A DNA stretch of 64,000 nucleotides, from assembly GCA_950097015.1 (NCBI GenBank), contig CATNEN010000034.1, forward strand, positions 2,480,001 through 2,544,000, given 5' to 3'. Numbering within the stretch: position 1 is the first letter of the stretch; each line of letters opens with the position of its first letter. Of this stretch, positions 1 to 64,000 are shown in pieces. The translations under genes were made by a program, and so were the position numbers. The DNA comes from Macrostomum hystrix. Lineage: Eukaryota > Animalia > Platyhelminthes. Below the pieces are notes generated by a model, which saw nothing but the letters and a program-made list of their open reading frames with translations, ran no database searches and had not been told where the DNA came from.

Positions 1-67
1 TGTTTGACAAAATGTGGAATTGAAAGTAGGACTTAAGCGTGTTTTCTAGCTTTTAACACCTACGCAC

Positions 68-3000
68 CAGAAGGTCCAGATGGTAGCCAACGCCCTTTCG
101 CATTTTGTTCTCGCGTCTGTTGACAATGACGCTGGTGATCTGCTGGTCCAGGAACAGCAAAATCACCGCCAAGACGGCTGGACCCAGCGCGATGAGCGAT
201 GTGTACCAAGGATTGATACCGAAAGGATGCACCAGCCAGCCGCGGTAGGTGAAGCCGAGGGTTGGCTCAAAACTGGTCGGGATCAGCAGCTTTGGCGTGT
301 GCAGATCTACGGGTTGGAGGGCAGCGCTGGCCTGACACAATGCCCACTTCGAACTAACTTCGACCCCAATCTAAACCAGCTCAAAACCTCGCTATAAACC
401 AGCTCGACCCAGCTATAAACCAACTCGACCCAGCTATAAACCAGCTCGACCCAGCTATAAACCAGCTCGACCCAGCTATAAACCAGCTCAAAACCTTGCT
501 ATAAACCAGCTCGACCCAGCTATAAACCAGCTCAAAACCCAGCTATAAACCAGCTCAAAACCTAGCTATAAACCAGCTCGACCCAGCTATAAACCAGCTC
601 GACCCAGCTATAAACCAGCTCGACCCAGCTATAAACCAACTCGACCTAGCTATAAACCAGCTCGACCCAGCTATAAACCAGCTCGACCCAGCTATAAACC
701 AGCTCGACCCAGCTATAAACCAGCTCGACCCAGCTATAAACCAGCTCGACCCAGCTATAAACCAACTCGACCCAGCTATAAACCAGCTCGACCCAGCTAT
801 AAACCAACTCGACCCAGCTATAAACCAGCTCGACCCAGCTATAAACCAACTCGACCCAGCTATAAACCAGCTCGACCCAGCTATAAACCAGCTGAAAACC
901 TTTCTATAAACCAGCTCGACCCAGTTATATTTCTATAAACCAGCTCCACCTAGCTATAAACCAGCTCGACCCAGCTATAGACCAGCTCGACCCAGTTATA
1001 TTTCTATAAACCAGCTCGATCTAGCTATAAACCAGCTCGACCCAGCTATAAACCAGCTCAAAACCTTGCTATAAACCAGCACGACCCAGCTATAAACCAG
1101 CTCAAAACCTTGCTATAAACCAACTCGACCCAGCTATAAAACAGCTCGAAACCTTGCTATAAACCAGCACGACCCAGCTATAAACCAGCTCGACCCAGCT
1201 ATAAACCAGCTCGACCCAGCTATAAACCAGCACGACCCAGCTATAAAACAGCTCGAAACCTCGTTCTAAACCGACTTGACCCCTTAAATGACCCTTAATG
1301 ATCGCAAACCATTCACAAAAATTCTAAACCTGCATCTATTTGGCGACTCACCCAGAAGGAAGTCGACCAGCGTGACTAGGCAGATGGCGATCATGACGGC
1401 AAAGTCGGACATTAGGCGACGAACAAATGACGGAAACAGGCTGCCGTTGCGGGCCTTCTTAAGCGTGAAGCAAATGAAGAAGCTGGCCAAGAACAGCAGG
1501 CAGGAGATGAAGAACACGTCCGGCACGCTGAACAGGCCGCAGCCGCGCCCGATCCAGACGCCGCCGTATTCTGGGCAGGTCTTCCAGAACAGGTCGTGAT
1601 CCCACGAGTAATAGTCCATGGCGCTGAAGTTTGCCACGGTGACATTGCCAACAAGGTAGGTTGGCAGCTGGCGGGCCATCTTGGGCGGCACCGGCACCAG
1701 CTCGGTGAGGTTCTCGTTGGGGAAGCACTCGCACTCAACGATAACCTCCTGTTTGGGATGCCAGGCCCGATTCAACGGATAATCGGCTGAGATTTTGAAC
1801 AGCTTGGCGAATGACTCGTAGATGAAGATGACGGCGATGAGCAGGGCAAAGTTCTCCTCCGTAAATCGGGTGATGTATTTCACCAGGAAGCTGAGGTCCA
1901 ATGCTACTACGACTACTAGCAGAGCGGCAGTCCACATGCCGATCCACCAGCGGAAGGACAAGTAGTCCCAGTGGTATCGATCGCTCATTTTGAACACGAT
2001 AGATTCGAAAACCAACACCTGAACAGTTGAGCAGTTTTTAGTGCCTTTGGTCAATGTCTAACATCAATCAGTAGAAACCTCAATAAAACTCTTGTTGTAG
2101 GAGCTAACTACGAGAGAATCGATTCTTGGGGAGAGCTGAGATTTTGACAAGTCCAATACATTTCTAGCCAAAGCGTCTACACACTGCCAGTGTGTCTGCC
2201 CTGACTTTTAGTTTCAGATGTTGTACGCGCTGACTTTGCCTGGTATATTGGCATCATGGGCGTTAATGGCACGACAAGCCCTCAAGACTTCTCTCCGCGG
2301 AATCGAGCTCAGGGACGTTGGTGCGAGAATCGGACCGCTCTGCAACTCACTCTCTACATTGAACATTTCACATGAAGGCTTTCAACTAGAAATCCCATCT
2401 TGGTCATAGATCTATGGCGCATCTAAACATGTAAACACTCACCGGTCCCGTAGAACCAAGGATTGTCATTGGCTGTCCGGCGAACAAGGCGTAGGAAACG
2501 CCACAGATGAGGCCAGACAGGATGCTCTCCATGGCGCCCAGGTAGCCGTTGGTGGCATCGCTCAGCATGCCGCCGAAGGTGATGATTGGCGCGATGCAGG
2601 CGAAGTAGATGAAGAAGAATGAGCCAATGGTCTGCGGATGCAGTGCGTCCAGAAAGTCGCTCTTGTACCTGGCCGATTGCGGGAGAGGTGTCAATCTAGA
2701 ATCGAAACGTCACTCTAACCACCTGTCCATCAAGTCCCTCACTCACCAGGGCGCGCGCCTCTTGACATCGTCAATGAGGCCGCCGAACAGTCGGCCGGTG
2801 CGCTCGAGACCCTCAATGTGGCCGTGCTGCTCCGGCTCTGGCTCTTTTTCCGTCTTGTCGGCGTGTCGGTGCTCCGTGTTCGGCACATCAGCCGGTGGTG
2901 GAATGCGGTCGGTGAGGGAGCAGCCGATGGGAGGCAGGATGCTGGAGCACTTCAGGAACTCGTCCACGCCTGCCACCAGCTCCGCCTATCGTATCGTTTC

Positions 3001-6000
3001 AGGGCTTCATGCAATTGTCGCTGTTGATTCCATGAAGTCACTACCTACCCTGAAGTCTCTGCCTACCCTGAGGTCTACCTACCCTGAAGTCTCTGCCTAC
3101 CCTGAAGTCTTTACCTACCCTGAGGTCTACCTACCCTGAAGTCTCTGCCTACCCTGAAGTCTTTACCTACCCTGAGGTCTACCTACCCTGAAGTCTCTGC
3201 CTACCCTGAAGTCTTTACCTACCCTGAGGTATACCTACCCTGAAGTCTCTGCCTACCCTGAAGTCTCTACCTAACCTGAAGTCTCTGCCTACCCTGAAGT
3301 CTTTACCTACCCTGAGGTCTACCTACCCTGAAGTCTCTACCTAACCTGAAGTCTCTGCCTACCCTGAAGTCTACCTACCCTGAAGTCTCTGCCTACCCTG
3401 AAGTCTTTACCTACCCTGAGGTCTACCTACCCTGAAGTCTCTGCCTACCCTGAAGTCTTTACCTACCCTGAGGTCTACCTACCCTGAAGTCTCTGCCTAC
3501 CCTGAAGTCTTTACCTACCCTGAGGTCTACCTACCCTGAAGTCTCTACCTAACCTGAAGTCTCTGCCTACCCTGAAGTCTACCTACCCTGAAGTCTCTGC
3601 CTACCCTGAAGTCTTTACCTACCCTGAGGTCTACCTACCCTGAAGTCTCTGCCTACCCTGAAGTCTTTACCTACCCTGAGGTCTACCTACCCTGAAGTCT
3701 CTGCCTACCCTGAAGTCTTTACCTACCCTGAGGTCTACCTACCCTGAAGTCTCTACCTAACCTGAAGTCTCTGCCTACCCTGAAGTCTCTGCCTACCCTG
3801 AAGTCTCTGCCTACCCTGAAGACACCTGAAGTATGAAAATTGTTACTAAAATGAAGGCAACTGAAATACATTTTCACCCCCTGACCCACCTTGTTCTCGG
3901 CCAGGTAGGCCACTTTGTGAAAGATCTCGTCAGTCATGAGGGTAGCAACCGCCTTGGCAACCATCATAAGATCTGGCATGCCGCTGTGCCGGGGGCCCAA
4001 CAACAGGTAGAGGAATCTGACTGGCAAGTCGATTTCCATCAGCGGCTCGTCCTTAAGCGGCTGGTCCAGGCGGATAAACATGGACATGGGCGACTGGAGC
4101 ATCGGCAGCGTGCCAACCATCAGCGAGCAGCCTTCAGCATCGCGACGGACTTTCTTCCGGTACTTCTTATTCGTCTTGCGCTCCAGCTTATCGGCGGTCT
4201 CTGTCATTAGTAAGAGCGGGGGCGGCCATCACCTCAGTTGGTCATTTAAAGGCGTAGACTAACAACAGATCACTACAGTCACTCCAGCCCCGTCACTCCC
4301 ACCCGTCACTCCAGCCCCGTCACTCCCACCCGTCACTACAGCCCCGTCACTCCCACCCGTCACTCCAGCCCCGTCACTCCAGCCACGTCACTCTAGCCCC
4401 GTCACTCCAGCCCCGTCACTCCCACCCGTCACTCCAGCCCCGTCACTCCCACCCGTCACTACAGCCCCGTCACTCCCACCCGTCACTCCAGCCACGTCAC
4501 TCCAGCCACGTCACTCTAGCCCCGTCACTCCAGCCCCGTCACTCCCACCCGTCACTCCAGCCCCGTCACTCCCACCCGTCACTCCAGCCACGTCACTCCA
4601 GCCTCGTCACTCCAGCCCTGTCACTCCCACCCGTCACTCCAGCTCCGTCACTCCACCCCCTTTACTCCAGCCCCGTCACTCCCACCCGTCACTCCAGCCA
4701 CGTCACTCCCACCCGTCACTCCAGCCCCGTCACTCCCACCCGTCACTCCAGCCACGTCACTCCCACCCGTCACTCCAGCCACGTCGCTCCAGCCCCGTCA
4801 CTCCCACCCGTCACTCCACCCACGTCACTCCAGCCTCGTCACTCTAGCCTCATCACTCCAGCCCCGTCTCTCCAGCCTTGTCTCTCCGCCTCATCACTTC
4901 CGCCCCGTCACTCCTGCCCGTCACTCCCGTCCGTCACTCCAGCCCCGTCTCTCCAGCCTTGTCACTCCGCCTCATCACTTCCACATCGTCACTCCCGCCC
5001 AGTCACTCCCGCCCGTCACTCCAGCCAGTCACTCCCGCCCGTCACTCCAGCCCGTCACTCCCGCCCGTCACTCACTGTCCGGCGGCTTCTCCACAAAGTT
5101 GATGTGCCTTGTGAGCAGTAGGCGCTTCACCTCCTCGGCAGCGTCTGTGCCCAAAGTTGGCGCGAGACTGGCCTCCACCACCTCGCAGACGGTCTTCAGG
5201 CTGCCCTTGCTAGAACGACCTTCACTGCGGTCCACCTTCATCAGTAGAGTGAGGCCGCTCTCCAGCTGCCGACGGGCCTCCATCACGGAGAACGGAGACA
5301 TCACCGGCACGTAGGGAGCGCTCCACCGGTTGCCCGTGGCCTCCAGCTCCTCCTCGAATTTGATCCAGCGAAACTTCTCCCGCCACACCTGCACTGTAGA
5401 CAAGCCGTCCGGGCCAGGCAGCGTGTCCAGGTGATCCAGCTGGCAGAACAGCTGCTTCACCGATACCGCATCGCAACACGCCTCTCGGCTCAGTAGGTCG
5501 CGCACGAACTCAGCGGGATCTGGCGAGCGGAGAAGATGAGAATTCGGGACTGAGGATTTGAGGATTCTACTTCCTCGCCTTCCTACTTACTTCCCTTCTT
5601 CTTCCCTTCTCCATTTCTTCTCACTCCTCCCTTCCCCATCCCTTCCTCACTTCCTTGCTCCCTTCCAACATCCCTTCCTGCCTTCCTCTCTCCCCTCCTC
5701 CCTCCCCCATCCTCCCTTCTTCCCTCCGTGCCTCCCTTCCTCCCTCCCTTCCTCCCTTCCTCCCTCCCTCCCTTCCAGCATCCCTTCCTGCCTTCCTCTC
5801 TCCCTTCCTCCCTCCCTCCCTTCCTCCCTTTCACCATCCCTTCCTGCCTTCCTCCTTCCCTTTCAGCATCCCTTCCTCCCTCCCCCATCCTCTCTTCTTC
5901 CCTCCGTGCCTCCCTTCCTCCCTTGCACCATCCCTTCCTGCCTCCCTTCCCCATCCCTTCCTCCGTTCCTCCCTCCCTCCCTTCCTCCCTTTCACCATCC

Positions 6001-6566
6001 CTTCCTCCCTCCCTCCCTCCCTCCCTTCCTTCCTCACTTTCATCCCTCCCTTCCCCCTTGACTGATCATTCAATGTCACATTAAAACCGACTAACCACCA
6101 GATAGTTGCTAAATTTCGCTCAATATCACAACTTTACTAGTAGTTCTCTTGCGTGGCTACTAGCATCAGTAGCGAGTTGTGCAAATGTTGCTTAAGTTTT
6201 TTTTAACAAGTTAAAGATGTTTGGTGAATTAAAACATAGTCGGACTCAACTACCTGACTCATATTGAGTACACTCAGTACTAAAAAGGTGTCATGCTTGC
6301 ACTTCTTATTCAGGCAAAAGAATACTGCGATTTTTGTTCTCAAATCTCCAGATGTTTTAAAAATTGCTTTGTTGCTTTAAAAACTCGTGTGATTAAATCA
6401 ATAACTAACCAGTAGTTGAGTGCTGCTGCTGCTGCTCCTGCTGCTGCGGAAGATCATGCTGATGCTGATGCTGCTGCTGCTGATGCTCCTGCTGCTGGCC
6501 GGGTAGCAGAGACTGCTGCTGGTCCACTGATGCCACCCTAAAATAAGCAGGCTTGTAAGAAGACAT
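68..6566 (-). CDS. SLC4 family Na+-coupled bicarbonate transporter (NBC/NDCBE/NDAE1-like); 3' exons lie beyond the left window edge
   Basis: Exons (transcription order) 6566-6410, 5549-5076, 4200-3890, 2985-2747, 2668-2443, 2018-1352, 306-68; all GT-AG, phases compatible, total 2313 nt = 771 codons. Motifs [80 protein letters not shown] and a Cys-containing extracellular loop fit the NBC branch. Exon 1 (Gln-rich) is the least certain. Confidence 0.93.
395..1258. repeat. Intronic minisatellite, 21-bp unit (CCAGCTATAAACCAGCTCGAC), about 40 copies
   Basis: Direct periodicity; produces the spurious (VYSWVEL)n ORF. Confidence 0.95.
2278..2352 (-). mobile_element. SINE family A, short internally deleted head fragment
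   Basis: CCGCGGAATCGAGCTCAGGGACGTTGGTGCGAGA...ACCGCTCTGC is the reverse complement of the head of the full copies. Confidence 0.7.
3045..3820. repeat. Intronic minisatellite of 16/18-bp units (CTACCCTGAAGTCTCTGC variants) with a 52-bp higher-order period
   Basis: CTCTGCC recurs at 3091, 3143, 3195 (period 52 = 18+18+16). Confidence 0.92.
4276..5072. repeat. Intronic minisatellite, 13/14-bp units (CCGTCACTCCAGCC / CCGTCACTCCCAC)
   Basis: Direct periodicity; abuts the splice donor at 5074-5075. Confidence 0.92.
5580..6058. repeat. C/T-rich low-complexity repeat in SLC4 intron 1
   Basis: CCTTCCTCCC-type degenerate repeats; source of Pro/Ser-rich spurious ORFs. Confidence 0.9.
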
Positions 6567-7495
6567 TGCGGCAGTATGCTCTCTTCTGATTGAAGACTTC
6601 AACTCTAAACTCAACTTGTCAAACAGAACTATGGCTGCTATAATAATAGGCAAGAAATTTCCAGGGCTCCTTACTCACAGCACATATTTATAGGAGCAGT
6701 TTGGTGGGGTGTGCGCCCACAAACCTCACCCTGCTGCGAATGAGCTGCTCCAGTTGAAAATAGTATAGAGTCTGCGAGACAGAAGGAAACTGGTAGAAGG
6801 CAGGTTTTTCCAACAACAAAAAAGCTTGCCCTGCACCAACCCTCCCTACCGTAACGATATTCGAGTTAGTTCTGCAGTTTCTATAATTGTATTTGGACCG
6901 TGACACTGCAGCACAGAGCCAAAGCAGGTGCACTGATTGAAGTAATGGGCCATCGAACAAGTGTGTTTTTGTCCACCGGCCCTCTATGTATGTATGTAGG
7001 CTACCTATATTCTACTTTCATGAAATGGCCAAGTCTACCGCCAAGATAGACTAGTTAGTTGCACTATTAACTGTTTTTTTCGACGGACATACGAAACACT
7101 ACGACACGACGGACATTAGCACCTTCAAGATTCAATAATAAAAATGGGAGACTGAAGATTACAAACTACATTATGTTTACAAATTCTGCTATTAGCCAGC
7201 CTAGGATAGTACAGTGTGCTTAGAGAGTCAGCTATGTATTGAAGAGTATATTGTTTTAGCCGGAAACAGCCACCCAAACAGCTTTTTTGTCTCTCAGCCA
7301 TTCTAACAAAAATATGTTTAGCTTTCATTTCCATTGGATGAATATCTGAGTTTAGGTTTAGCGTGTCCTATATTTTAGCTGGCTTAAAACGGCTTTCGGG
7401 GGTTTAATCTGGATAATACTGCTGCTTATGATAGTACAGCATTATATTATACTTCTATTGTATATTTAAGTGTACTAAAAATAAGCTGTTGCAAT

Positions 7496-7496
<1 letters not shown>

Positions 7497-7533
<37 letters not shown>

Positions 7534-7573
7534 GGATAGATAGATGGATAGAGAGATAGATAGATAGATAGAT
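7497..7573. repeat. (AGAT)n microsatellite
   Basis: Direct observation. Confidence 0.95.
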
Positions 7574-8366
7574 CTATCGGACAGGCAGGTGCTGTTTCTG
7601 AGCAGGGTCTCACTCGGCTAACAACTGGCACCATGGCCCTAGCTCAGTTGGCTCATTCATGGATTGTACTCATCAAAAGCGGTGACAAAGCCAGTTAAGA
7701 CGAATATCTTCTGTATTGTGGCAGTCAGTACTAGAAAGTCTTAAGCCCCTTACCCACCTCCCTCCCTCCACAACTCACAGTTGAGCACAGCGATAGTTCA
7801 CGCATTGAGCAAATGACTCAGGGTCGGCTTTCACATCGCAGCGCTCTAGCTGGTTCCGGCCGAGAAGGCCGCCGCACTTGAGCAAAATAGCCGCTCACGT
7901 GCTCAAACAAAATTTAGCCGTCACTCGACTAAACTTCTTCTGGGTTGGACGCAATGCCAGAAATAAACAAACAATAGAAACTGCAGCACGAATGCTCCTG
8001 CAATCTTGAAAAGCTATACTTCTTTTTCTTAGATTTTTCACAATTTGTCAGAGAACGAAATAGAACTGAACTCTCGGTTCATTCGCTTTGCGCTTTTGAT
8101 TCTATTAATATTATTAAAAGCAAACAGTCTCTAAGTGCATCGCGCTCCTTTAAAAATGAACTGCAAGAACATTTTCTGGGCAAATCGACCCACATATATT
8201 TTCGGGTAGAAGTATTGGTTTTTGCATGCTAAGTGAGACTTTTTTCAAGCAATCTGAGACTGAATAGCAAAAACACTATTGTCTATGGCCATCCCAGCTT
8301 TTTCGGCGCGCCTTGCAGCAAAGTGAGAAATTTTTTAAAGCTAAGTGAATACCTGAATTAAAAAAA

Positions 8367-8555
8367 AGAAGTGACAGTTGTCCCATAGACTATTCCCGGT
8401 AGAAGTGACAGTTGTCCCATAGACTATTCTCGGTAGAAGTGACAGTTGTCCCATAGACTATTCCCGGTAGAAGTGACAGTTGTCCCATAGACTATTCCCG
8501 GTAGAAGTGACAGTTGTCCCATAGACTATTCCCGGTAGAAGTGACAGTTGTCCCA
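8367..8555. repeat. 34-bp minisatellite (AGAAGTGACAGTTGTCCCATAGACTATTCCCGGT), about 5.5 copies, just 3' of the ZIP stop codon
   Basis: Units start at 8367, 8401, 8435, 8469, 8503, 8537. Confidence 0.93.
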
Positions 8556-8585
8556 AAAACGATGAAGCAGTTCCCAAAACTGATC

Positions 8586-11500
8586 TTAGTGCTCGTTGTC
8601 TCCAAGCAGATCCCGAAGGTTGTCCTCGCACAGCGCAATGAGGCACATTGCGCCAACGCCGACAGAGATGCCAGCGCTTTGCAGGGCAAAATGGGCCAGC
8701 CGAGATTCGCCAGGCTTCACGTGCACCAAATTGAGTTCGGGCAGCTGGCAGGGAGAGTGCGGTTGCGATTCGTTAGATAGATTGGCGAATGAAGCTATGA
8801 AAAGCGATGCACTTTGGTATTGTACGTCGTACTTTGGCATTCTTAGTTCATGTGGCTTATGGGAAGTATTTGATGCCTATGATTCGCCAAGTACGGCAAT
8901 GATACTGGCTGTGACTGCGATTTTCAATATGACTAACAACGCAGTGCCCACCATGTCAACAAGCGAAATGTACACAAAAATGCCTCCTGCCACGGCAAAG
9001 ATCCAGTAGCTGGCGCTGGTCGCGTTGCCGGCGCAGACGCCTACGGCGGCGCCTGCGGCTGCCATAGCCGAAGACACCGCGTTGCAGAGGAGCGCTCGGC
9101 GAGGAGGCATTCCCGTTTTGAGCAGCACCGCGAAGTCGCCTAGAAATTGTATGGAAAAAATCGATATCCGACTTAATTGAAAGCAGGATGAAGTGACAGT
9201 AGGATGAAGTGACAGTAGGATGAAGTGACAGTAGGATGAAGTGACAGTAGGATGAAGTGATAGTAGGATGAAGTGACAGTAGGATGAAGTGACAGTAGGA
9301 TGAAGTGACAGTAGGATGAAGTGACAGTAGGATGAAGTGACAGTAGGATGAAGTGACAGTAGGATGAAGTGACAGTAGGATGAAGTGATAGTAGGATGAA
9401 GTGACAGTAGGATGAAGTGACAGTAGGATGAAGTGACAGTAGGATGAAGTGACAGTAGGATGAAGTGACAGTAGGATGAAGTGATAGTAGGATGAAGTGA
9501 CAGTAGGATGAAGTGATAGTAGGATGAAGTGACAGTAGGATGAAGTGACAGTAGGATGAAGTGACAGCTGGATAAAGTGAGCTGCTTACCCAGCTCGTGC
9601 GGCAGCTCGTGGCACAGCACGGCCACGCTGGTGGAGGCGCCGCCCGCCAGGCTCTGAGCAAAGGCGGCACCGATCGCCAGGCCGTCGGCAAAGTTGTGCA
9701 ACCCGTCGCCGAGAATCACCATCCACGCCATGGAGGCCATGTGACCGCGACCTCCGTGACTGTGGCCGTGCGCGTGAATGTCAACTTCGAAATTGTCGCG
9801 TCTGTCTGTCCGGCTGTCAGCTTGGATGACATCGCTGAACGCGGCGACGCCATCGTGAACTCCACCGGCGCCGTTGGCCTCTGCGTCGGTTGGCTCGCTG
9901 GCTTCGTGCAGCTCGCACAGCTCCACGAGATTGCGAAAATTGTCAATGCTGCGGAGTGCTGTGCGGGAGGATCACGTTGTGCATTCGTGACCCGACTGCA
10001 TGGGTCACTGATTGGACACCTCACTGCATGGGTCACTGATTGGACACCTCACTGCATGGGTCACTGATTGGACACCTCACTGCATGGGTCACTGATTGGA
10101 CACCTCACTGCATGGGTCACTGATTGGACACCTCACTGCATGGGTCACTGATTGGACACCTCACTGCATGGGTCACTGATTGGACACCTCACTGCATGGG
10201 TCACTGATTGGACACCTCACTGCATGGGTCACTGATTGGACACCTCACTGCATGGGTCACTGATTGGACACCTCACTGCATGGGTCACTGATTGGACACC
10301 TCACTGCATGGGTCACTGATTGGACACCTCACTGCATGGGTCACTGATTGGACACCTCACTGCATGGGTCACTGATTGGACACCTCACTGCATGGGTCAC
10401 TGATTGGACACCTCACTGCATGGGTCACTGATTGGACACCTCACTGCATGGGCCACTGATTGGACCACTAAATCACGCAACGCAATGTGTGACGCAACCA
10501 GTGAATCATGTTAGAAGCAATGTTCCTGCTAGCCCTTTTATAAATGTGTTAACCATTTGATTTCTTAGAAATAATACCAGCTCACCATTGAGCCAGGGGC
10601 TACATAGTCAACTTTGAGGATGCGAAAGCAGTTGTGTTTATTAATTCCATTAGCCACTCTGGACGCATGAAGCAGCTTAAGATAATCCCAATCCTCTTTC
10701 CAAGTCACGTGTATGTCCGACCTAAATTCGCAATCAAAGAAAATTGCCAAGGGGATTATTGACTGTCCATCTATTTCTCGTCTGTCTTACTTCCTATCCG
10801 ACCGCATCTAATTTCGAGCAGCCAGTCTCCTCAAGCTCTTTGGCTAATTTACACTGATGCTTCTGTGTTCAACTGGCATTTCTCGAGACGAGATGCCATA
10901 GGAGCAGCTTATCCCTTTAAAAATACTTCCCATTACCGATAATTAATGAGTTTTCTTCATAGCAGCATTCCAGTCTCCAGAGAGGCGGAGAGAATTAAGT
11001 TTAGTTGGCACAGTTCGTAGCCTCTTTAGTTTGCAAGTTTACAATGCTACGAAGCTTAGAAGCTCACCCTTGCTGCCCAGGCCAGTGGTAATAATATCGT
11101 CACAGGACTTTTCGCCGTACATTCGAGAAACGCGACGCCGCTGCCGCTCCAGAGTTGCCAGACCGTCAGACGGATCGCTGGCCGGCTCCAAGTGCCGCTG
11201 CTCCTGGATTGGGAGGGAAGGGAAAAGGGATGGGTCACGATAGGGGAGTGAGGAACGTAGGAGAGGAGAGAGGAGACGAGGTGGGTGACGGGGTGCGGGG
11301 ATGGCAGTGAAGTGGGTGACGATGGGGGCACGGTGATGGGGAGGGGAGTGAGGTGGGTGACGATGGGGGCACGGTGATCGGGGAGGGGAGTGAGGTGGGT
11401 GACGATGGGGGCACGGTGATCGGGGAGGGGAGTGAGGTGGGTGACGATAGGGGCACGGTGTGCGGGAGGGGAGTGAGGTGGCTTATAATGGGTCCTACGG

Positions 11501-12985
11501 AGATTGGAAAATGGAGTGGTATGTGTGACGATGTGTATGGCATTGAGTAAACTTAGGCCCACGGTCTGCTCAATTGTGATTTAATGTAAGGTCAGAGCAG
11601 CAGCTTTGTTGCAATCCCGTAATCCTGCTTTAGAGCGAATTCCCCAGTATCGAAATGGAGCGAAATTACGCTCTTATTAAAAATAGAAGGTAGAGGTAAA
11701 ATTTGTTATCTTTCTAACCCTTACAGTGCATCCAATATTCACCTAGACCCATGAGTAACAAATTTAGAGCATAAATCATGGCTCTCGGGTTTATGAGGCT
11801 GGGACAGTCAATGCTCTCAGCTGGACTAATGACCTGAGAAGGTGAGAACTATAGGATGCGGGTGGCAACAGGCAAGAGGCCCGCCCAAGCTTTTAGCGCG
11901 CTGGACTCTGTCTGGGCTGTGGGTGGGAATGAAAGATAGGCCTGACAAAGGAAGCTAATATTAAATGCGGCTAAGCAATCTGCAGCTCGGTCAAATTAAA
12001 CAGATTATCGACAGAGCCATCCTCGAGCCGGCCTATAAAGTACATTTCTTCACTTTGTCAGCCAGCGCTCACCCTCAGCGCCTGCTGCTCAGCCCTGTAG
12101 TCTGTAATTAGAACCACCAGCTTCTCGGCGATAAAAAAGCAATAGACCCCCGCCAGAGCTGCCAGGCCCTTCAGCACGGTTTGGCGCTCGTTGTGCCAAC
12201 GACGCGAGTGGGCGCTCTCCATTGCCGATTTCACTATCGCCTGCGGGAGAATGCAGTCGACGCAGTCTTCCGCTGGCGCTGGTAATATTCAGAGCTAATT
12301 AATCAATGGCCTTTATCCAAACACCTCCAGTCTCTGCATGCCTCAGAATCACCCACCTCTGCCCTCTCCCTGCCCATCCACCTCACTCCACTCTCTGCCC
12401 CCAATGGACATGCGCTTCATTTAACTCTCTGCCCCAGCACGAAACACCTTCCCTCCACTCTCCGTCCCAGATGCAGCCACCTCACTCCACTCTCTGCCCG
12501 AGCACCAGCCCAACATCCACTCTGTCTCAGATACACCCACTCTCTCCACTCTCTGTCCCACACGACTCACCCAACTCCCTCTGCCTGACCGTATTGAACT
12601 CACATGAGGGAGCAGATGCAGCATCGCATCGCCAGTTAATGAGCCAACAGCAAGTGCCACCAGAAACTGCAGCAGATGATTGTAGTAGGCTGACTGCGCC
12701 AGCGTTACAACAGCCACGGCTGCCAGACCGGTCAGGCTGATGACCAGGATGGCGATGAATGAGGCCAGCCAAACTGCAACGGGTTATGTAACAATAAATT
12801 CCGCACTTATTTTACTTTGAGTTTGTCTAAAATTTACCTTTCAATTCGGGAAAGCCTCCGGTGTGTTTACTCTCCACTCGGCTGCCTGACGAATTGCTAT
12901 CTGTGGCACAGGTGCCGAACTGTGTCAACAAGGCGGCCAGAAAAAGAATCAATAATAACAGATGGCATCTGCGAATAGGAACCAT
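8586..12985 (-). CDS. LIV-1 subfamily ZIP (SLC39) zinc importer, ZIP6/ZIP10/FOI-like, 434 aa
   Basis: Exons 12985-12871, 12773-12604, 12240-12073, 11203-11068, 9958-9590, 9139-8952, 8744-8586; GT-AG, phases compatible, 1305 nt. Motifs [38 protein letters not shown] and [15 protein letters not shown] (LIV-1 signature). ATG in GCCATGG context followed by a signal-peptide-like stretch. Confidence 0.92.
9185..9567. repeat. Intronic minisatellite, 16-bp unit (GGATGAAGTGACAGTA), about 24 copies
   Basis: Direct periodicity; the intron is read through in the 349-aa ORF of the track. Confidence 0.95.
9995..10466. repeat. Intronic minisatellite, 28-bp unit (CACTGCATGGGTCACTGATTGGACACCT), about 17 near-identical copies
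   Basis: Period 28 (10021, 10049, ...). Confidence 0.95.
11295..11480. repeat. Intronic G-rich minisatellite, 42-bp unit, about 4 copies
   Basis: GAGGGGAGTG recurs at 11341 and 11383 (period 42). Confidence 0.85.
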
Positions 12986-13459
12986 GGCGCGGGATGAGTG
13001 AGTACCTCGTGAGGTTGGAGCAGACGTAAAATTTTTTCACTAAGGTAAAGCTCTGTGATTGTGAGCTTCAGGCAGTGCAGCTCTGATCGTATAGTGCTAT
13101 ATATATAATCTGATATTGATTGCAGCTTTCAAAGTGAGCTCTGAGATGATTTGAGCACAGTGCGAGGAAAGACAAGGCACTGAAAGTCATTGGATTGGCT
13201 GACGCGCACGCTATACGCAGCCACGTTAGCAGCACAGTAAGGGGAGAATTATCCTCCTGTCTATCTCTCGCCATCTTCTTATGCTCCAACCTACCCGAAT
13301 ATATCTTCCCATTTTTAGCTTGAGTTCTTAGGGCTTAGCCGGCCCGCTATGAGGCGAGTTTTAGCCTCAAGCTTTCATTTTTGTCTTGAGCCATGCAGAA
13401 TCGTCTGCAGGTGATGGGGACTTGAAAGGAAAGTAATTAAACTGCAATATTTCAGTTTA

Positions 13460-13722
13460 TTCAGGCGCGCACGCCCCAGTTTTCCTGCCCCAAGCATCTG
13501 GGGTGATGTACTTATATCGCCGGCTGGGCGCACCCGCCCCGGTTTTCCTGCCCCAAGCATCTGGGGTGATGTACTTATATCGCTGGCTGGGCGCACCCAC
13601 CCCGGTTTTCTTGCCCCAAGCATCTGGGGTGATGTACTTATATCGCTGGCTGGGCGCACCCACCCCGGTTTTCCTGCCCCAAGCATCTGGGGTGATGTCC
13701 TTATATCGCTGGCTGGGCCCCA
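13460..13722. repeat. 63-bp minisatellite, about 4 copies, upstream of the ZIP gene; four units carry an MRE-like core (TGCRCNC on the minus strand)
   Basis: GGGCGCA at 13526, 13589, 13652; GCGCGCA at 13465. Confidence 0.88.
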
Positions 13723-14649
13723 GTTTTCATGCCTGCCACACTCAAGTACAAAAGGGACACCGTTTTCTCTAAATATAAAGTACCCAATGACTTGTGTTCG
13801 CCATATAAAGTTTTCTAATTAAATTAGGTACAATCGCACAGCACCGGTATTGGACTTCGGTTGATTAGCTAAAAAAGATCGGAACAGTCACTTACGGTGC
13901 GAGTGTCTCTTTTACTTTTAATCAAGAAGCTAATTTGCAAACATTTTTGTACATTAAAAATGCTGTGTATTTAGAGCTCGATCCGCGTATCTTTTATCCC
14001 ACATATTTAATTCTCGTCAGAGAGACCACTCATGGTTGACGTGCATCATGTTATTATCAAATTATTATTGTAATTAGGTTCAGAAATCCAAGAGGTTCCG
14101 TCAGCAGTACACGTACATCCTACATGCATAGATTAGCATAAGAGCGAGCTACATACGAGTAGGTGAAGAAAGCTACCTTTTCGCTGACCAATTTCTTCTG
14201 ACCATGTAAAAGCTAACTGGTTTTTTGTGTCCTTAGAGAATTTGTAAAAACTACTACAGTTCTTCTTCCGCTCTAATAAACAATCTCCACAATTTCCTTT
14301 CTTTGGAGTGAGAACCAAGCGTTGCCAACAGCTGCAGCCTTAGCTAGCGAGTCGGTAGACTAGAATTGCTGCTTGAGCCTGAGCCACGGGATGTGCACTA
14401 ATGCGAGACTTTCGAGTGAATGCGCGTGTCCTTCATTATTATGTGCACCAGAGTTTGAAAACAATCAATGGCAACCCTGTAAGTAGGACAACAAATTCTG
14501 CCCACCACAAAACAGTACCAAATTCCTTGCTTCAGAAGTTAAACTGTTAAACTAGTCAAGTACAATAAAGAAAAGTTATTGCACTCATAGTAACTCCGCA
14601 ATCAATCGATAAGAGAATGATAAACCAAATAAATGCTTTTTAAGTTACC

Positions 14650-14925
14650 AAACAGCCAATAAGAGAGAATCGCTAAACTAGCTTTCTGACCAATCAGAGA
14701 GAATCGATAAACTAACTTTCTGACCAATCAGAGAGAATCGCTAAACTAGCTTTCTGACCAATCAGGGAGAATCGATAAACTAACTTTCTGACCAATCAGA
14801 GAGAATCGATAGCTACGCTCGTGGCTTCCTGACCAATCAGAGAATCGCAAGCAGGAAGGACGCTAAGCAGATTAGAGAATTGAGAACAGACGGCCTGACC
14901 AATGAAAACAACTGACCAATCAGAG
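14650..14925. repeat. 34-bp tandem repeat carrying CCAAT motifs (8 CCAAT sites)
   Basis: CCAAT starts at 14656, 14690, 14724, 14758, 14792, 14833, 14899, 14916. Confidence 0.85.
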
Positions 14926-15060
14926 AGGATCTCAAACCTGATCAATCAGTGACCAAATCGAAGAAACTTACATGCAGATTCTTTTTACAGACTTAAAAAT
15001 AACTTAAACAATTCAGATAGCAATGTCGCAATTCGGAGAACCCATTTCAGGATATAACTA

Positions 15061-15066
15061 TTTATT
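15061..15066 (-). terminator. Candidate polyadenylation signal AATAAA for selenoprotein M
   Basis: TTTATT on plus, about 240 nt downstream of the SECIS. Confidence 0.45.
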
Positions 15067-15290
15067 GCCAATCGCATTCAAAGGAGCTATTTTTATCTAA
15101 TTATATTTATCGCCCTTTACATACCTAATGCACCATAGAGCATGAGAATACTTAAAGAACTGAACTTTGAGTTCCTAATCAACTGAGAAACTGTTAAAAG
15201 TACATAGGAGATAAGTACATAAGGAGCTCCTTGCGCCAGCACTGCACTGCCATCGAATTCAGCCCGCCAACCGCGCAACCACCCGGGCCA

Positions 15291-15375
15291 GCCAGTGGAG
15301 CTGCACTGTCAGCCAGTCGGGACAAAATCCTTGGAAGGGATTTTTTTAGACACGACGGCGTCATAGGCGTCTGGC
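15291..15375 (-). promoter_or_regulatory. Type II SECIS element in the selenoprotein M 3' UTR
   Basis: Minus strand AUGAC-GCCGUCGUGUC-U-AAA-[AAAAUCC CUUCCAA GGAUUUU]-GUCCCGACUGGC-UGAC: UGA/GA quartet, helix II (GCC/GGC, GUCG/CGAC), unpaired AAA and a perfect 7-bp ministem. Core 15308-15364; helix I (GCCAG/CUGGC) is less clear. Confidence 0.88.
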
Positions 15376-15694
15376 CAGGGTTGGAAAACAACGGCGACGA
15401 GTTAGAAGCGAACGGAGTGAACAGGCGAAGCACTGTGAGTAATAATAAAACACTGGACTATTTTGTTTGCGCGTATAGCTACTGTAAGTAAAGCGCTTCG
15501 GTCAACTGTTAGATTAGGACTAAACGACGTAATCGTGACCTACGCATGGTTAAAACTGTTTTTTTGGCACAGAATATGATTTGAGAAATGAAATTTAAAA
15601 GTAAGCAAAAAGTAATTCCAGAACTTTTATGATTCAGATTGCAGAGTGTTGACAGCCTACACACAACAGACATATTGCAGTACACGGGGAGATT

Positions 15695-16156
15695 CTAAAG
15701 ATCATCGCGACCGGAACTGTCGGCATCGGACTCCTGGATAGGCGTGGGCGCCGGGTCTGGCTGGCCATAAGTGCGCTCAACTCCGCCCTCCTGCGCGTCA
15801 GCGGAGGCCTTTTTAAAGCCTCGACGAGCCAGCAGGGCGTTAATATCGGCGCGGCTCATTTCGGAGATGTCGATGCGCTGCACGACCCGCCTAGCCGAGT
15901 TCAGAAGGCACAGCGTTGGCGGCGCGCCGGGAACGCGCTTAAAGTACACGTCGCGCAGCTCGGGCACGTCGGTGTACACAAAAGCGCGCACCTCCGGCAG
16001 GCTGTTTAAACGTCATCCACCGCAGGACTCCACAACAGCGAGACGAATCTCACGATCTGTCTCATTAGGAGAAGCATCATCTAGAGGACCTTCGTAAAAC
16101 TCTTTGCCAACTGAAAGGCTGACTAGGAGAAGAAGAATTAGTGCTTGAGCCTGCAT
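15695..16156 (-). CDS. SELENOM: Selenoprotein M (Sep15/SelM family), intronless, 153 aa, Sec at codon 48
   Basis: MQAQALILLLLVSLSVG signal peptide; VVESCGGURLNSLPEVRAFV with in-frame TGA at 16015-16013 (CxxU motif); C-terminal RDDL ER-retention-like signal; SECIS downstream. Confidence 0.93.
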
Positions 16157-17577
16157 GCTGGTTGGCTGAAAGGTGACATTGATAGAATGATTGAACGACC
16201 TCTTCCTTGCCTCAAAAATTCATATCGGAACAGCATATACCTTATGTTATGTTATGTTATGTTATGTTATGTTAAGAAGATACAATAGATTTAGTATGTG
16301 AGTGGCAATCTATTTCTAGACTCAAGAATTTAGTTTCCTTATTCACACTAAAACAAAAAATAGAAGTATATTCTACAATAATGCTAATAGCTAATTCAAT
16401 GACTAATAGTCAGCTGTAAAAATACATTTAACATTACTATTGAATCAAATTGTAGATAATATAATAGACAGAATTAAATCTATAAAAAAGTTTTCGCCTT
16501 AAAAATATCATTTGTTTAATCTCCTATTTATTATTATAGAAGTGACTCAAAAATATTTTTATGTGTGTATTATGTGTGTAAAATATTTAAATGTGTGATA
16601 AATAGTAAGTTATAAGTATTATAATGTCTAGAAGCCTATATCAACAAAAATTGAACATTCAAATTATATGAAGCTATAAATTTACAAACCTATATTATAA
16701 AGTTAAACTAGTAAAATATTTTAACATTGTAACAAAAAATTGTTAAGTTGGCTTGTACAATTATACATTTAATATAGAGCAAAAAACGGATTTTATTTTG
16801 ATTAACATGTTTGTGAATATATTTATCCAATAATATATATACCACAGGCATGTGGAATTTTTAATTTTTTATTTAAGCAATCAAAACCTGAGGCAATCTG
16901 CTTTTTTATTTTCTATACTCTATAGTCAAAAATATCTTTACTCTATAGTCAAAAATAACAGCAATTGTACCTGAATACATGCTTTTGCGTACATATTATG
17001 CAAAAATCGAATATGTTAAAAAATAGTTTGCCTGCTTGCTTACTTCTTAATGCATGCTAAGCCCAATCGCATCTTGAAGAAGTGGTTGCCTTCTTATATT
17101 TTTACTCGGCTAAGCAATTTATTGACGATTCAAATGTGTGATCGTGATTAAATTGAAACAATGTATAGTGCGTGGCAATATTATAAAATCTCGAAATAAA
17201 TTTGTTTAATTTATTATATTTTTAGAATACGACAGAAAGTCGAGCTAGTATAACCCACGCGCAGCCAAGATTTAATATTCAAATTCAAATGACATATTTT
17301 GTTAAATACATTTGACTTCCGTTAAAGTTTTATCCGGAATTCCGACCGGAAAAATATCAACATTATACAAGCCTGCACTGTTTGTCCGTTCCAGTATTTT
17401 CACATTTTTATCGTATATTACGACTCTTGTATGCTGTTCTCAATGGCGAAGACAGCGGCCATGATCTCCAGATGAACTCCCAATTGGAATCGCCACTATG
17501 ACCTTACCAAGGCATTGGCTCTTGCATATACTTGCATATTGCGATTGGGCTAGCTGATCCCATTAGAAGACCCATTA

Positions 17578-17940
17578 AAAATAATAGTAATTGTAGGATG
17601 GCTGCAGACAATGGCAAATCATTTGTTGACACTAGACCCGCAGTCAGCGAGGAGGCATTTCTGCCCATTTCGCTAACTCCTGAGCACACACTCACACAGA
17701 TACTGTACACAGGCACACGCTCACATAGGTGTGTAAATATGCCCAGACTTTCTCATCGTCAGACAGTGTTGCACTTCACTGTTTCTTGGAGGTTGGCCCA
17801 TGAAGGGCGTAAATTGCACGACAAGCACCCAAACCTTTTCTCCGCAGCTGCGTCCCAAACGAATGTGGCCTTGCCGCGGAATCGAGCTCAGGAACATGGT
17901 GCGAGAGGCAGACGTGTTAACCGCTCTGCCACTGACCCCT
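17578..17940 (-). mobile_element. SINE family A, full-length, diverged copy
   Basis: tRNA-like head (TGGCAGAGCGGT A-box-like, GAGCTCGATTCC B-box-like), shared body, TTA-rich tail. Confidence 0.88.
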
Positions 17941-18519
17941 TAGACAAAAATCCTGGCTACACCACTGGCTGTGCTTTTATATTTTAGTATTTAAATTGGC
18001 CCAACTATGGTTTCGGTACATAAACGCAAACTATAAATTTGCTCCTAGAAACAGCAAAAGTCGACCTATATATCTTTTAACTCTGAGCCATTGTTTAACT
18101 TTTGTGTCTTTTTGTATCTTGCGTCTTCGAAAATTATCAAGCAATGAAGTCAACGAAAGTATTCCCTTTGTTCAATTCAGCAGACAGAGACTGATAGTCA
18201 GAATAAACAAACCCGAAAAGTTAGGCATGTATGTATATGTGATTGGTGCGAACAACTAAATCTGTACTTGAGAGTATACAACAAGAGAGAATACAGCAAT
18301 TTTAGACAGCATTGGCTTGCTAAGTAACTCAACAAACACGCGCAACTAGCATTCACCGGATTATAAAAAACTAAATGAACTGTACCACACAAACTTATTT
18401 GACGCGCAAAGGACAATAGGAAGTGGTAATATAATTTAGACTAATTTTGTGTTTTATAAGAAATGAGGCGGGTGCACATTTTTTTTCCGCGAAATGAGTC
18501 GAAAGCACATTTTCCCCCT

Positions 18520-18730
18520 AAAATGGGGTGGGTGCAGACTTTTTAACCCGCGTAGTGAGGTGGGTGCACAATTTATTCTCCATAGGATGGGGTGGGTGCA
18601 GACTTTTTAACCCGCGAAGTGAGGTGGGTGCACAATATATTCTCCATAGAATGGGGTGGGTGCAGACTTTTTAACCCGCGGAGTGAGGTGGGTGCACAAT
18701 TTATTCTCCATAGAATGGGGTGGGGCAGAC
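18520..18730. repeat. 64-bp minisatellite, about 3.5 copies, downstream of ARF6
   Basis: ATGGGG starts at 18523, 18587, 18651. Confidence 0.85.
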
Positions 18731-19557
18731 TTTTCTACGCAAAGCAGCAGTTATAGGCGATAAACTGGAGAGTCAAAAAGCGACAGTTGAGAAGTTCACT
18801 TTAGACTTGCCTTCAGTTTAACTTCCAGTAAACTAATACTTCTGCTTACATCATGTGTAGAGGTCGAATACCTAATGACTGAATGCTATAATAAAAAAAT
18901 AATGTTCGTCAATTCAATCCTAAGACTTACCTCACTAAAACATTGTATTTGTTGTTAGAGCTTATATGAAACATTTTAATGATTTTGAGCTAAAATTACA
19001 ATAAACTAATTATATGTTTTCGTATATTTTTGTCACAGCGAATTAGGACAGTAAAAATGGCGTTTTTTCTAACAATCAAGTACATGTTAAAAATAGATTA
19101 TACTGTGAGATGAAACTTAACACCATGTTAGACTGGGTGCGTATGCAATTTGGCAGACATAAAAAGATAAGAACAGCTACGCGAAACTTTTATATCAATT
19201 GCAGCTAGAGCAAAGCCATCTGACCAGAAAGTCTGGCCAGCTAAAAAAACAGTTAAGAAAACGCCAAATCAAAATGCAAAAAATTGACAAAGGCAAACTA
19301 GTTTAAGCGACAAAAAATTAAAAGTCATGTAAAACGCGGGGCTAGATAAGAAACAATAGTAATAGAAACTAAACCATACAGAGACAAGTACATTGTTAAT
19401 GCCCACCACTTTAGATTAACAAAGGCAGATAAATCTGAAATGCAGTCCCAGCCTAGTAAATCACTAAAAACTGATTCGACCGGAACTTTCTTAACCAATG
19501 ATACAAATTATAGGCAACTAAAGTGTTCTCTGTACTATAACTCGCAATAAACTGTGC

Positions 19558-20729
<1,172 letters not shown>

Positions 20730-22682
20730 TCAGGTCAGTCCAACAATTTTAGAATTATTATTGATATTTAAGCAAGGGGCTATAATATTTTTTTCCTTTA
20801 ACTTTTGATGTCAATGATGCAAAACTTGTGCTGCATGACAAATTTGAGTGAGCTGAAATTGAATTAACAAAAAATGTTTTCTTTAGGCACTAGATACTAC
20901 AAAAATGGATCTATTTGATTATAGGTAAAAAATGTAATTAAAATAGAAAATAAAATGAAATAAAAAAAGAAAAAAAACGAAAAATAAATAAACAAAAAAT
21001 GATTCATCCGCGAATTTTTGTACATTTTTGTTTGAATGCTTACTAAATTGGTCGTATTTTGTTTAAATTGTAACATTTTCGTATAAAAACAGAAGCAGAA
21101 TCGAGGTAAAACTTCAACCTTGTTTGATACAAAGTTCGAATACAAATATAAAAACTTTGTTAACAGCCATTTGTGTGCAAAAAATGTTAAATAAAAAATT
21201 AAGCTTAATGAAAACAAATATTAGCTAGACTTTAACAAGTTTTCTTAACTATATTATTATATAATATAATATATTTAAAAAGCTACTTGCTGGGTCCCAC
21301 TATAGTAAATAGTCCATTTTGGTGTTTACATGGAATAGCTAAAGTGTACACATTGTTTTTGGTGCACTGCTAGAAAAATTATAAAATTTGATAAATGAGT
21401 AGTAAAACAAAGTCAATTTTTTCTTGTCAACAACTTTTCTTACTTGTTGCTACTATTCTTTAGATGCCATATATGCAACTTACCTACCAGAGGGTAGCTA
21501 GTTGTTTTGGCCATAATTATTTTGGCTATAAACATTTTGGTCAAAACAATTTGAGCATCAAACTAATTCCACCATTTTTTAATGAATACAATTACAAGAT
21601 ATTATCCATATAACCAAAATTATTTCAATTTCAAAATGTTTTCTAACAAATGAGTTTTATTATTGATAAGGAAAGTAATTAATGCTTCAATTCAAAAGTT
21701 TTGGGGGCATTGACTGATACACCAATACCCACTGGCTACACCACAGTATGTAACCATTTCCTTCAATTTTGCGATGCAAAATAACAAGTTCAATCATTTT
21801 AGGTAAATAAAAAGTAGGAAAAGTTCTAATTTAAATAAGCTAGAACCATTGGAATTATAGAAACCTTTTTAGAAGAAAGTAATCATTTTCTGATAAAACT
21901 GTTTCTATTTTACTATTAAAAATGTAAATTTCTTGTCCACTTTGCTTACAATTAAAGATGCAGTCTTTTGCACTAAATAGGGCCTAGCTTTTTACATGGC
22001 TACAAACATTAATAGAGCCTAGGCCTACTCTAATACACTAGGGGTATGGTAGGCCTATGGCTTAACAAATATACATAGGTTAGGTTAGAATGCTAGTCCT
22101 GCCATGCCTGCTAGTCCTGCTAATTACAATTTTGCCTACCAATTTATGTGGCTGTAAATGGATCAAATAAACATGGATAGGATTAGGATTTACAGTAAGT
22201 CAATAAAATTGACCTAAGGTTGCAAGACTAGTATTCTAGTACACAAGACTAGTATATAAGAAATTATTCTGGTCATACGCATAATAACGTAGAAATAGAA
22301 ACTTAATGAAAAATTGACGTACAATGAACACAGGGCATAGGGTTATTCTTTCCTCTTGATTATTACGGCTCTTAAAAGTATTTAAGGTTTCGTACTTTTT
22401 CTCTCCAATATTTCTAGCAAAATTCTGTTATTTAAGTGTGGAAAATATTTTTTAAACTATATAACGAGTTTTATTTTAATTTTACATACCTTAGCTGAAT
22501 TTTTCAAGTAAAGCTGCCCTAAAGCCCAATATAGTGCCAATAATTTGTTTTTTTCTAAATGTGTCGCCTTAAATATTTAAATTATTGTTGCCGACGTGTT
22601 ATTTCAGCCCCATCTCTGTATTCAGGTATTCAGATAAATATCAAGTTCATCGGAATTGCGTCTGATTAACTCTAAACATACA

Positions 22683-25105
22683 ATGTCAAAGATTGAATCC
22701 ATGAATTGTGTTATTTTTGCATTGATGTTTGCCATTATGGCAACCGGTGGAAACGCTCTATATTTTCATATAGGCGAGACTGAAACAAAATGCTTCATTG
22801 AAGAAATCCCAGAGGACACTTTACTTGTTGGTAGGTATTTTCTTGCTTAGATGGCAGCCTTGTTTTTTTATAAATAGTTCTCTTGACAAACCAATTACTC
22901 TGTTTTGCAACCTAGTGTTTTTTATTCTACATTGTCATTTTTAACAAGAAGAATGCTAATGGATTACTTCTAATAACAATTAGCTAGTAGTATATAATAT
23001 TTATTATAAAAATGAAAATCATTTTACCAGTTGAGCTTTGTCAGGTTTAAATGTGACTTTGCGACAGTGATTTTCATCATAATAAAATTGATTTTAAATA
23101 AGCAAGTGGGCACATCGGGCTGTAGGCTCAGCATTTAGGTCAAAAGATGCTTGCTTGCTGGTATGGATTAGCTAGAAAATAAATATATTAATAATCTTCT
23201 TACCAGCCTAATACTGTAAATGTACTACTCTGCTCTCAGAAAATCCTAGACAGACAGTTTGTTTAAATACAGTATATTAGATCGAGTGACTGTTGCTTTT
23301 TAAGTTTTATAACTTTGTACTTTTGAGTATTAAGCATCTCTCTAGCTTCTAGCTATAGTAGCTATCTTGTTTTATGTACACATAAATATGTATAGTATCT
23401 GTGACATTTTGTGGCATTATGTGTATAAACTAGGTAGCTTTTATATACTAAAAACTTGCTTTATATTATAAAGTACAACTTATTTTACAATTACAAATGT
23501 AGTCTTTTGCATTATAAATATATATTTATAAATTAATATTTTTTGTTCAGGTGGGAGTATTTCTAACAGAAGGAACATATTTTAAGAGAATTAGTGCTTG
23601 ATTTTTTCTGAACTTTATTATTTATTAGCAAAAGTGTTACTTGATCTATAGAACTTTTTGAGATTTAGTTCAAAACTTTATAATAATATATGATAACACA
23701 AAAGTAAGTAATTCTGATTAACTAGACTACAGTATTTCTAAACCCATGACAAAAGATGTCAAAATTCTATAGAATTCTTAAGGTATGGTTGTTTTTCACA
23801 TGTTTATATGCTGCTTACTTAAGAGTACATCACCTTTTTAATGTATAAAATATAATTCTGTTTTGACTAATGCTGTGACTGCCTTGTTTGACCATTGACA
23901 CCTTGGCAAGCTTTAGTGTTATATAATATATATGTATAAGCAAAACTGATTATAGAAAGAATTTTGACAGCTTACTTAATCTATATAGTATTGAGATTAG
24001 GCTATAAATTTCTGGACAAACAAGTGAAAGTTATTGAAATTGCTTTTTGTTTCTATACTTTACTAATCCAAACACTTTAAATAACTAATTTATATTCCTT
24101 TGCAATACTATCACACACAGGCAAGTACAAGGTTGAGATATTTGACAAGGGTCAAAACAAATTTGTGCCCACTGTTAGCGGCCTGGGCATGCATGTTGAA
24201 ATCAAGGATCCTGACCGCAAGATGGTACTGTCGCGCACATATTCCGACCAGGGACAATTTAGCTTTACTTCTCACACATCTGGTGAGCACACCATCTGCC
24301 TGCACTCCAATTCGTCCGCCTGGTTCAATAGCGGCCAGCTGCGTGTTCACCTGGACATCCAGGTTGGCGAGCACGCTCAGGACTACTATGCCATCGCTGC
24401 CAAGGATAAGCTGACCGACCTTGAGCTGCGTGTTCGCCAACTGCTCGACCAGGTTGAACAGATCTCCAAGGAGCAAAACTACCAACGAGTGAGTCAGCTT
24501 TGACAGCTTTTTATTAGTGGCTGACACGTGAAGGCATGGACTGTGACTGTGATTGAGCTCATAAATAGGAAAGATTGAGCATACCCTGTGGTGAAAATCG
24601 GTCTTTGAGCACAACCTGGGTGTCGGGGAACCAAACACGATTATTGATTGCACCTGGCCTAGTTAGGCCAAATGTGCAGCCGAAAGCACAGCCGCAGTGC
24701 ATCTGAAGGCTGTGTATGGCTGTTCAGTCCATGGACTGGGGGGCATCACACCCACCTTGAATTTCCTTAGCTAATGCTGGTACCCTGTGAATCACGATTT
24801 AGCCCTCCGCAACCGATGAATAGGATGCTGGAACTGAAGCAACGCAGAGTGTCTCGCTAAACTTTTTTCGGTGGACTGAGGAATTGAACCACCGACCTTC
24901 AATTGTGAAAAGCGGTCATTGAGCTCAGCTCAACCACTGTTCTCCATCATTCCAGCATCGCGAGGAGGTGTTCCGCCGCATCAGTGAGAGCACGAACCAG
25001 CGCGTACTTTGGTGGTCAATCCTGCAGACTGTCATCCTGCTTGGCACCGGATTCTGGCAGATGCGCCATCTGAAATCCTTCTTCCAGGCCAAGAAGCTGG
25101 TCTAA
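22683..25105 (+). CDS. TMED9: p24-alpha cargo receptor (TMED4/TMED9/gp25L-like)
   Basis: Exons 22683-22830, 24121-24488, 24956-25105; [23 protein letters not shown] domain, coiled coil, TM and C-terminal FFQAKKLV (FF + KKxx). AATAAA at 25729 and 25749 followed by a GU-rich tract. TMED4 versus TMED9 cannot be resolved. Confidence 0.93.
24648..24939 (-). mobile_element. tRNA-derived SINE family B in TMED intron 2
   Basis: Minus strand begins CAGTGGTTGAGC... with B box GGTTCAATTCC (24890-24880); parts of the body recur at 25916-25954, 42645-42755 and about 43312-43335. Confidence 0.75.
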
Positions 25106-26831
25106 TTTCCGTAATTCTCTTTTGCTTGGACGATTAGATCTGTTTCAACTTTAGTTTTGTTTTTTGTCTGGGCAAATTCTTCTACTAGTTATTCTTCAGC
25201 GTCTCCCTAGCCATGTTTTCTTGATTTTTTCATTCTCTTCTATGTCTGAGTCCCATTGATTAGGTTTTGAATAATATAACAAATTATTTTAATAGTCAGT
25301 CATGAGTCTACTTATCTGAAAAGACTGAGCGCTAACTCCTTACCTGTGCCTGCTCCAAATGCGCAAATGTTCGGTGTCGGCTTGTTCAAACGTGTGCGCT
25401 TCTGGTTATCATCTAATCTGTGTTTTGTTTGTTATTTGTTGTTGCTTTTCTCTATGCTGTATGTTTTGACACAAAAATCTAATCTATTTGCTGTCCGCTT
25501 ACCTATATTTATCATTAACTTTCCCAACCCTAAATGTTGCCCAGTTGTCTGTGTGTTTTCATACAAAAGTGCACGACTCAGCCAATAACATGCATCCTAA
25601 CGTAAAAGAATTCTACTGATTTAGACTTATTCACTGTTTTTTTGGTTTAGTTTGCGTGGCAATTTAGTTGCCATTTGTTATCAGAGTGTGTCCCGCACTC
25701 GACTCGACGTGAAGCCGGAGATCTGTTAAATAAAATACATGTGTATGAAATAAACTCACTTGATTGTTGTTTTGTTTGGGTTAGTTTTTGTTATGATTCC
25801 AAAATATCATGACAGGCTTATCCTAAGGACAGGGCATTGTCAGGGCTGGCTGGTTATGAAGGCAATTTCTTAGAAAACAATGCGGAATTTTTTGCTGAAT
25901 TTGCTATTAAAATTGCTATTCATCGGTTGCGGAGGGCTAAATCGTGATTCACAGTTCGCCGGGATCATGGACTTATCTAGCTAGCGTACAGGCTGTTCAA
26001 TATCGATTTCTTCAACACTATAAACTGAATGGCAAACTTTTAAGCACAAAGCATGGTCACTGACACTGTTACTGTTGAAGTCATTCAAACCACCATTGTA
26101 GGTGAGGCAGCGGAGTCCGTAGCTCAGCACGTGTTTTGTGACAGTTTGTCAGTTTGATTGTCTGTCAGACAGTCTGTCTGCACAATGACAGTGACCGTTC
26201 TTTGTACTTAAATTTTGCTTTTTAGTTCGTTTGTCTTTGAGTTTATTGCGTTGCCAAAGTTGAATACGCGCGTTAACCGATTCTACCATAGACATGTTGC
26301 CGGCAGGCGTCAGCTTTCTCGATGGGCTGCCAAAATTGAATTGAAATTATTGAATCAATTGCCAAAGTCGAGATTGAAAAATGTTTATTCAGTGCCATCC
26401 ATTACGAGCTATCCAGTATCTAATGAATTCAACCATAGACAACGGCACAGGGCGAGCTGTCGTAGGTCCTTGGCGTAGGTTTAAAATAAAAAGGGCGAAA
26501 TTTCTACTGCTATCGTATAGTCTATGGTAGAAACTTGATACTGGAATATTGACACCCCCTATATGCCCCGCAGATCCTAGAACAAATTGTTTTAGAAATA
26601 AACTTTTCTAAAGAGAAAATCTCATGCTTAAGGCGTAGGGGTGGCCATATATGGCATTTTAAGTGCTTACTCATGTCCCTTACTTTTTTATACTGTCTAT
26701 GGACCAATACGTCAATGGAGTGAAATAATGCTGGGCTGTTTACCGGAAGTTTCACTACTTTAATTCTGGTAAAAACAAAGTTAAAGTATTGATAATTAAA
26801 TTGATTTTAAAATTGATACACTCGATCAGAA

Positions 26832-28027
26832 ATGTCTGCTAAAAACGAACGCCTCAAAGGCTTCCTCGAAACCAACGGCTCGTTTTTAGTTAGTTTAATC
26901 TACTTGAGCCAAATGACAGCCGGCATTGTTAACCTGTGCATGGCCGTAGCCCTGCCTGTGCAGTTCTCCGAAGCATTCTTGGTCAACGTGATTCGGCCTT
27001 GGGCCACCGCGTTCATGGTTTGGCTGTCCTGCTTCTCAATAGGCGGCGTTGCCAACTGCCTCCTAGCAGTTAACGTGCGCTACGCTCGGACTGGCAGAGA
27101 GCGTGCCCGTGCTAACGAATTCCAGACAGCCAACACTCTGATGCTGCTCAGCGTGAACCGGTGAGCACGCTAATATGCCTAGCACCAATAGGATTACGGG
27201 GGGCCACATTTCTAAGAAAATGTTTTAGAAAGAAGCAATATTTTTCCGTGCTTTTTTTAAGATCTAAAGCAGATCCGAAGGGGGTCGATGGCAAAGCGGT
27301 TAACGCATTCGCCTCTCACACCAAGGTCCCTGATCCCTGATGAGCTCGATTCCGCGGCGAGGCCACATTCATTTGGGGCGCAGCCTCCAAAATGTCCATG
27401 GACAATGCTTCGGGCTGGTGTTGTTTTGTCGGGAATTCCGAGCAGCACTCTAAATGCTCACTCAAAATGAAACAGGTAAGAATAGAGAATAGAGAAAGCT
27501 TTGACGAAGAGAGGTCTGGAGTTCGCATCTCAGCCCAAGTGAAGCAATTTGTGTCCTTGAGCAAGACAGAGAATTCCCTAGCGCTTCAGTTCACACAGTT
27601 GTAAATAGGGTGTGTGGGGCTGCCTGGGCTTGCTAATTGTTATTTCTTCTTTTATTCATCTAACTTCTCACTTCTCATTTCGAATCGTGCAATTCGATTC
27701 GTGCTTAATTAAAGCAGCTTGATTTCTTGCTTGTTACTTACACTGGAGTACCTACCCCCCAGATGGACAGTGCTGCCGCTGACTAACTGGTGCCTGCTGC
27801 TGTGCCTGTGCATTTACTGGCATAGTTTCGTGTGCCCCTGCTACCATCTGCAAGTGGCGGATCAGCACATACCGATGCTGCAACCTGTGATGCAGGCCGG
27901 CTGCATGCGCCTGACCCAGTGCACCTTCGTGATCACTCTGTTCGCAGTCCTGCTGCAGCTGATCAGCTTCACCTTCACTCTCACAGTCAGATACCTATCC
28001 AAGGTTAAGACGCTGAAGAATAAATAG
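26832..28027 (+). CDS. Uncharacterised four-transmembrane protein, 197 aa
   Basis: Exons 26832-27160 (AACCG|GTGAGC) and 27763-28027 (CCCCAG|A), phase 2 compatible; four hydrophobic segments; no family recognised. Confidence 0.62.
27280..27389 (+). mobile_element. SINE family A, head-only fragment
   Basis: GGGGGTCGATGGCAAAGCGGTTAACGC...GAGCTCGATTCCGCGGCGAGGCCACATTCATTTGGGGCGCAGC. Confidence 0.85.
27495..27612 (+). mobile_element. tRNA-derived SINE-like fragment, family C
   Basis: B-box-like GAGTTCGCATC followed by GTGTCCTTGAGCAAGACA and CACAGTTGTAAATAGGGT; similar to 44312-44440. Confidence 0.55.
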
Positions 28028-28282
28028 CCGCTCTTGGTTCACTGAGCTTAATTCGTTCCAAATTTGCTCAGTAACTTATGACAGTAAGAACTATGTGACA
28101 ATACATTTTCCATAAACACTACGAGTAGAGTGAGATGGCTCCCGCAATTTGGGGTGAATGATAGAACAACAGTACAGCTTTTAATTTGTTAGGAAACGGA
28201 AGCTAGGGGTTTAAGCAACTCTTGACAAAATCACGGTGTGTGGTAAAAATGGGGACGGCATTGAAGCACGTACATTCGAGGC

Positions 28283-28515
28283 GGAGGTGGCGCTAAGGAG
28301 AAATGTACATTCGAAGCGTGAGGTGGCGCTAAGGAGCAGTGTACATTCGAGGCGTGAGGTGGCGCTAAGGAGCAGTGTACATTCGAGGCGTGAGGTGGCG
28401 CTAAGGAGCAGTGTACATTCGAGGCGTGAGGTGGCGCTAAGGAGCAGTGTACATTCGAGGCGTGAGGTGGCGCTAAGGAGCAGTGTACATTCGAGGCGTG
28501 AGGTGGCGTTAAGCA
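28283..28515. repeat. 36-bp minisatellite (GAGGTGGCGCTAAGGAGCAGTGTACATTCGAGGCGT), about 6.5 copies
   Basis: Direct periodicity. Confidence 0.93.
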
Positions 28516-29090
28516 TGGAGATAGTTTTGAAAAATCAACGAGTATGATGTGAGTTGGCAAAGTTTTCGATCGCTTGATATAATTTGATAATTTAAACTCC
28601 GTTCACGTTAGACACATTGTCCTGTTCTCAATTTTCTAATTTATTTTTAAGATTCCACTTTCAAATTAAAAAATAAACTGTTTGTTGGTTTCTTAAGTCA
28701 GCAAAGGAATTTTACGATATTTGTTGTGCAATGTCTCACTGGTATTATTATCAACTCAGACGAAAATGCTTAAAGCACTGCGTCTTCTGTAAGACTGTAA
28801 AGCAAGTGCGCAACAGTGCTCAAATTGTGGCGGCGGGCTCACAGTCCGCACCTGTCTATCTCTCTTATTGGTACTCAAAACTTCGTCCATCTGCCAGTGT
28901 GCACCTTTTCTCTTTCTCAAGAGCCTTCTTTGCCATCTTGGGGTCCCGTTGTCAAGACAAGATGAAATAGAGCTCGCAGGCTCAAGTCTAGCTGCTCAAG
29001 CCTTTAAAAGAGTCAGAGAGCATCATCAAATGCTAGGCAGTGTGTTAACCTGAGTAGTTTTACCCGCGTTAAACTCGAGAACAGCAGAGC

Positions 29091-29502
29091 ATGGCCCGCC
29101 AGGCTCAAGGCGGCTACATGGAATGGCCGGCAGCGCCCAGATGGATGGAGCCACTGCTGGCGGAGGACAATCAGGGCCAGATGGTGACCGTCAGCCGGTT
29201 GGCCAATGCGGATCTGCAGAGGGCCAGGGACCGCAGCGGGGGCGGCCTCAGGCAGGAGGACCTGCGGTACCCGGTGGCGGCTAGGGGAAAATACCAGGCG
29301 GCTCATGGAGCCTGTGAGTGCACCCGCGAATTCTCCTTTGCATTATTCTTTTAGTGATAAGACCGCCTTGTCACGTGACCAGTTCCGCAGAACGAAGGCG
29401 AGGACAGACTAATTCCAGGCGATGGCAAGACACTCTTCATGGCCTGCGGGCAGCCCAGCAAGTACTTGCCGCGTAGGAGGAAACTGCCTCCCACCCTGAC
29501 AG

Positions 29503-29572
<70 letters not shown>

Positions 29573-29961
29573 ATCGATCTCCGCTTCACTGACACCCGCA
29601 GACAATGGCATTCTATTATTCGACTATGAAGGCAAAGTCAGCTACGCAGCTGGTTCAGTTGCCAAAGCTCAGACCTGTACGGCCGCTGTCACCGCAGTCT
29701 CCAGCAAGCCGAGCCCTGTGCTGCCAAATTGTCGACCCCTGGATGTGTCCTCGGTGACTGGTCGGCGATACTCTCGACGAAGACTGATAGCTCAGCCTCC
29801 GGGCTTCTTTGAGCACCAAGGTGAGCTGGAATTGATCGCCTTCATAGAAAATAGGAAGCCACCTGTCTATTAAAACTTACCTGTCGTTTTCTTCAGGTCA
29901 ACCAGTCAGCCAGTCACCAAAGCAGAGTCTGCGTCGCGTCATGTTTGGCGAAAAGGTCTAG
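29091..29961 (+). CDS. Uncharacterised 208-aa protein, 4 exons
   Basis: Exons 29091-29313, 29383-29502, 29602-29820, 29897-29961; three short GT-AG introns, all phase 1; 627 nt without internal stop; GC-rich codons. Confidence 0.68.
29503..29572. repeat. (GTCT)n microsatellite beginning at the splice-donor GT
   Basis: Direct observation. Confidence 0.95.
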
Positions 29962-30284
29962 CGGAAGTGAAACATTACTTAATTGTTTAAAAGAAATAAC
30001 TGGATTTGGACATGCTCAAATTTACAAAAAAAACGTTTTCTACTTCACTTTTTATCTGATTTCTTTCGAAGATAAGGGAAATTTTGGTTCAAAACGAATC
30101 CAAAAAATCTCTTGTTTAGTTATGCACATTGACGGAAAAATACATTCTTTACTGACTGCACCTCGATTGCAGGTAGAAAATCACTAAAAGTAAGCTAACT
30201 TGTTTCGTTCTTTTAAAAATCTTTTTTGGAAGTACATAAGGTACTTATTGGTTTCTCAGACTTTCAGGGGCTTAATTCAGGAAG

Positions 30285-30492
30285 TTATTATTACTTCAGA
30301 CCTTCAGGGATCTACTTCAGGCACTCGTTATTACTTCAGACCTTCAGGGATCTACTTCAGGCACTCGTTATTACTTCAGACTTTCAGGGATCTACTTCAG
30401 GCACTCGTTATTACTTCAGACCTTCAGGGATCTACTTCAGGCACTCGTTATTACTTCAGACCTTCGGGGATCTACTTCAGACACTCGTTATT
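30285..30492. repeat. 40-bp minisatellite (TTATTACTTCAGACCTTCAGGGATCTACTTCAGGCACTCG), about 5 copies
   Basis: Direct periodicity. Confidence 0.92.
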
Positions 30493-30909
30493 CTCCTAGG
30501 CCTTCAGTAAACCATTTTCCAGCATTTAATGCTACCTCAGTTATTTAATGAAAAAACTTATGCTAAAACTAAACTTATAAAAAATTAAATTAAAAGAAAC
30601 AGTGTTTTCCGCCAACAGTAATGCGTTTGCGTTTTCTCGTGAATGTTACTTTTTGTTGTCAGAAAAATGCGTGCTAGAGCTGTTTATTAAAGAAAAATGA
30701 AGCGAAAATAAACAGTGTACGAAAATGTGAAGAAACATTAATTAAGTAAAATATATCACATTTTATGTAAACTTTTTGGGAATTTTGTAAGCAACAATGT
30801 CACGGCTTGAACTCAGCAGAGCAAAGGCACTTGTGGAATGACCGGAAGCAAAAAGTTATTTTAAAAAACTAATTATAACAAATAACTCGTTATAACAAAA
30901 GCAAGACCG

Positions 30910-33900
30910 TCAAATAATGGGAAGAAAGCCGGCCTCGACGCCTCCGATTCCAGCTTCGCCTTCGGCAGTTTCAGCATTGCCTCCGCCGTACTCTTCGTCG
31001 CCGTCCTCCTCCAGGCAGCTCGGCTCGCGTTGACCGTAGTAAAACAAAACTTTCCGGTGTTGTCCGGGCGCCCCGCTCTCGGCCCTCTCAACGAGCGGTT
31101 TTGGCCGACGACGCTGCTTTGGCTGCTTCAGCTGTTGCTGGCGTCTGGACTGAGTCGACCGTTCACGACCGACGGAATCGTCGGCGGCTTCGCCATGGAG
31201 GCTGCCGCCGAAAAAGTCGCCCGAACCTGCGCCGCCGAGACCCATGCAGCGGCGGCAGTGGCTGATAAGGCCCGCCACCGCCCGCAGCGGTCTGGAGGCA
31301 GGGTCCCGCTGCTCGGCGATTTTGAAAAAGGCCTCAACGAAGCCTTGAAAGCAGAGTCCTGAAATAATAGTGAGTGAGGGAACAAATCACCTATCGGCCA
31401 CTGCAGCCAATCAGCAATCAGCTACTACTGCAGCCAATCAGCTATCAGCCACTGCAGCCAATCAGCAATCAGCTACTACTGCAGCCAATCAGCTATCAGC
31501 CACTGCAGCCAATCAGCAATCAACTACTACTGCAGCCAATCAGCTATTAGCCATAGCAGCCAATCATTAAAATTGCCGCAGCTATTCCAATATTATCCTC
31601 ACCAGCAGTGGGATCGGAGCTGAGGTACTCCCAACGGCGCTGCAGGTCGATGTACATGATATCAACTGACGCCAGCGGCAGGCCGCTCTCCTGAAGTCGG
31701 CACTTTCTGGCGAAATTTCTAAACGCAGTACCGCCCAGTTTTAAATTAGTGCGCACGCCAATAGCGGCCAGGAAGATCTCTTTGAGCCCTTCCAGAACCC
31801 GGAGGTCCTGCAACGACTGGTGCTTGGCCGGGAATATCTCCTCAAGGCAGGTGTCGTCGTCGCTGCCGTACTCGTCGTCGTATGGATGGTGCTGCGGTCG
31901 GCTGGCAGCCGAGGCCGACGCTTCGCGACTGCCCTTAGCGGACACGTGCGCCCGGTTGGCCCGGATCCAGTTCCGTCTGCGCTGCCGCTGATGCTGACCG
32001 TGGTGATGACTCGGTGGGTGGTGATGGTGATGATGCGGATGATGCTGCGAGCTAGTAGATGGTCGACCCTCGGGTTGGCAGCCGGAGATCTGGACTCGAA
32101 CTTCCGAAGTAGACTCGGCGTAGGCCGACGTCGAGGTGGCAGCAGGGACCTCATCAGCAAGTGGCGGTGGTGGCGGAGGGGGCGGCGAATCGGGGGGCGA
32201 CGGCGACGATGAGGTGACGGACCTGGGCGGCGGCGAGGGTAGTCGAAAAGGCCGACTGCCGCGGTTGCGCGACATTTGCCCCTGATGAGAGATAGCCGGC
32301 TTGCTCTGAAGCTTCCCGGCGGTGGCTCCGGCGACGGCGCGGGTTGGCGGCTGCCGACCGCTGCTGAGAGCTGCGACTGACAGCTCCGGCCTTTGCCGGC
32401 TGGCAGTAGAAGATGAGGGTCTGCGACAATAGGTTTTCAGTGCTTTTTTGTCTAAATTACTGATGATTGAGACAACGGATTCCTAGTCTATTCAGCGCAG
32501 AACGATTTCAACGGATTGCTAGTCTATTCGATTACTTTGTACTGCTGCCAGTCTAACAAACATCTGCATTGAACATTTCAAAATAAAAGTACTCACGAGG
32601 CTACGGGATGGCTTGCCAGAGGTCTCATCATGGACTCAACGAGCTGCAGGGTGTCGTGAACCAGCGGCTTCTTCACCTGCACATCGATCACGCTGATTGA
32701 GTACTCGTTGATGCCGGGAACCAGCTCGCTTTCGAAGTCCAGCCTGAGGCTCGGGCTGTTATTCACCTCTAGCAGCATAGGCGACAGGTCCTCCAGGATC
32801 AGGATGTCGAAGCCTAGAATCTGCGAGTTGAATGATGAGGGGATCATGACGCATGAATATACTCACCGCTTGGTGATCGCATCCCATCCCTCTCCCATCC
32901 CACACCCTATCCCACACCCCATCCCACACCCATCCAACTCCCATCCCACACCCATCTCACTCCCATCCCACACCCATCCCACTCCCATCCCACACCCATC
33001 TCACTCCCATCCCACACCCATCCCACTCCCATCCCACACCCATCTCACTCCCATCCCACACCCATCCCACTCCCATCCCACACCCATCTCACTCCCATCC
33101 CACTCCCATCCCACACCCATCCCACACCCATCTCACTCCCATCCCACACCCATCTCACTCCCATCCCACTCCCATCCCACACCCATCTCACTCCCATCCC
33201 ACTCCCATCCCACTCTCATCCCACACCCATCTCACTCCCATTCCACTCCCATCCCACACCCATCTCACTCCCATCCCGCTCCCATTCCACTCCCATCCCA
33301 CACCCATCTCACTCCCATCCCACTCCCATCCCACACCCATCTCACACCCATCCGACACCCATCCCAGTCCCATCAGAGTCCCATCCCACACCCATCCCAC
33401 ACCCATCTCACACCCATCCGACACCCATCCCAGTCCCATCAGAGTCCCATCCCACACCCCATTCCAAACGCATCCCACACATCGCTGGCCCACCTGGAAG
33501 CACTTGGGTCCCGGCCGGCTAGGCGGTATCTCGTGATGCACGCACACCATGAGTTCGGGCAGCACAGCGATGATAGTCTTGACGCACATGGCTTCAATCT
33601 CGCGCCAAAGTCTGGCAACGTCGCTACCGCGGGCCTCCAGCTGGTAGAAGACGCTGCTGAGTGTTCGCTTGCTGCCCTGGCCGTCAATGTCGGAGTGCAC
33701 GTAGGAGTCAGACTTTTTGTTCAGCGAGTAGTTGGTGAGGTGCATGAAGGCCTCGCTCATATTGCGCTGGTTCGGCTTCTCGTAGCGCTGAGTGCAGAAG
33801 CGGGCCAGGCCCTCTTTGCAGATGTACAACTGCAGAGGCTCGATGCTCTTCAGCAGCACGTAGACTCGAAGATCGAATTTGTAGCCGTCGAGAAGTAGGG

Positions 33901-36381
33901 GATTGTTCAGGTAGGTCTGCACCACGTGACTCTTGTTGCAGAGAATGTACTCAGCAGGCTCGCGGATCAGGTAGATACCGTCACCCTGAGTACCTGAGTC
34001 TGGCTTCACTATGTAGGTCTCGGATCGCTCTGCATGGATTGGTTTATTCAGTTTGGGATTAAACGATTCTCAAAATTATCTGCTGTCTATGGTCTGGACT
34101 ATAGCCTTAATATTCCATTCCGTTATTTTCATTTTCTATTTTCTATTCTCTCCAATTATTTTCCGTTCAACTCTATATTCCATTTCACCCTATTAGTCCA
34201 TTCTACCGCATTCTTTTCCATTCTATTCCATTCTATTCCATTCTATTCCATTCTATTCCATTCTATTCCATTCTATTCCATTCTATTCCATTCTATTCCA
34301 TTCTATTCCATTCTATTCCATTCTTTTCCATTCTATTCCATTCTATTCCATTCTATTCCATTCTATTCCATTCTATTCCATTCTATTCCATTCTATTCCA
34401 TTCTATTCCATTCTATTCCATTCTATTCCATTCTATTCCATTCTATTCCATTCTATTCCATTCTATTCCATTCTATTCCATTCTATTCCATTCTATTCCA
34501 TTCTACTCCGCTCTATTATATTCTATTCAGTAAAAAATTCCGAGTCGACACTGCCTTTCGACTATGTAAAATCAAACAAAAATGAGCAACAGTACTTGTG
34601 CCTCGAATGCCACTAGCAATAACTGGATGTGTAAACAGCACAATTGCTAATTATTGCACTGCATGAGCAGCTAAAGCTGCAAGACGAGCCTCAGTAAGAG
34701 GCTATGCCGAAGAGAGGGAGACAGACCATTTTCCTTAGAGAACATTGAGCGAGACTGAAATAATATGTTCAACTGGTTTAAAAAGTCCAGACGTTAGATT
34801 TTGCAATGCAGAACGGGACCCTAGAGACGACCCATTTGCATATTTGTTGCATACTGTATTTGTACCCTCGAGGTAGGAGTACTAGTGGCTACAGTTAGAC
34901 GGACAGACATGGCCGTAGGGAACAGTGGGGAGAGTGAGAGACAGCTCTTGTTGTCATTGACAACGACAATACTTTTTTGAGTGCTGATGCCGACAGATCA
35001 GGTCCCATTTATTTTTAGCTCAGTCCTGAATAATGCATCGAATTAGGATGGATGGATGAAGCTGGGGGCGTTCTCACTTCAATGAGAATGAGATACCGAG
35101 ATTTAAAAAAATTGCCACTTTTTTGCTGTTAATTTAGATAAGCCTATGATAAGCTTATATGGCTATCAACAGGCTTCCTATATGGCTCAGCTGTTGTTAT
35201 TGTGAGCTTTATTTTCCCCTCTGAGTTGCCAAATTTGGTTTGCAGCTCAACCAGCTAGATGGAGAACGCAAAGTTTGTGAGTACACCCCAAAACTCAATT
35301 CAGGACCACAATTCTCGATTCCATCCCTAAATCCGTCCTAAAATCTGTCCCTAAACCCGTCCCTAAATCTACCCCTCAATCCGTTGCTAAATCCGTCCCT
35401 GAATCCGTCCCTGAATCCGTCCCTTAATCCGTCGCTAAATCCGTCCCCAAATCCGTCCCTTAAACCGACCCTAAATCCGTCCTTAAATCCGTTCCTTAAT
35501 CCGTCCCAAAATCCGTCCCTTAATCCGTCCCTTAAACCGACCCTAAATCCGTCCCTTAATCCGTCCCTAAATCCGTCCCTAACTCCGTCCCTAAATCCGT
35601 CCCTTAAACCGACCCTTATTCAGTCCCTAAATCCGTTCCAAAACCGGCTAATAAATCTGCTCCTTAATCCCTCCCTAAATCCGTCGCGTAAATCCGACCT
35701 TCATTTCCCGATGGCGTCCCCCAATCTGCCCCTAAATCCACCCCGAATCCAGTCCTCAAATGCATGCTATCGCTCACTTTTTGTATCGGCCGCGTGGGCC
35801 TGAAATTCGGCCAGCTGGAAGGGCAGGTACCAGGTGTCTGGGTAGAAGCTGTACATGCCAGGATACAATCTCCGCATGGTCTCCAGTGTCCTGCTCAGGT
35901 TGATCTTGTGCAGCAGCTCGGCCATGCCTGGGAACCGGTTCACCAGGCCGCCAGGATGGCCGGGGTTCTCGGCGAAGCTCAGCCCGTTCCAGCACAGCTC
36001 GCAGGGCGTACCTGGCCCCGGCCCGTTTGGCAGCTCGCGCCAGCGCAGCTTCTGCAGAGCCAGCCGGACAACGTCCAGATTGCTGTGCGATTTGGAAGTG
36101 TCAACTCGAATCTTGGCAGACTTTGGCTGGCGTTGCAGCGGCACGCTGACATTTTTCTTAGTTAGACGCGAATAGCGTTTGAGCTCTTCCAGGTGCTCGG
36201 CAATCACCTGGCGGCGGAAATCGGTTCTGCGGTAGCGGCTCAGCTGCTGCTGCACATCCGCTTGACGGCGAAGCACTTGCTCTCGCATGCGTGACAAGTC
36301 AGCGGTTGTGGTGGCGGCCCCGCTGGCTGCGGCGGGGGCGGATGCAGCTGGCGGCTGCGGCTCTGTGGCCGTGGCCGGCAT
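30910..36381 (-). CDS. TTLL11: Tubulin polyglutamylase TTLL11-like, 876 aa
   Basis: Exons 36381-35778, 34029-33494, 32820-32597, 32420-31603, 31358-30910 (2631 nt, phases compatible). TTL domain motifs INRFPGM-like [59 protein letters not shown]; C-terminal [10 protein letters not shown]...[14 protein letters not shown]...[12 protein letters not shown] matches the TTLL11-type tail as I recall it. Confidence 0.9.
31390..31565. repeat. Minisatellite of 21-25-bp units containing GCAGCCAATCAGC in the last TTLL11 intron
   Basis: Direct observation. Confidence 0.85.
32880..33475. repeat. C-rich intronic repeat (CCCATCCCACAC variants)
   Basis: Direct observation; source of a His/Pro-rich spurious ORF. 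Confidence 0.9.
34200..34505. repeat. (CATTCTATTC)n 10-bp satellite, about 30 copies
   Basis: Direct periodicity. Confidence 0.95.
35325..35745. repeat. 12-bp minisatellite (AAATCCGTCCCT variants)
   Basis: Direct periodicity. Confidence 0.9.
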
Positions 36382-38058
36382 GGCTGACAGCTGTGCCTTC
36401 GCAGTGTGCCTGGCGTGGGAAATGTGCACCTTTACAAATGTGACCTTGGTTACACACTCAAATATTGTGCCTGGATTTAAGACATTTTTCCATATAAATA
36501 AATTAGCCTTTTTGAAGGTTTGTAAAAAATTAAACCATAATTTAATCAAATAAAATCCAATACTACAGACTTATGCTGTGCTAATGTTCTCTTATGTTCA
36601 ATGTCATAGAAAAAATGTAATCGCTAGGAAAAATATATGAAAATTTACTTCTACAAATGTTTCGTAATTTCGTAAATTTGTGCCTGAAAGTCTGCAAATT
36701 CTTTAAAAGCTAGTATGTCTTATAAAACTTTCTTTAATATATCGTTTAAAAGCTTTAAAGGACAAGAAAGAAAACGAAGAAGAAAAACAATGCGTGAATA
36801 CGTATTTTTAGTATGCATATAATTGACCAGTGAGAAAGTAATTACTCCGAGGATATAACTTAACACAGTTTGCACATAAATCTGACATTAAGTACACGTT
36901 CATTAGTAAAAACAGTTTCAAACTTATAAATAGAGTATTATATTAAAGTTGTTGTGTTCATATTCTATCTCATATTTTTTCTTTTTGGAAATAGATTTGC
37001 ATAAACTTTGAAATACATAATAAAATACTAAATGCAATAACGAAATAAACTGTTATTTTACTTACTTATTTTTAATCCAAAGACACTTTAAATTAAGAAG
37101 TTCATTTCAGAACACGGATAAATGTGGCAATCCAAGCATGTGACTGCAAACTGAACTATCGTCGAAAAAGGCACACTTCTTTGCGTGTCGAATCTGCGAA
37201 GTTACATTGCCAACAAAGTATAACAAAACAATGCATTGTACTGTGGTGCAGATTAGCATTTATATTCGTTTATTCAAGAGCTATTTTGAGAAATTTATTT
37301 TCCATCAGAAAAACATTCCCTACTGTTGTAGATATCTTTTAAAATATACGTCATTATGTAAATGTTGCCGCATTGTCAAGAAATTTCTTTTCGTGTGGAT
37401 TGCTTGAAGATTAAAATTTTTTATTTTTATTTTGATGCTACGAAATGGAAATTCAAGTAAAAATTATGTTAAGAACCCGAAGTCCAACACCTCTTTTTAG
37501 AGATTCTTTTGTGTGAATTTTCCCAGCGAATAATTTTGGCTATATTTTGGTTATCTTTTTTAGCCATTTCAATGTCGTAGCTGTGTTGAAGAATTTTTTG
37601 TGGAATTCATGAACGCTTACAGTTTTATTTATTGTAAGAGTCAAGCATATATAAAAACTGATCAACGTGTCAAACAAAAGTTCAAATCATCAAGTACATT
37701 TTCATAAAATTATGTTTATTTAAATACTCGAGCTTGAGTGATTGCATTATAAGTCTACATATGAATCGCCGTCCGTGTAAACTTGGCCGTATAGCTCGAT
37801 TGCATAAATTTATTTAACAATGCTTACTTAAGTTGAAGAGATCGCATGAAGAGATCGGGAATAAAAGTGAAGCGGAGAGCGGGCCAAGTGGATTTGAGGA
37901 GGCTATTATGCATGGTGAACAAGCGGGAGAACGGAAGCGCCAAGCAGGACTTGGGGAACCAACTCAGGAGTGCAGACAAATAACTCTTTAGATGCTCTGC
38001 TAGTTCACTTGCTCCCGCCATCGAGGAAAGATTTTACATTGCAGACTGCATGACCCAG

Positions 38059-38089
<31 letters not shown>

Positions 38090-38889
38090 AGGATTATTAT
38101 TGTGAAAGTTTTCGTCGCCTAATTCCACGAACGACACCCGGCGCAAGTTAATTTCCTGCTGATCGCAGCCAACGAGCATGGGTATCGAGTATTGAAAATA
38201 TCTGTGCTAATTCACCTTTCCGCAGTGCTGGCTGGGCAATCTGAAAGACCTGCTAACTGAATTAGAAGCTATATCTCCCCCTGCTTGCTGCTCGGCTAGT
38301 AACTCATATATAATGCACTCCGATGGCATACTAAATAGAATATAATAAGAAGGCGGGGGATCATACATATGCAGTTGCAGTCGACCGCGATACTAAATCA
38401 GAGGCATCTAGGATTACAAGGTATTGCCAATTCTCGTAGCATTGAGAGGCTCATCTATTTCATATAGGCCTGGGGATTGCCACGGATGAAAGGCCGCCGG
38501 ACTGGGGACTTCAAGGCCTTAGCCGGTCCAGGGGCCATCGGAGTGGAGGGGGCAGGAAGCCGATCAGATTACAATATTCCCTCCGTGTCTCTCCGTGTCC
38601 AAGTCTGTAGCCACCGCCAAGCAACTACAATTTCTCCTGCAATTTTCTTTACTTTAGGTCTATTTTTAGTTCTGATTCTGGCTGTGGAATGGCACTTTGT
38701 GAAACCGGCAGTTCTCAGTTTTCATTTGAGCATAGGGTGCAATCAAAAGTTGGATTAAATTTAGGTGGCGCCGCTCGTATGAACGAACGAACTCAAGGCT
38801 CCAAAAAATTGGGATAAATTAATTAAAAATCATTGTACTGTGAGAATTTCCATAATGAGATAACTTCCATAATGAGATAACCGCCGACA

Positions 38890-39255
38890 TGAGAGAATTG
38901 TCCTGAGAGAATTGTCCTGAGAGAATTGTCCTGAGAGCATTGTCCTGAGAGAATTGTCCTGAGAGAATTGTCCTGAGAGAATTGTCCTGACAGAATTGTC
39001 CTGAGAGAATTGTCCTGAGAGAATTGTCCTGAGAGAATTGTCCTGAGAGAATTGTCCTGAGAGAATTGTCCTGAGAGCATTGTCCTGAGAGAATTGTCCT
39101 GAGAGAATTGTCCTGAGAGAATTGTCCTGAGAGAATTGTCCTGAGAGAATTGTCCTGAGAGAATTGTCCTGAGAGAATTGTCCTGAGAGAATTGTCCTGA
39201 GAGAATTGTCCTGAGAGAATTGTCCTAAAAGAATTGTCCTGAGAGAATTGTCCTA
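38890..39255. repeat. 14-bp minisatellite (GAGAGAATTGTCCT), about 26 copies
   Basis: Direct periodicity. Confidence 0.95.
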
Positions 39256-39884
39256 TAGCGTTTCTGACAATTTCTGTCAAGCAAAAAGACTCAATTGTGA
39301 CACTGCTCAAAGCGCGCGTAGCAGGCAGAGGCCTTGCGTGACCGTTTCTACTGTCGAATGAAAGAAAATAATGAAGTGCGGCTTCATCCTTCTGTTGTCA
39401 TTGCAGAGACTGCAGCCTTCAAGTATTTGAGTTTCTAGTCCCACCAAGTCTCTCTTATCCTTCATTGTACTGTTATTTTTCCCTTCTGTAGCCTGCGTCA
39501 ATTTTATCCTGGGTTTTATTATCCTATATTTTCATATCCCTCTATCCCCCCAACCGCTTCTACTCTCAGCGTTACTTCAATCCTTTGCAATATCGATGAG
39601 TTCAAATCAATCTCGCCGGCCAGCTTATCAGGGAGTTCCTGATAATAGTTGCCGGCACTAGCCATCTAATCAGCCAGCTGTTTATTTAATCCAAAACTAA
39701 CTGCCCGCGGATCAAATACGTATGGATGGGATTATACTTACAGTAATGCATATAGCCTTGAGCACACATATTGGGTGTTACATCTGCCCTGACTTTTCCA
39801 TCGTTTAAGTCTGGGTCTAGAATAGAAAGTCCAAAATGTTAAAAACGAACCAAACTGGCAGTAAAAGCATAAGTCAGTGGGGAG

Positions 39885-40975
39885 ATGAGACAGGGTAGAT
39901 ATAAGACAGGGTAGATATAAGACAGGGTAGATATAAGACAGGGTAGATATAAGACAGGGTAGATATAAGACAGGGTAGATATAAGACAGGGTAGATATAA
40001 GACAGGGTAGATATAAGACAGGGTAGATATAAGACAGGGTAGATATAAGACAGGGTAGATATAAGACAGGGTAGATATAAGACAGGGTAGATATAAGACA
40101 GGGTAGATATAAGACAGGGTAGATATAAGACAGGGTAGATATAAGACAGGGTAGATATAAGACAGGGTAGATATAAGACAGGGTAGATATAAGACAGGGT
40201 AGATATAAGACAGGGTAGATATAAGACAGGGTAGATATAAGACAGGGTAGATATAAGACAGGGTAGATATAAGACAGGGTAGATATAAGACAGGGTAGAT
40301 ATAAGACAGGGTAGATATAAGACAGGGGTGAAATGAGACAGGGGAGAGATGAGACAGGGGAGAGATGAGACAGGGGAGAGATGAGACAGGGGAGAGATGA
40401 GACAGGGGAGAGATGAGACAGGGGAGAGATGAGACAGGGGTGAGATGAGACAGGGGAGAGATGAGACAGGGGAGAGATGAGACAGGGGAGAGATGAGACA
40501 GGGGAGAGATGAGACAGGGGAGAGATGAGATAGGAGAGAGATAAGACAGGAGAGAGGTGAGACAGGGGACAGCTGAGACAGAGGAGAGATGAGACAGGGG
40601 AGAGATGAGACAGGGGAGAGATGAGACAGGGGAGAGATGAGACAGGGGACAGCTGAGACAGAGGAGATATAAGACAGGGTAGATATAAGACAGGGGAGAG
40701 ATGAGACAGGGTAGATATAAGACAGGGGAGAGATGAGACAGGGTAGATATAAGACAGGGGTGAGATGAGACAGGGGAGAGATGAGACAGGGGAGAGATGA
40801 GACAGGGGAGAGATGAGACAGGGGAGAGATGAGACAGGGGAGAGATGAGACAGGGGAGAGATGAGACAGGGGAGAGATGAGACAGGGGAGAGATGAGACA
40901 GGGGAGAGATGAGACAGGGGAGAGCTGAGACAGGGGAGAGATGAGACAGGGGAGAGATGAGACAGGGGAGAGTTG
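39885..40975. repeat. 16-bp minisatellite with two variant blocks (GACAGGGTAGATATAA, then GACAGGGGAGAGATGA)
   Basis: Direct periodicity; yields the spurious 450-aa ORF. Confidence 0.95.
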
Positions 40976-42644
40976 AGGCTGATGAGGGGTGAGACCGGGT
41001 AGATTAAGGGGATGCCAATCCCTGTCCTCAGTGATTAGCCCTAATGCTTTTGAAGTGTAGAACAAGCTCAAAGCCTTCTCTCGAAGTGAAAGCGGTAGGG
41101 TCGAACCCCTGAAGATTCGAGTCCCTGAGAGCACCTTAAGCAGCCCTGAATCATATATGTATAAGTCAGCGGTGTGAAATAGAATATTCACATTTAGCTA
41201 AGGGACAGACTGGCCGATAAGGAAGTGACTGAGATGGAATGGGATCTCTTATCTATCCCCTTAAATGAGATTCCCCTCTTCCCAATCAAGCTTCACTAAT
41301 ATATTTCCTTTCCAACTGATCTCCAATTCCAATGAATAACTGATCAAACCTGCGAATAGGTTTCAAAGCAACGAATTGTGTACTTTAAAAATAGACTAAA
41401 GTGTAGTAGACCACATCCAAGGAATAGCTTAGTCAAACAGTTTTGTCTATGGTAGGAAGTGGGGGCTTCCCCCCACACCCCCTTCTCTCTCTACCCCTCG
41501 CGGTTTATACCCATAGACTAAAGCACATAGCTATGCAGCTCGCGCTGCAATGACATTAACACTCATAGTGCAGCAAAAATCATTAATGTCTATAGTCTAT
41601 GGACAAGACCATGGACTAGAGCCATCGAAGCAATCGTCAGTATTGCCCAAACCAAAGCAGGGTCTGGGAAGGACCCAGGCAACTGCGGATTGCTAATGAG
41701 AATGCAGGAAGAATCAAGTAGAAAAAGAGAGACTGGAAAAGATGGAGTGCAGCTAAAATGGCCGGCAATATAACTAACTAAAGAGCTATATTTAGGCCTT
41801 CATTTCTGCTTCGTTAGTATAGTCTCACGCCAAGAGAGCCAAGAGAGCGAGGGAGTGGGTGAGAAGAGGGGGTGGCTAGGAGCGACACGGACTCACTCTG
41901 GGAGAAAGCAATTCAGAGATGTAAGCCGCGAATTCTTTGCCATTCCTAGCGGCCTCTTCTCCACTTTCGTTCGTGTCCTTGGCTCTAGAAACATTCGCTT
42001 CTGTCATTTAGACTGCTTGCTGTCGGTGGGTGGTGACACGCAGTGCCGGGTTCTCTGAGTTTGTCGGGGTGGACCTCGAAGGTGTGAGTTGGTTAGCCAG
42101 CAGCCGTTTGCTCAGTTGTTCTCAAATCGATTGAAGAGATGGCGGGCTTAGTTGAAAGTAGGAGAAAGGGGAGACGAGATGAGATGGTGAAGATGAAGGA
42201 ACTGACGGTAAGAATTTCCTTTTTCAGTCGCATAGGCAGTTCCCGCCTGAGCCTCTTCTTAAAAAAATAGCACACAAGCATGAGCAGCGGCTACTCACAA
42301 TCTACTGGCCTTATTTTCTTGGCTCACATCCTCTGTGACTGCGGTGAAGCCGGGAAAGAAAGGGAGTCGAGAGGCTGAGTGAAAAAATCCTCATGGGAGA
42401 AATGAGCGAGTGAGTCGGGAGCCGAAGAGCACTCGGGCTGGGAGGCCGCTGGGTGAGCAGGTTGAAACAGCTGAGCAAGTGGCTCTGTGCCTTCGCTAAA
42501 TTATTTAGGGTGAAGTCTTGGCGCAGTCAGTCTCAGCTGATCAGCTGATCACTTTCTCTGAAGATATCAACAAAGTATTTATATTTCTGTTTGCTCTCGA
42601 CTGGAACAATGTGTCCTTTATAAATACACAGCTGTGAGATTTTA

Positions 42645-42755
42645 TCAGCATTAGCTGGGGGGTAATTGATGGTAGGTATGGCACCCACCCAGTCCATGGA
42701 CTTAACAGCCGTACGCAGCCTTCAGATGCGGCACATCTGGCCCTGTTGAGACAGA
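42645..42755 (+). mobile_element. SINE family B, 3' fragment
   Basis: CAGCATTAGCT...CCCAGTCCATGGACTTAACAGCCGTACGCAGCCTTCAGATGC matches the TMED-intron copy. Confidence 0.65.
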
Positions 42756-42938
42756 CGTAAATAACTGTTATTGTGACTATCTATTGCATTCGATACCAAA
42801 ACTGTCAATCTTTACAACGGAGCTCGTAGCCCTGAGACGTCGGGTGTTCGAATCATGGCCCAATGGAAGCAATATGTATTATTGAGAATATCACAATTAG
42901 CTTAGGTAGACATTTGCGTTGGTGTGTTTCCTTCCCCT

Positions 42939-43296
42939 GGGGGGTCGGTGGCAGAGCGGTCAACGCGTTCGCCTTGCGCACCAAGGTCCCTGCGCTCGAT
43001 TCCGCGGCGAGGCCACATTTATTTGGGGCGCAGCCGCGGAGAGAAGGCTTTGGGGGCTTGTCGTGCAATTTGCGCCCTTGAGGGCCAACCTCCAAGCCAC
43101 AGTGAGAGTGTACACTGCCTGACGATGAGAAAGTCAGGGCAGATGTACACACCTGTGTGAGCGTATGCCTGCGTACACTATCTGTGTGTGTGCTCAGGAG
43201 TCAGCGAAATGGGCAGAATTGCCTTCTCGCTGGCTGCGGTTCTAGTGTCACCAAATGAAGTGCCATTGCGCGCAGCCCTCCTGCACTTATTATTAT
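42939..43296 (+). mobile_element. SINE family A, full-length (~360 bp)
   Basis: tRNA-like head, conserved hairpin body, (TTA)n tail. Confidence 0.9.
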
Positions 43297-44311
43297 CAGT
43301 ACTATTCCTCGCCCAGTCCATGGACTGAACAGTTGTACACAGACAACTGTTAGAATCGCAGCGCTATAGTTCAAGGCAAAACTATTGTAGTGTGAAGAAG
43401 TGATCCGTGCTAATATCTTATGATGCCACCTGTTGCCTGTGTCTCTGAGGCTACGTGTTACGTAATACTGCAGAGAATCTGAAAGACGGGCAGGAGTAGC
43501 GATGAGGCTAATGCCTGTTGAAAAAATGTCCATTAGTCAGCTGTCCTCAAACCGCACAGCCTGTTTCTGCACCCCCCACGGTGGGGAGCGGATGAGACGC
43601 GGGATTTGCATGCATAAAAAATCAACCCTCCTCCATCGCCAGACTAATCTGTGCGCTCCTGAAATTAGTTTTCTCACCATTCCGTCCAAGCAGTGCCACC
43701 CAGCCCACACCCAATGCCCGGGCGAGCCAAGCTAGACATTGTATAGGAATGAAATCGAGCGGCAGCAGAAACGATCGAGCCAGCAAGCAGTTACCTATGA
43801 CTCATCAGCCCAATCGTCCAGCTGCAAATGCAGAGACAATGCCTCCCCGAAGATAGTAAAAATACGAAGCTCCATGTTTCGCTGTTTAGGCCCACCCCAG
43901 GAGAACATTGGCACTAGTTTGTGAGTACCGGCTTAGACTCCGTCCTCATCCGTGTGTGCTTCTCTCTTCCTCAACCAGTTCTCCCTCCTCTACCCTCTCT
44001 CATTTCCTCCAAGGGCTGTGTTGAGCTTACAGCTTCTAAATTTCGTCTTCATTGAGCTATGCGGCTGCACGCGCATGCATGGAGAGAGCTTAGCCCCAGC
44101 TCATAGGCCTCAAAAACAAGCTTATTCCCACACTGGTCCCCAGGGCACAGATGTCTTGAAGGGGGACACCCAGTTGGTATAGCTGCTATCGTCATATCTT
44201 ATTTATTGCAGAATTTGTCAGCACGAGAGCAGTTCGGACAAATTCATATCTGTTCAGAATTATAAGTTTGTACTTTTAGCTAGCGATAGGGCCGGTTAAA
44301 AAATTCCTATT

Positions 44312-44440
44312 AAAGCTTTCGACTACAAACTGAGAGGTCGTGAGTTCGAATCGCAGTCCATGGGAAACTATTTTCTGTTCCTGAGAAAAATACTCAATTC
44401 CAAATTTATGTCAACCAGCTCTAAAATGGTTACCATCATT
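44312..44440 (+). mobile_element. tRNA-derived SINE-like fragment, family C
   Basis: AAAGCTTTCGAC...GAGAGGTCGTGAGTTCGAATC and CAACCAGCTCTAAAATGGTTACC resemble 27495-27612. Confidence 0.5.
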
Positions 44441-45130
44441 AGCTCTCAACGAAAGGTCAGAAGTTCGAATCTTAGCCTTGAGCAGCTGTACACAGCACTT
44501 GGATGCCCCGCACAATAGCCGCGGGTGGTGCCACTTGTTAAAAGTACAAACTGGTCATTTTGTGCTACTAGGGATTGCAGTAAACTGTGAGCTGTGAAAG
44601 TAATGGACAGTTAGTTCAATTAATGCACTACTAGATAGCGATAAACCAGTTTGATACAACTAGGCAAAGTGTAATTTCGAGCATATTTAAAAATGACGCA
44701 GTTTTTATAACTGACGAAAATGATTGTTATAACAAATGTGTACCAATACGAACCAGAATGAATGCACGAGACGCTGTGTATGCAATTAAAGCAGTATTTG
44801 AGACAACCAAGGATTGATTTATTGCAATTTTCGCAGACTTCACACGTCGGTCATTTTAGATCGAAACTTCAATGCTTTATTATAAAAATGGAATGGGGGC
44901 AAACTCAGTTTAGAGATGAAATTAGCAGCACAGTAGAATGTACTTATAGCCAAATGTACTTGTCTAACTGAGAAGATCAGTAAATACTGTCTACTTGATG
45001 ATGTCTAAGGGCTGTTTGTGGGTATCAAACGTAGATTTTTGCATAAAAGCATAAAAACGAACAAAAGCCTAAGTGGGCAGCATAAGTGGGACATTGTTCA
45101 TGTGGCATTGAGTACGTACTACGCATTGTT

Positions 45131-46705
45131 TCATACCAAGCGATGAGAAGGAGTGATCAGGAGAGAATAGCAGGCGACCAAAAGTCCAAAGAGGACGGCG
45201 GGTGTCGATGATCTCCCGGTCGAGGACTTCCTGTTGAAAGATTTCGCCGATGAAGCTGCAGCGGCGGATCCTGAGAGCTCCTCCGAGGTTGCGCCGCTGT
45301 GCTCATGCTCGTGCAGCCCGTGGTTGTCTTGGGCGTGCAGAGTGGCGCGGCTGATGCTGGCGCAGTTGGACTCCTGCAGGTATTCGCTCTCAGGATCGAA
45401 CCAACGACCGCACCGGCAGCTATACTGGGCGCCGAAGTGTCGCCAGCTGACGGACTCGTTCTTGGCCCGACCGGCGTCGTCCCACTTCCATTGGTCGCGG
45501 CACAGGCTGAGGGCGGCCATCTCGAAGTACTTGGCCTTGTGGGCGTGACCGAAACGCCAGCCGGACAGCAGGTGGCGCTCGAAGTCAGGCGGGCCGCTGC
45601 ACACGCCGATGATGGCCGCGGCGGTCACCTTCACCCGGGTGAAGTTATACATCTCGCAGCCGCACTGCAGCGGGTTGTCGTACAAGTCGACACTGCTGGA
45701 GTCCCAGCGGCAGGGGTCACTGGAGTCCACGGTGGGGTGGCCCAGGAAGGTCGGCCGGCCGATGCGGTTCTGGCGCAGATTCAGAGTCAGCGGTAGGCGC
45801 AGGCTGGAGAATGTGAAGTCGCCCAGAGTTTCAATCTCGTTGCTGCTGAAGTCCAGGTTTAGGCGGCCCCGACCGCTGAACGGAAAGCGAAGCCGGAGGA
45901 AGCTGACGGCGTCGAGCTCTTTGATGCGGTTGCGCGCCAGATGCAGCGCGTCAATCGTCAACAGCGGCGCCAGGAACTCCGCAGGCAGGCCGGTCAGCCC
46001 CATGCCGTTGAGCCGCAAGGTGCGGAGGCTGCTGGCCAGCGGCTGCATCAGGTTGGGATTTTCCATCACCGCTCCAGCCGGGTTGTCGCTGAGGTCGAGC
46101 ATCTCCACTCCTGGCGCGTCAGCAAACAAGTCCTCTGGCATGCGGCCGAGACGGTTGAAGGTCAGGTCCAGGCTGCGGAGGCTGCTCCCGGGGCCCTGCA
46201 GAGCGCCCCGCATGAATTCGCTGGCCCCGACATCTTTCAGCGACAGTTCAGCGAGGCCAACGAAGCCTGCCAGGTGATCGCCGGTTATCAAAGGCATCTT
46301 TGCCCTGGCCAGGTTCAGGACGCGAACCGAGGGCAGGAAGCGAGCGAACGCCCTGTCAGCGGAGAGCGCCAGTGTCTCATTAGAGTTGAGTCTGCTGCGG
46401 CTGCAGTCCAGTGTCAGACTGAGGTTGACTCGCTCGCACAATGGCGAGCCGCTTTTGCCTTCGCATGAGCCGAAGATGGCCACCTCACGGCAGGTCACGG
46501 AGCAGCGGCCGTTGGCGACTGCGCCCAGCTGGCTGGAGCCGTCGCAGGAGGTGGCCGCAGGCGTGCCAGCAGCAGCCGCACTGGAAGTTTCCACTGCGAG
46601 AGCCGCTGCCGGAAGCAGGAAGTGCACAATGACTGGGAGAGCTGACCAGAGTGACATTTGCGGCGTCGGGGAAGATGGCTGTGGGACGGCCGGGCAGGCA
46701 CTCAT
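45131..46705 (-). CDS. Intronless extracellular leucine-rich-repeat protein with signal peptide, LRRCT and probable GPI-anchor signal
   Basis: 524-aa ORF (likely start Met at 46657, MSLWSALPVIV); repeated LxxLxLxxNxL units; NPLQCGC...CSGP C-terminal cap; Ser-rich spacer then a terminal hydrophobic tail with almost no cytoplasmic domain. Confidence 0.88.
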   Translation of the reverse strand: MSACPAVPQPSSPTPQMSLWSALPVIVHFLLPAAALAVETSSAAAAGTPAATSCDGSSQLGAVANGRCSVTCREVAIFGSCEGKSGSPLCERVNLSLTLDCSRSRLNSNETLALSADRAFARFLPSVRVLNLARAKMPLITGDHLAGFVGLAELSLKDVGASEFMRGALQGPGSSLRSLDLTFNRLGRMPEDLFADAPGVEMLDLSDNPAGAVMENPNLMQPLASSLRTLRLNGMGLTGLPAEFLAPLLTIDALHLARNRIKELDAVSFLRLRFPFSGRGRLNLDFSSNEIETLGDFTFSSLRLPLTLNLRQNRIGRPTFLGHPTVDSSDPCRWDSSSVDLYDNPLQCGCEMYNFTRVKVTAAAIIGVCSGPPDFERHLLSGWRFGHAHKAKYFEMAALSLCRDQWKWDDAGRAKNESVSWRHFGAQYSCRCGRWFDPESEYLQESNCASISRATLHAQDNHGLHEHEHSGATSEELSGSAAAASSAKSFNRKSSTGRSSTPAVLFGLLVACYSLLITPSHRLV

Positions 46706-46985
46706 GGCACTCAGGCACTCATGGCTTAGGTATATCCCTCTAGTACTGACTCACAGGGGAAGAGACACACGCCTTCTTCGATTGGTTGAATTTCCCAACG
46801 GGGTCAAAAATGGATCAGCTAATGTGCGCACAGGGGGAACAGGATTCTTCGACTCTTCAGACACTACTGACTAGTAATGTTTCGATTTAAAAAAAGTAGC
46901 ACGTAGTTAAAAAGGAAAAGGAGAAATATTTTTAATTAACAGACTGATTTATTTGTGTTTGTTTACGAAAAAAAGTCAACATTCA

Positions 46986-47258
46986 GGGGGGTTAGTGGCG
47001 TCGCGGTGAACATGTTTGCCTCTCGCACCAAGATTCCTGAGCTCGATTCCGCGGCGAGGCCTGATGAATACCTATATTCATTTCGGGTGCAGCTGCGGAG
47101 AGAAGGCTTACGCCTTGAGGGCCAACCTCCACGGCACAGTGAGAGTGTACACTGCCTGACGATGAGAAAGTCAGGGCAGATGTACACACCTGTGGCTGCG
47201 GGTCTACTGTCACCAAATGGTCTGCCACTGCTCACAGTCCTTCTGCAATTGTTAATAA
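46986..47258 (+). mobile_element. SINE family A, internally deleted copy
   Basis: Head, hairpin core and tail recognisable; ends about 20 bp from the stop codon of paralogue 1. Confidence 0.88.
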
Positions 47259-47279
47259 CATAGGCGCAAGTACTATCAA

Positions 47280-48257
47280 CTACCAGGGGCAAAGTAGGTC
47301 CAGCTGCAGGAACTCTAGAGTGCTCAGAGCAGCTTTGGCGATCGCGTAGCAGATCATTCGACCCTTAAGCGTCGCATCCGCCTGCCTGTGAAATCCCAGT
47401 CTCAGGCAGCGGGGCTCAGAGCTCAATTGCCAGGCCATATCATTCTCAGCGGCAAGGTAGGATCCGTTTTTGTAGAAGTTGCTCAGAGTCTTGCCATTGA
47501 ACGCCGCGCCCAGCGAGACGGCCTGAGCTGTTCCGCCAAGAAGGAGCTGGTCCTGGCCGGATTGGCGCGTCTCAACGTTGTCAGGATAGCTAGCCAGGCT
47601 CAGAAACCGATGCTCTACCCACGCACGCCCATCGCGATCGCCGAACAGCCCTGATTGAGGCGAATAGCTCGTGCAGTCGTAGAAGAAGTGGTAGGTCGAC
47701 TGGTACATCGTTTGACGGACAACTTTGGCGAAGAATGAAAAGTTGCTCTGATAGTCGAGGAACTCCGACACCAAGGACCCGTTTCGAGTGTCCACCTCGA
47801 TGAAGTCGGAGATTGTGCCGGCAAAGTTCGCACCCTGCGCGTCCCTCGTGACCCTTCCGTGCGGCGTGGCGTCGAATGTGCCCGGATTGACGAGGTTGCT
47901 GAAGCTCTTCCTGAAATCGAACAGCACAACCAGCTTGGGCTTTACGTTGTTCCTGATGTGACTCAGGCACGGTCCTTGGATCGAAGAATTGTTTGAGGAA
48001 AACAGGTTTCTCAACTGGCGAGCAAAGTAGCAGGTGCTATTGGCGTGATACAGCACTGAACAACTGACGCTTTCTGCGCATGCCACAAAGCAGGTCCTCG
48101 GGTCCTGAACGCCTTCCAGCTTGCTGAGCTGCTGCAGACTGGCGTTGCTGCTGGGGCACAATGCAACCCGGCTAAACTTGACCTTGTATTCGAAAGCGCA
48201 TGCTAAGTTAACCGTATCTAAGCAGAACAAGGCGAAAAAACATAGCAGGTGCCTCAT
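47280..48257 (-). CDS. Secreted PAN/apple + LamG(ConA)-like protein, paralogue 1 (325 aa, intact)
   Basis: Signal peptide; CFVACAESVSCSVLYHANSTCYF fits PAN spacing C-x3-C-x5-C...C; C-terminal half LVVLFDF...GANFAG...NFSFFAKV...LRLG...LKGRMICYAIAKAALS resembles LamG_3/pentraxin pattern. Domain names are pattern-based inference. Confidence 0.82.
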   Translation of the reverse strand: MRHLLCFFALFCLDTVNLACAFEYKVKFSRVALCPSSNASLQQLSKLEGVQDPRTCFVACAESVSCSVLYHANSTCYFARQLRNLFSSNNSSIQGPCLSHIRNNVKPKLVVLFDFRKSFSNLVNPGTFDATPHGRVTRDAQGANFAGTISDFIEVDTRNGSLVSEFLDYQSNFSFFAKVVRQTMYQSTYHFFYDCTSYSPQSGLFGDRDGRAWVEHRFLSLASYPDNVETRQSGQDQLLLGGTAQAVSLGAAFNGKTLSNFYKNGSYLAAENDMAWQLSSEPRCLRLGFHRQADATLKGRMICYAIAKAALSTLEFLQLDLLCPW

Positions 48258-48705
48258 GCCTGCCTGGATACCTGCGTCTTAGTGTCAGCTAAAAATTGAT
48301 CATCGATAGCAAGATCAACCTAAATACCTCCCATGGTGATGGCTTGTTGCCATGGAGATCACAGATGCCTTATATTCAAGTGGGAGAATGGCTTTCTGGA
48401 CTCACAAGATTGAATCAAGTTCAATACACTTAATTTAGAACAATCAGAATGAGCACTGCTTAGTGTGCTCAAGTGCTTCTTATTGCGTTTCTGTAGTTCT
48501 GCAGTGTCTCTACAGTTCCTTTGTTTTATCTTTCAAGTTTCCTAATTGAACGCTTGAACAAAGGTTCTCGTATTAATGCGATCCGTCAGGGTACTCAAAA
48601 ACTGAACAATAAAAGCCTGTTTCAGAAAAGTTGCTAATTTTCTAGATAATCGAAAATGTAGTGCAGTTATTCTCAAAACATTCTCAATAAGATGCAATTC
48701 GGTTC

Positions 48706-48870
48706 GGTTCGATTCCGCAGCGAGGCCACATTCATTTGGGGCGCAGGCTTGGAGGTTGGTCGTGCAATTTACGCACTTGAGGGCCAACCTCCAAGTCACA
48801 GTGATGGTGTACACTGCCTGACGATGAGAAAGTCAGGGCAGATGTACACACCTGTGTGATTGTGTGCCTG
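48706..48870 (+). mobile_element. SINE family A, truncated at both ends
   Basis: From TTCGATTCCGC through the conserved hairpin to CCTGTGTG. Confidence 0.85.
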
Positions 48871-49576
48871 CTAAAAGTATCTTGGTGCATGTCAAAGTCC
48901 GCACGCCAATGATTACCAAAAACAATCGGCCAGAGACAGTTAGCACTTGAAAGCCCTCACTGAAAATGTCATTCCCTCATGTTGTCAAGTCATCCTTCCA
49001 CTATGTTAGGCTCGGTGGATCAATAGACCACTTCTGTGGAACTGTGAATACCCAACAATCGATAGAAACAGGAGAGGCTTCTAGTTCCACTATTTGATTA
49101 TTAAAATGATGATTAAATTTTTTCAGCTTAATACTTCAGGACTCGACTCGAATTCTGTAACTGTAGAAACCCACGGGGTATTTCAACCACTCACATCTTT
49201 CTTTCTTCCAGAATCACGAAACATCACCATGTAACCATGTGGCCTATTGTCGCTGAATATATTTTAATTGGTTATTGGTCTTGGACAAGAATCGTTGAAC
49301 ATCTCGACGATGCTGCCGTCCGACGGCTTTGAAAGTCAGTTCATCGTAAATGGCGGAAAATTTTGATTCTAGTGGTGGACTTTCACGAAAATCGGTCATT
49401 AGGTTTGGGAGCTGTCGTGAAGCAGGCAGTGGGTACTTGAAATACACCTTGAAAGACAATACATGTCTTTCTAAATACAGATATAATATATGTCTTTCTT
49501 CACGGGGGAAAATCACGTCGTTTTTCTACTGCTAACTGATTGACTGAACTCTAGTTTAAAAAATAATTGCAAAGAA

Positions 49577-50538
49577 TCAGCCACACATGCGATCCAGCTG
49601 CTGAAACTCCACCGTGCTCAGTGCCGCTTTGGCGATGGCGTAGCAGATCATCAGACCCGCGAACCTTGTCTCCATCGTTATAGCCCAGCCTCAGACAACT
49701 CGGTGAGTCCTCCATGCCATTATTTTCTATATCATCGAACCCTTTGCCAAATCCGTTAAAGGAAGAAGTTATTCAGGGAGTCTCCATTGAACACTGCGCC
49801 AAAGGAGTACATTTGAGTGCCCGGCAGCTGGGATGAACTACTTATCAGCCTTTTGTACAGCCTCACACCATCAGTGAGAAATCGGTGGCGAACCATCAGC
49901 CGGCGTGAACGCAGACCCAGAACGCCCGCTTCCTTTCTTGAGCCGCAGTAATATATTATAGAAGCGATGGAAGTTGGCTGAATCTTTAGGAACCGGGTAG
50001 GCCTTCACATAGAATGAAAAGTTTCTTGGCTTCTCTAAAATTTTAAAATCAGAGCACCACTCTGCGTGTCCACCTCAATGAAGTCGGCTTGGCTGCTTCC
50101 AGGAAAGTGAGCACCCAGATGATCCCTCCTGATCGCTCCGTTAGGCGTGGCATCGAAGGTTCCAGGACTGACGAGGTTGCTGAAGCTCTTTCTGAAGTCG
50201 AAGAGCACAACCAGCTTGGACCTCACGTCCTGTCTCACGTGACTCTCGCACGGCTCCGAGCTCTGCGCCTCGGTCTGGTTAAAGAGGCCGGCCAGCTGGA
50301 TCGAGTCGCCGAAGTAGCAGATGTTGTTTGAGCGATGCAGCACTGAGCAGCTGATGTTGGCCGCGCAGGCGGTGAAGCAGGCGCCGCTGTCCTGTGAGCC
50401 GGCGAGCCAGCTGAGCTGCCAGAGGCTCGCGTTGCTGGGGCACCCCGGCCGCTTCAAGAAGGTGATGTTCTGCTCCAGAATGGTGATCTGGGCCGCCTCA
50501 GCGCAGTTGCAAAGCCACATCAGAACGAGTAAGAGCAT
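49577..50538 (-). pseudogene. PAN + LamG-like paralogue 2, four frameshifts
   Basis: Intact N-terminal half (ATG 50538); homologous C-terminus recoverable to ...MICYAIAKAALSTVEFQQLDRMCG* (stop 49579-49577) only with a 1-nt deletion (~50037-50040), a 7-nt insertion (49951-49957), a 1-nt insertion (~49758) and a further frameshift (~49660-49670). Confidence 0.8.
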
Positions 50539-51206
50539 TGTCACAGAGATGGCTCTCAAAAGTTGTTTTTAGCGAAGCTGTTGTTAAATTCTCGTTTATG
50601 CGCCCACAGCTTGCACAGCAGATAGCTTAAGTATCTGCTAGTTACACTTGCTAAAAAACCAATGAGAGCCTATTTGGTTGCCATGCTGACCTAGCAACAA
50701 GTTTCTTCATCTTCTTTCTGCCTACGGAGGGTAGAAATAAGCGTTTTTAGAGCTAGTTAGTGAAACAGCCACAGTCAACCTGCTTTAGCGCCTGCCAACT
50801 CACAGACGCATCGGTTTCTGTAATACATCCATCACCTCTCTCGGCGTGGTAGCTTTCTCAAATTCTCAAAGACTAGAAAATTATAGACAGCATTTCATGC
50901 TTATTTAAGTGCTTCTTCAGAAAACATCGACTCATCAGTTTTTCCTGACAGGTCACAGCATTGTTTGACTTCTAGCTGATATGATACTGAGTTAAAGTTC
51001 TTTTTATACTAGAAGGAAAGGAAGAAGGCGAACAAAGGAGAATTCGGCACTGGGAGACCCAACTGATGTCGCGTAGAAGGAGACATTGCTGCATGATTTA
51101 GTTTTTTTACAAACTGCATGTGCTGTACGATATGTGATGCAATTATGCAATTGATGTATGGTCATCAGCGTGGGCCGGGTGAGGGGTCAACGCGTTTTCG
51201 TCTCTT

Positions 51207-51579
51207 ATAATAATAATAATAATAATAATTGCAGGAGGGCTGCGGGCAATGGCACATCATTTGGTGACACTTGACCCGCAGCCAGCGAGGAGGCAATTCT
51301 GCCCATTCTGCTGACTCCTGAGCACACACGAACACAGATACTGTACGCAGGCACAGTCTCACACAGGTGTGTACATCTGCTCTGACTTTCTCATCGTCAG
51401 GCAGTGTACACTTTCACTGTGCCTTGGAGGTTGGCCCTCGAAGGCGTAAATTGCACGACAAGCCACCAAGCCTTCTCTCCGCGGCAGCGCCCCAAATGAA
51501 TGTGGCCTCGCCGTGGAATCGAACTTAGGGACCTTGGTGCGAGAGACAAACTCGTTAACCGCTCTGCCACCGACCCCCC
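51207..51579 (-). mobile_element. SINE family A, full-length, with 13-bp TSD
   Basis: (TTA)n tail; flanks GTTTTCGTCTCTT (51194-51206) and GTTTTTGTCTCTT (51580-51592), 12/13 identical. Confidence 0.92.
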
Positions 51580-52139
51580 GTTTTTGTCTCTTGCATCACG
51601 GCCCCTGAGCACGATACCACGGCGACGCCACATTGTCTTCGTTTGGCTTTTCGTGAAATTTACATCCGTGAGGATCAAACTCGAGGGTACAGATCCGTGT
51701 GCGTGTGCGTTCAGAAGCCAGGGGAATGGGACAATGGCCTCTCGCTGGCTGCGTGTCACCCGTCACCAAATGATTTTCCAGTTCCCATATCCCTCTTAAA
51801 AAAAAGTAAACTTTTTTTATATTATCAGTATCCATTTGCAGGAGTGAAGCGAGGCACAAAGGCCTGAATAAAAAATTCTTTAAATTCTGATAAAATGGTC
51901 TGAAAGAGCCGAAGCTGGTATTCAAACATGCATTGAACTTCAGTGTCAGTCATACATTGGATTGTAATCCAAGCTGCACTTTCTAGGCTAAAATAACTAG
52001 AGAGAAAGATGATATTATTTTTTGTGTATTGTTGTGGACATAATCAGCACACTGCGATCCAGATCGCAATTTGAATGAGTACAGGTGCTCATTCCAAGCA
52101 GTCGGTCAGCAATCCTTCATCGCCAAACGCTACGCAATA

Positions 52140-53288
52140 TTAGTTATTGCAAAGCTCGTCCAGCTGTTGAAAATCCTCCGAGCTCAGAGCGACCTTGGCG
52201 ATCGCGTAGCACAACATGCGACCCTTCAGTGGTCGATCGCTTTCGGAATCGAAGCCAAGACGCAGGCACCGAGGCTGTGCGTTCAGGGTATAACGGAGGT
52301 CCACGTCCATCAGCAAGTCCGAGCCGTTCAGCCAGAAGCGACTGAGGCTCTTGCCCACGAATGCGGCTCCCAGTGATGCGGCTTGCGCCTTGTTCGCCAG
52401 CAAGAACGGCTCGCTGCTGGACTGTCGTGTCTCGATGGTTTCCGTCCAGTCTGTCAGGCTCGGGAACTGGTGCTCGACCCAAGCCCTTCCGTCGCGATCT
52501 CCAAACCGTCCAGCGTTTAGCACAGAGCTACAGTCGTAGAAGTAGTGATAAGTTTGCTGATAGTAGGTTTGTCTGAAAACCTTGGCAAAGAAGGAGAAGT
52601 TCTGACGGCTTTCCAGGTAGTTGGACACAAGAGATCCATTGTTAGTTTGCACTTCAATGTAGTCAGAGCAGCAGGCGCCAGAGAAATGCGCGCCCTGAGA
52701 ATTCCTGAAGACCGAGCCGAATGATTGGGAGTCGAATTCTCCGGGGTTGGCGAGGTTCGCGAAGCTCCGCCTGAAATCAAAGAAAACCACCAACTTGGCC
52801 ATTATTGCAGGAATCGGCGGGAACGCTTTTGTCGAAGCGGTTGTCGCAGCAGTCGGAGTGGCTGGACCCGTGGGGTCTTGGGGTTGAGCGGTCGATCCGG
52901 CAGTTGCATTCCTATTCAGGCTTATTCGATACAAAGTTAGAGCAGTTAGAGGACTCTTGGCGTAGCTGCAGCACGCTGCCGAGCTGCGGGCTTCCGACTG
53001 AGACAGCAGAGCTTCAAGCTGGGTTTCATCGCCAATGTAACATTCTCCAGTACTGCCGCAATGCGTCACTGAGCAGTTTAGTCGGATAGCGCATCGAGAT
53101 AGAGCCTGAGCTCGGCTCATGACTCCCGGCAGCGTAGTCCATTGGGTCAAGTCCTGGCTACTCGGACAAAGCGACACTTTTTCAAATGTTTGCTCGGACA
53201 CAATAGCATCTGCTGAGTTGAAACAGAGTGAAATTAAAACAGCGAATGCAAGCTTGCGCAGGTGATTCATATTCAAGCAGTGTCTCAT
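52140..53288 (-). CDS. PAN + LamG-like paralogue 3 (intact) with a Thr/Pro/Ala-rich linker
   Basis: Open to ...LKGRMLCYAIAKVALSSEDFQQLDELCNN*; ATG at 53288 or 53270 precedes the signal peptide. Confidence 0.82.
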   Translation of the reverse strand: MRHCLNMNHLRKLAFAVLISLCFNSADAIVSEQTFEKVSLCPSSQDLTQWTTLPGVMSRAQALSRCAIRLNCSVTHCGSTGECYIGDETQLEALLSQSEARSSAACCSYAKSPLTALTLYRISLNRNATAGSTAQPQDPTGPATPTAATTASTKAFPPIPAIMAKLVVFFDFRRSFANLANPGEFDSQSFGSVFRNSQGAHFSGACCSDYIEVQTNNGSLVSNYLESRQNFSFFAKVFRQTYYQQTYHYFYDCSSVLNAGRFGDRDGRAWVEHQFPSLTDWTETIETRQSSSEPFLLANKAQAASLGAAFVGKSLSRFWLNGSDLLMDVDLRYTLNAQPRCLRLGFDSESDRPLKGRMLCYAIAKVALSSEDFQQLDELCNN

Positions 53289-53889
53289 TGTGCCTGACAA
53301 AATTGATTCTCGATGCAGCAGTTTCACCACTATTTATCACTCAGTGTTCTGCGTTTGCTCGACTTACTACCAAAAACTGAAGTACGCCGTCAAAAGCATG
53401 AATTCTTTGCTAGTCAACAATTGAATTCTAGGTTGCGGCTGGCAGGGAGCCACCTGTTATTGCATGTTAGTCTTTGTGGCAGGCCCTCAGCTACACTTGA
53501 GTAATTGTTAGTAGGAAAGTTTTAGACTTTTCAAGGTATTGATGATTTGTCAAGCCTCCACGCTTTTCATTCTTTGAAGCTGGGGTTTTCCATTTGAATG
53601 GTCTCGTAGCTCATGCTCAACAGCTTGTCGAGATTCGAAAGAAGCTAGGAGCGGCTTAGGAGCACGATTTTGGCGAGATGCTTTGGCATTCATCAATTCT
53701 CTCACAGAACATAATTTCAGTAAGCTGTGTACTTTAGAAATCTACGAGCTATGTTAATATGATATACGCATATGAATATTGCGTAAATAAGATTTTTGGC
53801 CATAGACAAAAAGTCTGGTAGAAAAATCTGACTTAAAAGAAATGCAAAAAACCTGTCTTTTTCTGCCGCTTTTGGTCTCCATTCGGTCG

Positions 53890-55440
53890 AATTTGGTCAC
53901 TTTCCGTTTATTTCGTCACTTTCAGTCTAATTTGGCCACATTCGGTCTAAGCTGGTCCCTTTCGATCTTATTTTGTCCCTTTCCGTCTAATTTAGGCACT
54001 TTCGGTTTAATTTGGTCACTTTCCGTCTAAATTGGTCACTTTCCGTTCATTTCGTCACTTTCAGTGTAATTTGGTCATTTTCGGTCTAATTTAGTCATTT
54101 TCAGTCGAATTTGGTCATTTTAAGTCTAACTTGGTCACTTTCCATCTAAATTTTTCCACTTCTGGCTAATTTAGTCATTTTCAGTCAAATTTGGTCACTT
54201 TCGGTCTAATTTGATCATTTTCGGTCTTATTTTGTCACTTTCCGTCTCATCTGGTCACTTTCCGTTAGGGGTGTTCGGGTTCCATTTTTTCCGCCTTTCG
54301 ACCGCCTAATGTCTGCATAAAATATACATAAATTATAATCTAAGGCTAAAAGCAGGGCTAAGGCTAGAGCTAATATGCTAGAAAAATAAACCGCTAAAAA
54401 ACGTTAATGAATGGATGACAGTAAACGAACCTGCTATATAGAGAATAGATTATCATTAATATGATTTGCTCTGTTTAGTAAAGTCTACAAGTTCTCTGTT
54501 AGCCTGGATGTGGGATTACCTACTTAACTAGCTGGCTAGATAAAAAAAATAAATAATTAAATACATAAGACATAATGCAGTTTAGACTTCAGATATATAG
54601 ATCATTCCTTTCACTATGGAATATTATAATGCAGGGCCGAAAATTCATAGAATGATATATTTACGTTAGAATGATTACTGGATCACGATTATTAAGTCCT
54701 TCCTTAGTGCAGTGCATTATGCGTACGCCAGTTTAGTTCACGAGGTAATTTTTTTAATTGGCGCGATTCTGAAAGACGCTTTATCACATTGCCTAAGGCA
54801 ATACTAATTAATTAATACTGAAATAATATATAAAAATCCGGAAACCCCGAACCCGGTGCCAAAACCCGACCCGGAAACCCGAACCCGAACACCCTACCCC
54901 GAACCCCGAACCCGGTACCAAAACCTGAACCGAAACCCGACCCGACCCCGAACCCCGAACACCCCTACTTTCGGTCTAATTTGGTCACTTTTCGTATAGT
55001 TTGGTCATTTTCAGACTATTTGGTCACTTTCGGTCTTATTTTGTCCCTTTCCGTCTAATTTAGGCACTTTCGGTCTAAATAGGTCATATTTGGTCTAATT
55101 TGGCCACTTTTCGTCTAGTTTGGTCATTTTCAGACTATTTGGTCACTTTCGGTCTTATTTTGTCCCTTTCCGTCTAATTTAGGCACTTTCGGTCTAAATT
55201 GGTCACTTTCCGTCTAAATTGGTCACTTTCCGTCTAAATTGGTCACTTTCCGTCTAATTTGGTCACTTTCCGTCAAATTTGGTCACTTTCCGTCTTATTC
55301 GGTCATTTTCACCCTAAATTGTTCACATTCCGTCTAATTTAGCCACCTTCGGTTTATTCAGTATTTTTGCTCACCCTTTAACTCACCTTTTTGGCTCACC
55401 TTCACTAAAAAAGGTCACTTTCGGTCTACATCGTTAGATA
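53890..55440. repeat. 20-bp satellite (TTGGTCACTTTCCGTCTAAA variants), interrupted by a MITE
   Basis: Period 20 clear at 55201-55260; the same unit occurs on both sides of the insertion. Confidence 0.9.
54266..54967. mobile_element. Non-autonomous hAT-type DNA transposon (MITE), 702 bp
   Basis: Perfect 14-bp TIRs TAGGGGTGTTCGGG (54266-54279) / CCCGAACACCCCTA (54954-54967); 8-bp TSD CTTTCCGT / CTTTCGGT (7/8); subterminal CCCGAA repeats at 54840-54960; no ORF. Confidence 0.85.
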
Positions 55441-56429
55441 AGCTAAATAAGTGGAAGAAAGTGTCACATCTCGTCACACCAGTGTCACACCATTGCACTA
55501 GTCTGGACCTGCATACTACTTTCAGTAGAGTAGTAAATACCAGCCGAAGATACATAATGAGTTGCTGCAACAAAGCTATATAAATTTATTTGCATAGCTT
55601 TTTACTAATGTTCCTGGAATTCTGCCTCGGATGAAAACATCAACCTCGAGTATGAGGCGCCTGTTTATTGAAGTCTAAACAGTTCTAACAAACTTAAAAA
55701 CAATTGCTGGACTGTCTGCATACAACAAAAATATTGAACTGCAGAAAACGTATTTTTTAACTTTCCGAATTCAACGCGATGAAGCTTAACTTGTAGAAAA
55801 CAGCAATACTTATCGAATTAGCCGCTTAAATTTTCAACAATACCAAAAACGAGGAAGTTCATTAAAAATTTTCAATTTTGCGTCTTGAAATTAGGAAACT
55901 TTCTTAAACTATCTTTAAGCACAGCTCACTGGCTAAAACATGCTTGAGCTAATATAAATAATAGACCTGGTCTAACCCAGTCCCTGCAGCTAGCTAACAA
56001 CAATTAGAGTCACTTCTCATGCAGTCAGTCAGTCAGCGAGGAAATCGTGATGGAAAAGGTGCTTTGAAGAGACTTAAAAGAGCGAATCCACCACACTGGA
56101 ACCTGTTCCTCGCTTCTCTGGGAATAAGAAACTAACTCAACCGCCCTCTTGACAAAGGGAAAATATTAGTGTGGGAGGTGTGCAGTGCGGACTTCCCGGA
56201 GGACAAAACAATAGAAGAAGTTTCTCGCTTCGCTGGAAGACAAGACTTCGCCACGCCTAACTCTATCGATCGGTCAAGTCTATGAGTTGTTCCTGGCTTG
56301 GAGAAAAAGCATCAATTGTGATCGGAATCACCAAAGAATTTTGATTCTTCAAGCAGGCAAAGTTTTTCCTGCTCTTGTGAGTCGTCCCAAAGACTTATAG
56401 CCTAAGCATGAAGCAATGCGACAACTTAA

Positions 56430-56788
56430 GGGGGCTGAGTGGCAGAGCGGACAAAGCGTTTGCCTCTCGCACCAAGGTCCCTGAGCTCGATTCCGAGGCG
56501 AGGCCACATTCATTTGGGGCGCAGCCGCGGAGAGAAGGCTTGGGGCTTGTCGTGCAATTTACGCCCTTGAGGACCAACCTCCAAGGCACAGTGAAAGTGT
56601 ACACTGCCTGACGATGAGAAAGTCAGAGCAGATGTACACACCTGTGTGAGACTGTGCCTGCGTACAGTATCTGTGTTCGTGTGTGCTCAGGAGTCAGCGA
56701 AATGGGCAGAATTGCCTCCTCGCTGGCTGCGGGTCAAGTGTCACCAAATAATGTGCCATTGCCCGCAGCCCTCCAGCTTATATTATTT
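56430..56788 (+). mobile_element. SINE family A, full-length, with perfect 13-bp TSD
   Basis: TGCGACAACTTAA at 56417-56429 and 56789-56801. Confidence 0.93.
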
Positions 56789-58000
56789 TGCGACAACTTA
56801 AAACCTAAAGGAGGCCCACATAGGGTAATACTATATTTACCTGGCAAAAAAGTCTCCACAAACGAGTTAACGCTTAAGTGTCTATCAATGACACTTTGTA
56901 ACGAACCTCCTCCTAGACGGTTGCCAACTGGGATGAGAGACCAACACCAAAAGAGGCCGAATTTTCCCACGATGGTCATAGCAGGCTAAAAATTATCAAT
57001 TTCAATTTTCTGTTCTTATAAATAGGAAAAAACCTGTCTTTGTCCTATCTCTTTAGTGCACTTTTCTCGCAGTCAGAGCTCAGTTCTTTAATTCTTCGTC
57101 TATGGCCATAAACTAAAAATTGACAACTTTACTGCTTGGGGTATGTTGCTGTAGTAGTGCTTCGATAGTTAAATCGTGAGGCAGTACAGAGTCGTGAAGC
57201 GAAACTACGCCGTCGGCGGGAGACATCGGAGGAGCGTAAAATGTATTATTTATAAAGTCGTCAATTAAAATTTACATTTTTAATGTTTCTTAAAATACTA
57301 AACTTGGTTAGCTGCTACAAAATATGTTTTATTGACTAAATGAATACTTTTTCATTGTCTTCTAGTTTAAGGTCCCCAAAGGGGGCACGAATTGCTAGTT
57401 AACATACTATAACTGATATTGCCAATTTTTGCTGTGAAAATGAAACACTGATAATGCTGCTTCTGATTGGATTCTATTAGAGCGTAAAAATAAGACTCGA
57501 TCGATAGTTAGATTTCACTTATAGTTTCAAAATTGAATAATCATTGAATAATCATACAAAAGTCATTGTATTAGATGGAAATTTTAACATGGAAATTCCG
57601 GGGTACTTTAACATACTTTAACATTAAGTTTTATTTAAAAGCTAAAACGAACCGCACACATATTGTAGTACAGTTCGGCACACAATAGTATTACCCAGTT
57701 GATGAATTTGACAAGGAAACTATTTCACAACGGACCAGAGAAAAAAATGTTAACTTTTTACTTTTTACTGTTAACTCAAAGGATTGCTGAAGATTATTTC
57801 ATTTGCGCTCAAGAAATATGTTTTCCTGACTGTTGTTAGTCAGCTAATCTACTGTTATTTGACTTCTTTAGAAAAATATTGAATAAAAGTATTTATCTTT
57901 CTTCTCGCAAGATTTATTACTCTATAAGCTGAACTCTAAACAGTAGTTCTAAACTCAAATCGTGTACTCCGTGTCTTCTCGGACTCAGAATTGCGCGCCT

Positions 58001-58980
58001 CTACCACGGGCACAGCTTATCCAGCTGTTGGAACTCAGCAGTGCTCAGCGCAGCCTTGGCGATGGCATAGCAGACCATGCGGCCCTTGAGTAGCCTGGTT
58101 GAGTCGGTGTGGAATCCAAGTCGCAGGCATCGGGGAGCCTCGTAGGGCCCCCAGCGCTGATCAGCCTCAGTAGGCCAGCTCAGATCCGTTCAGGTAGAAG
58201 TTGCTCAGGGAAGTGCCTCTGAACACATGCTCCAAGAGAGATGGCCAGCGGAGAGTTGGATGGCAGGACTTGGGCGGACTGGCGAGTCTCTGCTAGGTCC
58301 GGGTAAGTCGACACACTCAGAAACTGGTGCTCAACCCAGGCTCGCCCGTCACGATCTCCAAAGGGCATTACTTTCGGCGAACTTTCCATGGGACATTTAA
58401 AGAAGGCGTGGTAGCTAGACTGGTACTTTTGCTCCCTCACCACCTTGGCGTAGAAGGAGAAGCTGTTCGGGCTGTCCAGGTAAGTCGAGATCAAGGATCC
58501 GCTCCGTGTGTCCACTTCAATGTAGTCATTGTTGGAAATGCCGGGAAAGTTGGCTCCCTGGGCGTCCCTAGTAACGGCTCCATGAGGTGTGGCGTCGTAG
58601 GTGCCAGGACTGGCCAGATTGTTGAAGCCCTGCCTGAAGTCGAACAGCACTACAAGCTTGGATCTGGCGTCTTTGGTGTGGCTAACGCACGGATCAGCAT
58701 TCGGCGAGACGGTCAGAGTGAAGAGGGCGGCCTGCTGCTCGCTGGTGCCAAAGTAGCAGGTGACACCTGTGCGGTACATCACGTTACAGTTAGAATTAGT
58801 AGCGCAGTCTACAAAGCAGGTCCGGCGATCGTTGGCGCCCTCCAGCTTGACCAGCTGGTTCAGTTTGTCAGTGGCCGGACACACCGCCAGCTGGTTGAAG
58901 CTGGTGCTTTGAGTCAGGGTGGCAGCGCCAAAAGCTATGCAGTAGCTGAGGCACAGCGCGAGCACAGTTGCATTGAACAT
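58001..58980 (-). pseudogene. PAN + LamG-like paralogue 4, two +1 frameshifts (recent pseudogene or assembly indels)
   Basis: Removing single bases at ~58227 and ~58175 gives 978 nt, the same length as paralogue 1, ending LKGRMVCYAIAKAALSTAEFQQLDKLCPW*. Confidence 0.75.
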
Positions 58981-59662
58981 TTCCGTTTTCTAAGCTCTGG
59001 ATTTTCTGCAGAAATGCAAAAATGTTTACTGCCTCACGGGATTATATGCGGAATTTAATCTTCTAACTGGCCATCAATTCATTTACGACAGTTCCTGCAG
59101 GTGAGTGCTGTTTGAGCAGTTTAAACTAGCTGCCACAGATGGCTAACTGAAGCTGGTTGGGTCCCTGTAGGATCTGTAGACCTGCCTTCCCTCCATTCCT
59201 ATCTTCCAACAATTGCTTTTGCAGTTTTTCTAACAAATGCTCCCATCGGGTAGTCTCGGCGACATTAATAATTAATGGGGAGTACAAACTACATCTGAGC
59301 AGGCCGCAATGAGGAATGAGCAGAGCTACGTTTCCATCGTTTTTTTTATTTGGCACCCAGACCCCATACCGATGCTTGCCTACTGAGCTTTGGGTGCCTA
59401 AGATGAGCGAGAAGTTGCGAAGAGTTGACCAGCTGGTTGGTTGCAATTCACTTGAAATTGGCATGAAACTAACTCTACGAGTATTACAAACTCTAGTCAG
59501 TTTATGCATTTCAGGAACGCCGCAGAAAACACGGCAATTTTCCGGATTCGTTTTAAGGAAAAGTTAGTATGGGGAAATGCTTTTTAAAAATATATTTCTT
59601 TTTCATCAGGCGCGTACCAGTGCGAGCTGCGTCTTTATAGGGCCCTGAAGTATATGCGTGCA

Positions 59663-59994
59663 GGGGTCGGTGGCAGAGCGGTGTCCCTGTCTCTAGCACT
59701 GATGTCCCCGAGCTCGATTCCGCGGCGAGGTCACATTCATTTGAGGCGCAGCAATCATGCAATCTACGCCCTTGAGGGCCAACCTCCAAGGCACATTGAC
59801 AGTGTGCACAGCCTGACGATGAGAAAGTCAGGGCAGATGTACACACCTGTGTGAGCGTATGCCTGCGTACAGTATCTGTGTGCGCATGTGCTCAGGAGTC
59901 AGAATTGCCTCCTCGCAATGGCTGTGGGTCTAGTGTCACTAAATGATGTTACATTGCCCGCAGCCCTTCTGCAATTAGTTATTAACATTATTAT
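59663..59994 (+). mobile_element. SINE family A, near full-length
   Basis: Head, hairpin core and TTA-rich tail. Confidence 0.88.
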
Positions 59995-61284
59995 AAGTAT
60001 ATAGGGTATTTATTTAATGTACCGTATATAATGCTCCTTGCTTCCTCAATGACAAGTCGTGTTTTCTATGCTTGGATGTGATGCAATCCATGCGCTACTA
60101 AACATGTGGAAACTTTTATCTTGGCTGTCAGTGCTGTCACTCAAACCAGAGCTACGTACCTCAACGTCTGTTGTCTTGTTTCAGCAATTTACTGCAACTG
60201 CAGCGTTCTTCGATTTACGGCATAATTTTTTTCAACACTTTCTTAGCTGCTACAAAAATGCATGATGACTGTAGCTTAATAGCCACGCGCTTAACCGTAG
60301 GAAGATAAACAACAGTTCAAATACCCACTTTTCCTTTTTTTTCTGTATCTCCCAAACTATTCAGCTAATCACCATGAATATCCACAGCATGAGCTACAAT
60401 TTTCCACTTTATCCGATGAAAAAAACCTTTAAAAGTGCTTAGAATTCGCATTCCAGTGAAATGTATGACATGGCCAAACATGGCCAAATGTCTTTTTACT
60501 TTTTTTCTTGCTTCTAAATGCTACATACTGTACTATAAGTAGAGTACGAGCTGCTCAGTGTAAGTATTTTATAGTCCCTCCATCTCATCCATGACCTTCT
60601 ATACACCTATGAACCGGAACTAGTCAAACTTCATCAGTTTTTTGTTGGATATCTCCTTACTCTCTGTATGCAACGTTCTAGTCTACAATGGACCTTCAGA
60701 AACCGGGTCTCATTGCTGGTGGCATCTGTCGGCATTTCGTGAATTCACAATGCAGAAATGGGATAAATAATTAACAAGACTGAGGAACTGGTCCATGGGG
60801 AATGACAAGGGACGCCTTGATAAAGACAGTCGGGGAATGGGTCACAGTGTCTATCGGCTGAGGTAGCGTCACAGTCCCGTCAGTAAGTGAATCTCGTGTG
60901 TTATTAAATTTCGCTTTTCAAACATCTGCGGCCAAGCTGTTGGCTAGTTTTCAGCTTCACCAAGAAATTATTTACTATTTATAATTATTTTGCCGGAGCT
61001 GCGAGATACACTATACAGCTTTTTGCAGTTCTTTGACTCTTTAAAATCCTCATAGACGATAATTCCTTCCCCTCTACGCGCGGGCGACGGGCATTGGGGC
61101 GGGAACCTGCCCCCTACCTCCCACCCAATGTGTAGCGAAAGAAAAATGAGAGGCAATCAGCACAGACAGGAAAACTCCGCCTTCAAGACTTAGGCTTCTG
61201 TCTTCACAACCAGCACAGTCCGTCTGCTGCACTTTCAGCTGCCTACCTGCACCGGCGTTGTTGGACCTACTAAGATCAGCGAAC

Positions 61285-63958
61285 ATGTCTGCGGCAACTA
61301 TGCCCACAGCAATTGCTGCGACAGGAGCAGTTCTGGTCGCTTGCTTCGTCTGCGCATTAGTGGACTCTACGGGAGCCACTTATCTGGGCGCAGGTAAGTA
61401 GACAGATACCACACTCGAGCATATACTAAAATTCTGATATCTTTGTACTTCCTCTCGAAAATCTAACAGCTGAGACCAGTCTGCTGGGCACCAGTCTGCG
61501 GCAGATCCAGGACCGCTCGCCGTTCAAATACGTCCGCGATGTCATTCTAGCCGCGGAGGGCGAGACAAAGGCCATCAGCTGTTCGTTTGACAACTTGTAC
61601 ACAACTGGCAAGCACTGGAAGCGGACCTTCTATACACCTGTGAGCACCTGAGATTCTGAACTTTTATTCATTGCGGATCTGACAGTACAGAGTGAGGCTC
61701 AGTGCGGATCTGACAGTACAGAGTGAGGCTCAGTGTGGATCTGACAGTACAGAGTGAGGCTCATTGCGGATCTGACAGTACAGAGTGAGGCTCAGTGCGA
61801 TCTGACAGTACAGAGTGAGGCTCAGTGCGGATCTGACAGTACAGAGTGAGGCTCATTGCGGATCTGACAGTACAGAGTGAGGCTCAGTGCCGATCTGACA
61901 GTACAGAGTGAGGCTCAGTGCGGATCTGACAGTACAGAGTGAGGCTCAGTGCGGATCTGACAGTACAGAGTGAGGCTCAGTGCGGATCTGACAGTACAGA
62001 GTGAGGCTCAGTGCCGATCTGACAGTACAGAGTGAGGCTCAGTGCGGATCTGACAGTACAGAGTGAGGCTCATTGCGGATCTGACAGTACAGAGTGAGGC
62101 TCAGTGTGGATCTGCCAGTACAGAGTGAGGCTCATTGCGGATCTGACAGTACAGATTGAGGCTCAGTGTGGATCTGCCAGTACAGAGTGAGGCTCAGTGT
62201 GGATCTGACAGTACAGAGTGAGGCTCAGTGCGGATCTGCCAGTACAGAGTGAGGCTCAGTGCGGATCTGACAGTACAGAGTGAGGCTCAGTGTGGATCTG
62301 CCAGTACAGAGTGAGGCTCAGTGCGGATCTGCCAGTACAGAGTGAGGCTCAGTGCGGATCTGACAGTACAGAGTGAGGCTCAGTGCGGATCTGACAGTAC
62401 AGAGTGAGGCTCAGTGCGGATCTGCCAGTACAGAGTGAGGCTCAGTGCGGATCTGCCAGTACAGAGTGAGGCTCAGTGCGGATCTGACAGTACAGAGTGA
62501 GGCTCAGTGCGGATCTGCCAGTACAGAGTGAGGCTCAGTGCGGATCTGACAAGACTAACTCAAACGCCTTGCAGGTGATGTGGTTTGCGTATTCACCCGA
62601 GACATCCGGTCAGCCAGCCAAGGAGGAGGCCATTGTAGACGGCACTGTGCTGAAGTTAGATAGCGGTCGCCTGTTCGCCTACAAGCTGCTGAATCCAATG
62701 TCCGCTGCCCCGAGCAGCATACTCGTGCTGGAGAATGTGCCAGCCCAGTTGAGCGACACCTACTTCATATGCCGGACAAGCCTGCACCTGGCCAGCGTGC
62801 AAGCTTTCTACCTGCGAGTTGTCAGTGAGTTCAGTGATTGAGGCGATGGGACAATGAGACTGGTAAGAGGGGTGATGGATTGCTGATGGAGATGATGGAT
62901 TGCTGATGGAGATGATGGATTGCTGATGGAGATGATGGATTGCTGATGGAGATGATGGATTGCTGATGGAGATGATGGATTGCTGATGGAGATGATGGAT
63001 TGCTGATGGAGATGATGGATTGCTGATGGAGATGATGGATTGCTAAGGGAGATGATGGATTGCTGATGGAGATGATGGATTGCTAAGGGAGATGATGGAT
63101 TGCTGATGGAGATGATGGATTGCTGAGGAAGATGATGGATTTCTGATGGAGATGATGGATTGCTGAGGAAGATGATGGATTGCTGATGGAGATGATGGAT
63201 TGCTGAGGGAGATGATGGATTGCTGAGGAAGATGATGGATTGCTGATGGAGATGATGGATTGCTGAGGGAGATGATGAATTGCTGAGGGAGATGATGGAT
63301 TGCTGAGGGAGATGATGGATTGCTGATGGAGATGATGGATTGCTGAGGGAGATTCTAGAAAGAAGGGAAGAGAGATGAAGGGAAGGGACACAGTGACAAC
63401 TCCCAATTCCTTTACGATGCCGCAGAGCCGGTACTGTTCAGCCCTGGCGCGCCCAGCAGCAGCGGCGGCCGGGTGCCGGCGCAGCTCGGCGGTCGAGTGT
63501 CTCTGGACTGCCGCACTGGGACCAACTTCCCGCCCGCCTCAGTGCACTGGAGCCGCCGCCTGGAGTACGAGGGGCCTTCAGCTCGACCGCCTGTGCTGGG
63601 CTGGGTGCGTGGCACTGGCTTCCTTGTGGCTGGGGGGGTCAGGAAGGCCCTCTGAAGGGTGATCAGCAGGCTAGTGCTGGTACCTACTAACAGTAGAAAG
63701 ACCGCGCCCCCCCCGAGGAATGATCACAGGGGCTAGTTTACAATAAAGGTATTGTTCTTGAAAAGAATAAGTACTTAGCGGCTCTCAAATTCATAGATAA
63801 TTTATTACCAATCATACCTGGTCGCCAGGGTCCAGTCTACGAGTTGACCAACGTCTCCATGGAAACGGCGCGATTCATTTTCACCTGTCACGTCAACAAC
63901 CAGCTGGACGCAGAATGGACCGCAAACTTCCGCGTAGACCTCATCAACGCCACCAAGT
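61285..63958 (+). CDS. Immunoglobulin-superfamily secreted or cell-surface protein; continues beyond the right edge
   Basis: Exons 61285-61393 (signal peptide), 61470-61639, 62575-62824, 63426-63604, 63829-63958. Ig1: ISCSF...PVMWF...LVLENV...YFICRT; Ig2: VSLDC...PASVHW...YELTNV...FTCHVNN. The junction of the last two exons is uncertain. Confidence 0.78.
61672..62551. repeat. Intronic minisatellite, 31-bp unit (CGGATCTGACAGTACAGAGTGAGGCTCAGTG), about 28 copies
   Basis: Period 31 (61681, 61712, ...); no spacers. Confidence 0.95.
62868..63352. repeat. Intronic minisatellite, 20-bp unit (GATGATGGATTGCTGATGGA), about 24 copies
   Basis: Direct periodicity. Confidence 0.95.
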
Positions 63959-64000
63959 GTAAGATTTTATGATTGCTATTGTGTTGCAATAAAGTCCTGG

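Follow-up and report, generated by a model that had tools for sequence, protein, structure and literature searches.

Four neighbouring, co-oriented paralogues on the minus strand of Macrostomum hystrix contig C34 belong to a family of predicted small secreted proteins, in which a PAN/apple-type module is followed by a Laminin_G_3-type, ConA-like jelly roll. The paralogues, P1 to P4, lie in the window, the 64,000-nucleotide stretch of DNA analysed here, and only P1 and P3 are intact. About 35 intact intronless copies, together with intron-split relatives of like layout, were found in the M. hystrix genome. The products are most likely secreted glycoproteins that act as extracellular, non-catalytic binding proteins of a lectin-like or adhesive kind, a reading that we favour with modest confidence.

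Gene copies and repeats of the array

The genes and the interspersed repeats around them are arranged as follows.

47280..48257, minus strand: P1, intact intronless gene, single ORF of 325 aa (stop included)
~49577..50538, minus strand: P2, decayed pseudogene
52140..53288, minus strand: P3, intact intronless single ORF (ATG 53288, stop 52140), 382 aa counted from the ATG aligned with the MRH start of P1
58001..58980, minus strand: P4, young pseudogene with a 266-aa ORF
46982..47260, plus strand: SINE-like repeat copy a, directly 3' of P1
48707..48892, plus strand: SINE-like repeat copy b, 5'-truncated
51220..51580, minus strand: SINE-like repeat copy c, 96% identical to copy d across 244 nt
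56426..56790, plus strand: SINE-like repeat copy d

An initial annotation of the locus had described four co-oriented intronless genes. All four paralogues are present, but half of them are broken. P2 keeps a 167-aa reading frame from its ATG (174 aa if an upstream TTG is used), which covers the signal, the PAN module and the first ~60 residues of the C-terminal domain (C-domain). The remainder requires at least four frame changes and contains in-frame stops, and the GDRDGRAWVEH block has been lost. P4 carries two 1-nt insertions (~58227 and ~58179), 48 nt apart and neither within a homopolymer run, that shift the frame twice and displace the final ~55 codons from it. The motifs named as invariant in P1, P3 and P4 thus stand in part: GDRDGRAWVEH[RQ]F and ETRQS are identical across the three, while the LKGRM.CYAIAK block of P4 is out of frame with its start because of the two upstream insertions. 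Since the M. hystrix assembly has a QV of 42.8 (PMC10468722), two errors at such a distance and outside homopolymers would be unlikely, and assembly error is an improbable source of the P4 frameshifts.

The spacers are filled by an interspersed repeat of ~370 nt with a tRNA-like head, present in four copies around the array. No tRNA gene was found within this head by ARAGORN. Most other genes of the window were thought to contain introns. This is consistent with the Pfam matches of other ORFs, which are isolated and partial (HCO3_cotransp, Zip), and with the published average for M. hystrix of 5 introns per gene (PMC10468722). Judged from its sequence, the locus appears to be a local, old tandem array of two working genes (P1 and P3) and two dead ones (P2 and P4).

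Protein layout and fold of the two domains

The predicted proteins consist of a signal peptide, a six-Cys PAN/apple module (N-module), an optional Thr/Pro-rich linker and the C-domain of ~220 aa. The parts of the two intact copies are listed below.

48195..48257, minus strand: P1 putative signal peptide, aa 1-21, hydrophobic N-terminus with a small-residue cleavage-like site
47949..48191, minus strand: P1 PAN/apple-like module, aa 23-103, Cys 34, 56, 60, 66, 76 and 97
47283..47948, minus strand: P1 Laminin_G_3-type ConA-like jelly roll, aa 104-325, Cys 195, 284, 303 and 323, with a terminal helix
52950..53201, minus strand: P3 PAN-like module with altered Cys pattern
52818..52949, minus strand: P3 linker between the two domains, rich in Thr, Pro, Ser and Ala
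52143..52817, minus strand: P3 ConA-like/LamG_3-type domain

The hydrophobic N-terminus points to a signal peptide with a cleavage site as listed, and no further hydrophobic segment follows it in P1 (maximum KD19 = 1.31), in agreement with the common secretion signal proposed earlier. N-glycosylation sequons are numerous by sequence scan. The six-Cys pattern, previously assigned to all four copies, holds for P1, P2 and P4; P3 has lost the second Cys and gained two others. In the family alignment two of the six Cys columns are invariant and the rest are conserved at 90% or more, except the first, where an adjacent Pro reaches that level instead. Linkers vary from 10 to 223 residues across the family, with a T/P/S/A content of up to 84%. 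P1 and P4 have almost none, the inter-domain gap of P3 in the alignment is 58 aa (60% T/P/S/A), and another member carries more than 200 residues of Thr/Pro repeats; these linkers are probably O-glycosylated. A conserved Cys pair in the C-domain would form a disulfide.

The AF2 model of P1 has an overall pLDDT of 89.4 and a pTM of 0.78, with residues 104-325 mostly above 90. In this model the C-domain, expected to be a beta-rich domain of ~220 aa, comprises 222 aa and adopts a two-sheet jelly-roll sandwich. Its best fold match is the arabinan-binding domain 4 of AbnA (5hon; Z 18.1, 3.0 A, 182 residues), and HCN, the lectin-like jelly roll found in clostridial neurotoxins, scores Z 16-17. Foldseek matches at E ~1e-6 and probability 1.00 include the PAPP-A LamG domain, the trans-sialidase lectin domain and CBM40. 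At the sequence level, Laminin_G_3 (PF13385) was matched by 14 of 32 members at E < 0.1 (best 1e-7), and one member, L032, exceeds the Pfam threshold (32.6 bits against 27.6), the others scoring 19-25 bits. A family profile also finds solved ConA-like structures. P1 and P3 alone give no Laminin_G_3 match in Pfam, so their membership is transitive, through the family alignment. The model and the profiles support the proposed LamG/ConA-like jelly roll. Pentraxins, suggested together with LamG, found no counterpart: their signature H-x-C-x-S/T-W-x-S/T occurs in 0 of 32 aligned members, and there is no Pfam pentraxin match.

Compared with the Laminin_G_3/ConA-like clan (AbnA domain 4, PAPP-A, trans-sialidase, HCN), the predicted C-domain shares the same jelly roll at Z 16-18 over 180-205 residues, and the C-terminal strand-plus-helix motif G..x.C/D.....ALS..E...L also occurs in the window family. 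However, identity is only 8-18%, the last-strand Asp is replaced by Cys and an invariant C-terminal Cys is added. The domain also stands behind a PAN module in a small secreted protein; the domains compared with it belong to large enzymes, toxins or matrix proteins.

The N-module is modelled at pLDDT 86 as a small alpha/beta fold of PAN type, with a central antiparallel sheet against one helix. Fold matches cover ~70 of 81 residues at 2.4-3 A (best 2.4 A, 71/81) with Z 7-7.8, values within the range that the tool labels common, and Foldseek E values are only 0.08-1. The best 47 VIA matches are nevertheless all PAN/apple/MANEC/WSC modules, and it is this exclusively PAN-type list, together with the sequence matches, on which the call is based. 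The family profile finds solved PAN domains with a best E of 9e-5 (0.004 for TgMIC4 apple domains), and 15 of the 32 members match PAN_1 (PF00024) at E < 0.1, the best at 6.7e-5. Single proteins remain below the Pfam thresholds: ten individually scanned members reach up to 19-20 bits for PAN_1 against a cut-off of 21.4, P1 scores 14.7 bits for PAN_3, below the gathering score of 21.1, and P3 alone has no Pfam PAN match. Both lines of comparison support a module of PAN/apple type, as initially proposed, and the AF2 and Foldseek analysis of P1, which had been suggested as a check, recovered PAN and ConA-like folds alike.

Relatives sharing the fold include the plasminogen/HGF N-domain, factor XI apple domains, TgMIC4 and SML-2 microneme lectins, as well as leech anti-platelet protein and the PAN domains of plant S-receptor kinases and fungal copper-radical oxidases. 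PAN domains have a core of four Cys, to which apple domains add a pair linking the N- and C-terminal ends. The likeness extends to profile E values of 9e-5 to 0.005 and possibly to this framework, since six Cys stand at apple-like spacing; the window proteins differ in their sub-threshold Pfam scores and in the rearranged Cys set of P3. A search of the ESM Atlas gave sub-threshold leads only (0.88-0.89), namely giant-virus PAN_1 clusters and clusters of Laminin_G_3.

Family range and evolution

All named full-length relatives among 1.84 billion representative proteins are from M. lignano. They bear the automatic names 'Apple domain-containing protein' or 'Lectin_legB domain-containing protein' and share the two-domain layout over their full length; examples are UniRef100_A0A267DNP4 (PAA50913.1), A0A267E973 (PAA58135.1) and A0A1I8H603. 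The public relatives match the family profile at E 1e-87 to 1e-24 and cover profile positions ~1-335, and a UniParc record without taxon name (UPI0007A151EB) is 46% identical to P1. The lone exception is one metagenome fragment (P0034), which as a query against metagenome contigs found no relative. A word-index protein search returned zero matches with P1 or the full alignment, a result of low weight, as words from the Thr/Pro linkers probably swamped the candidates. The PAN profile also matches modules without a downstream jelly roll, for example in a cluster on contig C1 (12.455-12.489 Mb).

The family as such is seen only in Macrostomum, and it is already in public databases, under automatic names and unstudied. 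No paper about it was found by searching for Macrostomum PAN, apple, LamG or lectin proteins or for six M. lignano gene identifiers. The view that the architecture is not a named family is borne out to this extent, and the pairing of PAN module and jelly roll in a small secreted protein encoded by dozens of genes is undescribed within the literature searched.

The window copies form one anciently diverged clade, and none of the M. lignano representatives groups inside it, whereas sister subfamilies contain clear M. hystrix / M. lignano orthologue pairs. The copies have reached saturation at synonymous sites (pS 0.6-0.9 over the whole gene), and the C-domain dN/dS of ~0.15-0.18 is rough for this reason. 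The intact copies are under purifying selection. Gene conversion was considered for the invariant block and rejected for the array: the block shows synonymous differences in nearly every codon, which argues that selection has kept it. Between P1 and P3, identity falls from 60% in the C-domain to 38% in the N-module, matching the N-terminal divergence noted at first. Birth-and-death evolution, as had been conjectured, is supported by the two pseudogenes among four copies, the old single clade and an additional broken copy on another M. hystrix contig.

Proposed function and significance

In the reading favoured here, the proteins would act outside the cell as non-catalytic binders. The jelly roll may bind a putative ligand, either a glycan or a protein, and the PAN module may serve for oligomerisation or as an additional binding site. 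The expected role would be recognition of a lectin-like or adhesive kind, whether on the body surface, in mucus or in secretions, or as part of innate defence. A shared fold does not mean a shared function, though: the ligands of LamG_3 and PAN scaffolds are highly varied, and some of these scaffolds have a structural role only.

The alternative that fares best, which we nonetheless consider unlikely, is that the proteins are bulk material of a structural or matrix kind, as in mucus, rhabdites, egg shell or glue, and that their domains would cross-link what is secreted. Mucin-like linkers in many members and the many gene copies would suit it, as would leech anti-platelet protein and saratin, PAN-fold proteins among the fold and sequence matches that bind matrix proteins. 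P1 and P4 are essentially linker-free, however, and these small two-domain proteins have no repeats and lack the biased composition typical of glue or shell proteins.

Rather improbable, in our estimate, is a reproductive role, in which the proteins would belong to the seminal fluid or to gamete recognition in a hermaphrodite subject to sexual conflict. It would account for the gene turnover, with two of the four copies dead, and for the fast-changing N-module, in which dN among the window paralogues is 0.53-0.80 against 0.26-0.43 in the C-domain. Between species, though, the N-module is not the faster part: three M. hystrix / M. lignano orthologue pairs share 58-73% identity there and 67-68% in the C-domain. 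The literature searched names no member of the family.

A secreted defensive or predatory toxin, with the jelly roll binding its targets, seems very improbable. The likeness of the C-domain to HCN, part of the receptor-binding region of clostridial neurotoxins, is confined to the fold and a weak profile match. It is that of a generic ConA-like fold at 8-13% identity, the non-toxin AbnA domain 4 scores as high as HCN or higher, and the proteins have no catalytic, pore-forming or translocation part. An enzymatic C-domain, a glycoside hydrolase or trans-glycosylase, is more improbable still: GH16-type enzymes belong to the ConA-like clan, and sialidase and arabinanase entries are among the Foldseek matches, but the regions matched are the non-catalytic lectin- or CBM-like domains of those entries, the GH16 catalytic motif E-x-D-x-x-E occurs in 0 of 32 members, and the Pfam connection is to Laminin_G_3. 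We give equally little credit to an array of non-functional retrocopy relics with frames open by chance, which would fit intronless genes, broken copies and SINE-like repeats in the spacers, but not P1 and P3 still open despite saturated synonymous sites and dN/dS of ~0.15, nor the ~35 copies that are intact, nor the conserved orthologues that sister subfamilies have in M. lignano.

A broader and speculative reading, to which we attach little probability, is that Macrostomum has a diversified repertoire for recognition, specific to its lineage, which the PAN-LamG family forms together with the other expanded families of secreted, PAN-headed proteins. Its use might lie in pattern recognition by innate immunity, or in recognition of mates or gametes in a hermaphrodite whose insemination is traumatic or reciprocal; if so, gene birth and death and the divergence of the N-module would tune specificity.

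Both predicted domains are divergent versions of well-known binding folds, and the family breaks no rule and opens no long-standing question. Macrostomum serves as a model in the study of regeneration, bioadhesion and sexual conflict, and a large secreted family of probable lectin-like proteins offers reasonable candidates for its surface, mucus, immune or reproductive biology.

The array and its surroundings

Four paralogous reading frames, P1 to P4, occupy 47280-58980 and all lie on the minus strand, so the co-orientation given in the initial annotation was correct; only P1 and P3 are intact, and P2 and P4 are broken.

Paralogues of the array
47280-48257, minus strand: P1, single intact ORF of 325 aa
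about 49577-50538, minus strand: P2, decayed pseudogene
ATG at 53288, stop at 52140, minus strand: P3, single intact ORF of 382 aa counted from that ATG
58001-58980, minus strand: P4, 266-aa ORF with two single-base insertions

P1 and P3 both begin with MRH. The in-frame portion of P2 comprises the signal peptide, the N-terminal module (N-module) and residues 1 to ~60 of the C-terminal domain (C-domain); beyond it, homology to P1 is broken up by several stops and at least four frame changes, and the GDRDGRAWVEH block is no longer recognisable. The conserved motifs quoted in the initial annotation were accurate. Alignment of P4 with P1 and P3 places its insertions near 58227 and 58179, both outside homopolymer runs. 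The frame shifts twice, which leaves the final ~55 codons, and with them the family's most conserved motif, out of frame. Merqury rates the M. hystrix assembly at QV 42.8 (Wiberg et al. 2023, PMC10468722), and thus two assembly errors 48 nt apart would be unusual; P4 is probably a young pseudogene.

Spacers and neighbours in the window
46982-47260, plus strand: repeat of about 370 nt, copy a, abutting the P1 stop codon
48707-48892, plus strand: copy b, in an array spacer
51220-51580, minus strand: copy c, 96% identical to copy d over 244 nt
56426-56790, plus strand: copy d, in an array spacer
53882-54262 and 54967-55346, between P3 and P4: two arrays of a 20-nt tandem repeat, ~19 copies each, 75-77% match
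54863-54960: short AACCCG-type microsatellite separating the two 20-nt repeat arrays
45131-46705, minus strand: intronless ORF of 524 aa adjoining the array
1284-2054, minus strand: isolated ORF, partial HCO3_cotransp match (model positions 88-291 of 551)
8877-9926, minus strand: isolated ORF, partial Zip match (model positions 143-229 of 323)

The interspersed repeat of ~370 nt is probably a SINE, since its head appears tRNA-derived (T-arm-like GGTTCGATTCC); no tRNA gene was called in it by ARAGORN. In the adjoining ORF at 45131-46705, a signal-like start is combined with leucine-rich repeats flanked by Cys (LRR_8, 6e-18) and a C-terminal hydrophobic segment; its product is probably a membrane-anchored LRR protein. 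The two isolated ORFs resemble exons of transporter genes that contain introns and lie elsewhere in the window.

Domain architecture of the encoded proteins

Every copy opens with a short hydrophobic segment, no membrane-like stretch occurs further on, and for this reason the proteins are probably secreted; each carries several N-glycosylation sequons. A total of 34 homologous single ORFs were collected from the M. hystrix genome, of which the 32 full-length ones were aligned. With this alignment, a confident AlphaFold2 model was obtained for P1 (mean pLDDT 89.4, pTM 0.78). P1 and P3 alone fall below all Pfam thresholds, and their domain assignment therefore rests on the fold and the family profile, which bore out both domains proposed in the initial annotation.

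The N-module (P1 residues 23-103; pLDDT 86 when modelled alone) superimposes on PAN/apple modules with Z of 7-7.8 over about 70 of its 81 residues, and the best 47 rows of its structure-match list are exclusively PAN, apple, MANEC or WSC domains. Its profile matches the PAN domains of a fungal copper oxidase (9e-5) and the apple domains of TgMIC4 (0.004), and PAN_1 is matched by 15 of the 32 members. The six Cys residues have a conserved, apple-like spacing; in P3 the second is lost and two others are gained.

The LamG-like C-domain (P1 residues 104-325) is modelled as a two-sheet beta-sandwich, or jelly roll, with a terminal helix. Structural alignment with VIA-align gave Z of 18.1 (3.0 A, 182 residues) to domain 4 of the arabinanase AbnA and Z of 16-17 to the HCN lectin-like jelly roll of the tetanus and botulinum neurotoxin binding regions. 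Foldseek matches at E of about 1e-6 include the PAPP-A LamG-like domain, a trans-sialidase lectin domain and CBM40. Pfam Laminin_G_3 is matched by 14 of the 32 members (best 1e-7), one of which, at 32.6 bits, exceeds the curated threshold of 27.6 bits. The profile reaches the neurotoxin HCN jelly roll at E 1e-3, and the likeness to neurotoxin binding domains is generic fold similarity from structural comparison only. The last strand and helix bear the typical Laminin_G_3 signature; however, the Asp usual at the last-strand position is replaced by Cys in this family. A disulfide closing the domain is likely, because this residue is accompanied by an invariant C-terminal Cys. Pentraxin and GH16 motifs were found in none of the 32 members.

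The linker between the two domains ranges across the family from 10 to 223 residues, with up to 84% Thr/Pro/Ser/Ala; it is essentially absent in P1 and has 58 residues in P3. A 535-aa member at C14:1050038-1053697, which pairs in the tree with the UniParc family protein UPI0007A151EB as its orthologue, has a ~220-residue linker of TTTPTTA-type Thr/Pro repeats, a mucin-like stalk joining the PAN module to the jelly roll.

Genomic distribution and history of the family

The C-domain profile was searched in six frames against the M. hystrix assembly (42 contigs totalling 220,453,370 bases; longest contig 35,345,953 bases). Among 112 matches, ~35 cover the entire domain in one open frame, and the biggest clusters are on contig C1 (26.40-26.46 Mb and 25.156-25.169 Mb). 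Other loci match as two pieces; in three that were excised, the PAN-like part and the jelly-roll part occupy different frames, with short gaps. These loci appear to be intron-bearing relatives with the same layout, and thus the lack of introns characterises one subfamily and does not point to a foreign origin. More distant PAN and jelly-roll relatives at C9:1621500-1624600, C2:9321500-9324300 and C3:11286800-11289600 have coding sequence in two or three pieces, with short gaps and frame changes resembling introns; intron-split relatives form tandem clusters on C3, C9 and C2. At C1:12455581-12489000, at least 11 PAN-like modules match the N-module profile (E 1e-10 to 1e-13) with no matching jelly roll, and at this locus a PAN head of the same type is apparently combined with other partners.

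A maximum-likelihood tree was constructed from the C-domains, from which P2 was omitted because it is broken. P1, P3 and the portion of P4 that remains in frame group as one clade (SH-aLRT 99), and the array therefore arose through local duplication. Synonymous differences among the copies are saturated (pS 0.65-0.85), and non-synonymous divergence amounts to 0.53-0.80 for the N-module and 0.26-0.43 for the C-domain; the C-domain dN/dS of 0.15-0.18 is rough on account of this saturation. The array is thus old. C-domain identity is 60-62% between window paralogues, slightly below the 67-68% in three pairs of M. hystrix and M. lignano orthologues from sister subfamilies, which indicates that the duplications are about as old as the split of these species, or older.

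The GDRDGRAWVEH block is identical in protein, and third-position differences occur in almost all of its codons. These differences rule out gene conversion as its keeper and argue that selection maintains it.

A dispersed broken copy at C32:1415040-1418705 shares 57% identity with P1, and its several stops and frame breaks point to a third pseudogene related to the window subclade. Two dead copies out of four, together with this one, form the pattern expected from the birth-and-death process that was initially proposed.

Proposed function and novelty

The array encodes secretory-type proteins built from two classical extracellular binding folds. We propose that they function extracellularly, as binding proteins without catalytic activity. 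The jelly roll would be the likelier glycan- or protein-binding part, because the modules closest to it in structure bind carbohydrates or receptors; the PAN module may provide a second surface, for binding or oligomerising, and the mucin-like linker, if present, a glycosylated spacer. In rival readings, the same secreted proteins would be bulk components of matrix or mucus, reproductive proteins or toxin-like secretions. Dead retrocopies fit poorly, as does an enzyme; the intact copies are under purifying selection, and no catalytic signatures are present.

Since a claim of restriction depends on the absence of relatives, an exhaustive profile search was run against 1.84 billion representative proteins, yielding 702 matches at E <= 1e-3. 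Every taxon-named protein among the full-length two-domain matches examined is from Macrostomum lignano, under automatically assigned names, for example "Apple domain-containing protein"; two top matches have UniParc identifiers only and no taxon name. Another two-domain match, P0034, originates from a JGI metagenome contig of 1.3 kb and is 26% identical to P1 over the PAN module and the first part of the jelly roll; a scan of metagenome contigs found no relatives of it. Weaker matches cover a single domain; among them are bacterial ConA-like proteins, multi-LamG_3 proteins from Saccoglossus and Lingula, and proteins with PAN repeats from protists and environmental eukaryotes. The matches examined included none from parasitic flatworms or planarians. 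The family represents a divergent branch of both the PAN/apple and the Laminin_G_3/ConA-like superfamilies, whose modules it combines. Our literature search found no publication on this architecture, in agreement with the earlier view that it is not a named family; the M. lignano members are already known in UniProt and NCBI as uncharacterised proteins. The window contributes a separate, older subclade of the family, with two pseudogenes and no gene conversion.
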